Below are positions 1 through 64,000 of a DNA stretch of 64,000 nucleotides, piece after piece. Source of the stretch: Lytechinus pictus. Taxonomy: Eukaryota. The DNA is taken from contig NC_087250.1 in the NCBI RefSeq assembly GCF_037042905.1, positions 21,950,001-22,014,000 of the forward strand, in the 5' to 3' direction. A model generated the notes under the pieces. It was given only the letters and a program-made list of their open reading frames with translations. It made no database searches and was not told the origin of the DNA. Every line of letters begins with the position of its first letter. Position 1 is the first letter of the stretch. A program made the translations under genes and the position numbers.

Positions 1-393
1 TCAATATTCAAATGCTCGTAACTTTCTTATTATTCATTCAATCTTCCTCAAACTTTCAACAATATGTTTCTTTGATTTTTCTCTTTGATATTGATTCAGC
101 TGGTTTCAAGAGTTTCATTCTCCTTTAAGGACGACTGGTGATCCCTTATTGTGGTAAATGGTATTCACCAAAATGTTTATTGGCGATGGTTAAGCAAGTG
201 TAAGAAAGGATCACCAGTAGTTCTTAAACTCGCCTTAACTTACGAACACTTTTATGACCCCCCCCCCCCCGACACTTTACGCGGACTGTATAGCTGATTA
301 TAGTGCTCTAGACAACAATTAATTATATCTTCGATACGGAACTACTTTATCAGACGTAAACTCCACGACATCTGATCGCATCGTATATTCAAA

Positions 394-410
394 ATGGCAG
401 CCAATAACCG
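394..410 (+). CDS. TDO2: TDO putative coding exon 1 (MAANN+CG)
   Basis: CAAAATGG start context, donor CG|GTAAGA, and phase 2 fits exon 2. Too short for homology support. Confidence 0.6.
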
Positions 411-464
411 GTAAGACTGTTATTTGTGTATTTTATCAACCAAAGTATTTTCAAAAGATTAGAC

Positions 465-590
465 TGTGGGTATGACTCTCGTCTTTCAATCTAAGGGATG
501 TTAGTTCGATTCCAAGTCATAGCGTGTATTCATTCAGTCAGAAATATATCCATATTGTGCTGCACTAAATCCGGGTGAGGTGAATAGCAG
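465..590 (+). mobile_element. Degenerate tRNA-derived SINE
   Basis: B-box-like GTTCGATTCC followed by CATATTGTGCTGCACT...GTGAGGTGAAT; same family as the 37750 copy. Confidence 0.6.
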
Positions 591-899
591 AGTCAATTTC
601 ACATCAATTCTTATGTTTATCCATCGAAAATTACAAAGAAAAAAATCCAATTGCTCTTGCTCCCCTTCCTTGTATACCTATTAAAAGACGCACCTGCCTC
701 TTGCTTGCCACCAGTGATAGTGTCTCATGAAGCTATAAACAGCATGACTTCACAAAATGATGATATTCCGAATACGTTTGGGGTTTCTTTTTAATGTCTT
801 CAGAAAAATGATTTAACCGGTTTAAACTGTCTCGTTGTATGTTTGCATGTGAATAAAACGAATGTCCATTATGTTAGACAATAACTAAACAATATATAT

Positions 900-2765
900 A
901 ACCAAGATCGGAACCGAGATTTATCGATGATTTGTCAAAATTTAATCACAAATACAATAGGCAAATGACCTATCATTGTAAAAACTGAGAGTCTCTTCTT
1001 TTCATTTGAAATAACTTAGATTATTTATCATTCATACATGAGTGACCAAAATTAATTTGAAGAAAGGAAACCAAAAAGTCACTTGGCGGGCGGTATCTGA
1101 GTTTCAAAATATAAATCACATTTTTAAAAAGTTCAATATCTGCTCTTTAATATGATACCTTAATTACAGAAAGCGGTCAAGAAGTAACAAAGTTCTGTTT
1201 ATATGAAAATTCAAATTCAATTATACTCATTCAATAATACTCATCAAAAAATCCGAAGACTAACAATGTGAGTTTACATTTAAAAAAAACGTAAGAGAGA
1301 AATGAATAAATAAACATGCAGTGACCATTAAAGAAGAGAACAAATATATATTATGTTTAAAATGCAATAGTAGCATAACAAGAAATTGGATAAGCAGATG
1401 CAAGTAATGAGACAGATTTAATTTATATATTAAAAGAAAGCAGGTGAGGAGCAGGAAAGGGGAGCAAGCAGGGCAATAGTAAGCATGCACTGTAAAAAAA
1501 AAATAAGGCGCCAACCCAGCACCCACAGCGCCCGTACAGCGACTGCACCACGAGTGCCGATCTTCAGTGTAAATTCAAAATAGAAAATCAGCACCCGTAG
1601 CGCAGCCACCACACAAGCACTGTAAGTGCCAAATTAGCACCTCATCTCATACAGTGTGTGTAAAGGTGAGAAAGGAGAGGGGGATGTAGCAAAAATAAAG
1701 GAAAGAGGGGGAAAAGGAATGAAGGAGCACAACAAAAAAGACCCACAAGTAAACAATAAATTACAGATATTACAAATATTATAAGAATTATTTGTACCAA
1801 AAAAAAACAGAAAAGAAAGTGACATGTTGGTGATCATAAAAGACGAGAGAGTGGGAAAGAGCAAAAGGAAGATAGAGAGAGAGAGGGAGAAAGAGAGAAA
1901 GAGAGAATTAGAAAGATCAGACAGAATCTGAAAAATGACATATCTAATCATAAGTAAACAAGATATTACAAACAAAAAAGGGTAAGCATCAATTATGATT
2001 ACTGGTCAGACACCAAATGAAAGGGAGAAATACAAAATATACCATTAATGATTTGCATTACTGATTTACAATACAACGCTGTCCAAAGTGAGTGAAATAA
2101 GTAGGAGTTTGATGCAATTATGAAAGGAAAGACTATAGAAAAGGAGAAAGAAGCAAGAGAGCAAAAAAGATAGAGAAAGAGATTAAAAAAGAGAAAAAAA
2201 GGGGAAAGGGAGACGGGAAAAGAAAAAATAGATCAAATCTAGTTAGGTAATATTGCACAACAGATACATCAAATGAATAAGGCTTGCATTCCAATAATTT
2301 CATAAAAGGAAGGGGTTTTACTGGATAGCTTTCAGACTTACTCGACATTCCGTTTTGTTGACGATCAGCCATGCATAAAGTCTTATGTTAGCTTAGGTGA
2401 GAAACCGGTGAAAACATGTGTGTTTCATGAAATTATGGAAATACGAACATTGTTTTAAAGAAACATAGCTCTGTTATTTCTTGACAATTTCTGCGATTTA
2501 GCTATCAAATTAAAAAGCAGATATTCACCTTTTTAGGCATGCGATTTTCCTTTTGAAATTTTGATACCCCCCGCCAAATGACTTTTTGCTATCCTTTCTT
2601 CAAATTGTTTTTACTCACTCATGCGTGGATGAGAAATGTCATATGTTATACCATCTGAAAGTAGCGATTCTAAGCTTTACATTGGTAGGTCATTTGTCTA
2701 TTTTATTTGTGATTAAGTTATGATAAATCATCGCTAAACATCGGTTTCGTTTTTTTTACGCACTG
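900..2765. mobile_element. Non-autonomous DNA element with long (~300 bp) diverged TIRs; right end ...CACTG|TA (Tc1/mariner-like terminus)
   Basis: ~910-1200 is an imperfect reverse complement of ~2460-2750 (e.g. AATCACAAATACAATAGGCAAATGACCTA vs TAGGTCATTTGTCTATTTTATTTGTGATT). Confidence 0.65.
1488..1656. mobile_element. Palindromic CACTG...CAGTG MITE, T>C hypermutated (also 3932-4099, 6328-6494, 10340-10506)
   Basis: Collinear with the intact palindromic MITE at 30314-30482. Confidence 0.85.
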
Positions 2766-5700
2766 TATATAAATATATATATATATATGCAGCAATGGAG
2801 ATACACACCTGAAAGTTGACCCTGAGTCAACCGACTTGAAGTCAATTTACTCAGAGTCATGTTCAGGACTTGACATTTTTTCGAGCTCAGAGAGTGTAAT
2901 GCGGGCGGCAACGGAGTGCTATATCACGATTGCAGTTTCTTTCAGTTGATTTTTCTAACATGTTGTCTGTTTTCTTGATAACTGTTCAACTGGTTTGAGT
3001 TATTGCTTGGTTATTCATCTCTATTTGCGTTTCCTGTATTAATTATAATGCCTTAATAACAAAATAATGAGTCTAGATTTGTCATTGTAATGTTCCACGC
3101 AGAGCGATTAATGTGGGGTTGTGGTCGTTTATATTAGAACAGCCACTATACGCACGTGCATAGACCTACTGCGTACTCTGCGGAGCGAGAGCCGATTTTG
3201 AGTAATTGTGTAGTCTTATTCCAGGAATAAATAAATAAGTAAAATAATAATTATAACAATGCTCTAAAATTGTTTGGTTTTGTTTTTGTTGTTCAAACTG
3301 TGGTGTGATATTATGGTTCTACGCTTATTTTCCAAGATTCGTCAATTTTGACATCCAATAAAGTGTACTGACAGTGGCGTAGGCATACTTCTGGTAGGGT
3401 TTGTGTCTTTGTGGGGCGCGCTGCTGTTCCCCCACCCCCCCCCCCCCACCGCCCATCCCCCATATTATTTATCATTCATACATGAGTGACCAAAATTAAT
3501 TTGAAGAAAGGAAACCAAAAAGTCACTTGGCGGGCGGTATCTGAGTTTCAAAATATAAATCACATTTTTTAAAAGTTCAATATCTGCTCTTTAATATGAT
3601 ACCTTAATTACAGAAAGCGGTCAAGAAGTAACAAAGTTCTGTTTATATGAAAATTCAAATTCAATTATACTCATTCAATAATACTCATCAAAAAATCCGA
3701 AGACTAACAATGTGAGTTTACATTTAAAAAAAACGTAAGAGAGAAATGAATAAATAAACATGCAGTGACCATTAAAGAAGAGAACAAATATATATTATGT
3801 TTAAAATGCAATAGTAGCATAACAAGAAATTGGATAAGCAGATGCAAGTAATGAGACAGATTTAATTTATATATTAAAAAAAAGCAGGTGAGGAGCAGGA
3901 AAGGGGAGCAAGCAGGGCAATAGTAAGCATGCACTGTAAAGAAAAATGAAGCGCCAACCCAGCACCCACAGCGCCCGTACAGCGACTGCACCACGAGTGC
4001 CGATCTTCAGTGCAAATTCAAAATAGAAAATCAGCACCCGTAAGGCAGCCACCACACAAGCACTGTAAGTGCCAAATTAGCACCTCATCTCATACAGTGT
4101 GTGTAAAGGTGAGAAAGGAGAGGGGGATGTAGCAAAAATAAAGGAAAGAGGGGGAAAAGGAATGAAGGAGCGCAACAAAAAAGACCCACAAGTAAACAAT
4201 AAATTACAGATATTACAAATATTATAAGAATTATTTGTACCAAAAAAAAACAGAAAAGAAAGTGACATGTTGGTGATCATAAAAGACGAGAGAGTGGGAA
4301 AGAGCAAAAGGAAGATAGAGAGAGAGAGGGAGAAAGAGAGAAAGAGAGAATTAGAAAGATCAGACAGAATCTGAAAAATGACATATCTAATCATAAGTAA
4401 ACAAGATATTACAAACAAAAAAAGGTAAGCATCAATTATGATTACTGGTCAGACACCAAATGAAAGGGAGAAATACAAAATATACCATTAATGATTTGCA
4501 TTACTGATTTACAATACAACGCTGTCCAAAGTGAGTGAAATAAGTAGGAGTTTGATGCAATTATGAAAGGAAAGACTATAGAAAAGGAGAAAGAAGCAAG
4601 AGAGCAAAAAAGATAGAGAAAGAGATTAAAAAAGAGAAAAAAAGGGGAAAGGGAGACGGGAAAAGAAAAAATAGATCAAATCTAGTTAGGTAATATTGCA
4701 CAACAGATACATCAAATGAATAAGGCTTGCATTCCAATAATTTCATAAAAGGAAGGGGTTTTACTGGATAGCTTTCAGACTTACTCGACATTCCGTTTTG
4801 TTGACGATCAGCCATGCATAAAGTCTTATGTTAGCTTAGGTGAGAAACCGGTGAAAACATGTGTGTTTCATGAAATTATGGAAATACGAACATTGTTTTA
4901 AAGAAACATAGCTCTGTTATTTCTTGACAATTTCTGCGATTTAGCTATCAAATTAAAAAGCAGATATTCACCTTTTTAGGCATGCGATTTTCCTTTTGAA
5001 ATTTTGATACCCCCCGCCAAATGACTTTTTGCTATCCTTTCTTCAAATTGTTTTTACTCACTCATGCGTGGATGAGAAATGTCATATGTTATACCATCTG
5101 AAAGTAGCGATTCTAAGCTTTACAATGGTAGGTCATTTGTCTATTTTATTTGTGATTAAGTTATGATAAATCATCGCTAAACATCGGTTTCGTTTTTTTT
5201 ACGCACTGTATATATATATAAATATATATATATATATGCAGCAATGGAGATACACACCTGAAAGTTGACCCTGAGTCAAGCTCAGAGAGTGTACTGCGGG
5301 CGGCAACGGAGTGCTATATCACGATTGCAGTTTCTTTCAGTTGATTTTTCTAACAAGTTGTCTGTTTTCTTGATAACTGTTCAACTGGTTTGAGTTATTG
5401 CTTGGTTATTCATCTCTATTTGCGTTTCCTGTATTAATTATAATGCCTTAATAACAAAATAATGAGTCTAGATTTGTCATTGTAATGTTCCACGCAGAGC
5501 GATTAATGTGGGGTTGTGGTCGTTTATATTAGAACAGCCACTATACGCACGTGCATAGACCTACTGCGTACTCTGCGGAGCGAGAGCCGATTTTGAGTAA
5601 TTGTGTAGTCTTATTCCAGGAATAAATAAATAAGTAAAATAATAATTATAACAATGCTCTAAAATTGTTTGGTTTTGTTTTTGTTGTTCAAACTGTGGTG

Positions 5701-7630
5701 TGATATTATGGTTCGACGCTTATTTTCCAAGATTCGTCAATTTTGACATCCAATAAAGTGTACTGACAGTGGCGTAGGCATACTTCTGGTAGGGTTTGTG
5801 TCTTTGTGGGGCGCGCTGCTGTTCCCCCACCCCCCCCCCCCCCACCGCCCATCCCCCATATTATTTATCATTCATACATGAGTGACCAAAATTAATTTGA
5901 AGAAAGGAAACCAAAAAGTCACTTGGCGGGCGGTATCTGAGTTTCAAAATATAAATCACATTTTTTAAAAGTTCAATATCTGCTCTTTAATATGATACCT
6001 TAATTACAGAAAGCGGTCAAGAAGTAACAAAGTTCTGTTTATATGAAAATTCAAATTCAATTATACTCATTCAATAATACTCATCAAAAAATCCGAAGAC
6101 TAACAATGTGAGTTTACATTTTAAAAAAACGTAAGAGAGAAATGAATAAATAAACATGTAGTGACCATTAAAGAAGAGAACAAATATATATTATGTTTAA
6201 AATGCAATAGTAGCATAACAAGAAATTGGATAAGCAGATGCAAGTAATGAGACAGATTTAATTTATATATTAAAAAAAAGCAGGTGAGGAGCAGGAAAGG
6301 GGAGCAAGCAGGGCAATAGTAAGCATGCACTGTAAAAAAAATGAAGCGCCAACCCAGCACCCACAGCGCCCGTACAGCGACTGCACCACGAGTGCCGATC
6401 TTCAGTGTAAATTCAAAATAGAAAATCAGCACCCGTAGCGCAGCCACCACACAAGCACTGTAAGTGCCAAATTAGCACCTCATCTCATACAGTGTGTGTA
6501 AAGGTGAGAAAGGAGAGGGGGATGTAGCAAAAATAAAGGAAAGAGGGGGAAAAGGAATGAAGGAGCACAACAAAAAAGACCCACAAGTAAACAATAAATT
6601 ACAGATATTACAAATATTATAAGAATTATTTGTACCAAAAAAAAACAGAAAAGAAAGTGACATGTTGGTGATCATAAAAGACGAGAGAGTGGGAAAGAGC
6701 AAAAGGAAGATAGAGAGAGAGAGGGAGAAAGAGAGAAAGAGAGAATTAGAAAGATCAGACAGAATCTGAAAAATGACATATCTAATCATAAGTAAACAAG
6801 ATATTACAAACAAAAAAAGGTAAGCATCAATTATGATTACTGGTCAGACACCAAATGAAAGGGAGAAATACAAAATATACCATTAATGATTTGCATTACT
6901 GATTTACAATACAACGCTGTCCAAAGTGAGTGAAATAAGTAGGAGTTTGATGCAATTATGAAAGGAAAGACTATAGAAAAGGAGAAAGAAGCAAGAGAGC
7001 AAAAAAGATAGAGAAAGAGATTAAAAAAGAGAAAAAAAGGGGAAAGGGAGACGGGAAAAGAAAAAATAGATCAAATCTATTAGGTAATATTGCACAACAG
7101 ATACATCAAATGAATAAGGCTTGCATTCCAATAATTTCATAAAAGGAAGGGGTTTTACTGGATAGCTTTCAGACTTACTCGACATTCCGTTTTGTTGACG
7201 ATCAGCCATGCATAAAGTCTTATGTTAGCTTAGGTGAGAAACCGGTGAAAACATGTGTGTTTCATGAAATTATGGAAATACGAACATTGTTTTAAAGAAA
7301 CATAGCTCTGTTATTTCTTGACAATTTCTGCGATTTAGCTATCAAATTAAAAAGCAGATATTCACCTTTTTAGGCATGCGATTTTCCTTTTGAAATTTTG
7401 ATACCCCCCGCCAAATGACTTTTTGCTATCCTTTCTTCAAATTGTTTTTACCCACTCATGCGTGGATGAGAAATGTCATATGTTATACCATCTGAAAGTA
7501 GCGATTCTAAGCTTTACAATGGTAGGTCATTTGTCTATTTTATTTGTGATTAAGTTATGATAAATCATCGCTAAACATCGGTTTCGTTTTTTTTACGCAC
7601 TGTATATATATATATAAATATATATATATA

Positions 7631-9244
7631 CACTGTTGGTCATAAAGGTGGAATAAAATATTTTTGAATAAAAATCGACAGTTTTGTTGGTATTTGAAAG
7701 GCTACACGTAGACTAAATGGTAATTGAGTGATTACATAATGTTTCCCCATTACACAGGTGACATTATAACATGAGAAATTTTGATTACGTAATAAATTAT
7801 TTTGTTGTAGACTATAAAAGCCTATGCATATGATATTCTGTCCCTTTCCCTGATTTAGCACTGTGTATAAGAAGGTTGCATTTTTTCGAGTTCCTTGTAC
7901 CGTTTGAAATAAAAATCGGTAGAGACGTTCCCTGGACTATGCCTGGTCCAACGGCAACAGCAACACGCGAGAGAGTGGTAGCACTGCGACAGGAGGGCTA
8001 CAAGCAGACTGATACCGCAGAAGTCCTAGGGATATCACAGAGTGCAGTCTCTAAGATCCTGAAACGTCAACGTGAGGCGGGGAATGTGCGGCCACGGAAA
8101 CCTCCAGGACGTCCCAGATTGACCACAAGAAGAGATGATCGCCAACTGTTGAATTTCAGTCGCAGAAACCGGAAATTGCCCAAGAGCCGTCTCCGTCGCT
8201 TGTGGAGGAGATATTATGGGATCAACGTTTCCCGGTCAACCGTTAATCGCAGATCGCTCCAACATGGTAACCGAGCACGACGGTTGACCAAATGTCCACG
8301 CCTGTCTGTTCACCTCAGAGTAGCTCGTCTTCTTTGGGCTAGGGAGCACAGAAGGCTTCATCCAGGACATAAAGGATGGGAGACAACGAGTTCGTCGATT
8401 AGCCGGGGAAAACCTTTGTGATGAATGTATCCACGAGACGACTCAAGTCGGAGGCGGCTCAGTGAAGATATGGGCCGGCATCCATTATGGAGGGAAAACG
8501 CCAATGGTGGTTCCGGACGGAAACGTCAACGCCGCCGCCTACAGGGATATCTTGGAGTTCCACTGTCTTCCATATGCAAGACGAGTGTATGGGCACAATT
8601 TCCGACTGCAGGATGACAACGCTAGACCGCAAAGGGCCGCTGCAGTAAAGGAATTCCTGGAGGCAGAGGGCGTCGTACAGTTGCCATGGCCAGCTTGTTC
8701 GCCGGATATGAACCCCATAGAGCATGCATGGGATGCCCTAGGCCGAGCCATCAACGACAGAGAGGTCATTCCTCAAAATCTGCAGGAGTTGGTAGATGCT
8801 CTGAGGGAAGAATGGGACGCTATGCCTGTTGACGTCATCAACAAGCTAGTGGACAGCATGTAACGACGTCTGCATGCGCTGGTTCGTGCCAGGGGTGGAC
8901 ATACCCGATACTAGTGACTGAGTAAGAACAATGACTCAAGTTTGATGCAAATTTGTCCATGAAATCACAAAAAAAAGTCATCTGGAAAACTGAGAGAGAT
9001 TGAAAAAAAATATCTCATGATCCTTTAACTTACTGTATATTGTCGTCAGTGTTGTTCTATGCTCATGACATCCATCGCTTAGGACATAAACTTGTAAAAC
9101 ATCACTGTCAAACGTGTGTAAAAGGCAGAATTATAAAGTAAAGTGGTTATCATGCACCATAAATGCCATATTCAAATCATGTTGTAATAATTACGCTGAG
9201 AAAATTTGGTGAAAAAAAATATTCCACCTTTATGACCAACAGTG
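7631..9244 (+). mobile_element. Tc1-family (DD34E) transposon, 1614 bp, 25-bp TIRs, TA target
   Basis: TIR CACTGTTGGTCATAAAGGTGGAATA at 7631-7655 and its reverse complement at 9220-9244; flanked by TA; the other array units show the empty site. Confidence 0.96.
7939..8914 (+). pseudogene. Tc1 transposase pseudogene
   Basis: HTH N-terminus, GRPR, QDDNARP...SPDMNPIEH (D-34-E), GGHTRY*. A frameshifting deletion near 8370 removes the first catalytic D (FSDES region); premature TAA at 8861-8863. Confidence 0.92.
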
Positions 9245-11718
9245 TATATGCAGCAATGGAGATACACACCTGAAAGTTGACCCTGAGTCAAGCTCAGAGA
9301 GTGTACTGCGGGCGGCAACGGAGTGCTATATCACGATTGCAGTTTCTTTCAGTTGATTTTTCTAACAAGTTGTCTGTTTTCTTGATAACTGTTCAACTGG
9401 TTTGAGTTATTGCTTGGTTATTCATCTCTATTTGCGTTTCCTGTATTAATTATAATGCCTTAATAACAAAATAATGAGTCTAGATTTGTCATTGTAATGT
9501 TCCACGCAGAGCGATTAATGTGGGGTTGTGGTCGTTTATATTAGAACAGCCACTATACGCACGTGCATAGACCTACTGCGTACTCTGCGGAGCGAGAGCC
9601 GATTTTGAGTAATTGTGTAGTCTTATTCCAGGAATAAATAAATAAGTAAAATAATAATTATAACAATGCTCTAAAATTGTTTGGTTTTGTTTTTGTTGTT
9701 CAAACTGTGGTGTGATATTATGGTTCGACGCTTATTTTCCAAGATTCGTCAATTTTGACATCCAATAAAGTGTACTGACAGTGGCGTAGGCATACTTCTT
9801 GTAGGGTTTGTGTCTTTGTGGGGCGCGCTGCTGTTCCCCCACCCCCCCCCCCCCCACCGCCCATCCCCCATATTATTTATCATTCATACATGAGTGACCA
9901 AAATTAATTTGAAGAAAGGAAACCAAAAAGTCACTTGGCGGGCGGTATCTGAGTTTCAAAATATAAATCACATTTTTTTAAAGTTCAATATCTGCTCTTT
10001 AATATGATACCTTAATTACAGAAAGCGGTCAAGAAGTAACAAAGTTCTGTTTATATGAAAATTCAAATTCAATTATACTCATTCAATAATACTCATCAAA
10101 AAATCCGAAGACTAACAATGTGAGTTTACATTTTAAAAAAACGTAAGAGAGAAATGAATAAATAAACATGTAGTGACCATTAAAGAAGAGAACAAATATA
10201 TATTATGTTTAAAATGCAATAGTAGCATAACAAGAAATTGGATAAGCAGATGCAAGTAATGAGACAGATTTAATTTATATATTAAAAAAAAGCAGGTGAG
10301 GAGCAGGAAAGGGGAGCAAGCAGGGCAATAGTAAGCATGCACTGTAAAAAAAATGAAGCGCCAACCCAGCACCCACAGCGCCCGTACAGCGACTGCACCA
10401 CGAGTGCCGATCTTCAGTGTAAATTCAAAATAGAAAATCAGCACCCGTAGCGCAGCCACCACACAAGCACTGTAAGTGCCAAATTAGCACCTCATCTCAT
10501 ACAGTGTGTGTAAAGGTGAGAAAGGAGAGGGGGATGTAGCAAAAATAAAGGAAAGAGGGGGAAAAGGAATGAAGGAGCACAACAAAAAAGACCCACAAGT
10601 AAACAATAAATTACAGATATTACAAATATTATAAGAATTATTTGTACCAAAAAAAAACAGAAAAGAAAGTGACATGTTGGTGATCATAAAAGACGAGAGA
10701 GTGGGAAAGAGCAAAAGGAAGATAGAGAGAGAGAGGGAGAAAGAGAGAAAGAGAGAATTAGAAAGATCAGACAGAATCTGAAAAATGACATATCTAATCA
10801 TAAGTAAACAAGATATTACAAACAAAAAAAGGTAAGCATCAATTATGATTACTGGTCAGACACCAAATGAAAGGGAGAAATACAAAATATACCATTAATG
10901 ATTTGCATTACTGATTTACAATACAACGCTGTCCAAAGTGAGTGAAATAAGTAGGAGTTTGATGCAATTATGAAAGGAAAGACTATAGAAAAGGAGAAAG
11001 AAGCAAGAGAGCAAAAAAGATAGAGAAAGAGATTAAAAAAGAGAAAAAAAGGGGAAAGGGAGACGGGAAAAGAAAAAATAGATCAAATCTAGTTAGGTAA
11101 TATTGCACAACAGATACATCAAATGAATAAGGCTTGCATTCCAATAATTTCATAAAAGGAATGGTTTTACTGGATAGCTTTCAGACTAATACTCGACATT
11201 CCGTTTTGTTGACAATCAGCCATGCATAAAGTCTTAGTCTTTTGTTAGCTTAGGTGTTTCATGAAATTATGGAAATTCGAACATTATTTTGAAGAAACAT
11301 AGTTCTGTTATTTCTTGACAATTTCTGCGATTTAGCTATCAAATTAAAAAGCAGATATTCACCTTTTTTGGCATGCGATTTTCTTTTTGAAATTTTGATA
11401 CCCCCCGCCAAATGACTTTCTGCTATCCTTTCTTCAAATTAGTTTTCACTCACTCATGCGTGGATGAGAAATCTCATATGTTATACCATCTGAAAGAAGC
11501 GATTCTAAGCTTTACAATAGTAGGTCATTTGTCTATTTGTCTATTTGTCTATCATCGCTGAACCTCGGTTTCGTTTTTTGTGGAACGCACTGTATATATA
11601 TATATATATAAAAGAAGAGGGCCCTTTGCATAACGTGTATTACAGCGCGTCATGTTCTATGTACACTTGTAAATAATTCAGCATCAACGCAAGACGTAGC
11701 TTCCATGTATCTCTTTAT

Positions 11719-11756
11719 TACAAGCTTTCGGCCAATGGGGCCTTCATCAGGCCGGC
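11719..11756 (-). ncRNA. Minimal hammerhead ribozyme motif (left arm)
   Basis: Reverse complement of CUGAUGA-A-GGCC-CCAUU-GGCC-GAAA-GCUU. Confidence 0.6.
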
Positions 11757-11809
11757 ATTGAAATTAACTTGGGATTCTGTTCATCAGGAGGAGTAGTGAG
11801 TCTTGTGTA

Positions 11810-12005
11810 CACTCTTAAAAATGTTGGGCAACATACGGTCCACACAACAATTGGTTAAAACTTTATCCAATTCTGGGTAGTTTTACACCAATAATGTGTG
11901 CTTTGGGTGAAAACTACACAGTATTGGTGTAAAACTACCCAGAATTGGATAAAGTTTTAACCAATTGTTGTGTGGACCGTATGTTGCCCAACATTTTTAA
12001 GAGTG
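11810..12005. mobile_element. 196-bp palindromic MITE, CAC...GTG ends, TA TSD
   Basis: ~84-bp perfect TIRs; the opposite hairpin arm shows the empty site. Confidence 0.93.
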
Positions 12006-12190
12006 TAGGTAATACTATAATTCCAGTGTCAGTGAGAGTGTGTCGACTGGGTGTGCAGGTATGAGGTAAAGACTTTACCTCATACCTGCACACCCAGTCG
12101 ACACACTCTCACTGACACTGGAATTATAGTATTACCTACACAAGACTCACTACTCCTCCTGATGAACAGAATCCCAAGTTAATTTCAATG

Positions 12191-12228
12191 CCGGCCTGAT
12201 GAAGGCCCCATTGGCCGAAAGCTTGTAA
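12191..12228 (+). ncRNA. Minimal hammerhead ribozyme motif (right arm)
   Basis: CUGAUGA 12196-12202, stem II GGCC/GGCC, GAAA 12217-12220, palindromic AGCU stem III then U; stem I very short. Confidence 0.6.
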
Positions 12229-12279
12229 TAAAGAGATACATGGAAGCTACGTCTTGCGTTGATGTTGAATTATTTACAA

Positions 12280-12325
<46 letters not shown>

Positions 12326-12328
<3 letters not shown>

Positions 12329-13142
12329 GAGTTTAGTTGCAAAATGGGTTAGGTCCACCTTGGACCAATCCGAGGAAAACCATGATTTTTATTCTCACTT
12401 ATTGCAATATTCTAATGAGAAACTAAATTGTCATGATGTAATACCCTATCATGTGAACATAAAATTGGGTATAAAAGAAACTCACCTGTCTTCAATTTTT
12501 TGTATATATATTTAAAAAAAATTATCATTGTGGACCTACACATGTAACCCCTTTTGCAAGTAAACTTAAATGAATCCAATCTGTCTTGATTAAAAAAGTG
12601 ATTTTTCTTTGCCACTTTCATTCGCGTTTTCATTTGGATTTCAAATTGTCTTTAGTATCATCAAAGTGACTAAATATTAAGAGGTTTAGAGACAGAAAAC
12701 AATAAAATTTATGAAAAATTGACCTTATCCTTCTTGGCAAATGAGTTCTTCAGAAGAGTTTAGTTGCAAAAAGGGTTTGGTCCACTCCAAGAAAATCATT
12801 TTTTTTAATTCTCCCATATTGCAATATTCTTTTGCGAAACTGAATTTTAATGATACCCTACCATGAGAACATAAAATTGGGTATTAGAGAAATCTACCTG
12901 TCTTCATATTTTTAAAGATATTCTTTTCCAAAAAAATTCTATGTGGACCTAACCCCTTTTGCAACTAAACTGAAATGGACCTAACCCCTTTTGAAACAAA
13001 AAATGTCATTTTAGTTCACTTTTTAATAGGAATTTCAACTTTTCTTTGGTATTATCTTATAGAGCTACTAAAAATCTATACATTAAGACATAAAAATCAA
13101 ATTTGATGAAAAATGGACCTTACCCCTTTTGCAAGTGAGCTC

Positions 13143-13145
<3 letters not shown>
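12326..13145. mobile_element. Head-to-tail dimer of a ~400-bp TIR element (12326-12751, 12753-13145), GAAGAG...CTCTTC termini, inside (TA)n
   Basis: GAAGAGTTTAGTTGCAAAA..GG.T.GGTCCA at 12326 and 12753; complementary ends at 12751 and 13145. Confidence 0.75.
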
Positions 13146-13177
<32 letters not shown>

Positions 13178-14115
13178 CATTGCGTTTTATGCCCCCTTAT
13201 TTTAGCGTGAATGATAGTTACATGCCACATTATCTCGAAATTAAATCCACCTCCATTAATATAGATAAGAAGAGAAACACTACTCGATATAATGTTTGGA
13301 ACAACCGTCAATTGAGATTAAATTTTGCTCGTTCGCTTTGATCTGTCACTGCTTTTATTGATTTGCCTCACATGGTATGTACGTCTCCCTCAAAATATAT
13401 TTACTCTTTACGCTACTGATACTATCAATATTTTGGGTCTGAGTTTCGGCTATCAAATTTCTAGATTATGATTTTCCGAGAATGATATTTGTTGAGAAGT
13501 AAAACGAAGCGTGTGTATACTCTAAAAAACAGTTGGGCAAAACATGTCCAACTTTTAATCAACCATAACAATTTGGTAATAAATTTGCTCAATTGGATAA
13601 TTGCCCAGAATATATTATACAAATAATGAATGTTTAAGAGTGCAATGGACAGAATAGTTCATGAGGTGAAAGATGAAATGATCCATTCAACGAGGCGTAG
13701 CCAAGTTGAATGGATATTTATTTCATCTTTCACCGATCATAGTAGGGCCTTTACGTCGAGATATTGGCAAAGTTTTATTGTCGGTATTATTATTATCATA
13801 CTTATTGCCATTGTTTATATGACACCTAAAAATTGTTTTCTTTTTCACATGAAATTTATGAATTTCGAAGCAAAAAATGCTTGTGCAGTGCGAGATCGGT
13901 CAGTTGATTGTTACGTCATTACAACATGCATGCGCACTTCCGGGCCTGCATGAGCTGCAGTCTCGGTGCGCGCGTGCAATGGACAAAATTGTATGGATCC
14001 AAAATTGCACGATGAATGGATCCAAATTGCACGGTTGATGACGTCAATGCAAAATGGGCTGAATGAACGATACGAAACAACCAATCAAATCACAAGGATC
14101 TATCTGGATGTCACA

Positions 14116-14147
<32 letters not shown>

Positions 14148-14204
14148 GTATTAATGAGGCAAAGTGGTAATGCATTGTACTTAGTTCCAACAGTTTATCT
14201 TGAA

Positions 14205-14245
14205 TTCCAAATTTTCGACGTTAAACATACGTCTTCCTCAGGGAT
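14205..14245 (-). ncRNA. Minimal hammerhead ribozyme motif
   Basis: Minus strand reads UCC-CUGAGGA-A-GACG-UAUGUUUAA-CGUC-GAAA-AUU-U-GGA: stem I UCC/GGA, stem II GACG/CGUC, palindromic AAUU stem III. Confidence 0.65.
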
Positions 14246-14404
14246 ACAATAAAGCTCACAGAGACAAGAACTGAAATAATAACATTCATGATTGTGGTAG
14301 TCATGGAACCGCGCACAAAACAGCATCACCATCATAATAATAATATCACCAGCATCACCATCATAATAATAGTAATATCGTCATATATATATATGTATAT
14401 ATAT

Positions 14405-15144
14405 GAAGAGCTTGATTCCAAAAGGAGCTGAATCCACTTTTGACCAAAATTGATTTTTTGATACAAATATATGTATCGTAGACGTAGGAATCAAATGCAA
14501 AATATCGCATTTGAAATTTTTTTTTGGAAAAATTGATTGCAAATTTCAGTTTTGTTCCAAAAGGAGCTAAATCCACTATGCGGTTATTTAAAATTAGTCA
14601 TTTTTCCTATTTTTAATAAAGTTATGCAATCAATTTTTTAGGTACATGTGGATTCAAGCTCACACCATCTGTGCAAATTTTTGTTGAAAATAAAAGTATT
14701 TTACATTTTTATGAATATATTTGGTTTTAGCTCCTTTTGGAATTAGATATCGCAAAGTCACCGTCCTTTAAATAAATGACAAAATATATTTTTTTGTTGT
14801 TGTAATTTTCAATGGATAAACATCAGAAAAGATGTAAAATGTATTCTACAAGCCATATTTATGTGTTACGTGTTCAATTTCCAATATAAAACATGTTTAA
14901 ATAGGCAGAAATTTACATTTTACTAGGGTTTGTTCCAAAAGGAGCTAAATCCATGAAATCCATTTTTTTTATAATTGATAATGAATGCTAGATTTTGCAA
15001 TCATGATTTAATTAATCTAAGATGGTAGTACTATCGTCTATATCAATATATAACAGCAGTGGCTAAGGGAAAGTGGTGAATTAAATATCATTGATTTACA
15101 GAAAAATACCAAAAGTGGATTTAGCTCCTTTTGGAACAAAACTC

Positions 15145-15147
<3 letters not shown>
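14405..15147. mobile_element. 743-bp non-autonomous TIR element, GAAGAG...CTCTTC termini, inside (TA)n
   Basis: ~38-bp imperfect TIRs; internal repeats of TTCCAAAAGGAGCTAAATCCA. Confidence 0.8.
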
Positions 15148-15182
<35 letters not shown>

Positions 15183-15186
<4 letters not shown>

Positions 15187-15853
15187 AAAGAAATGGATGA
15201 AGAAAACAATGGTAGGCGTAGCTTAAATCAAGGTTCCCCAGTGCTATCTACCCTTTGGAAAAATTGGTGATGCCGAAAAAATGCCTCTGCCGGGAATCGA
15301 ACCCGGGCCCCCAGCTTTGAACGACGGTGCCTTAACCACTAGACCACAGAGACGGGTTAGTGGCTAGGGCGACCAAGATCCGATTGACCGTCAGATAGAC
15401 AGATTTTCGACACCATGCCAATTATAATTTCCATTGTCGGGTGAAGGTGGGTTTTGAACAATGACAAGCCGCCATGCCTCAGCTGGATCAAAGCTATTGC
15501 TTCGATACAGTACACGTATGGGAGAAGAAATACAAATGTGTAAAGTTACACATGTACAACAGCTTTTGGCAACTCTTTTTTATTTGAATATTGTAAAGAA
15601 ATGGATGAAGAGAACAAAGGTAGGCGTAGCTTAAATCAAGGTTCCCCAGAGCTATCTACCCTTTGGAAAAATTTGAAAAATTCGATTCCCGGCAGAGGCA
15701 TTTTTTCGGCATCACCAATTTTTCCAAAGGGTAGATAGCTCTGGGGAACCTTGATTTAAGCTACGGCTACCTTTGTTCTCTTCATCCATTTCTTTACAAT
15801 ATTTAAATAAAAAAGAGTTGCCAAAAGCTGTTGTACATGTGTAACTTTACACA
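15183..15853. repeat. 408-bp tRNA-containing unit, then a partial direct copy and an inverted copy, flanked by (TA)n
   Basis: TTGTAAAGAAATGGATGAAGA at 15183 and 15591; reverse-complement copy at ~15681-15853. Confidence 0.85.
15282..15353 (-). tRNA. tRNA-like gene or pseudogene, 72 nt, anticodon UCA, short variable arm
   Basis: Acceptor GTCTCTG/CAGAGGC, D stem GTCT/AGGC, T arm CCGGG-TTCGATT-CCCGG, T6 terminator; one anticodon-stem mismatch and G32. Confidence 0.55.
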
Positions 15854-15864
15854 CACATATATAC

Positions 15865-15906
<42 letters not shown>

Positions 15907-17410
15907 CATATACATACATACATGCATATATAAATATATTACCAACGTACATTACCCAACACGGGTGGAGAGTATGTTGCCCAATATGTAAAATGTGTAC
16001 ACACGTCATTATCGAACTAGTTTGGACATGAATAAGAAAACTCGTTGTCTTGTTTGCGTAATACAACAATGTAATAAGTCGCCCGCCCCTATTCTCTTTA
16101 CACAATCGCTATACGGAATGAACTTAATTAATTGTTTTGATCTTGTCACCGATTTCAGAAGGCTCTTGTGATTGCACTTATCAAGGTCACCAAAACAGTA
16201 TTTGAACAATTAACCTTTATCTCTTCAATGAACAATAAAAAAATTCCAATTAAGAAATGAGATAAGATGATACATAAATATCAAGGTTAGCACAAAACAA
16301 AAACATTTTCTTAGTCACAGAGTCATTATTAGGACTCTTTCAATACCATCATACAACGGGTACTTAATCTTTTAGAATAAACGATTAAGTTATTGTAAAA
16401 CGCAGAAACGGATGACTGAAGATCTAATCTTTTTTAATATAATGATCAGCTGAGATAGGAGATGATAACAATACCCTTTCCCCAAAATATCCACAAAGGA
16501 CAATATTTTTCTTAATAAACCAACTGAACCAAATTTGCATCTAAAAATTCAGAAGTTTACAATTTAACAAGGAAATTATTGAATCGACAATACAACAAAT
16601 TGTTATACACGGATGCCAAATCAAATTTTACATGATTGCTCGTCTTTCCATATTCCTTCCCTTTATTCAGTGCACTAAGACCTCATAATCTAGTAAACTG
16701 GTAAATTTAAATAAAATCATAATTTTTTTGACATGTCATAACTTTGAAAGTATAAAGAACAATGTCATGAGACTTGGACATAAGGATATTCAGGTATTAC
16801 TAATAATCTTGCTGGATATTCAGGTCACATGATCAAAGTAAAATGTCATGTTGGGTCAATGAACTTTAACCATGTTAGTCTAGGAGATATGGGGGCTTTA
16901 TTCAGAATTGTTGGTGGGGAAGGTTTGACAGGCTTATCCGGGGTAAAATTGGGTGCTGATTCCGAAAATGCCACTCTGATTGATCGTACTCAAGCCATTT
17001 TGGCAAATTTTTGACCAAAAGTGACCACAGTGTGAAAATATATTCACACTGTTGAATTTGAGCTTTTCAGTAGACGTGTAAATCACATAATCACATAGTT
17101 GGCCATGTGAACGCGCTGTAAACAGTCACATTGTCGAGGTGTCCAAGGTGTGAAAATTTCTTTCACACTGTTGAATTTGAGCATTTTAAAAGTGTGAATA
17201 ATACTTCTTTACATGATCCTCTATGTGAACACACTGCGATCATACAGTGTGACACTGTTGTTTCTAGCAGGGGAAGTTCAAATAATTATGGTGAATAAAT
17301 GTCGAAAAGCTTTAGTCATAATATCAGTGTTTATTGCTACTTTTCGGGATCATCAAGTAATATTTTATCATTTTATTTATTCATTTCTTAATTTACTTAT
17401 TCATTGACAG

Positions 17411-17556
17411 AGTACTAGAGGACGCAGCTAAGGAGCCTACGCTGACCTATGAAAACTACCTAAACATCGAGAAGCTCCTGTCTTGCTTACAACTTCGATC
17501 CCCGAAATTCGGCAAATCTGAGCACGACGAACACCTTTTTATTACAGTGCACCAAG
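17411..17556 (+). CDS. TDO2: TDO exon 2 (VLEDAAKEPTLTYENYLNIEKLLSCLQLRSPKFGKSEHDEHLFITVHQ)
   Basis: YxxYL and HDEHLFIxxHQ motifs; acceptor gacag, donor G|gtac. Confidence 0.93.
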
Positions 17557-17685
17557 GTACAAGACAACGAACGTAGAGGGCAGCCAGCACCGGCAAAGTG
17601 CTGCCGCCCTCTCGTTCGTTGATGCTGGATTTATCGAATACTTCATTACTTAACTTTGATATGCGCGTCAATGATTAATATCATT

Positions 17686-17904
17686 CACAGTAAAAAAAAA
17701 TTATACAACGCTGTTTACTATACGAACCTTACAGCAATTGTTTAAAAATTTTAAACAACTGTTTAAGTCTTAAGCAACAAAGTTTAATTTTCAATATCTA
17801 ATTTTCAATAAATTAAACAAAATTGTTTAAACGGTTAAACAAATACTGTAAGGTTCATATAGTAAACAGCGTTGTATTAAATCTTAAACAGTGGTTTTAC
17901 TGTG
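17686..17904. mobile_element. Palindromic CACAG...CTGTG MITE
   Basis: Inverted arms ATACAACGCTGTTTACTATA / TATAGTAAACAGCGTTGTAT. Confidence 0.7.
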
Positions 17905-18189
17905 TTGAACTCTATTTTCATCGTAATCATTATCATGTTTAAAATATTCTCTATGGTGGACATCGATACTGTTTCCATGACTTACGATATTCTTGTTATG
18001 ATTAATGTTAGGCGACTAGCGTTGCAAATCTTTGAGTTTTAGGTTTGATTTAATTTTGTATTATCACCATCATCGTTGTCATTATCAATATTGTCACACT
18101 CATCATGATCATAGTAGGGCCTATATACGTCGAGATCTTGGCAAAGTTTTATTGTCGGTATTATTATTATACTTATTACCATGATCATC

Positions 18190-18485
18190 ATTGTTATTTT
18201 TCTATTAGAATTTGTATCAATATTATTATTTGCATTGTTATTATTATTTGTATTATTATTATCATTATTATTATTATTACTATTATTAATATCATTATAA
18301 TAATCACTATTATTATTGTTGCTGCTATTATCATAATTGTTATCATCATCATTATCATCATTTTTATTTTCATCATTATTATTTTTATTATTATTACTAT
18401 TGTTATTATAATTATAATTACTATTATTATTGTTTCTGCTATCATTATTATTGTTATCATCATCATTATTATTATTATTATTTAA
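18190..18485. repeat. Degenerate (ATT)n microsatellite
   Basis: Direct inspection. Confidence 0.9.
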
Positions 18486-21027
18486 TTGTTATTTGTATTG
18501 GTCTGGATGTTAAAGTAGGGTTTTTCATGGGGAGGGGATTAAAACTCTACTTTATGCACCACTTTGGTTTACTTTGAGAAAATGAATGCAGGAATGGAAA
18601 GGTGTCAGTGTACTTTTCGGTTGAACTTTAGAAATATGAAATTATCTATCCTGGCACTATTCACAATAAAAGTGTTTTTCCCATAGTCAATAAATCACAA
18701 ATACGCTATATTATGTATATTTTTATTGTATACCCCCGACAAGCAAACTGCCAGTAGACAGATCGAATCAATAAAAAACTTTCTTCAAGAGAGATTTCCT
18801 ATCTATGTATTTTGATAATTAACTCGAAACTTAAGGACCTTATTGGAATTGAAAAAAAATTAAACTCACCAGTTATACACCAAAATACAACGTGGACGGT
18901 TTAATGCAATTTTACAACTTACCAGCTTAGTATTTGTTAACCGGTTGAATGCTGAATTATGCAATTTGTATAGGTTTTGTACAGGGATTACCCTGTTCTA
19001 GATGTGAACTGGTTAAATAATAGTACATAGTATTTATCAGGCGCCAATTATCTATAATATCATATTCCATGGCACATTATATTACGAAGAAACGTTCCTA
19101 ATGTAAACATAACAAATGGGTGTCATCCATAGGTGAGGATTCTCTGACGTCATCTTATGTGGATGAAGCTGTAGTTGGATACGTTTGCACGTAGAAAAGT
19201 CACATCATTTTCCTTTATCCCATTACATATACAGACATTATGCAAAGGAAATGTCTTTGGACTTACTAAGTGTTTAAATCAGGGTTAACCCATACTTTTA
19301 CACCATTCTTTTTATTTACTTCTTTGGCTTTGCCTCCTATTTGGCCATAGGTGCTATGTCAGGCAAACGCGTTACTAAATGCAGATTCAGGTAATACGTG
19401 GAATAAGCAGCAAATAAAACTGCGCCAACCTCAAGTTCTACAGCTTTGGGTTTATCAATGTAGGCAAGAAATACTCGAAATGTTAGCTTTCAGTACCTAT
19501 TGGCCTTGCAAATGTAAGATTTAGAAACAATAGCACGACCAATCTTGTCTACTTACAAACGCATGTCACCTCAACTCCGATCACATAGGATGACGTCATA
19601 ATCATTCATGTCGTTGAGAGACACAATGAGGGCCACACTCGAGACTCGCGAAATTGGGTTTTTGTTGCGCCATAAATCTTAATGTTACTTGTCATGTTGG
19701 ATGTTGCAATTATAAAGATTTACATTCATTCCCAACCCATACTTAAAATTAAAAGAAAAATAAACATGCACGAAATGCTCCTGGCTTAAAGCCGGGAAAA
19801 CATTGCTATGTATAAACATTGCTCTGTACTCTGAGAAATGACTGGAATAGCCGTAGAGCTAGCAAATTTAGGTTTTCATCTAGGTTATCGTGCTTGTATG
19901 ACGTTACCAAAGACATCTTTGAAAGATGCCCACGGTAAATATTACCACTTGGTATTACCCTCAGTTCCACCAACTTCATGATTATGGTCTAAACCCATTT
20001 CGTTTACCAATTACCATGCGTTCGTTTTTCCTCATCCAATTCGTCTAATAAGCCATGTCGTTCCTAGTTCCATTTTGCGCATGGTCAGAAGAACGTCACG
20101 TGAACGCATGTCTTGACCTGTTGTCAAATGTTTGCATATATAGTATTAAGTCAAAATAAATTTTGTTAATAACCCTTCAGTTTACCGGCCATTCTGCATC
20201 CCGTGTGACGTCATCTTCAAAAATAATTTTAAAATTCGGAAAGCATTCCCAAGGCTCTGGGGACATTTTTCTTTGGGTGTGCTGATGCAAATTTGAAGCG
20301 CACAAAACGAAAATGTTTCACTACAAAATGGAGATGAACTGGGTCCCGAGAAATTTGAAAACAAAAAAAAAGGCAAAAAAGGGTTTTCACTTCAAAATGG
20401 AGATCAATTTGGTCCAGAAAAATTAAGGCCATTTTGGTAATATTTCTTTTTTTTTTATAATACACGCAGTGAGCACCCCCCCCCCAAGAAAAAGGGGGTG
20501 GAACACCCCCCACTCCCCAGGGCCATCATTATTTGCAATTCATTACTAATCAGCGTTTTCGACAAAATACCAATGCAGTAATAATAATGATTAGCTTTTG
20601 CCAATTTTAGCCATTGAATGACAATCTTTGATGCTCCGAACCAAGGAAATCATTGGGTTTTAGGAATCGCAACGGGTGACGGATTCTACAACATAATAAA
20701 TATATAATGTTAGTCAAATCACAAGGAACAGCTTAAAGGTCTTTGTCGAAAATCGGTGAACCGTGACAGATCGTTCTAAGATTAGTAGCTGACAAAAAAA
20801 GATGAAAACATGCCGTGAGTCCAGGATGACACCGCTGTTTTGATTCGCCGACTCTCGACAAATGCTGCATGTCATAAAGGGTTTTTTGACAATATATTAT
20901 TTACGTTCAATAAAATGTCTGCCTAGTGGTTGCAAGAACGCCCCAATAATAAGATATTGCTCTGGCCCTACTGACTATGTATAATTTACCACATTGCCCC
21001 GATTACTTTTAATATTTCTTTCAATAG

Positions 21028-21161
21028 CTCACGAACTTTGGTTCCGGCAAATGATTTTCGAAGTCGATTCCATCCGAGCTACCTTACGTGAAAGGCCATT
21101 TGATGAAACCAAGATGCTGTATGTGAACAACAGGATGGATCGGATTATCCTAATCTTAAAG
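21028..21161 (+). CDS. TDO2: TDO exon 3 (AHELWFRQMIFEVDSIR...RIILILK)
   Basis: ELWF-Q motif; AG/GT boundaries; phase consistent. Confidence 0.93.
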
Positions 21162-21477
21162 GTAAAATAGTATTGGATTAAATAAATTCCATATCGTTAA
21201 GAGAGATAATAATGGTAACGAATTAAATGCAAGCTAATGCTGACATTTTGCACATGAGTACAATTATATCCAACAATCTTACTTAGTAGTTTTCTTACAT
21301 GCTAGAAAAGGTAATACATGACCAAAGTTTGGATAAATATACAATTATCAGTATCAATGGTTCAACATGGGAATCTAGAATAAAAGGAAGCAGACAGTCA
21401 TTTTTATTTAGACCGCTTGCCTCGTGATGAGACCGTTTATTAAAACAAAAAAGCACTTTCTCTTTTCTTTCATATAG

Positions 21478-21747
<270 letters not shown>

Positions 21748-21864
21748 TAAAAATCGGAAAATCCAATTCGAGTTGCATAATGATAATACCAAACGTCTAC
21801 TTACAATGTTGCTATTTAGGTCCAAAGGGAACTAGCTGTGGTTTATATATTGCTGTGACCCCAA

Positions 21865-22560
21865 GATAGTGATGGAAGGTCATCTAGGGGACAAAAAGTT
21901 AAATGATATGAGGTCATGTTCAGTTTTTGTTCAACTTGCTTTCATTTCTTTGATTTTATCACACTTGATTAAAATAATTCTTTTGCAATGCCCCATGTGT
22001 GTTGTTGAGGATTTTGGGGTCAAATGTCATCTAGAGGTCAAAAGGTCAAGTTTTTTGTTCAAATTGCTCTTTTTTCCAATCAGTCATTTTCACTCGTGGT
22101 ACACATGATCCTTGGGAAATACCACAAGTGCGTTAATGAGGATGATGCTGTCAAAGGTCATATAGGGGTCAAAAGGACAAGTTTAGTTCAAATTGTTCTC
22201 ATTTTCTTTCTCTGCATCATTTCTATATTTCTGCATCAGTTATGGTCACACTTGATACAAATGATCCTTGGGTAATACCACATTATGTGTTCATGAGGAT
22301 GATGGGGTCAAAGGTCATCTAGGGGTCAAACGGTCAAGTTTTATTCAATCTGCTCTCATTTCTTCAATTCTGCATCACTTGTATAAATGATCACTAGGTA
22401 ATACCACATGTGTGTCCATCCTTTCCAAGTTTTTCTTCAACCTGCTCTCATTTCTTTTTATCTGCATAAATCGTATTTTAGTCGGTACAAATTATCTTTG
22501 GTAATACCACTCGCGTGTTCTTGAGGATGGATAGGTCAAAGACCATCGAGGGATCAAAAG
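21865..22560 (+). repeat. Diverged tandem repeat with GGTCATCTAGGGGTCAAA and GGTAATACCAC motifs
   Basis: Motifs recur about five times at ~115-150 bp spacing. Confidence 0.7.
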
Positions 22561-22706
22561 ATTATATTGCATATTTTATTGATCGCGAAAGCAGACGCGA
22601 CTCGTGGTTCTCTCTTACTTTTTATTTTCTTTCTCTATTTCTTTTTCTTTCTTTGATTCTTTCTTTATATTTATATCTCTCTCCATCTTTGTTTATTTCT
22701 TTCCAG

Positions 22707-22817
22707 GATGACCGTATCCCATACATGAGGGAGGAATACCTAACGAAGTGCAATCCTGACAAAAAACAAGACATTCTCAACGCCTTGGATGAGGATACAC
22801 TCTTCCAGATTGTAGAG
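22707..22817 (+). CDS. TDO2: TDO exon 5 (DDRIPYMREEYL...TLFQIVE)
   Basis: Aligns to the RVPY...TLLELVE segment of TDO; ttccag acceptor, GT donor. Confidence 0.9.
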
Positions 22818-23454
22818 GTTTCATTTTTAACTTTCGCAATCAATATATTTAACGATTTTCTACTTGGTGTAGTATCGTTCATAAATGGGTTTTTTCACAA
22901 ATTAGAAGGCACAGGGCCCGTATCTTGAACTCAGGTTTAATGTAAACTCTGGTGTAAAATTGCAGTTTAACTGTTAAAGGGGAAGATCACCCTGACAAAA
23001 CGTTTATTGTCAAAATAACAAACAAAATATTAAAATATATTGCCAAACGTTCGAGAAAAATCCACCAAAAAATAAAGATGTTGTTAAGATTTTAGTAACT
23101 TGATCTGTGACGTCACATGCAAGCCGCTTTTCTACATATCGTATGGTAACGATAAAACTCCATGAAATGTCATTTTCTTTAAAAGAAAATGCAAATGGCT
23201 ATAAAGTACTTTGAATTCAGTATATCAATAGAAACATAATTTCACTCCCGTTTCTAAAAAGTAAACAAAAATAAGTCATCATGAACCATTAAAATTGAAA
23301 TTTAGGCATTTCATAATGGGACAGTCGTTCGTTTATAAAGAGGTCACAAATTGTGTATTCTCCTTCATTTCTTTTCTTGTTTCTTCTGATTCCTTTTTCT
23401 TTGTTTGTATATTGTTATTATTTTTGTCATTTTTTTATTATTATTATTACATTA

Positions 23455-24290
<836 letters not shown>

Positions 24291-24419
24291 TAGGAATATT
24301 GAGCACGCCATGTAATGCAGCATCTACCGTGTTTGAATAAAATGACTCGCTCGCACAAACCATTCGCATGTATCTGGGTTACGGACAGGCCTAAGCGCCC
24401 GTAACAATGCCCAGTTATT

Positions 24420-24944
24420 CAGAAGCGGATCTAGAGGGGGGTTGGGGGGGTTGCAACCCCCCCCAAAAAAAAAAAAAAAATCCGGGGACCATTTTTTTAA
24501 ATCTTATCTTTTTTTTTAAACTTGTAATTTTATTTTATTCTATTTCTATGTATTTATTTCATTTATTATTATTATTATTATTATTATTTCTTTTTGGGGG
24601 AGGGGGGGGGGGGGGGGTTGGGCGAACAAATGTCACAGAGTCCCTTACCCCCCCCCCCCCCCATCAGCTTTTTTGAGGACACGGGCCAAGTGACAAGCTA
24701 GGCCAGCGTTGCCGATTCTCATCCCCAAAATCCCCACATTAAAAAAAAAAATTGTTGAAGTCTTTGGGGATGAAAAATAAATATTTGGGAATGATTTTCA
24801 AAAATTTTCCCTACTCTGGGAGGGGGGACACCCCCCTCCCACACCCTCCCCCCTCGCTCGCTCTGCTCGCTTGGACTCGGTCGCTACGCTCCCTCGCATA
24901 CCACCCCAACCCCCCCCCTTTATAAAAAGCTGGATCCGCCCCTG
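24420..24944. mobile_element. Non-autonomous element with GCGGATC...GATCCGC termini and G/C runs
   Basis: CAGAAGCGGATCTAG / CTGGATCCGCCCCTG; no clean TSD. Confidence 0.55.
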
Positions 24945-25013
24945 TTATTAGTTATTCTTCTTTATACATATTAATTATTCCCAACCCTATATCTTGATTA
25001 TTATGAATCCTAG

Positions 25014-25121
25014 CGGTGGCTGGAACAGACACATGGATTGGAGGAAGATGGATTCAATTTTTGGAAGAGATTCGGAGAGAAGGTAGAAGAACGCCTCAGT
25101 GATATCAAGGCTAGAGAAGAG
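25014..25121 (+). CDS. TDO2: TDO exon 6 (RWLEQTHGLEEDGFNFWKRF...)
   Basis: Aligns to WLERTPGLE..GFNFW; gtgagt donor. Confidence 0.92.
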
Positions 25122-26127
25122 GTGAGTGGTTCCACATTCATGATAATAGTTGTAATATTATATCTGGTTACCCGTACTATCATTTTCGCAGGAATGTCCG
25201 AGTAACTCTGTTTAGACGGGCACTACTCCGATCAAGATAAATATATTTGGAATTTTAATGCATGCATAATAGAAATTTACTCCGACTAGGATCTTAATGG
25301 GGTGTTGCAAAAAACTTGCGATCAATTGCAAGTCTATTTTAGGTCCCTAAATCAATCATATGTAATATAGTTAATTGCAAATTTGTAATTGATGGCTAAT
25401 ATAAGCTCCTTGAAACAAGATGTTTAATCTGATTTGCTATAGCTAACGTTGATCTGTCAGTTGTAAAATTGCGACAGAATATTTGCAATTGATTGCAAAT
25501 ATTTTCTTGCAACACCTTCTTAGTCTGATCAAGTCTTGTGTTTAAGTTGAAGATCATAATTAGAATCTTTGTAGCTAGCCAAGGGTTAGAATGATTCCAA
25601 ACCAATATAGTAAGAGATAATGAAATACCTGACCAAAATATCATTATACAACTGTAATTGGTGGATTTTGTTTATTTATCGTGTTGGTCAAGTACATGAT
25701 CATAAGCAAGTTTTCGTTTCTCTGCGACTGCAACGTAGTCCAAGTTCACCGGAAGTGGTGACATCGCTCGTTCAGTATCACGTTCTTACAATGATTAAAA
25801 CGGTTTCGATTTCAGTCGACGTACCCGTACCAGGCGCGAGCGTAGAGCTCCCAAAATTCCTTCATCTCGCACGTCCTCATGGCTCGTCGCAGAAAACGAA
25901 AGGTCTCTATTGTTAATACCAATATTTCTAAAGCGCTTAATACATTTTATTTCTAAGCGCTAGATACATAGACAAAAATAAGTTAATGATGATAACTGCT
26001 GACAATTAAGGGATGGAGGTAGTAAAATACAAAATAACATGACGCAATCCTACACAAAGTAAAACAGATGAGAGTAGTGTCGATAAATATATATTTAGAT
26101 TTTTTTTATTGATAAAATATTTGATAG

Positions 26128-26236
26128 GTGGCCGATGCTGATCAAAAGCCTGTATTAAAGAAGGAGCTCGATGTATGCAAGGATATCTTTCAGAAAGTTC
26201 TCAACGAAGATGAATATAAGAAACTGCTGGCAAGAA
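26128..26236 (+). CDS. TDO2: TDO exon 7 (VADADQKPVLKKELDVCKDIFQKVLNEDEYKKLLAR)
   Basis: Open frame, AG/GT boundaries; phase 0 to 1 bridges exons 6 and 8; resembles the helical segment before GERRLS. Confidence 0.85.
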
Positions 26237-26774
26237 GTATGTCTCAAATACATAAATGTATATAATATGCATGATATGTATGTGTGTGTTTGTGAGGGTG
26301 TGTGTGTGCGCGATAGTGTGTGCGGGTGTGTGGTTATGTGTAAAAACATTATTATTCTTACTATTTTTATAATGTATTATTCTTATGTATAAGTATCATC
26401 ATTATTTATTATGATTATTATATTATTTTTTTTTCATTAATTATATTTTAATTTATTACCTTTATCATTCGTTATTATTAACATTATTTTTATCATTACT
26501 ATTATTATTGTTATCATTATTATTATTAATTACCAATCTATTTCGAGAATATTATTTCATTATCTAACGAGATATTTTCTGTAAACATTAAAAAGAATCG
26601 CAAGTTATCATCAATGAGCAAGTTTTGTTGTTATCGTTGGTTTCTTTGTTAGCCGCAATTTAGCGCAATTTTCCCTAGTTATTACAGATGGTCGATGACG
26701 GTACAATAGACTTTAAAGACGGAGAGGGGATGTGGAAGTAAGGAGAGAGCGGGTCCGTGAGGGGCAGACCGATA

Positions 26775-26995
<221 letters not shown>

Positions 26996-27040
26996 GAAAG
27001 AATAAGAGAGAGAGATGAGATGGGACGAAAAGGCATTTGA

Positions 27041-27220
<180 letters not shown>

Positions 27221-28016
27221 TGAATATAAATCTTTTTAACTGTATAAATAATATTTTCATATGTTTCACTATGTGAACACACGGTGATTGCCCCCTGTGG
27301 CACTTTGTTCTTTCAAACAGGGAACTTTCTTATTTTACTTTTGTTTTTCTTTCTTTTCGTGGAATTCAATTAACATGACCAAGTGCTCCATAGTCTGTCA
27401 ATATGTTCGCATTGTGTCCTCGGGGCCCCGTCTTGCAAAGAGTTACGATTGATCCGATCAATCTACTCTCAAGTATATTAAAATCCACCAATGTCATAAT
27501 TTTGTTCTTTAGGGAATGTGCACAGAAGAGAAGCATACTGAATTGCCAAATAAACAGTGAATGTATGAATATACTTCATATCGAGATAATATTTTAAACA
27601 AGCATGTATTTCAGATGTTGACGTTGCTGAATTCAATGGTTGTGGTTGATTAGATCGATCGTATCTCTTTGTAAGACGGGGCACAGTTGTGCATTTTCAC
27701 TTTTGTCCGGTATCATATTTATGTCAATACACTCTGAACTCAAACATACATACATCGTCGATGCGTCTACATTGCAAACGTTATATTCACACTGTTGAAT
27801 TAGAGCGTGTGATCAATATAATCACAAATTAATTAAGTATACGATGAGAACACACCCTGTTCCACCATTTTCTCTAATCTTATTTCTTCCCCTTATTCCC
27901 TCATTTTTACTCATCTTATACCCTTGACTTGAACATTAAGAGGGGCGGTCCGCCCCTTGCCCCATGTATCACATCCCCCACCTCTATATTTTGTTGTGAT
28001 AAATATGTAGCGCTAA

Positions 28017-28352
<336 letters not shown>

Positions 28353-28999
28353 TAATTTATATACATGTATATATACGTATATGTTCATCATTGACGTCAT
28401 AGAATCGAAGATTTTCTTCTAGTGGGCGTTTCATTTTCAACATTATCGCAAAATAGTGAGAATATGATTGGTCACATGATGCTATTTAAACCAATCAACA
28501 TACAGGATTGAGTATAATTTATGTAGGATATAAAGTAATATTGTACACTATTATGTATCAATACCGCCTTTACATATCCATATTACCTTGAAAGGATGTT
28601 TCTCAGTGCTTAACAAATGTATTAGCATATTATTACCCCGGATTTCAGATTTTGGCATGGCCGCAAACTTTGAATAGGCCTTAACTTTCTCCACTCCGTG
28701 GGGGCATTATAGTGAAAGACATAATGATAACACATTATGTATCAGGGACTTCGACATAGCAAAAGCTTGTAAAATTTTTATTTTGTTTGTTTTCTCAAAT
28801 TTTCGACTGTTTTTGTCGACGAGAACCATTCACCAAAGGTAATCCCCAAACTAAAGTACTGAGTTGTATGAGTCCGTGAACTTGCGGGATGGACAATGGA
28901 AAAAGCGAAGTGTACGTGTACCTTCTTGGTGCAATATATAAAACAGCATAACAAATGATTCACAATAGAATATTATTTATCATTTTTTTCTCTCCTCAG

Positions 29000-29135
29000 T
29001 GACAAGTATCGAATATTCCTGGACCTGTTCAACCTTGCAAGCTACTACCTACCTCAGGAGTTCGTTCCTGTGCTTACTGAGAGTATGAAAACCCCGGGGG
29101 GGCCACTTACATTGACGAGTGGATACCATGCGTGA
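29000..29135 (+). CDS. TDO2: TDO exon 10 (DKYRIFLDLFNLASYYLP...ESMKT+PGGPLTLTSGYHA*); last 13 aa come from a MITE
   Basis: DxYxxFxDLFNL motif; the frame reads into the inserted TIR and stops at TGA 29133-29135; ancestral stop at TAG 29695-29697. Confidence 0.88.
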
Positions 29136-29658
29136 CCAAAAAAACACGTAAAAAGGATGTCTTTTTCACGATAGGGCACGTTACGTACGTAACGTGATAA
29201 GGGTGTCAAAAACACAAAAATAATGAAAAAAGGGTATCTATTTCGCTAAGAAAATTACGTGTTTAGGGTCGAATTTGCGGGTATGATAAAACAAAATTAA
29301 AATGTTTTATAAAGGATGTCCTTTTTGCCCCAACACTTCGTGTTTATAGAGTCCGATTTGCGCGAGGTGTAGAAGGTGGGGTCGTACTAAACCAAATAAG
29401 GTAAAGCCGACGACCGAAGGACCCAAAGGAACCCGAAGGAACAATAAAACATTCCTGTACTTGTTTAGGGGTTCATTTCAAGGAATATTTGCCAAGAGGA
29501 TCGTTTTGTTTCCAATACTTGTTAAGGGTAGGGTTTCACACGCCAATACTTGTTAAGGGGTGCATTTTCAGAATATGGAAATTACGTGTTTAGGGTGCTT
29601 TTCGAGACCCCATGGTCGCGCATGGTATCCACTCGTGAATGGAAGTGGCCCCCCCGGG
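29093..29658. mobile_element. 566-bp MITE, ~46-bp TIRs (CCCGGGGGGGCCACTT...), 8-bp TSD ATGAAAAC
   Basis: TSD at 29085-29092 and 29659-29666; TIRs with 3 mismatches. Confidence 0.95.
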
Positions 29659-29861
29659 ATGAAAACTTACCTTTCCCCTACTGGGAATCAAAAGTAGTCA
29701 ATGAGACTGTCAGAGGTTAAAAGCAGATAAGCAGTTAAAAGCTACCGAAATCTTTGTATTTGATTGGCTAATATGGTAAATTTGTAATTGAAATTGGGCA
29801 TTTTATTATATAACATGTCTTTATGAAACGGGAGCCAGATCTTCAGTTCAGTTCAGGCCCT

Positions 29862-30560
29862 TCAGGACCCCGTTGCATTCGTGTTAAGACAACTTGCGAA
29901 ATTCTTTTCAAGGTAAAATACATTGACATGACATGTCGATTTCAAATCATTCTGAACGCAAACTCCAAGTAGTTTCATGAACTGGACTTCGGATAGTTTC
30001 TGGCCTTCGAGTTCAACAGTGGGATTTGGTGGACTTATTCTCATGAAGCTAATATGCATGACAGCACATTCACTCGTGCTAAGTCTCACGCTGTAATCCT
30101 TAGACCACTGCTGAAACTCATCCGCACTCTTCTGGATGGTGGCAGGGTCGCTAGTTTTCCTGCTTTCTAGTACTGAGAGATCATCTACGTATTTCCAATG
30201 AGGATTAGCACTCTGCTGTTATGCACAATTGACCAAGCAAAGGAAAATAAGCGGGCCTAAACGAGTTCCCTGCGGGGCACCAGCTTGTATGTTCTTCAAC
30301 CCTGAGACTACTACACTGTAAAAAAAAATGAAGTGCTAGTTTAGCATTTGCAGTGCTTGCATAGTGACTGCACTACGAGTGCTGATTTTCTAGTTGAAAT
30401 TTAAACTAAAAAATCAGTACTCGTAGTGCACTCACTATACAAGCACTGTAAGTGCTACATTAGCACTTCATTTTTTACAGTGTAATCTGTACTAAACACA
30501 CTGCTTTCGGTCTTTCAAGAAGTTGAATATCTATGCAACTAATGTTGAACATTCATGTCT
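29862..30560 (-). mobile_element. Decayed non-LTR retrotransposon (CR1/L2-like) RT fragment
   Basis: Minus-strand translation gives AGAPQGTRLGPLIFL, HWKYVDDL and KLLGVCVQNDL. Confidence 0.85.
30314..30482. mobile_element. 169-bp palindromic MITE, CACTG...CAGTG ends, TA TSD, inserted in the LINE fragment
   Basis: Self-complementary arms; TA on both sides. Confidence 0.9.
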
Positions 30561-33379
30561 GAGAGTTCTGATAGAGCCAGGTTGTGGCTCAAAAAAAGTT
30601 AAACGAATACGTAGTATTATTTGTACAAAATTGAGTATTAATCCTTATTGCACTGATATTTCTATTAAAAAACAGTAAGATTAAGCTAAAAACTATAATT
30701 GTACAATATTACTGAAAAGCAAGCATGAAAGGAAATATGTATAATAGGCTCAGGTGTGAATCGCACGATTCGTTCCAAACAGAAATAAAAGAAAACAAAT
30801 CCTGAAAATGTTTATTTCTTTACAATTATGAAAAAATATCATTTAGGTACTTTAGGGAAAGAATCCGAATGTTGTCATATTTTTTAATCTAATGAAAGTA
30901 CTGATAAATGCCAGTTGGGAAAGTTAAGATACCTAGAAACGTGTTTTCAGCGGAATAAAATATATTTCTGTCTACCAATCCTTTTGAAATTTCAACGATA
31001 TAAAACAATAATAAAAGACTACATAAGAGAATAAATAACTTTTTCGTTATATCTATTTAATATTTTCACATTAAAGTGTAATGAGAACAGATTGATAATT
31101 TGTGAAGTATATTAAACTGGGGCAAGTAAAAAAAATATATATATAGTATTATGATTTTTTAATTATTTTTTATTGTTTTTTTTACTTACAATTTTTTGGC
31201 TTTTGACACTTTTTTAATGAAAATGATGTCACCTCAGGGTTTCGTTTTACCCTGCACACCTACTGGTCTCAAAATGTATTGGAATATCAACTCTGGCGTA
31301 ACTAGTTAACTTTTACATTTACATTATTTTAAAAATTGCTAAACCACAATTTGCTCACATAAAGGTTACATACATACTTATTTACCATATAATCAATGAA
31401 ATGAAAAGCGAAACTAGTGGGTTTATGGAATGTAAATTAAAACAATAATAAAAAATACAAATTACCCTTTACAATGCATTTATAAATAAATATTGGTGTT
31501 AATTACTGTAATTATATCTTATATAACTTTAACTAATTCATTCTATCAGATGTTTCAAACGTTTGTTGACTTTATATAAATGTACTTCTTCTCTCTCTCT
31601 CTCTCTTTGTGCGATATCTCACATAAATAAGCCTACTCACTGGTTTTACGAATGTTAAGGGCAATTAGGGTCCATATAATTTGATATTCTGTTTTATATA
31701 AATGCTTGTTTTTCCTAATAGTAAAGTATTTTATTAATAGTAAAAGTAAAGTCCTAATGGTTTCCTGTGTGTACGATTTTGATAGTTTTAACTTTACTCA
31801 TGAAATATTTATAAATCATATATAGTTTAATTTACAAGTAATAACTTAGTATTATTTTTTTTTCTTGTTAAGTATTTACAGGGTCATTTTCGTGGTGCAC
31901 TTTGGATGATTGTATTCAAAGTTGATTTTCTACAGGTACCCCTTTTGGGGTGCCTGGATACATTACCTAGTTTTCTGTTTGTATTTCTCCTTACTGAAAT
32001 TAAGTGCACTGCGAGAGTGACCCTTTAATTTAAATTCCTATGTTAATACTGTATATTGTTTATTGTCTTGAAATTCTTTTTATCTGTTATTCATGTTCAT
32101 TTCAGTTTGTACTGCGAGACATGATGTTTTTATTTATCTATCTAAATAGTATCTTGATAAGTCCCCTAAAAGTGCCCTCTCTATTTCTTCATGTAACCAT
32201 ATATCACTTTAATGTAAATGTAGATTTCGTCTAAATGTCTTACCTAATAATGAATATTATTGAAAATGTAACTTTGGGAGAAAGATTAAGAGGCTGTAAC
32301 TTTTTAAGTTAGACTATGGGAAAGACTTGGCGTTTAAGCATACCGGATGAAGAATAAGCTGGTGGAGATTTGAAAAAAAAGGGTTGTGTTACGTGTTTTT
32401 TATCAGCATGACTGTTAATAGCGTCTATGTGAGAGGGTGCATGAATGAGGGTGTGGTGTGAGAGAGGTTGAATGGCAAGTGGGCGTGCCCTTTTGAGGTT
32501 GAATCCATGTACAAAGTGTGTGGGAATGTGCAAGGTGTGTTGGTAGGGTTTACATCGAGTGCGCGTGGACCCTAAATTTACAGTGGGTGTGTCGATGTGA
32601 TGTGCGAGGCCGAGTGGGTGTGCCCGATAGTTCCATGGTGCGATTAAGGGTGAACGAGCGAAGAATGTGGTATTGTGCAGAGTGTGTGGTGTTGTTGGCA
32701 GGTAAGTGCGATGGGAATGGCGAGTGTGTGTGACCGCTGAGCCTAAGGGTGCGCCGTTCAATGTCGGGTGGGCGTGACCATGTGATTGAGTGTGGCATTG
32801 TGTTTTCATTATAAACGCGTTGAATGTCGAGTGAGTGTGTCCTCTCACATTTGCCCTTGAACATGTAAAGCCTAGCTAACACTCTGCGATTCGTTGCGAC
32901 GCGATTTTTCAAGAAATCGCAGTTTGCATTAAGTATTAAAGTTCAAAGAAGTAAATTTATTTTATTAAAAGTTTGGCATAATGTAAGAAATACTAAAATC
33001 ATACTTTTACTTTGCGGCAAGCCCGTGGTCGGAGTTAAGTCCAAATCGGCTTCTAGTCGCAACCGTTGACGTCATTACGATTTGGATTTGAATTTTATTT
33101 TATTCATTCAGGGAGGCTTGAACTGGACCGATTTTCGATTTCAGTAGTCCTACCACTATTCTGAACTCTGATCCGTAAGATTCTATTAGTTGGAATGTCC
33201 ATATGAAATGTTATCACATTTTTTTTCAGATCGCAACGAATCGCATAGAGTGAGGCTGGCTTTAGGGGTGAATGTATGAAGTGTGTGGGGTTGTACAGAG
33301 TATGTTGTGGTGTTGGTGCGATGTTCTCCGTCGTGTGGGTGTGTCTGGATTAGATTGAATGTTGCAGGGTTTGTGGGAT

Positions 33380-33495
33380 TGCAGCACACTGTGGATTCGA
33401 TGTAAGCTGACGGATGTTCACACCATCGCTTGGAATCGAACCCACGACCCTGTGTTTCAAAGGCAAGAGTCAGAATCACCAGGCCACAACGCTCC
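33380..33495 (-). mobile_element. tRNA-derived SINE head
   Basis: Minus strand GGAGCGTTGTGGCCTGGTG...GGGTTCGATTCC...GTGTGCTGCA. Confidence 0.65.
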
Positions 33496-36400
33496 ACTGT
33501 AGACGATGAAGGGGACCGAAGTGTGTGTGTGGTGGGGGTGTCGGTAACGTCTATTTTCCTCTGAAAGCTTTATTTTACACCATTGAATCATCATTAAGGT
33601 CATAAATTCACCTAGACTTCTAGACGCCCTGTTCCTGGAACGCCGTGTGCGGCGCTCTTCACATCTTAAGCTTTTTCGGAACATTTCATATACTTTCGTT
33701 ACCAGAATCTTTGTCGTCACTAAATAACGCTCGTTTTTTATGTTGGCATTTTTAATTTTTTGGGGGAAATACATGGATACAACACTTGATGGTTTAACTT
33801 ACATATCACTGAATTGAAATTTAAAAAGTTAAAACTGATTATAAAGAAAATACTTTTTTTATTATATGTCACGTGATTGATGACGGTTTTTTTTTACCCC
33901 TGTACCATAATACGTTCGGGGGGAGCCACTTCCTTCCAAAAATGCACAACATGATTGTCCACGAAAACTCGTAAAGCCGGTTTAAGTTTTATCGTCGGGC
34001 GATATCTGTGCGTACAAAAGAATGGGTATCAATAGCAACTAATTTATTATTCTTTATTTTCAATTAATACTCAGGCGTTGTTGTTTTTAGTAGGTTTTCT
34101 CATAGTGTAAACAACGTCCCCCGGGTACAGATGTTTTGTTGCTTTCGGTTACTTTCCGATTCGAGAATTATCTTGTTCGTTTTGATCATCGTACACGCTT
34201 TTTATTCGGAAATATTCGGAAAAGAAAACGCAGCTATATGTAGTGCATCACATATGTGCACATTGCATATCGCATATGTGGGTCATCATTGACATTGTTC
34301 GCCGTATTATTCAGGGTGATGGGTAAGTGAAAAGTATGGTCGTGTGACCTTACTTCGCGCGTTACCATATTTCGAAGATGGTCGCATATCTCAGAAAGTA
34401 CTTAATATCGTGAAAATCTTATATCACTACCAGAAAAAGCGGTAAAAATTATCCTGTAGTGAAAGTTTCTAGTTGATAATATTGGAATTTGTTTAAGCTA
34501 GGGCTAGGCGATTTGGCAGGCGCGCGCACCTGACTCGGCCGATCCTCGCCCATGTGCCCACCACTAACTTAGCACTTAGCAGGCAGGGTAGGACTTCGGA
34601 CACATCCTAACATAAACATCTCCAACTAAAGTGAGTACACTAACTACCCCAACATTCACATCCAATCTATAAAAAAAACACAAGGTGAGTGGATGTATTC
34701 CCTGTATGGGCAATGCATCCTCTCACCACCAAATGTTCTGATCAACAACTGTCATTTTTTCAGCCAAACGTTCTCTGCTCTTTAATTAATGATTAACATG
34801 GGCAGTGAAACCTGATCTTATCATCAGCGTCCTAACATAGCTTCAAACCACTACCTCTCTCTAAAAAAACGCCCATTATCAACCACAATACAATCCATGA
34901 AATAAGCACAATTTGAACACAAAACAAAACAAAAAAGCCTGTGTATCCATTGACATCTTTTATGATTGATAAGATATCCACGCATAAAGGATTTGGACAT
35001 GTTCAAAACCATCACCCCCACCCCATGTGCGCCACAATTCTGCATCCTACACATACTATAATAGCCCCCTTTCAGCTCACCAAACGCAACATATGTTATT
35101 CATTTCTGGTTCCAAAATACACTGGATTAAAAAAAAACTGTATTTTATTTCAAGATAGACTGACAGCATGGGATGAACTACAGATAAAAAAATACAGCAA
35201 TAAATTTAGGCAATGTGTATGAAATTAGCGACATCAGCAAATGATATATTAAATGGCTCATTTGCCATGCTTCTGTATGTACTTGATCAAAAAACATTTA
35301 TGGAAGGGAAATTTGTAAATAGGGGATGTTTTTTTTACAAATTATTCCATATTGGCGTCATTGAACGCCATATTGATAATATTACATTTATTTTAATGGA
35401 AGCAATCGCGTTAGACACCATTGAAAGGCTCATATTCTACGGAGCCGGTACAACCTGGATTCGGATATAAAGGCATCCTTTGACCAGTTTCCGGTTCCAA
35501 ACCAACGAGCTTCCCTTCTTTATCCGGCCTTTGACAGCTATCTAAACCCGAATGGGGTCTGTTTAGACAGTTATCCGGTAGCAATAATCGAATAGGAATA
35601 AAATTGCCGTAATACAGCTGTGTGATTATATATGCACACATCTCATTTCTGATAAGCACCAGGTATATTTCTGGCATACCAAACTCTCCAGGTGTCCTAG
35701 GTATCCCTTGCAGAATATATTCCTACTCCCAATGCTCGCAAGTTCATGGCCCTATGTAGATTTGTTTAGGGGTGTGGGGGAGATGCGTTCATTTTTAAAA
35801 GAAACTCAAAAGCGAGGGAGCGAAGCCAAACTAATCTATTGAATATGGTAAAAAAATTATGCTATCGTAGAGAGGAGGAAGCGTGACATTTCTGTGTTTT
35901 TCTATCCCTCTTGGGAAACCGCCTTTGGACATATCGATTAAGCCATCTAAACGCAACTGTCATGCCTCTGTCATCTTGATACTGTTTAGTTGTCCCATAG
36001 GTAGAATGAATTGAGTTCTCCGCTACAATGCTACCAAACAGTCTCAACCGTAGCCTGACTATGCAGCAAAGGCCGAATTGCACCAATGTTACGTAATGTT
36101 CTTGGTCTGTGCTTTCATGATGTAACTTTTAATAAAAACTAAAACAATTGTCCGTCTACTAACAGAGAATAACAGCAAATAAGGAACCATTGAATGGGCT
36201 CTAAAGGATCGATTTCAGTGGATTTCATGAAATACCTGTGGTAAACGTAACGACAAAATCTTGACACGTCGGCAGAAAGTGTAGAAACTGCGTTCCTTTT
36301 AGCACGTATGAGAAGGGCGGACGCTTCCTCTTTCTCGAATCGTTGTGTGATTTTGAATTCTGTGCGTTGTCATCGGCCGTGTATCCGTCTATTCCCGTAA

Positions 36401-37337
36401 AAGGGAGGCATCAATTTTTTCTCCCTTAGCACTACGAGGGCCAGCGACCTAATTAGGACCAAGACCAGGTGGCTGGTCTAAGTAGGTTGTGAAAAAAAAT
36501 CACATGATAATGTCTTCAAGAGTGTGGAACAAAGTAACCGTACTTTTGAAGGACTGCGCCATCTTGTTTCTCACATAGGAACCTTCAAAATAAATTCCGC
36601 ATACGAGTTGAAGATCGATATATCCTGGCGCTGTATAGGGAGTCTGTAACATCGGGATACTAGGTCAAAGGAAATGGATACACGATTATAAAAATTTATA
36701 GTAATTCAGTGATTACTTTGAAACACATATTTTGGTGGATCTTTCAAAGAAACAGATGCAACGGGAGAGTGATGCAGAGTGGACAAATTGTGATTTAATG
36801 TCGTTTTCTACATAGAATTGTTTTTTACGTATAAGCAATAAGTTTATCAGTTATTTTCTACTTTCATTTTTTGTGGACAGCGGGAAAATATCAAAAAAGC
36901 TACTCTGATCGGATAAATGGAACACGCCGAATATACAAATCAAAATTCATTATTCAAAGAGATGCAGTATAACTATGTATCCTATTACACATATTGATAG
37001 CAAGGTCTATATCGCAAAATTTGGAGTGTGACCTCCGATACCATTTTTTAAAACACCTACGAGGAAGGAAGCCGTCATTGTTTTCTGAAGGATCTTTCAT
37101 TGTTTTAGTAACTCCAGTGGAAGTTTCACGTGAAACACATAATTTTACTACCAGTTGGGAATCTCCTCTCGAACAGGATTTCGGATAATACGGAATTTTA
37201 ATGCACCAAATTGTGGAAATATTCTGGAGTACCGCGGGGAATGTCAGCCACTGTGTAACTAACGACGCGCAAAGTTTGGTATAGTAAAGGAATTAGTGTC
37301 TTCGAAGATATCCTCAAGTTATTCGCAATCTACAGCA

Positions 37338-37449
37338 ATGGCTTCTGCAAGACCAACGTTGCTGTTCTCACTGTGGTTAACAGTCATAGTTCTGCTTTCA
37401 TTTGCTAGTGTGCTAGCAAGACGATCTCGGGCTCGCATAAACGACTCTC
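37338..37449 (+). CDS. WFIKKN: WFIKKN-like exon 1: signal peptide (MASARPTLLFSLWLTVIVLLSFASVLA...)
   Basis: Hydrophobic leader; C|GTAAGT donor; phase 1 matches the WAP exon. Confidence 0.78.
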
Positions 37450-37749
37450 GTAAGTATCTGGTGCGTGTGTGTGTGTGTGTGATTGAGTCCATTCATACAT
37501 ATAGGCCTATCAACGATTATAAAGAGAGGGGAGGGTCTTTAATTTCGCCATCATATACATGTGAAAACGGCTCGAACCTCTGCATGAGGTCACGACAGTT
37601 CCCGTGAAGCCTGATTTACAGTTACACGCCGAAACATCCAGTAGGTCTTCGTAGTTGTGCTTTCTGTGCTTTCGTATCCCCCCCCCTGCAGTTTGGTTAT
37701 GCCCCACTAAATGTTCCAAGGCTACTATTTTCATTTTCTATATGAAAAT

Positions 37750-38030
37750 GGGGGCGTCTTGGTCTAGTGGTTAAGACTCTCGTCTTTCAATCTGAAGGAC
37801 GTGGGTTCGATTCCAATCAATGACGTGTTTCCTTCACGAAATTTTTTTTACCAACATTGTGCTGCACTCAACCAATGTGAGGTAAATGGGTACCGACAGG
37901 AAGTAATTCCTCAAAAAAGCTGTATGCACCAAAATAGGTAGACTAGCTTAGCCGGGGTGATATAGGAGGAGCAACTTGAGCACCTAGAAAGGTGGATACG
38001 TGCGCTATACAAATCCTTTATTATTATTTT
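37750..38030 (+). mobile_element. tRNA-derived SINE, near full length
   Basis: A box TGGTCTAGTGG, B box GGTTCGATTCC, body, and GCGCTATACAAAT-(TTA)n tail. Confidence 0.8.
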
Positions 38031-38084
38031 TGTTATTTATGAACGTGTCTGTCCCAAAACTGTTCAAATCATTATTATCATTAT

Positions 38085-39263
38085 CAGTGGCGTACCGTGG
38101 GTCACGGCATTGGGGGGGCACCAGCAAAAATTTTGAGCCACTTAGTGAGCGTGCGAAGCGCGCTAAGTTGACAGGTATACTGGCCTAATAGAGACATTTT
38201 AAGGACAGTGTCATTAAACGGATATGTATCTCACTTATCAAATAATGCGAGCGCGAAGCGCGAGCTGAACATTTTTGATATTCAGACCTAAAAAGGGACA
38301 TTATAATCAAATTTTTGTAATCATGATACGTACCTCTCTCACTAAACAATGCGAGCGCGAAGCGCGATCTGAAATTTTGGTATATATTGACCTCAAACAG
38401 GGAGATTATAAGGACTATAATTTAGGAATCCATTAAGAGTATACATACCTCACCATAGTCATCTAATGCAAGTGCCAAGCTCTTGCTGATTTTGTTAGAA
38501 TTACATCTAAACGCATTAAGCACTTGGAGTAATTGTAATAATCATTATACGCATCTCACTAATCAAATATTGCGAGCGCGAAGCGCGAGCTTAAAATTTA
38601 GGAAATTCAATCCTGAAGAGGGCATTCTAAGGCTTGTTTGTAGGAATTCACTAAGACCATACGTATTTCACTAACCAAATGATGCGAGCGCGAAGCGCGA
38701 GCTGAAATTTTTTGATATTCAGATCAGAAAAAGGGACATTTTAAGGACTGATTCTAGGAATTCATGGAGAGCAGACATATCTCACCGATCCACTAATGCG
38801 AACATAAGCACGGACAGGAAATGTTTTAGATTAAGACCTTAAAATGGGGCAATCATTTTAAGTAGTCATGAAAAAGAAGCATACTCTTGTACATAAAACA
38901 ATAATATCTCGAAGTGCGAGGAAATATATTTGAAATATACTTGAAAACGAGAGGTTTTAGTACAACAGGATTATATATCTCGTTAAACAGACAATGCGAA
39001 CACCAGGAACAATGAAGACATAGGTCCTGAGTGAATTATGTTTCATAAAGTTATGAAAACATATTTATTATGTAATATAATGTAATATAACAACATAATT
39101 ATAATTTAATATAACATCATAATGAACAATATTTTTTTCTTTCCCCGTACGTTTCTTTTCCTTTCTTCCTCTTTTTCTCCTTTTCCCCGTTTTTTTTTTT
39201 TTTTTTGGTCAGCCGATTGGGGGGGCACGTGCCCCCCCATGCCCCTCCGTAGTTACGCCACTG
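38085..39263. mobile_element. hAT-like non-autonomous element, CAGTGGCGTA TIR, 8-bp TSD ATCATTAT
   Basis: TIRs, exact TSD, internal GCGAGCGCGAAGCGCGAGC repeats. Confidence 0.9.
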
Positions 39264-39575
39264 ATCATTATTACTAATTACTTATACGGCGCTTTTCCCA
39301 TAAGGCCCAAATGAGGAGAACGGCATAGGAATCACGTTTTGAGGGGTCAGAACATCGCATAAGCCTACTGGATAATTTATCAACAGTCTCGAGAGTGCGA
39401 ATCAAATTACCAAAGCAAGTGAGCAAAATACATGTATACCCTTTTTAAATGAAAAATTTTATCTTTAATAGGTTTTAAAGTAATATCCAAAAAGTAATTT
39501 TATATTTTTCTGTTTCTTTCTTTAATTTCCTTCTCGTTTTCAGCTCTGTGATGAAAATTTTGAGGCAACGGGGAT

Positions 39576-39783
39576 GGGGGTGTTTCACAAAGATTAAAGT
39601 ATGACTAAGAGTCGCACTTAAATACCGACATGGTATGGAACGCACAATCTTATTGACCAATACGCAGTAGTGCGCGTCATTTTGGCATGATCTGACCAAT
39701 GCGGTCATGCTTTTTATAACGCACGCAACTAGGCAGTTAAGTGTGACTCTACGGTCATACTTAAATCTTTGTGAAACACCCCC
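39576..39783. mobile_element. ~208-bp MITE (GGGGGTGTTTCACAAAGATT TIR)
   Basis: Inverted termini; related elements at ~25299-25516 and ~27422-27682. Confidence 0.7.
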
Positions 39784-41231
39784 AGCTCTCCAAGTCCCAT
39801 ATCTGTCCACCAGTGGGTGTGGATGATACCCCCTCCCCCCAAAAGGGGGGGGGGGAATAATAATGATAATAATAATAATAATAGCAATAAAATAGTAAAA
39901 ATAAATCAAGAAGAAATAAAATGATAATAATAAACTAATGTTAATAATAATGAAAATAGTTCACTAACACTAATGATAATAATTTAAATTAGTGGATGCA
40001 TTTTGTGCTAACTCTTTCAGTCAAAGAGTCGTCAAGCATTGGGTTTGCTGAATATTTAACTAGTTCAGTGCTGAAGCCGATGATCACGGAAACTTTGAAT
40101 TGAAAAAGAAAATCAAAACAGAATCGACATACCCGATTCTTTGTCATTTATTGCTTTTAAAGGACAGTGACCAATGACCATGTTAGGGTTAGTTGATCCT
40201 GACGAAAAATAGGTTTTCCTTATAGTTGAAAACAGAATTAACACTTTGGTGAAGATTTGGCGAAAGTCCATCAAATATTAACAGGTTTGGGATCTTTTTA
40301 CCATATTGTTTTCCTTTATTTCATGACGTCACCTTGTAATTTCGTGTGCTAGCAACTCTCTTTAATATGGTCATCTGATATCAATTCCAAAATACAACCC
40401 CCCCCAAAAAAAAAAAAAATATCTAATTGTGGGTTCATTACATAATCAAACACATGTCTACGACCTTCTATACCTTAAATATTCTCTTTCATGATGAATC
40501 ATTTAAAAAAGTGAAATTTCTGGAATTCACATCCCGTGCCCTATGGGAGAGCTGTTCGAATATCAAGTTACCCCCCCCCCCATCGACCGAGACCACAATT
40601 TTCACTAAATCGCCCCGTATGCACAATGATTGGTACCTGTAAAATAATTTACCCTGTATAGTAATTAAAAACCATGACAAATATTTTGAGGATAATGTTT
40701 AGATTAGATTAATTTTCTTGTTTATATTTTACCCATAAAAATATAAATATTAAAGTTATTGCACATCCTAAAATTTTACATGAACTCTAGATAGAGCGGA
40801 ATTTCTTTTATCCATTACACATAATCAATTACATGTTATCTTGGAACTTTACACCAAGTGATGGGTAAGTTGCTTCACTTTGGTGCAACATTTTTTATCA
40901 ACATGCACTTTATCAATTACACCCATTTATCATGGGTAGGATGCGGTCTGTCACACTCTCTAAAAACCTGTATTAAATAGCACCGGACGAGGTTGGTTAT
41001 AACCGGAAGTAAAACATCCGACCTCCGGAAGAAATTGTTTGATTTAACTCCCGCGAGAAGGCGTCAATGGGTTTGCTCATTTGCAAACAATGTACAAGAT
41101 GATCAATGAAATTAATTTTGGTTGGATGTGTAGGCGACTCGGAAAGCGGTTTGACGGTTCCTCTCCATGATATATGGTGAAAATATGAGACATTCCTGTG
41201 GTGTTTCGCAGAAGATTTATATGTGACTTAA

Positions 41232-41651
41232 GGCGACCGCACACCTTACGATTGGTCTGCGACCCAATTTCAGAATAAGATGTTGTAGAATTCGATGCTA
41301 ATATTGAGACTTGGAATATCTTACTGTGTAATGTTCGAAAATCGAAATCGTCGTACGAATACCTATCTTCAAATCTTTGACTATGCTATCATCCTTCTTA
41401 GGATAAAAGCGAATTTAATATATAGTCGTAATGACGTCATAGCAGTCGTACGACTTGCTAGGATTTGAATCTAATTTGGCCTTTACTCCAAAATAAAAGC
41501 TTGCAATCTTTCAAAATGGTTATATTAGTATTCTTTCAATTAATTTTAACCTCAAACGATATGAAATGTTCCATTCGCATTTGCAGAAAATGAGCAAAGT
41601 GCGATTTGTTCCAAAATCGGATCGCGAACAGTCGCAAGGTGTGCGGTGGCA
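41232..41651. mobile_element. ~420-bp TIR element (G.C.ACCGCACACCTT.CGA)
   Basis: Inverted termini flanked by TTAA/TTA-like sites. Confidence 0.65.
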
Positions 41652-42720
41652 TTTACGGTCATGTTTAGTAACAACGCGCACATGATATTTAACGTACGCT
41701 ATCATTTATAAATACACGGCAGCGCGCGTCCTCCGAGCATGGTTTGACCAATGAAGTGATGCGTTTTAAAGGCGTTCGCCATTTATGTTTATAATAAGTA
41801 TATCATTCTTAACTATAATGTAAGAATTGGTGAAGTTTAGATATATTTTGACTGAGTAATAGATGAATAAAGCTCAACGTTGTGATCTCGTGGGGTCTAA
41901 AAATGCAAAACTATTTTTATTGCGTATCTCTCGAAACCTATCAAATGGGTAAACTTCAAAGCTTGATAGCAAAACAAAAAAAGTAAAATAAAGCACGTGA
42001 ACCCCTGTTAATTTTTGCATATTTGGAATATTTCGGGGCTAAAGCAACTCTGTGCAAAGTTTTGGGAAACTTTTAACTGCGAAACGTCCTTAAACGGCAT
42101 TAAACACTTAAGTCCTTGTGATCCCCTTGAAAGCAGTAATTAGTACTCGTTGGTGATAATTAAAATTTACATTATTACAAAGGGCTTAGTACTTGTAAGC
42201 TAGGTGCCTAACATTGCTAATGCATTACAGAGAAATTATACGGGTGCCTAAAAGCAGAAAATAAAGGGAATATATTCTGTTAGAATGACGGGGAATTCTG
42301 GCTACCAAAATCGAAAACAGAATTAGGAAGTTGCACAAGATTTCTTCCTCTTTCCAAAATAGATAGTGTTTCCGTGGGAACATAGAGATTGCATAATTCA
42401 TTGGCCAGTTATTGCTGGTGAGAACTTTGATTGCAATTATCGCCAACAAAAAACGAATTCAGATTCTAAGTAAAGCCCCATTCTGAAGTAAGGTTGAATT
42501 AATTTATAAACGTTGATCGAAAGTTGTGGTTAACTATCTGAACTATGGACAGTCAACTGCACTCTAAAAATATCGGTAAAATGAGGGTAATTATGACTGT
42601 GTCTAACCAACACTGGGCATTTCTTTGGGGCTTTTTTTATCCAGTGTGATGAAAGTTTTGTCCATTTTAAAGTAATTGCTGCTTATTTTTTTCCTCACTG
42701 GACAATATGCTTCCTGCATT

Positions 42721-44319
42721 CAGTGGCGTAACAGGCGGGGGGGGGGGGCAGGGGAGGCAAGTTGCCCCCCCCCCCTGGCGGATTTCACCGGGAAAATAGA
42801 AAAAACGGGAAAAAAAAGAAAAGGGAGGGAGAAATAAAGGGAAAGGGGAAGGAAAGGGAAAAGGAAAGGGAAAAGGAGAGGGAAAAGTGAAAAGAAAACG
42901 AAAAAGAAAATATATTTTTAATGGAAAAGGAAGGAAAGCGGAAAAATGAACGAAAAACCATTTGAGAAAGAACAAATCATTCCGAAAAAGGCCTATGTAA
43001 TGCAATAGCATGATGGGAAATAAATTAAAAGATGACAAAGAGGCAAACAATAACGGGAAATGAAGGTAGAATGTAATTAGTCAAAAGCTAAATTAGAAAA
43101 CAAAGAAAAGGGACAAGAAAAAAAACTTAATAACATGACCGGGCTGCCGAGGATAGAAAATAAAGAGCGGGAAGAAAGATGGACTGCATACAACATTGTG
43201 CTATAAGCTTGCTAAATTCAGGATGCAAATAAGCTACCGGGGCTTTGCCCCAGACCCCACGCAGTAGGGGCTCTTCATCTATAACCTTCAAATGGGTCTA
43301 TAACGCCCCCTGTAGGGACCCTTCCTACATTAAACGTAACGTTCAATCACTGGCGTACAGGCGGGGGTCTTCGTTCCATACCTAAGAGGAAATTAAATAA
43401 ATTATAGGAGACGACGTATAATGAAATGAATGGAAACAATGAATATGATGAAATGTGTTATTTGCTGAATATAATGGATATCTATCACATAATTAAAATT
43501 TAATTTCAATAGGCATTTTTTTCCAGCTCGCTTTGCTCGCTAGCGACTTTTTACACATTTTCCCACATTGCTATGTTTTGCCCCCTCAAAATATTTGGTT
43601 CAACTGGATTGAATAAATGTGTTGTGTGAAAGCTTTATTCAGTATATACCCGCGATTTTATTAAAAATAGCGGCAATCTGCGAGGTTTAAATGGCTTTGA
43701 TATCAAGAAGTTTCGGGGGCTCCAAACGGACCCCAACCGTAATTCACTGCCGTATATGATTATGGAAGGGTTGGGCCATGGTCCCCAAAAGTTCTACAAC
43801 CAAGAAAAAAAAAAGGAGGAAAGAAAAGCAAAGGAAAAGTGTAGGATATGATTTTATTTACTGAATACAATGTCAAAAAATATCTCAAAGTTAAATTCTC
43901 ATGAAAATGTGATTTTCATTCTCGCTCGCTTCGCTCGCTCGGGACTTATATTAAGCAGCTTCTTAGCACTTGCGCCATACTGCGCCTCTCGTTATTTTAC
44001 TTTTCACTCTACTGCTGCAAATAAACATGTTCAGAGTGGCATACAGACCACTAAAAAGGAATGGAAAGAGAGAAGAGTGAAATGTATTATTTTCTGGATA
44101 TCATGTCAAAATCTATAACAAAATTGGATTTTTGTATTAAAAATGTCAACAATTGTGCTCGCTCTCAACTTTTTTTAAAGAGAAATTCTGCCTGATATGC
44201 AATGTCTGGCCCTCTCAAAATCGTCGCCTCATTACACCATTACGCCTGTTCATACAATGATATGACCGGAAAATTTTTTGCTCTTGCCCCCCTGGCCACC
44301 GACCCCTGTTACGCCGCTG
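42721..44319. mobile_element. hAT-like non-autonomous element, CAGTGGCGTAACAGG TIR, 8-bp TSD CCTGCATT, nested in a CAC-type MITE
   Basis: TIRs and exact TSD at 42713-42720 and 44320-44327. Confidence 0.9.
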
Positions 44320-47044
44320 CCTGCATTGGGTAAAATACTGCCCCAAATTGGTTTGACACATAATCAGCCTCGTGCTGGTTGAAATTTTACGAAATATTTG
44401 TTTACAGCGTGTGACAGTACAGGTGAGATTCCCAATGCATCTGCTCATCTTATTCGACAGTGTCTAGGAATAACAACCGAACTTTCTTTAGCACATATGC
44501 TAGAAATGCCCATCATTGGTTGTAACCTACGAACTTTCAAATTAGCATCCGATATTATGAAGAATTTATTACTAAACGGGGGTAAATCTACTTCTGAGAT
44601 TTTGTTGTCTATATGATGCAGAAATCAAGACAGATATTGATTTCCAGTTGCTCACACCATCGAGTATTTTCCAGCGCTTGGCAACGTGGGCGTGTTACTA
44701 AAATCAACGCAACACAATTTGCTTTGATAACTTTAATTCACTTCAGTAATTGTGATACATTACACACATTATGGATAGACTTGCTATTAATATATAATTA
44801 CCAATTATTGGAAGATTTGCTATTATATAAATGTAATAGCCTACGTTAAACCAATCTTTTCTATGGTTAATAACTAGCACACCTACAAAAAAGATTGGTT
44901 AAAATAATAGCTGGTGAATTTTTATCCGACGAAAACAAATGGTTTAATATCAACCCGAATTATGATAGACACTAACCGATAAATTGTTTCTGACATTTTT
45001 GCTGTGCAGTTGAAAATGATATTAAAAACTTTATTACTATTAAATTATCATCGGCAGATTAGGTTATGATAAAGAGGCAAAATGACCTAAACTGATTTAT
45101 TGACTCCTATTATATATTTTTCACAGGGCTGTTTATTTTTAAACGAATTACACGATAATAATAATATATAAATTATATTCATTTACATATATATAATGTA
45201 GACAATCGATGTGATAGAAATAACGTTTTAAATCATCACGGTCTTCGGCATAATTAACATAATTTGCATAATTATGTAAGCTATTCTATTTTATAGTGTT
45301 TAATATTTGTCCGTGGTATTAAACTATGTAACAATATTTTAACACCTAATTTCTTCTTATGTATAATATGTAAGCAAAGATAATAATTTGAAAGGATAAA
45401 AATTATATATATCAGAGTCATGACACCTCAAAAATGCATTTTACTTTTATTTTTACCTTAGTATTATACATGTCTCTTGTATATATGCTTACATTTCACG
45501 ATATCATTGAAATTTGATATAACACCTTTTGGAAATAAATCCTTCCATACCAATGAGTCATAGTTCCATCACTATTTCAGGATTTGAATGATTCAATTCA
45601 ACCCCGCCCGAAAAAAACATTTAAGTGAACTACCACTTTTATTGTGGGACTACTTATATGTGCTGGATTACTTTTACAGAAAAGGGTGTGTTTGAATATA
45701 TGAAATATCAATTCCTATTATTTTTAAGTAACATTTTTTTCAAATGTACGAATTGTCCTTTGATTACCGCTAATTAGCTAGTAGAGAAATGACATTTCTA
45801 TTGAAACCCTTGTAATATCGTTAAAAAAATTTGTTTTCATTGAACTTGCCTTATCTGCTCATCATATACGTATGGGTTATGTGTTTTTTTTTATAGGAAA
45901 TGACAAGAAATTAAATTAAACTGACTATGAATAATTATCAAGGTTCAAGGTTTATTGATATCAACATTTCACATTTTCAACAAGTCAACAACTCAATACA
46001 AACAATAATAAATAAATGTCGTAAAATATGAAATGTATACCTAATATAACAATATTAAAAAAGATAAGGATGTTATTATAATCATTATTGTTTTTTATTC
46101 ATGCACCGGTTCTTTAGGATTATTGTTATTATTGATTTATATTTTGTTAAACATATATATTTCTTTAATGATGCTTTTTCCCCAGTGAGAGTATCAATTT
46201 GGAGAAATCAGATTCTTATACCTTGGTCACATTTGCTCTACGGCGGCCGTACGGCAAGTCGACAACAGCCGTTTTATTCATCTCTATTCAAATCACCTAT
46301 GTAGCTGATACAAAGAAATGTTCAAAACCGCTGTTTTCGACTCCCCGTAGAGCAAATGTGACCGATGTATTACCTCAGCTGATGAAACTGAAAGTAATTA
46401 CGAATCTGGCGTAAAACCAGAACTACCCTTCCCTCCTCCCCCTCCCCCTGGTTTCCAGTGGTGTGTAACTAATGAACAGCATTTGATAAAACACAACCGT
46501 GTAATAATGTGTTTGTCTATGATTGTTTATATTCTACATTTACGTTACGCTTAATAACAAAGTTTCGTGGCTCAACTTGTATACAACGCACGAGTGAGCA
46601 TTAGCATAACCAAGGTTTGAGTGCATCGACCCGATCTCACATCCGAAAACACCCGACTTCATTTCCGGAATCACCCGAAGTATGAATCCGGTCTCGGTGC
46701 GTATTGTTTTCAAATCAAATGCATGCCTAATGGTTCGCTTTCTGTTTACGGGATATTGCCTTGACCTTGGGTACACAAAGTTCACATTTTCATATTTGAT
46801 TCAACAATTTGCTTTAACACATGGTTGCACTTAATCTTTTCAGAAATATAGACATAACCACAGGTGCGAATTTCTATAAGAAGTTACATTGGTTGTTCTT
46901 TTAGACTGAAGAACTGAATTTGGTAATAGGATATCGATGAGGATAATAACAATACAGATAATATCAATGCATGAAGATAATAACAGGCTTTTGAAATTCC
47001 GACGGGGACATATTATACAACATCATGCGCGTATTCTGGGGGAA

Positions 47045-50000
47045 ATGGATGGAAGAAGAAGAGATAGAGAAAAAGAGGCGTTTAGAAAAAGAGAAGGAAA
47101 ATAAACAAAGAGTGGGAACGCCTCATTGATATTCTACCTAGCGGCGGCAAATTGATGTTTGACATATAGGGGGGGGGGGGGCGAAACGAAGTTTTACCTA
47201 GAGGCGCCGAACTAATATTTGACATAGAGGGAGGCGCCGAATTAAAGTTCGACCTATGAGGCGCTGAATTGATGTTCGTCCTAGGGGCGTCAAATTGATG
47301 TACGACCTACATGTAGAAGGCGGCGAATTGATGTTTTACCTAAAGGGACACCGAATCGATGTTCGACCTAGGAGGGGGCGCCGAATTGATGTTCGACTAA
47401 GAGGAGGGGTGCACGGGCCCAAGGGTAGGCGAAATGTGGGCACCAAAGAGAGTAAGGACAGAGAAGATAAGAAAAGGGAAAAAGGATGGAAAGAAGAAGA
47501 GAAAGAGAAAAAAGGGGTAAAAAAAAATAAGCAAAATGACCGAATAGTGGAGAGTGGCGCCGAATTGATGTTCAACCTAGAGGCGCCGAATTGACGTTCA
47601 ACCTGGTTGGGCGCGGAATCGATTTTCGGCCTAGAGGGCACCGAGTTTATGATCGACCTAGGGGCGCCAAGATGATGATCGACCTAGGAGACGGCGAATT
47701 GATTTTTTTACCAAAGGGGCCGCCGAATTGATAATCGACCTAGGGACACCGAGATGGTGATCGACCTAGGGGGTGCCAAATTGATGGTCAACCTAATGGG
47801 GCGTCGAATTGATGTTTTACCTAAAGGGACGCCGAATTGATGTTTGATTGGGAGGCGGGGTGCCCGGGCCCCCTGGTAGGCAAAAAGGGGGGCGCCAAAG
47901 AGAGGAAGGACAGAAAAAATAAGAAAAGGGGAAAAGGTATGGAAAGAAGACGATAAAGAGAAAAAAAAGGGTTAAAAAAAGAAAGAAAATAAAAGAGTGA
48001 AGGTGGGCGCCGAATTGATATTCTACCTAGAGGCGTCGAACAAATGATCGACATAGGGGGCGCCGAATTCATGTTCGACCTAGGAGGCGCCAAATTGATG
48101 TTTGACATAGAGGCGTCGAATTGATGTTCAACATAATGGGGCATCGAATTGATGTTTTACCTAGGGGCACCGAATTAATGATTGACATGGGGTCGCCTAG
48201 TTGATGTTCGAACTAGGAGGAGGGGTGGCCAGGCCCCAGGGTAGGCGAAATGGGAGCATCAAAGAGAGTAAGGACAGAGAAGATAAGAAAAGGGAAAAAA
48301 GGATGGAAAGAAAATGAGAAAGAGACAAAAGGGGATAAGAAAGAGAGAAGGAAAATGAAAGAAGAGTGGAGAGGGGGCGCCGAATTGATGTTCAACCTAG
48401 GGTACCGAATTGATGTTCAACCTGGTGGGGCGCCGAATTCATGTTTGACCTAGGAGGAGCCATATTGATGTTCGTCCTAGGGGCTTTGAATTGATGTTTG
48501 ACATGAGGGCGTCGAATTGATGTTCACCTAATGGGGCGTCGAATCGCTGTTTTACCAAGGGGCGCCAAGATGATGATCGACCTAGGAGACGGCGAATTGA
48601 TTTTTTTACCAAAGGGGCCGCCGAATTGATAATCGACCTAGGGGCACCGAGATGGTGATCGACCTGGGGGGCGCCAAATTGATGGTCAACCTAATGGGGC
48701 GTCGAATTGACGTTTTACCTAAAGGGACGCCGAATTGATGTTTGATTAGCAGGCGGGGTGCCCGGGCCCCCTGGAAGGAAAAAGGGGGACGCCAAAGAGA
48801 GGAAGGACAGAAAAAATTTAAAAAGGGGAAAAAGGATGGAAAGAAGACGAGAAAGAGAAAAAAAAAGGGTTTAAAAAAAGAGAAAGAAAATAAAAGAGTG
48901 AAGGTGGGCGCCGAATTGATATTCTACCTAGAGGCGTCGAACAAATGATCGACATAGGGGGCGCCGAATTCTTGTTTGACCTAGTAGGCGCCGAATTGAT
49001 GTTTGACATAGAGGCGTCGAATTGATGTTCAACATAATGGGGCATCGAATTGATGTTTTACCTAGGAGGAGGGGTGGCCAGGCCCCAGGGTAGGCGAAAT
49101 GTGGGCACCAAAGAGAGTAAGGACAGAGAAGATAAGAAAAGGGGAAAAAAGGATGGAAAGAAGATGAGAAAGATAACAAAGGGGATAAGAAAGAGAGAAG
49201 GAAAATGAAAGAAGAGTGGAGAGGGGACGCCGAATTAATGTTCAACCTAGGGTACCGAATTGATGTTCAACCTGGTGGGGCGTCGAATTGATGTTCGACC
49301 TATGGGCGCCGAAACGAAGTTTTACCCAGAGGTGCCGAACTAATGTTCGACATAGGGGGCACCGAATTTATGTTTTACCTAAATGGACGCCGAATCGATG
49401 TTCGACTAGGGGGAGGGGTGCCCGGCCCCCGCGTAGGCAAAAAGGGGGCGTTAAAGAGAGGACAGAAAGGATAAGAAAAGGGGGAAAAGGATGGAAAGAA
49501 GACGATAAAGAGAAAAAAAGGTAAGAAAAAGACAAGGAAAATAAAAGAAGAGTGGAGGGGGCGCCGAATTGATGTTTTACCTAAAGGGACACCGAATCGA
49601 TGTTCGACCTAGGAGGGGGGCACCGAATTGATCTTTGACTAGGAGGAGGGGTGCCCGGGCCCCCGGGTAGGCGAAAAGGGGCACCAAAGAGAGTAAGGAC
49701 AGAGAAGATAAGAAAATGGGAAAAAAGGATGGAAAGAAGAAGAGAAAGAGAAAAATAGGGGTAAGAAAGAGAAAAGGAAAATAAAAGAAGAGTGTTGAGC
49801 CGAATTGATATTCTACCTACGGGCATCGAATTGACGTTCAGGAGGAGGGGTGCCCGGGCCCCAGGGTAGGTAAAAGGAGGGCGCCGAAGAAAGGAAGGAC
49901 AGAAAAGTTAATAAAAGGGAAAAGATGGAAAGAAGAAGAGAAAGAGAAAAAATGGGTAAGAAAGAGAAAAGGAAAAAGAAAGAAGAGTGGAGAGGGGGCG

Positions 50001-52978
50001 CTAAATTGATGTTCAGCCTAGGGGCGCCGAATTTATGTTCAACCTGGTTGGGCGTCGAACTAATATTCGACCTTCGAGGAGGGACGCAGAATTGGTGGTC
50101 GGCCTAGAGGTGGCTAAGTTTGTGATTGACCTAGAGGCACCAAGATGATGATCGACCTAGGGGAAGGCGAATTGATGTGTTACCAAAGGGGGCGCCGAAT
50201 TGATAATCCACCAAAGGGCACTGAAATGGTGAACGACCTACGTGGCACCAAATTGATGTTCGACCTAGGAGGGGGCGCCGAATCGTTTGACTAGAAAGAG
50301 GGGTGCCCGGGCCTCAGGGTGGGCAAATTTCGGGCGCCAAAGACAGGAAGGACAGAAAAGATAAGAAAAGGGGAAAAGGATGGAAAGAAGACGAGAAAGA
50401 GAAAAAAGGGTAAGAAAAAGAAAGGAAAATAAAAGAAGAGTGGAGGGGGCGTCGAAATGAAATTCTACCTAGAGGCATCGAACAAATGTTCGTCATAAGA
50501 GGGGGCCCCGAATTCATGTTTGACTTAGGAGGAGCCATATTGATGTTCGTCCTAGGGGCTTTGAATTGATGTTTGACATAAGGGCGTCGAATTGATGTTC
50601 AACCTAATGGGGCGACGAATCGCTGTTTTACCAAGGGGCGCCGAATTGATGTTCGACCTGGGAGGGGGCACCGAATGTTCGACTAAGAGGAGGGGTGCAC
50701 AGGCCCCAGGGTAGGCGAAATGTGGGCACCAAAGAGAGTAAGGACAGAGAAGATAAGAAAAGATGAAAAGGATGGAAAGAAGAAGTGAAAGAGAAAAAAG
50801 GGGTTTAAAAAAATAAGGAAAATGACCGAATAGTGGAGAGTGGCGCCGAATTGATGTTCAACCTAGAGGCGCCGAATTGACGTTCAACCTGGTTGGGCGC
50901 GGAATCGATTTTCGGCCTAGAGGGCACCGAGTTTATGATCGACCTAGGGGCGCCAAGATGATGATCGACCTAGGAGACGGCGAATTGATTTTTTTACCAA
51001 AGGGGCCGCCGAATTGATAATCGACCTAGGGACACCGAGATGGTGATCGACCTAGGGGGTGCCAAATTGATGGTCAACCTAATGGGGCGTCGAATTGATG
51101 TTTTACCTAAAGGGACGCCGAATTGATGTTTGATTGGGAGGCGGGGTGCCCGGGCCCCCTGGTAGGCAAAAAGGGGGCGCCAAAGAGAGGAAGGACAGAA
51201 AAAATAAGAAAAGGGGGAAAAGGTATGGAAAGAAGACGATAAAGAGAAAAAAAAGGGTTAAAAAAAGAAAGAAAATAAAAGAGTGAAGGTGGGCGCCGAA
51301 TTGATATTCTACCTAGAGGCGTCGAACAAATTATCGACATAGGGGGCGCCGAATTCATGTTTGACCTAGTAGGCGCCGAATTGATGTTTGACATAGAGGC
51401 GTCGAATTGATGTTCAACATAATGGGGCATCGAATTGATGTTTTACCTAGGGGCACCGAATTGATGTTTGACCTGGGGTCGCCGAATTGATGTTCGACCT
51501 AGGAGGAGGGATGGCCAGGCCCCAGGGTAGGCGGAATGGGGGCATCAAAGTGAGTAAGGACAGAGAAGATAAGAAAAGATGAAAAGGATGGAAAGAAGAA
51601 GTGAAAGAGAAAAAAGGGGTTTAAAAAAATAAGGAAAATGACCGAATAGTGGAGAGTGGCGCCGAATTGATGTTCAACCTAGAGGCGCCGAATTGACGTT
51701 CAACCTGGTTGGGCGCGGAATCGATTTTCGGCCTAGAGGGCACCGAGTTTATGATCGACCTAGGGGCGCCAAGATGATGATCGACCTAGGAGACGGCGAA
51801 TTGATTTTTTTACCAAAGGGGCCGCCGAATTGATAATCGACCTAGGGACACCGAGATGGTGATCGACCTAGGGGGTGCCAAATTGATGGTCAACCTAATG
51901 GGGCGTCGAATTGATGTTTTACCTAAAGGGACGCCGAATTGATGTTTGATTGGGAGGCGGGGTGCCCGGGCCCCCTGGTAGGCAAAAAGGGGGGCGCCAA
52001 AGAGAGGAAGGACAGAAAAAATAAGAAAAGGGGAAAAGGTATGGAAAGAAGACGATAAAGAGAAAAAAGGGTTAAAAAAAGAAAGAAAATAAAAGAGTGA
52101 AGGTGGGCGCCGAATTGATATTCTACCTAGAGGCGTCGAACAAATTATCGACATAGGGGGCGCCGAATTCATGTTTGACCTAGTAGGCGCCGAATTGATG
52201 TTTGACATAGAGGCGTCGAATTGATGTTCAACATAATGGGGCATCGAATTGATGTTTTACCTAGGGGCACCGAATTGATGTTTGACCTGGGGTCGCCGAA
52301 TTGATGTTCGACCTAGGAGGAGGGATGGCCAGGCCCCAGGGTAGGCGGAATGGGGGCATCAAAGTGAGTAAGGACAGAGAAGATAAGAAAAGGGAAATAG
52401 GATGGAAAGAAGAAGAGAAAGAGAAAAAAAGGGATATGAATGAGAAAAGGGAAATGAAAGAAGTGTGGGGAGGGGACGCCGAATTAATGTTCAACCTAGG
52501 GTACCGAATTGATGTTCAACCTGGTGGGGCGTCGAATTGATGTTTTACCCAGGGGCACCGAATTGATATTTGACCTGGGGTCGCCGAATTGATTTCCGAC
52601 ATAGGAGGAGGCACCGAATTAATGTTCGACTAGGAGGGGAGGTGCCCGGGATGGGCGAAATGGGGGCACCAAAGATAATAAGGACATAGAAAATAAGAAA
52701 ATGGGAAAAGGATGGAAAGAAGAAGAGAAAGAGAAAAAAGGCGGTAAGAAAGAGAGAAGGAAAAGAAGGGTGGAGAGGGTGCGCCGAATTGATATTCTAC
52801 CTACGGGCATCGAAATGATGTTCAAACTAGGATACCGAATTGATGTTCAACCTGGCGAGACGTCGAATTGGTGTTCGTTCGACCTAAAGGCGCCGAAACG
52901 AAGTTTTAACCAAAGGCGCCGAACTAATGTTCGACATAGGGGGGCACCGAATTTATGTTCGACCTAGGGGTGCCGAGA
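47045..52978 (+). repeat. Hierarchical satellite: ~27-bp GGCGCCGAATTGATGTTCGACCTAG units alternating with ~150-bp purine-rich blocks
   Basis: Many diverged subunits; higher-order duplications with offsets of 816 bp (50761/51577) and ~3286 bp. Confidence 0.95.
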
Positions 52979-53574
52979 TAAAACGATCAAACAGGAGAAA
53001 ATGACTCCAGACTAGCAAAATGTATACGTTATATCCAATAACAAAACGTCGGTTTGGATTACAGATCGTTAGTGGCATCGATGGATCTATTTATCTTCAG
53101 CCCCAGGGACTTCTTACAGGTGTAATTGCCCTGTCCCTGAAGATTGTATCCTTCCGCCTTTCCTTCCTGTTAAGATCAAAGGCCCTGGTTATTTAGAGCC
53201 CAATTCACTCTTAATACTCATAACTTGTTTGTGATTTGACGTAGACTAGAATAAGTTTCATTTGAGGCGAATTTACTTCACCTTAAACAGAAACTAAACC
53301 ATTTTTTGTTAGTGTTAGTTTTGTTCGCTGCGGGTGAACTTTGAATATACAGGGTGACTTGTAATATCATAATTGAATGTGACAGAATAAAAAAAATGTA
53401 TATAAAGAGAGATACATCTTATTGTTCGCAAATCAGTTTATGCTTTTCATATGTTGCTGTGGGTGATTGAAAAAAGTCGACAATTTGGTTTCCGTAGTGC
53501 ATATAGCAATTTCATTTTATTGATGTACGATAAAACAGCAATGTGAATAAAAATGCCTTTTTCAAGGTCATAAG

Positions 53575-53646
53575 TTCTGTGCCAGGAATCGAACCCCCCG
53601 ATCCTCGTATCTCCAAACAAGCTCCTTAGACCACCCGGCCACAGTG
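53575..53646 (-). mobile_element. Degenerate tRNA-like SINE head
   Basis: Minus strand TGGCCGGGTGGTCTAAGG...GGTTCGATTCCTGG. Confidence 0.5.
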
Positions 53647-54221
53647 AATGGGATTGCGATAATGACGATACTGTTGATTATAAGTTTCTGATAATGAAGA
53701 TAATGATGGCGATAGTGGTGGTGATGGTGATAATGGACATGTTGACAACCGTTGTGTGGTGGTGATGATGACATTATAAATACACCAGAAATATTGCAGG
53801 ATTTGAGTTTTAACGAAAAATAAGAGTAACTAGAATAAAGTATATTGACGAAAAAGAGAAACCTCACAACATGAAAAAAATGAAACTGGTGAGGAAAAGT
53901 GAATATTAAATCTTACGAAGAAGACACGCGTACAACAACAGGCAACACTCTAAAAAAATGATTGGTTTAAGTGACAATTCTCTTGGTTAATATGAGTCCG
54001 ACTTATAAAATAGGTCAAAATCAACCAAATTCCTGGTAAATTTCAACTAATGATTTGATTGATTTTGACCAGTTGTCTTTGTCGGACACATTAACCAAGG
54101 GATTTTGACCAATCCTTTTTTTTTTGTTTTAAAGATAATGTAAATGGCAACTCATCATCCCACATGGTAATGTATATACAGTATGAATTTACCTGGATCT
54201 CTTGTTATTATTTTTTACCAG

Positions 54222-54386
54222 GTTTCATGTATAAGAAGGACGGAACCTGCCCAGCTAGTGAGGTGGTAAATAGACTCTCGAATGCAGTTTGCGATAATGA
54301 AGAATGTGTATACGATGCAGACTGTGAAGGCACAGAAAAATGCTGTATCAACAGCTGCGGAGGAAGATCATGTGTGGTCCCACAAG
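54222..54386 (+). CDS. WFIKKN: WFIKKN-like exon: WAP four-disulfide core
   Basis: KDGTCP...C...C..DADC.G..KCC...CG..C (8 Cys). Confidence 0.93.
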
Positions 54387-55603
54387 GTGAGAACTTATCA
54401 CCATTTTTCTTCACCTAAATGTTCCGGCCTTGTTTGCATACATTTACAAATTATCATCATTCCAGTTAGATAAGGTTTCCAATATCGTCAATCGTATCAA
54501 GATATCTTAATATCTTAAAGGTAAGATATGAAAATATCAAAATTATTTTTCTTTAGAAATTGAACGGAATAAGCCCTTGTTAAGATTCCTATCTATCAAA
54601 AAAATCTACACTCATAAATAGCTTCGCCATTTTTTAACCTCCTAGAAGTTAATTATGCCCATTACACCGCATAGTCCTGATGGGAAGAATGCAGTGTTAC
54701 AAAGTGTGATCGGTGAGTTCACATGGTGAACTATGTGAAAATATCATTCACACTGTTAAAATGCTCATATTCATTAGTGTGAAGATATTCCCACACGGTG
54801 GACATCTCGACAATGTGACTGTTCACAGCATCTTCGCATGGTCGACCATGTGAATTTGTGATTCGCACTGTTGAAAGGTGTGCTTGTTGTGTTCCACTAT
54901 GTGAACGAACAAATTATGGCACACTGTCGCGACTGTGTACACTGTGTTTATTTCAGCATGGAGGCACCTAAAGTTGCACGGCTATTTATCCAAGCCAATT
55001 TCAGAGTTCTTTAATAATGCTCTGAACAGGATTTCTTTTCCATGAATACATATTATTGTTAGCGATCATGCTGATGTTTTTCATTTGATAGATTTTTACC
55101 AACAGGGGAAAAAACTTATTCTTTTTTATTATTGCCTTTCAATTGCATTCCTCGCAAGTTTTTGTTTTGAGGCGGGTGGAAGGGGTGTTATTGTTTGCCA
55201 AAACCATGGTTCTCTTTGAAGAGAAAATGGAGGACACAAACAATAGTTGTCATGAAAAAATGGAAATAAGAATATTGATTTTTTTTTCTTTCTTTCCTAA
55301 CTGCTTTTCTGATGGAGTAGTCACGAAACCATCGATGCTATTACCAAGCATAATGGCAATTATTTGATTAGATTTGCGAATACCTCACGTTACGCAATTG
55401 AAGTCATAAAAACAGTAGTTGACGGAACTCGATTACATAATAAATTCGGTTAACAGATACATGATCCTATTACAATAACAAACATCTTTGTATGTTCATG
55501 TCTTTTGTGTTTCTCACTCCCTCTCCCTCTCTCTCCCTGTCTTCAATTTTTTCTCTCTTTTACATTTTATCCTATGCTTATCTGACGTCTCGCGGAAGAG
55601 CAG

Positions 55604-55624
55604 ATATCGTAACGGATCCTCCCG
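55604..55624 (+). CDS. WFIKKN: WFIKKN-like 21-nt micro-exon (DIVTDPP)
   Basis: CAG acceptor, G|GTAAGT donor, phase 1-1; yields a typical PPVI Ig start. Confidence 0.55.
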
Positions 55625-56967
55625 GTAAGTCAAAGAGTCTTTTTTTTTTCTCTCTCTCTCTCTTGAATGGAAGAACAATTCTTAATTCTACGGAATACAG
55701 TCACAGCAACGAAAAAGACTCTAAACAAACTAATGGTTTACCTCTAGGAAAAAAAAGTAATATCTCTGGTTGGTCTGGAAAAGGTGTCGCTGTTGTGAAT
55801 GTGGCATTCATATTCTCTCCCTCTTTTTCTATGTGATTATGATGATAACGAGGATGATGATGATGATTAATGGTTGATCCAATATTTTCCAAAAGGGTCG
55901 GGGCACATTTTCCCTAGAAAAATGTCAAAAGCAAAACAAAAAGTTTTTATCATGAAAAAAATGCCGAAGGTCATTTAGTCCCAAATTAAATATGACCAGC
56001 AAAAAATGGGGGTCCTCACTTGTTTGTGAACGACGTATTCCCATTTTAAATTCCTGTAACTCTCAAGGGGGGGCACAGGCCGGATGTTACCCTCCCCCCA
56101 TCCCCTCCAGGAGGATGATAGAGATGATGGTAATAATGATGACGATTATGGTGATGATAATGCTGGCGATGATGGGGTTGATTAAAAGGATGATGATGAT
56201 ATCCATATACGATTTTTAAGTCACATTTATCTTGGAAGTGTCTGCATGAAATAGTTGTTTTTCTTACTGGACATCATCGTTTATGTTATTGTTTTGCTTG
56301 TCAGGCGTATTCTATTTATTTCATTTTCATTGTTAATTTGTTTTTTAAAAAGTTGCAGAAATCAGATTATGAACAATTTAATCAAATACAACAATGCACA
56401 GTATAGTCCATGTTATTCTTAACCAAAGTCTTTGTAAAGTCAAACGATCGACCTTGTTCATTGAAACCTTATGGAAAATGTGTAACTATTAAAGAATGTC
56501 GATCCAGGAGACATATGAAAAACTAACTATACATAGCTTTTGAGCACAGCTGGTATAATAGCACCAGGAATTTATTTCGGAAACACCCACTTCCTTCCGA
56601 ATATCATGGAGTTGAAACTTTATTCCTCATTGTTCGTTTTGGTCTGAACGTCTAAAAGTTCGCGTTCGAATATACCACATTTTGTGGACACCTTAAGTAA
56701 CCCCATACAATTATAGCGACGTTATTCACGGCACATATTTTTTCTTTCCCTTTACGAATGTACGTCCGATACCCACTTTAGATTGAATGCAAGTCAGAAT
56801 TATAGAGCCACAGACGATTTTATTGAATTTATATACATATAAGTGAGTTTAGATAAGACCTATCTGAGATTATACAAAGTGTGCACAGTGGGTGTAGACC
56901 TATTAGAGCAATTTACTCATTCAACTCCTCTTTATGTCTTTGAATAAATCTTATTTACATTACCATA

Positions 56968-57141
56968 CACTCTAAAAACGTTATCCACATTTTTGAGGGC
57001 TTTGTTTAAGCCCATCACTCTAACAAATAATGTTTAAATTGTTTAACAAGTGGTTTGAAATTTTATACCAACTGTTTAAAGGATAAAACAATTTAAAAAG
57101 CTTGAATAATTGTTGAAAAGTTTAAATATGTTGTTAGAGTG
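56968..57141. mobile_element. CACTCT...AGAGTG MITE
   Basis: Terminal inverted motifs of the same CAC-type family. Confidence 0.5.
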
Positions 57142-57189
57142 ACGGTCTGAAAAATATGCTATTTCTTATTTTATTTTTTTACTGTGCAG

Positions 57190-57372
57190 TGATATCAGAG
57201 GTGGATGATCAGTCAGGTTTGTTGACTGTCAATGAAGGAGAGACTGCAGTTCTCTACTGCAATGCCTCCTCCAGGATCCCGACATCCTTTGGCTGGATTC
57301 TTATTCAACCTGGAGCGAGCGTACCAAACATTGATGTCTTTCCTCCAGGCTCTGCCACAGGAAACAAACGAG
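57190..57372 (+). CDS. WFIKKN: WFIKKN-like exon: Ig domain, N-terminal half
   Basis: TVNEGETAVLYCNAS...FGW. Confidence 0.9.
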
Positions 57373-57619
57373 GTAATTGATAAATATTGAGTTTTTGCTC
57401 CATAAATTGTACGACTGATCTAATCGAAGAAAAAAAACATCAAACTTTTGTGTTTCAATAGATATTTTCCAAGTATATTGCAAGAGATAAAATAGATAAA
57501 ATGGTACATTTAAAGGTTATAGCCCTTTGTACATGTAAACATATATGCTGTTTGTGTAAAGTATTACCAATTGAAATTAGAGTGGTATTTTGTTTTTATT
57601 TTCTAAAAATGACCTGCAG

Positions 57620-57742
57620 TGTCTAGCGATGGGAGAATAATGACAGTGACCGGCGCCACGATCCAGGATACAGCTAACTACGCATGCGTGGCAGCTTCCT
57701 TACTTGGTTACGTCACAAGGTCTTACCAGCTATTCGTTCACG
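57620..57742 (+). CDS. WFIKKN: WFIKKN-like exon: Ig domain, C-terminal half
   Basis: DTANYACVA (D-x-x-x-Y-x-C). Confidence 0.9.
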
Positions 57743-59411
57743 GTGAGATGTTTATAAAGTCATTTTATGTACAATATAAGAACTAATCTGTTACCATTGT
57801 GGAAATGAAATATATATAACTGTAATAGAATTACTATAACCGACAATGATAAACTACGCGGGAGTTTCCCCTTATATCACACGAGCTCAGCTATCAAGAA
57901 TGAATGGGCTAAGATTATTCAGAACCAGTCCTTCTCTTACAAGTATATCATTAGGTTTCCAAGTACTGGTTCGAGGCACCAGTCCATTCCATTGGGTGGA
58001 TTAAAATCCCACCGCTGTCACCAAGCAATTGTAAACAGAAACACTAAGTATTTTTTGCTGAGGATTAATATTCCAAGCAGGGGCGGATACAGGATTTTCC
58101 AAGGGGAGGGGATTTTGTACAGGAAAAGGTTGACAAGCAAAAACAAATAATCACTTGCGTATGCATGGCATATTCCCCTAAACAGTATTTTTGTGCCTCT
58201 CGAGGGGGGGGGGGGGCCGGGCTGGATGTGGCGCTGCCTGGATCCGCCACTTTATCTGGTGACAGCCCGTGAGACACATTTTTTTCCCCTTCATCGGGTG
58301 CCGCGGTCAAGTGGTTTAAGGCGCCTCATTCTCTGCCTGTTAACGTAGAGGGGGGGATTTCGAATTGCAGAAGCTCCGACGTTTCTTTGAATTGTTCCTT
58401 GTCTGCATCCGCTCTTCTTACGTTTTCTGCCTGAAATGGGGAGGGGCACAGCCAAAAAATCCCCGTTAACTAAGTCTTAAATTAGTGGCGACTGGCGAAG
58501 CTAGGATTTAATTCAAGGGGGCGGCAGTCAGCACGCGAAGCATGTGAAACACGGGACACGGAGCAGACAAGGAACCATTCGAAGAAAACGTCGGAGCTTC
58601 CGTGCTTTGCGCGGGAGGGGGAAAACTCTCCATTATAGGGAGCGCCTTTCGCGCTCTCAGTATTAAGTGTTTCGCCACTTCGCGTGCTCACTACCGCCCC
58701 CTAAAATGAAATCCTTCAGGACTTAGTTACCGGGAAATATTTTGGCTCCCCCCCCCCCCCCCGGAAAACAGAGGACGTATTAAGATGAGCGGGAGAAGAC
58801 ACGGAACGTCGGAGCTTCCACGCTTCTCGCGGGGGACACTCCCCCTCCCTGCACCCCCAAGGAAGCACGCTTCCCGTGCTCACTACCGCCCCTAAACTGA
58901 AATCCTAGCTATGTCACCAATTCTAGACGCAGTAACCGGGAAATATTTGACTCTGCCCCCTCCCCCTCGGATAACAGGCATACGCCGCTCGGTCTCGCGG
59001 GCCTTTGGTCTTGCAGACCTTCGGTCTCGCGGGCCTCTGGTCAAGTGGTCGGACCCCCTTTATCTGATGGTATTCCTAAAATGAGTGTACCTCCAACAAC
59101 TCCAAAGGGCAAAATAACACAAATACAGGCGCAGTCACATGTAGTATAAGAACATCGGTTTGTTTCAGGGGTGTATCAAGGATCTTCTAACGGGCTGGGG
59201 AGCACAAAAATGACTCTATAAAGGGAAAGCAAAACATTAGCCCCCCCCCCCCCACCATTGTAGATGCATTTTCCCCTTTGAAAAATACTTTTAATGTGAG
59301 GAAACTCTGCCCCCCCCCCCCCCCTCCTTTAGATCCGTGTCTGAAATGCTGGGATTACTATATGTATTAATTGATATGGCAAAATATATTTTATAATTAT
59401 GATATAAACAG

Positions 59412-59721
59412 CCACAGGATCAGGAGGGATAGTTCACCCTCCTGGCACGATACGAGGAGAGGATCAGCCACTCGCTGTAGCGGGAGCAGCGAACAGTAAC
59501 CCGGATGTTGCCTCTAATTGGCCAGAACTTGTGAATCCCTATCTGACCGAACTATCACAGCGGATATCAACGACGCCCCCACCGACAGCGGTGCCTACCC
59601 CATCAATGGCTAGCGTGCCTACCGGTGGCGGTGGAATGGATGGGGCTTTCCATGGCGTGACAAATTCAGTGTGCCAGCAACCAAGAAACAAGGGAACTTG
59701 TAACAGCCAAGAACAAAGATG
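59412..59721 (+). CDS. WFIKKN: WFIKKN-like exon: Pro/Thr-rich linker and start of Kunitz 1
   Basis: Open frame ending VCQQPRNKGTCNSQEQRW; TG|GTAAG donor. Confidence 0.85.
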
Positions 59722-60464
59722 GTAAGCTCTTCTGCCATAAGCAATAAGAAAGAGAAACTGCAATATTTTACCATTCTAAAGCAACACTGGGAACACCCGT
59801 TCGGGTGGAAACTTCATGTGCTGCCAGTTTTGCACTCTGGCGCACAATTCGACAGTCTTTTTATCCCCCTTAGTGGGTATGACTTTCACTGCGTTAGGTT
59901 TCTTTTTCTTGGTGAAACCCTACATACTGCAGCTGACGAAACGGGATAAAGGTTTTTTAAAAAGGAAATGAAACTGGAATATATACGCATGATCCGTATT
60001 TTTCTCGTAAACTAATCTATAGTTTGATAATACTCTCCCATATCAGATGACTCCGGAGATAAATCCACTGTCAATATTCTCCCGGTCATTTTGCGGTTAT
60101 TTACAAGATAATGGAGTTGGGGTAATGTGGTTACACAATCAAATGAAATTTTCGATTGGCTCGCTTTCTAATACATCAAACAAGGACCTTTATTGTTGCT
60201 CGTTATTTCGATCAATTTATTTCTTTATCAAAGCGGTAGGTTACAAATGTAAAAGGAAGCATGCCCTAAATCAAGATTAACGTTTCCGATTATTTATCCA
60301 GTATTCTTCCAGTTTAATAGTCTGTAGCAGGTGTCATTGTATATCACACCCTATAAGTTTAAGTGCGTCTATACGTTTCATGCAAATGACCCTGATAGAG
60401 AAATATTTATTCGAATATTGAAGGGAAATGGTGGAATTTTATGAAGACGTCTTCTACTCCGTAG

Positions 60465-60745
60465 GTTTTTCAACACATCGAAGGGCAAATGTGAGCTTTT
60501 CACCTACAGTGGCTGCAATGGGAATCTGAACAATTTCCGAACCTACGACGATTGCAACCGAACATGCCCGCCTCTCTCCGACAACCCGTGCGAACAGCCG
60601 ATCACGACCGGACCTTGCCGAGCGCGTATCATGAGATGGGGGTATGACAGCAACGCGGGAGGGTGTGTCAAGTTCGTCTATGGTGGTTGCAGGAGAAATG
60701 GAAACAACTTTGGAACGAGAGAGGAGTGTACCGATGGGTGTATGC
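60465..60745 (+). CDS. WFIKKN: WFIKKN-like exon: end of Kunitz 1 and all of Kunitz 2
   Basis: FTYSGCNGNLNNF; GPCRARIMRW...FVYGGCRRNGNNF. Confidence 0.95.
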
Positions 60746-61131
60746 GTAAGTCTGAGCGTGTTTATCTAATTTTATAATTAACAAATATTTGCCACAAATT
60801 CCAACTCCCCCCCCCCCTCTCTCCCTCCTTCTCTTCACATATCACTCTAGCTTTACTAAAATTAACCATCTCGCATTCGCCCGGTGCTGCCTTGCATAAA
60901 CTCATCCATATCAACTGATCAACAATACTCCAAAAGGATTTATGACTACAAATCGGGTCAATATTCATATTATCCGCAATATGCAGGCATGTTAAACATC
61001 TATAAAGGGAAAAGTTGTATACACATTTAAAAAACAACCTTACGCAGATGGGAGGTAATGATCAACTTCAATTGATATTGTTTAATAAAAATGTTTTATA
61101 ATTGGTTTTCTAAATTATATCATTTCTGTAG

Positions 61132-61236
61132 AAACAATGATTTATGACACCTTGCAGCAAACATCGAGTGCCCGGGTCGCAGAGTGCCGTTGCACAAGGC
61201 CTCGACTTAAAAACTGTTTTTGTGCTTCTGAGTTTG
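61132..61236 (+). CDS. WFIKKN: WFIKKN-like exon: start of NTR domain
   Basis: ECRC...FCASEF; GTGAGT donor. Confidence 0.8.
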
Positions 61237-61649
61237 GTGAGTAAAGGCCGGACACACTGCCTGGGTGGGTATTTCTGTTACGGATGACTTTATACACGAC
61301 TTGTGCTATATGATACATCCCTATGTAATTGTCCTAGCACATGTAACATGTCCCAGGCGTCCGTAATGTCGTACTTCACGATCACTATTATAGAACACCA
61401 ACCAGGTCTCTGCCCGCTGTTTGGATGTAATAAAGATTATTTACCATTCTATACAACAGATATGGTATCTTGGGACTAAATTACCAAAACGCAACATTAT
61501 TTGCTGTCAGTGCTTGTGCCCCCGAAGAGAGAGGGCAGTATGACGATTTTAACGAGACCCTCCATTTTAACGGCTGGTTTGATTTACAAAATAAACGCCG
61601 ATATCTACTTCTACAACAAATTGACCAAAATTATTCTTATTTATTGCAG

Positions 61650-61838
61650 CAATCGAAGGGACCGTTATTCAGAAGCACAACTCATTACGTGGTGACATCC
61701 TTGTCGTAGAGGTCGCTAATGTATTTAAACAAGGAACCCTGTCGCTGAGGAAGACCGAGAGATTAACAAATAACGTCACAATCATTCGAGACATGTCACA
61801 AATCGGGAGGAGTTGTCAGTGTCACAGCCTTGAACCAA
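61650..61838 (+). CDS. WFIKKN: WFIKKN-like exon: middle of NTR domain
   Basis: AIEGTV...VEVANVFKQG...CQCHSL. Confidence 0.85.
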
Positions 61839-62373
61839 GTGAGCACTATTTCTTTATTAACACATTTTTTGGCCTGATGTTACCATCGTTGATTGAAAGT
61901 GGTCCATGTTTACCAAATTATACACCATCCTTAAATAGATGAAATAAAGTTCGCAAACGAATTAAATATGAATCGACACAATTCTTAAATATGTTAATGT
62001 TGGGAGCAACTGTAATGGAAATATGTCAGCAGGAAATTAGTGTAAATTAGTGGTTCAACACAACAGGCTATATTGCGTTGATTTGACATTGACATTCACA
62101 CATGGTAATTCATTCCCTTTATGAATTTAACGAAATTCTTCCACTTCCGGTTAAGATAGTCAGGCACAGGCACAGCTGATTTAGATTAATAGGCCTACTG
62201 TACGAGTAAATGTTCCATGCTCCTTCAGATGAATTCAGTTTAGTTGGACGCAATGATGTATAACAGTCATTCCTAATAGCCATTTCTTAATTTTCTTTTC
62301 TTTATTGGATCGTAAATAGTGATTTTAGTATCAGACAATTTTTACAATTATTTTCCCTTCATTATGTGAACAG

Positions 62374-62573
62374 ATAAAGTTCCATACATCATCATGGGCT
62401 ACGTCAACATGAGGGGAGATGCAGAGATTGATTCCAACTCTTACGTCAGTGAGGCAACACGACGGAGATCAAACAAACTCGGGAGCCAAAATATGAGGCC
62501 GCAGTACTGTCGGCAAGCCTCGCGCCAGAGCCCCCGCGAGAGATCGGGCTCTCGAGGACGACAGGAACAATAG
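62374..62573 (+). CDS. WFIKKN: WFIKKN-like last coding exon: end of NTR domain and basic tail
   Basis: PYIIMG motif, terminal Cys, TAG stop. Confidence 0.85.
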
Positions 62574-64000
62574 AATGGAGGACGTAGAGGGCGTCGCAGA
62601 GTCACCAGACAGTAGTAGCGATAAGAAGAAATGACCAGTGAGATGGTTTCTTACGATGCGTCATTCCATTGCGCCTATCAACAACGTTGAGTCCAAGAGG
62701 TTCCGTCGAACACGAGGCGACTGTTTGCTAACTTAGCAACTGCCAGAAAGATTCAACCGTCATTCGATGCAACAATCAAACCACAAATGAGAGTGGTATA
62801 ATGCCCTAAGTTGATCCATACATACAGGAGAACTCGTATCCCCGAACACTGCCTAAATACCCCCCCCCCCCCAAAGAGCCTTACTCAGCCTTGAAATCGG
62901 GGCCACCAATCTCTGAAGCGTTGGAAAATACTATCATTGTGCAGTGATTATGAATCGTATTCTGCATATGGACAGTCCTGCAAAGACGATCTCAAACAAT
63001 GCCAACAATCAAGTAAATTACTTGATACATTCCTGCATGAGTTATAATGAGTTCAAAATATTTACAGCCATTTCTACATACTGCCATAAACCTATTTGCT
63101 TGTTTGTGTATCTCAACTGCATAATACTATCTGGTCCATTCTAGAGTCTGTTAACGTAATGGATTGACGCCTCGGTAAGGACTATACTTCTCATATCTAC
63201 TTTGTATCTATTAACGCTGTAAATCATTGTACAGGTTCTTACGACTGATTATTTGAATATCCTCATCATTACTCATTATTTGCAACTGAGGTAAAGATAT
63301 CGAAAATGGTCCTACAGATAATTTCTTATTTTATCACCTTCAAATTCGTTGGTATCAAAATATGATTCCGTATGTTTTGGTGAATCATTTACTCTTTGAC
63401 AAGGGGCATTATCTCACAAGACAAAAAAAACCCGAGAACACTAATTACTACAATATAATTCTAGTAATGAGTATACAAAAGGCGGAGGGAAGTATCACTG
63501 CGCATGCGTGGAAACGGCGTTCATTTGGTTTAGTGGGTTTTGTTCATAGTGATGTATACATCTCTATGGTTTTGTTCCATTAAAACTTTTTGTAGTATTA
63601 CGCGTTTTCTGCGCTGCAACATGCAGTTCATAATAGATTAATGCGTCGGTATTTTGAAACCGTAAGGTGGAAAACCCTGGAATAAGTTGGCTGGTGGGAA
63701 ACAGACCAATCAAAGAAGCAAATTAATGAAATTTTGAGAAAAAGTAAACAACTAATGATAAGATAGTGACGAGCATTTGAATGTTGGGATCATTAATGCT
63801 ATGTTGACCCCCCCCCCCCCCCCATTGGCAATACGGCCAAGATTTGTGATGTCACAGAAGTGAAAATATCTATTTTGTCCCTGACCACTGAAAATACACA
63901 CCCGAACATATATTTTTGCTCCTTATAATAATACTACAAATTCTTTGTTTATGATTTATTTTATGAAACCTTTATTACATGTCCACCCATGCAAAAAAAC

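Follow-up and report, generated by a model that had tools for sequence, protein, structure and literature searches.

The window, by which we mean the whole stretch of 64,000 nucleotides analysed, opens with a repeat array placed between paralogues of TDO: the TDO exons within the window lie on the plus strand at 17433–28361, the end of a further TDO copy falls some 2 kb ahead of the window, and the array itself is intergenic. It consists of four units of approximately 2.4 kb, each with a LINE fragment and a MITE, and the units are 92–100% identical across the repeat families, mostly 96–100%. Their start-to-start spacing is 2443, 2395 and 4012 nucleotides, the third interval being longer due to the insertion of a Tc1-like DNA transposon that entered the array after the amplification. 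The features are the following:

985–11540, no strand assigned: tandem array of four units of about 2.4 kb, each with a LINE fragment and a MITE, recognised from the spacing of the units and the identity between them
1207–2273, 6047–7110 and 10059–11105: LINE 3'UTR fragments of the other units, equivalent to that at 3651–4716
1488–1656, minus strand: tandem copy 1 of the hypermutated MITE; 31 substitutions relative to the 43-copy consensus, 25 being T>C
3651–4716, minus strand: 5'-truncated LINE 3'UTR fragment hosting the MITE of unit 2, recognised from a constant end, variable other ends and RVT_1 frames in its family
3932–4099, minus strand: hypermutated MITE, tandem copy 2; 24 T>C among 29 substitutions
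6328–6494, minus strand: hypermutated MITE, tandem copy 3; 25 T>C among 29 substitutions
7631–9244, plus strand: Tc1-like DNA transposon with HTH_Tnp_Tc3_2 and DDE_3 frames and perfect 30-bp terminal inverted repeats that begin with CACTGT, and with TA on either side
10340–10506, minus strand: hypermutated MITE, tandem copy 4; 25 T>C among 29 substitutions, overlain by DNA contigs of other runs
30314–30482, no strand assigned: palindromic member of this MITE family in its ordinary state, with a single T>C among 9 substitutions

A sequence-only reading of the window had compared the first MITE by eye with the intact copy at 30314–30482 and reported about 25 T>C changes, few others, and the same pattern at 3932, 6328 and 10340. 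We replaced that single reference with a consensus of 43 distinct copies, drawn from 56 loci by keeping those at least 88% identical to the reference and removing duplicates. Against it, the one-sided excess stands in all four copies with the counts listed above, and the opposite change, A>G on the plus strand, occurs 0 or 1 times in each. Among the 43 ordinary copies, the median is 4 substitutions of mixed spectrum, and none exceeds 4 T>C or 3 A>G; as they are the best-scoring matches, this sample is biased towards well-kept copies. T>C on the plus strand is A>G on the minus strand, and across the four lineages described below, the changed positions span 9–62 and 96–149 of the MITE; hence both arms are affected on one strand and the palindrome is broken, again in agreement with the earlier reading. 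The observation of one-strand A>G hypermutation of a hairpin-forming element, on the minus strand of the window, is thus confirmed. Since the changes are common to all four copies, the hypermutation is older than the four-fold amplification, and the proposal that an already changed element was amplified in tandem holds. The same is true of the claim that the affected RNA was not TDO pre-mRNA, given the plus-strand orientation of the TDO exons and the intergenic position of the array.

As a family, the MITE is ordinary. The 166-bp consensus is almost perfectly palindromic, such that its two strands read nearly alike when aligned, and it has the termini CACTGT...ACAGTG with TA flanks in most of the 43 copies. 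A search of the species' own 812-Mb genome gave 1074 candidates, of which the best 40 were scored, and a whole-genome count with a degenerate 25-mer of one arm gave 712 matches on both strands, from which the family has more than 350 copies. In all these respects, the palindrome of about 166 bp, the termini, the mostly TA flanks and the copy number, it resembles Stowaway-like or Tc1/mariner MITEs; what sets some copies apart is the hypermutation, a mark of those carried by LINEs (one lineage, L032 and L033, has no LINE signs that we saw). The target-site duplication is TA at L032 and L034, and TG instead of TA at the window copy and at L035. Both LINE-borne insertions for which the empty site is known have the TG duplication at sites reading TGTG rather than the TA usual for the family.

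The changes stop abruptly at the ends of the MITE. Comparing the window with the majority of five copies of the host family that lack the MITE, over 790 flanking columns, we found 64 substitutions of mixed type, only one of which was T>C; thymines were changed at 25 of 53 positions inside the MITE and at 1 of 135 in the flanks (Fisher P = 3e-15). Confinement of the excess to the hairpin, suggested for checking by the earlier reading, is therefore borne out: the agent of the changes acted on the hairpin only, and a polymerase or reverse transcriptase that was sloppy along the whole LINE is excluded. The C alleles are also found in other DNA data, where contigs from runs of three studies carry them over the parts that they cover. 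A 186-nt contig of run X1, which may be the assembly's own sample, covers 10291–10474 with zero other letters; contigs of X2 and X6, runs with another organism label from two studies, cover 10385–10600 with 15 and 9 other letters, respectively, and among the differences listed none restores a T, while both add a T>C at 10420. A 91-nt contig of run X8, tentatively taken for RNA but perhaps DNA, lies exactly on 10464–10554, and we give it no weight.

The element hosting the MITE had been described as DNA-transposon-like, and here our analysis departs from the earlier reading. Other copies of the host family have a constant end, corresponding to 3651–3653 of the window (query 12–15) in 32 of the 36 non-self matches scored, and variable opposite ends (617–619, 558, 420, 399, 330, 297, 253 and 183). 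Read on the minus strand, every copy finishes at its 3' side with ...TTGAATTTGAATTT, in most cases soon after an AATAAA, and the other copies extend further 5' than that of the window. In this additional part, three relatives (L076, L077 and L075) have RVT_1 frames on the strand equivalent to the window's minus strand (E from 1e-13 to 9e-15). The constant 3' end, the variable 5' ends and the reverse transcriptase frames on the same strand identify the host as the 5'-truncated 3'UTR of a LINE whose sense strand is the minus strand of the window; seen from that strand, the MITE changes are A>G. The possibility of a retroelement tail at 1260–2330, which the earlier reading had raised for checking, turns out to be correct. 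Other copies of the host family show the empty site, GCATG^TGAAAAGG, where the window reads GCATG-MITE-TGTG..., a duplication of 2 bp. Among the scored matches, none was a source LINE having the MITE here in unedited form, and a whole-genome pattern count found no sibling of the window lineage outside the tandem array.

The event is not a single case: this type of change is also present in three further lineages of the MITE. Altogether, we found 11 hypermutated copies in four lineages, the census by pattern being one that misses decayed copies. L032 and L033, 77 kb apart on C8, have 23 one-strand changes; L034, on C8, has 24; L035 on C17 and L055 on C8 have 21 each; and in these three lineages (21–24 one-strand changes), changes of the mirror type number 0–3. 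A whole-genome search for at least three of five hot A>G changes within one 25-mer returned 10 arms: the four window copies, two on C8 (L032 and L033), one each on C8 and C5 (L034 and its paralogue), and one each on C8 and C17 (L055 and L035). The mirror pattern returned the same lineages and one doubtful match, and a control pattern with at least three of five G>A changes in the same 25-mer returned 0 copies genome-wide. The eleventh copy, on C15, is a sibling of L035 that was found through its flank; it was missed by the pattern count because of a 10-bp deletion.

Two of these three additional lineages are demonstrably LINE-borne, with the A>G changes on the LINE sense strand. At L035, the A>G strand holds an RVT_1 frame of 461 aa (E = 6e-35) that extends as far as the MITE. 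The 671 bp that follow the MITE are part of a family for which there are 597 candidates, with AATAAA 14 nt before the end; of the main scored matches to this downstream flank, 39 of 40 end at query 667–671 with starts ranging from 1 to 338. Its sibling L055 has the same edits and a different 5' end, starting 70 bp before the MITE, and the sibling on C15 has the same edits with a second small palindromic insertion; two more diverged copies of the host family show the empty site AAATC-TG-TGCTTTC. At L034, the A>G strand has, 0.5 kb downstream, a 340-aa frame with the Exo_endo_phos domain, which is the endonuclease of LINE ORF2; its sibling on C5 has the downstream flank in common and begins inside the MITE, as expected of a 5'-truncated retrocopy. 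Sibling LINE copies with the same edited passenger thus exist for both lineages. BLAST shows no relation between the L035 host and that of the window. For L032 and L033, Pfam scans of the flanking frames gave nothing and no LINE signs were seen; some 2 kb out, the opposite strand has a URGCP-like frame. Counting frames of at least 120 aa for reverse transcriptase or endonuclease within 1.5 kb, they accompany 2 of the 4 hypermutated lineages and 2 of 42 ordinary loci, one of the latter frames lying below the Pfam cut-off (Fisher P = 0.033). In all three lineages with an identified LINE host (the window, L034 and L035), the changes lie on the sense strand of the LINE.

The lineages overlap strongly in the sites changed. 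All four lineages have G at 10 of the 54 consensus adenosines, three lineages at another 10, two at 8 and a single one at 7, leaving 19 that are G in no lineage, and the pairwise overlaps of 15–19 sites exceed the expected 8.9–11.1 (P from 4e-6 to 8e-3). All four possible three-way sharing patterns occur, and no tree can therefore explain the sharing. The window copy and L032 have 19 edited sites in common, 4 of them exclusive to these two, and they have no non-transition change in common. Taken as a property of the sequences, overlap that is incompatible with any tree points to repeated events with a site preference rather than to one diverged subfamily.

The structural properties of the element may tell what those events were. 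As RNA, the unedited MITE forms a single stem of −135 kcal/mol (z = −25.6). The window copy at 6328–6494 folds at −113.6 kcal/mol as minus-strand RNA and at −43.8 as plus-strand RNA; the fold of the edited strand is kept because A>G turns A-U into G.U pairs. With 21–25 of 54 adenosines changed per lineage, the density is about 40–46%. Hyperediting by ADAR affects up to about half of adenosines, and the enzyme has a 3' neighbour preference in the order G>C>A>U. Our pooled edited fractions by 3' neighbour (G 0.62, C 0.52, A 0.37, T 0.23; G or C against A or T, P = 0.02) follow this order; it vanishes within the core of the arms (Kruskal–Wallis P = 0.67), being confounded with the AT-rich ends and centre. 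The strongest determinant is the position along the stem: sites in the GC-richer core of the arms are changed in 2.81 of four lineages on average, against 0.71 at the ends and in the AT-rich centre. By 5' neighbour, the edited fractions are even (A 0.42, C 0.46, G 0.45, T 0.47), with low power for G, which precedes only 5 sites. The ADAR disfavour of a 5' G is consequently not visible at the 54 consensus adenosines: those 5 sites were edited in 9 of 20 cells, and two of them, both in the core, were edited in all four lineages. The sequence-only reading had invoked the rarity of 5' G among the changed sites (about 2 of 25) in favour of ADAR. The count was numerically right, but with so few adenosines of this context in the consensus the argument does not discriminate. 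The genome has exon-level matches to the ADAR-type deaminase domain PF02137 at four places (best E = 1e-56), a domain match that does not tell apart ADAR, ADAD and ADAT1.

We consider the most probable explanation, with a probability of approximately 0.7, to be ADAR-type hyperediting of the hairpin within LINE RNA, fixed by ordinary retrotransposition and followed by tandem amplification. The reading builds on the one-strand A>G changes in both arms, their density, their confinement to the duplex, and the agreement with LINE sense in all three lineages with an identified host. A palindromic Tc1/mariner-like MITE of about 166 bp would have inserted into non-LTR retrotransposons (LINEs), in the UTR, and in the sense transcript it would fold into a stem of about 80 bp. 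ADAR would then turn some 40–46% of the hairpin adenosines into inosine, chiefly those in the GC-richer core of each arm. With inosine read as G by the LINE reverse transcriptase, the copy entering the genome would retain a fossil trace of A>G that is limited to the hairpin and to the sense strand of the LINE. The product in the window would be one 5'-truncated LINE 3'UTR on the minus strand; a 2.4-kb segment with this fragment would later have been amplified four times in tandem, and as the last step, the Tc1-like transposon would have landed in one unit. That the deaminase was ADAR is something we infer from the pattern of changes, and it is the orientation and the analogy with the other lineages that suggest that the window copy arrived by retrotransposition and was not changed in place. 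The earlier reading had a minus-strand RNA edited, reverse-transcribed and written back into the genome. The passage through RNA and reverse transcription is supported by our results, but an exotic write-back is unneeded since the editing is on the sense strand of the LINE, whose ordinary retrotransposition supplies the reverse transcription.

The leading alternative, a change in place as in the earlier reading, is that a transcript of the locus or of the LINE fragment was edited and that the fragile palindrome was then repaired, or underwent gene conversion, with this RNA or its cDNA as the template. The window lineage itself would allow this, as it has no sibling outside the array and its MITE has its own 2-bp duplication in the LINE fragment at a site that is empty in other family copies, and L032 and L033 show no LINE context either. 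We nevertheless regard it as unlikely: it requires an unproven repair route, two other lineages are plainly LINE-borne and have sibling copies, and a match between edited strand and LINE sense is seen wherever the host is identified. A process acting on DNA at palindromes, such as error-prone synthesis across an extruded hairpin with G placed opposite T, would likewise limit the damage to the palindrome and leave no ADAR neighbour motif, which indeed is not visible. However, more than 350 other palindromic copies are untouched, the affected ones are enriched in LINEs with the strand matching LINE sense, and we know of no DNA process that alters about 45% of the adenosines on one strand over 140 nt; an origin of this type seems quite improbable.

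Similarly low is the probability that we give to an ordinary MITE subfamily, in which the C alleles would be diagnostic positions spread by DNA transposition. Its case comes from the intact termini, the TA duplications at L032 and L034 and the sites common to the window copy and L032, and, on account of those 19 sites, some spread by transposase of an already changed copy may have taken place. The large subfamily with C alleles that the sequence-only reading had considered as an alternative is, however, disfavoured by the present counts, with only four lineages against the 712 arm matches. Furthermore, the diagnostic changes are without exception A>G on a single strand and disrupt the palindrome, the sharing of sites is incompatible with a tree and comes with no common non-transition change in the window copy and L032, and the origin of the bias would be left unexplained. 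An artefact of assembly or sequencing, finally, had nothing to speak for it and is so unlikely as to be negligible, given the contigs from runs of three studies that show the C alleles where they cover and the private differences among four tandem copies that have the changes in common; the same pattern is found, moreover, in eleven copies on five chromosomes.

Hyperediting of RNA before retrotransposition thus remains our preferred reading, and the route has precedents. Knisbacher and Levanon reportedly described, in 2015 (Ann N Y Acad Sci), genomic A-to-G clusters resulting from ADAR editing of retrotransposon RNA before retrotransposition. As in that route, a double-stranded part of a retroelement transcript would be edited and inosine read as G, leaving a heritable one-strand cluster; set beside it, the substrate here would be an intramolecular hairpin formed by a MITE of DNA-transposon type nested in the UTR of a LINE, the unedited palindromic copies serve as an internal reference, and at least four events give reproducible hot spots. 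The route is therefore already known, and it is the substrate, the internal consensus and the four replicate events that make this an unusually clear example. Retroelements and endogenous retroviruses also bear the marks of APOBEC-type hypermutation, G>A or C>T. Both are deaminase marks frozen into retroelement copies, but the base change differs, the G>A control having given 0 copies, and the APOBEC mark is not limited to hairpins. The consulted part of PMC8586724 describes how ADAR hyperedits long perfect dsRNA and the genomes of RNA viruses, with G disfavoured 5' of the edited A. The dense, duplex-dependent A>G clusters on one strand are alike; unlike in viral hyperediting as presented there, the 5' neighbour rule is not visible in our data and the record is in chromosomal DNA rather than viral RNA. 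According to the portion consulted of a 2016 review, the part that ADAR editing plays in Alu subfamily and retroelement evolution has 'not yet been determined' (PMC4982230), and a full-text literature search, judged mostly from abstract openings, turned up no publication in which a MITE fixed in a genome is described as hypermutated.

If our reading is correct, the locus provides an internally controlled case of RNA editing turned into heritable DNA change, with hundreds of unedited palindromic copies representing the starting sequence and the LINE flanks acting as a control from the same molecule. Four independent events on one hairpin would reveal the preferred adenosines, and the case would show that the palindrome of a DNA transposon can be converted into a stable nonpalindromic sequence. 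For annotation, such copies should not be named a new MITE subfamily, and the neighbouring TDO genes are uninvolved. A more speculative idea, which we put forward tentatively and think more probably wrong than right, is that hyperediting acts as a filter that enables the copying of a LINE with a perfect 80-bp hairpin, and that the changes accumulate over rounds of retrotransposition at reproducible positions: an edited RNA with a weakened stem might be passable for the reverse transcriptase and might escape dsRNA processing. In that case, the fossils would preserve, for one defined substrate, a natural record of the sites chosen by ADAR in the germline. Two observations hint in this direction. 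All the LINE-borne, retrotransposed copies seen were hypermutated, and L034 and its sibling on C5, the pair that bears also on the accumulation of changes, differ mainly by A or G at consensus adenosines, which account for 11 of their 17 differences.

Both LINE-borne MITE insertions for which the empty site is known, one in the window and one at a chromosome 17 locus (L035), carry a TG duplication at a target reading TGTG, whereas the usual flank of the MITE family is TA:

Window 3930-3931 and 4100-4101: TG duplication of the window MITE
L035 1499-1500 and 1667-1668: TG duplication of the L035 MITE

The duplication may represent an unusual choice of target, or possibly a junction made by microhomology. 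A DNA transposon is inserted in the third tandem unit:

Window 7631-9244: Tc1-like DNA transposon with HTH_Tnp_Tc3_2 and DDE_3 frames and 30-bp perfect terminal repeats

The hexamer CACTGT opens the ends of both this transposon and the MITE, and this shared hexamer suggests that a relative of the transposon may mobilise the MITE. The transposon has TA on both sides, its target being a (TA)n run, and the two domains are split over two reading frames.

The hypermutated MITE arm and LINE flank of window 10419-10600 also occur in contigs from two runs that bear the label of another organism, with 9-15 differences from the window, including an additional T>C at 10420. If the contig source is a sister species, the hypermutation event would be older than the species split. 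On chromosome 8, the hypermutated loci L032 and L033 constitute a duplication of at least 2.2 kb, 95.7% identical and with 77 kb between them; an open frame lies about 2 kb away from the L032 MITE:

L083 1-1416 (C8:25598040-25599455), minus strand: open frame of 472 aa, URGCP-like domain at E = 2e-68

The hypermutated MITE in the LINE copy on chromosome 15 contains a second palindromic element, to which it is unrelated:

L079 (C15:13846000-13846300), about 83-240: small palindromic element of ~155 bp

In every tandem unit, the LINE fragment is bracketed by inverted repeats of 77-78% identity, and related sequence occurs at C8:18.796 Mb:

Window 3467-3652 and 4896-5080, with equivalents in the other tandem units: ~185-bp inverted repeats

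The hypermutated MITE array itself is flanked by two tryptophan 2,3-dioxygenase paralogues, both on chromosome 6, one about 2 kb before the window and the other within it:

Window 17433-28361, plus strand: tryptophan 2,3-dioxygenase gene (PF03301 exon matches)

By PF03301 exon matches, tandem paralogues of tryptophan 2,3-dioxygenase lie on chromosome 6 at 21.89, 21.95, 21.97 and 22.10 Mb, and chromosome 5 also has one copy.
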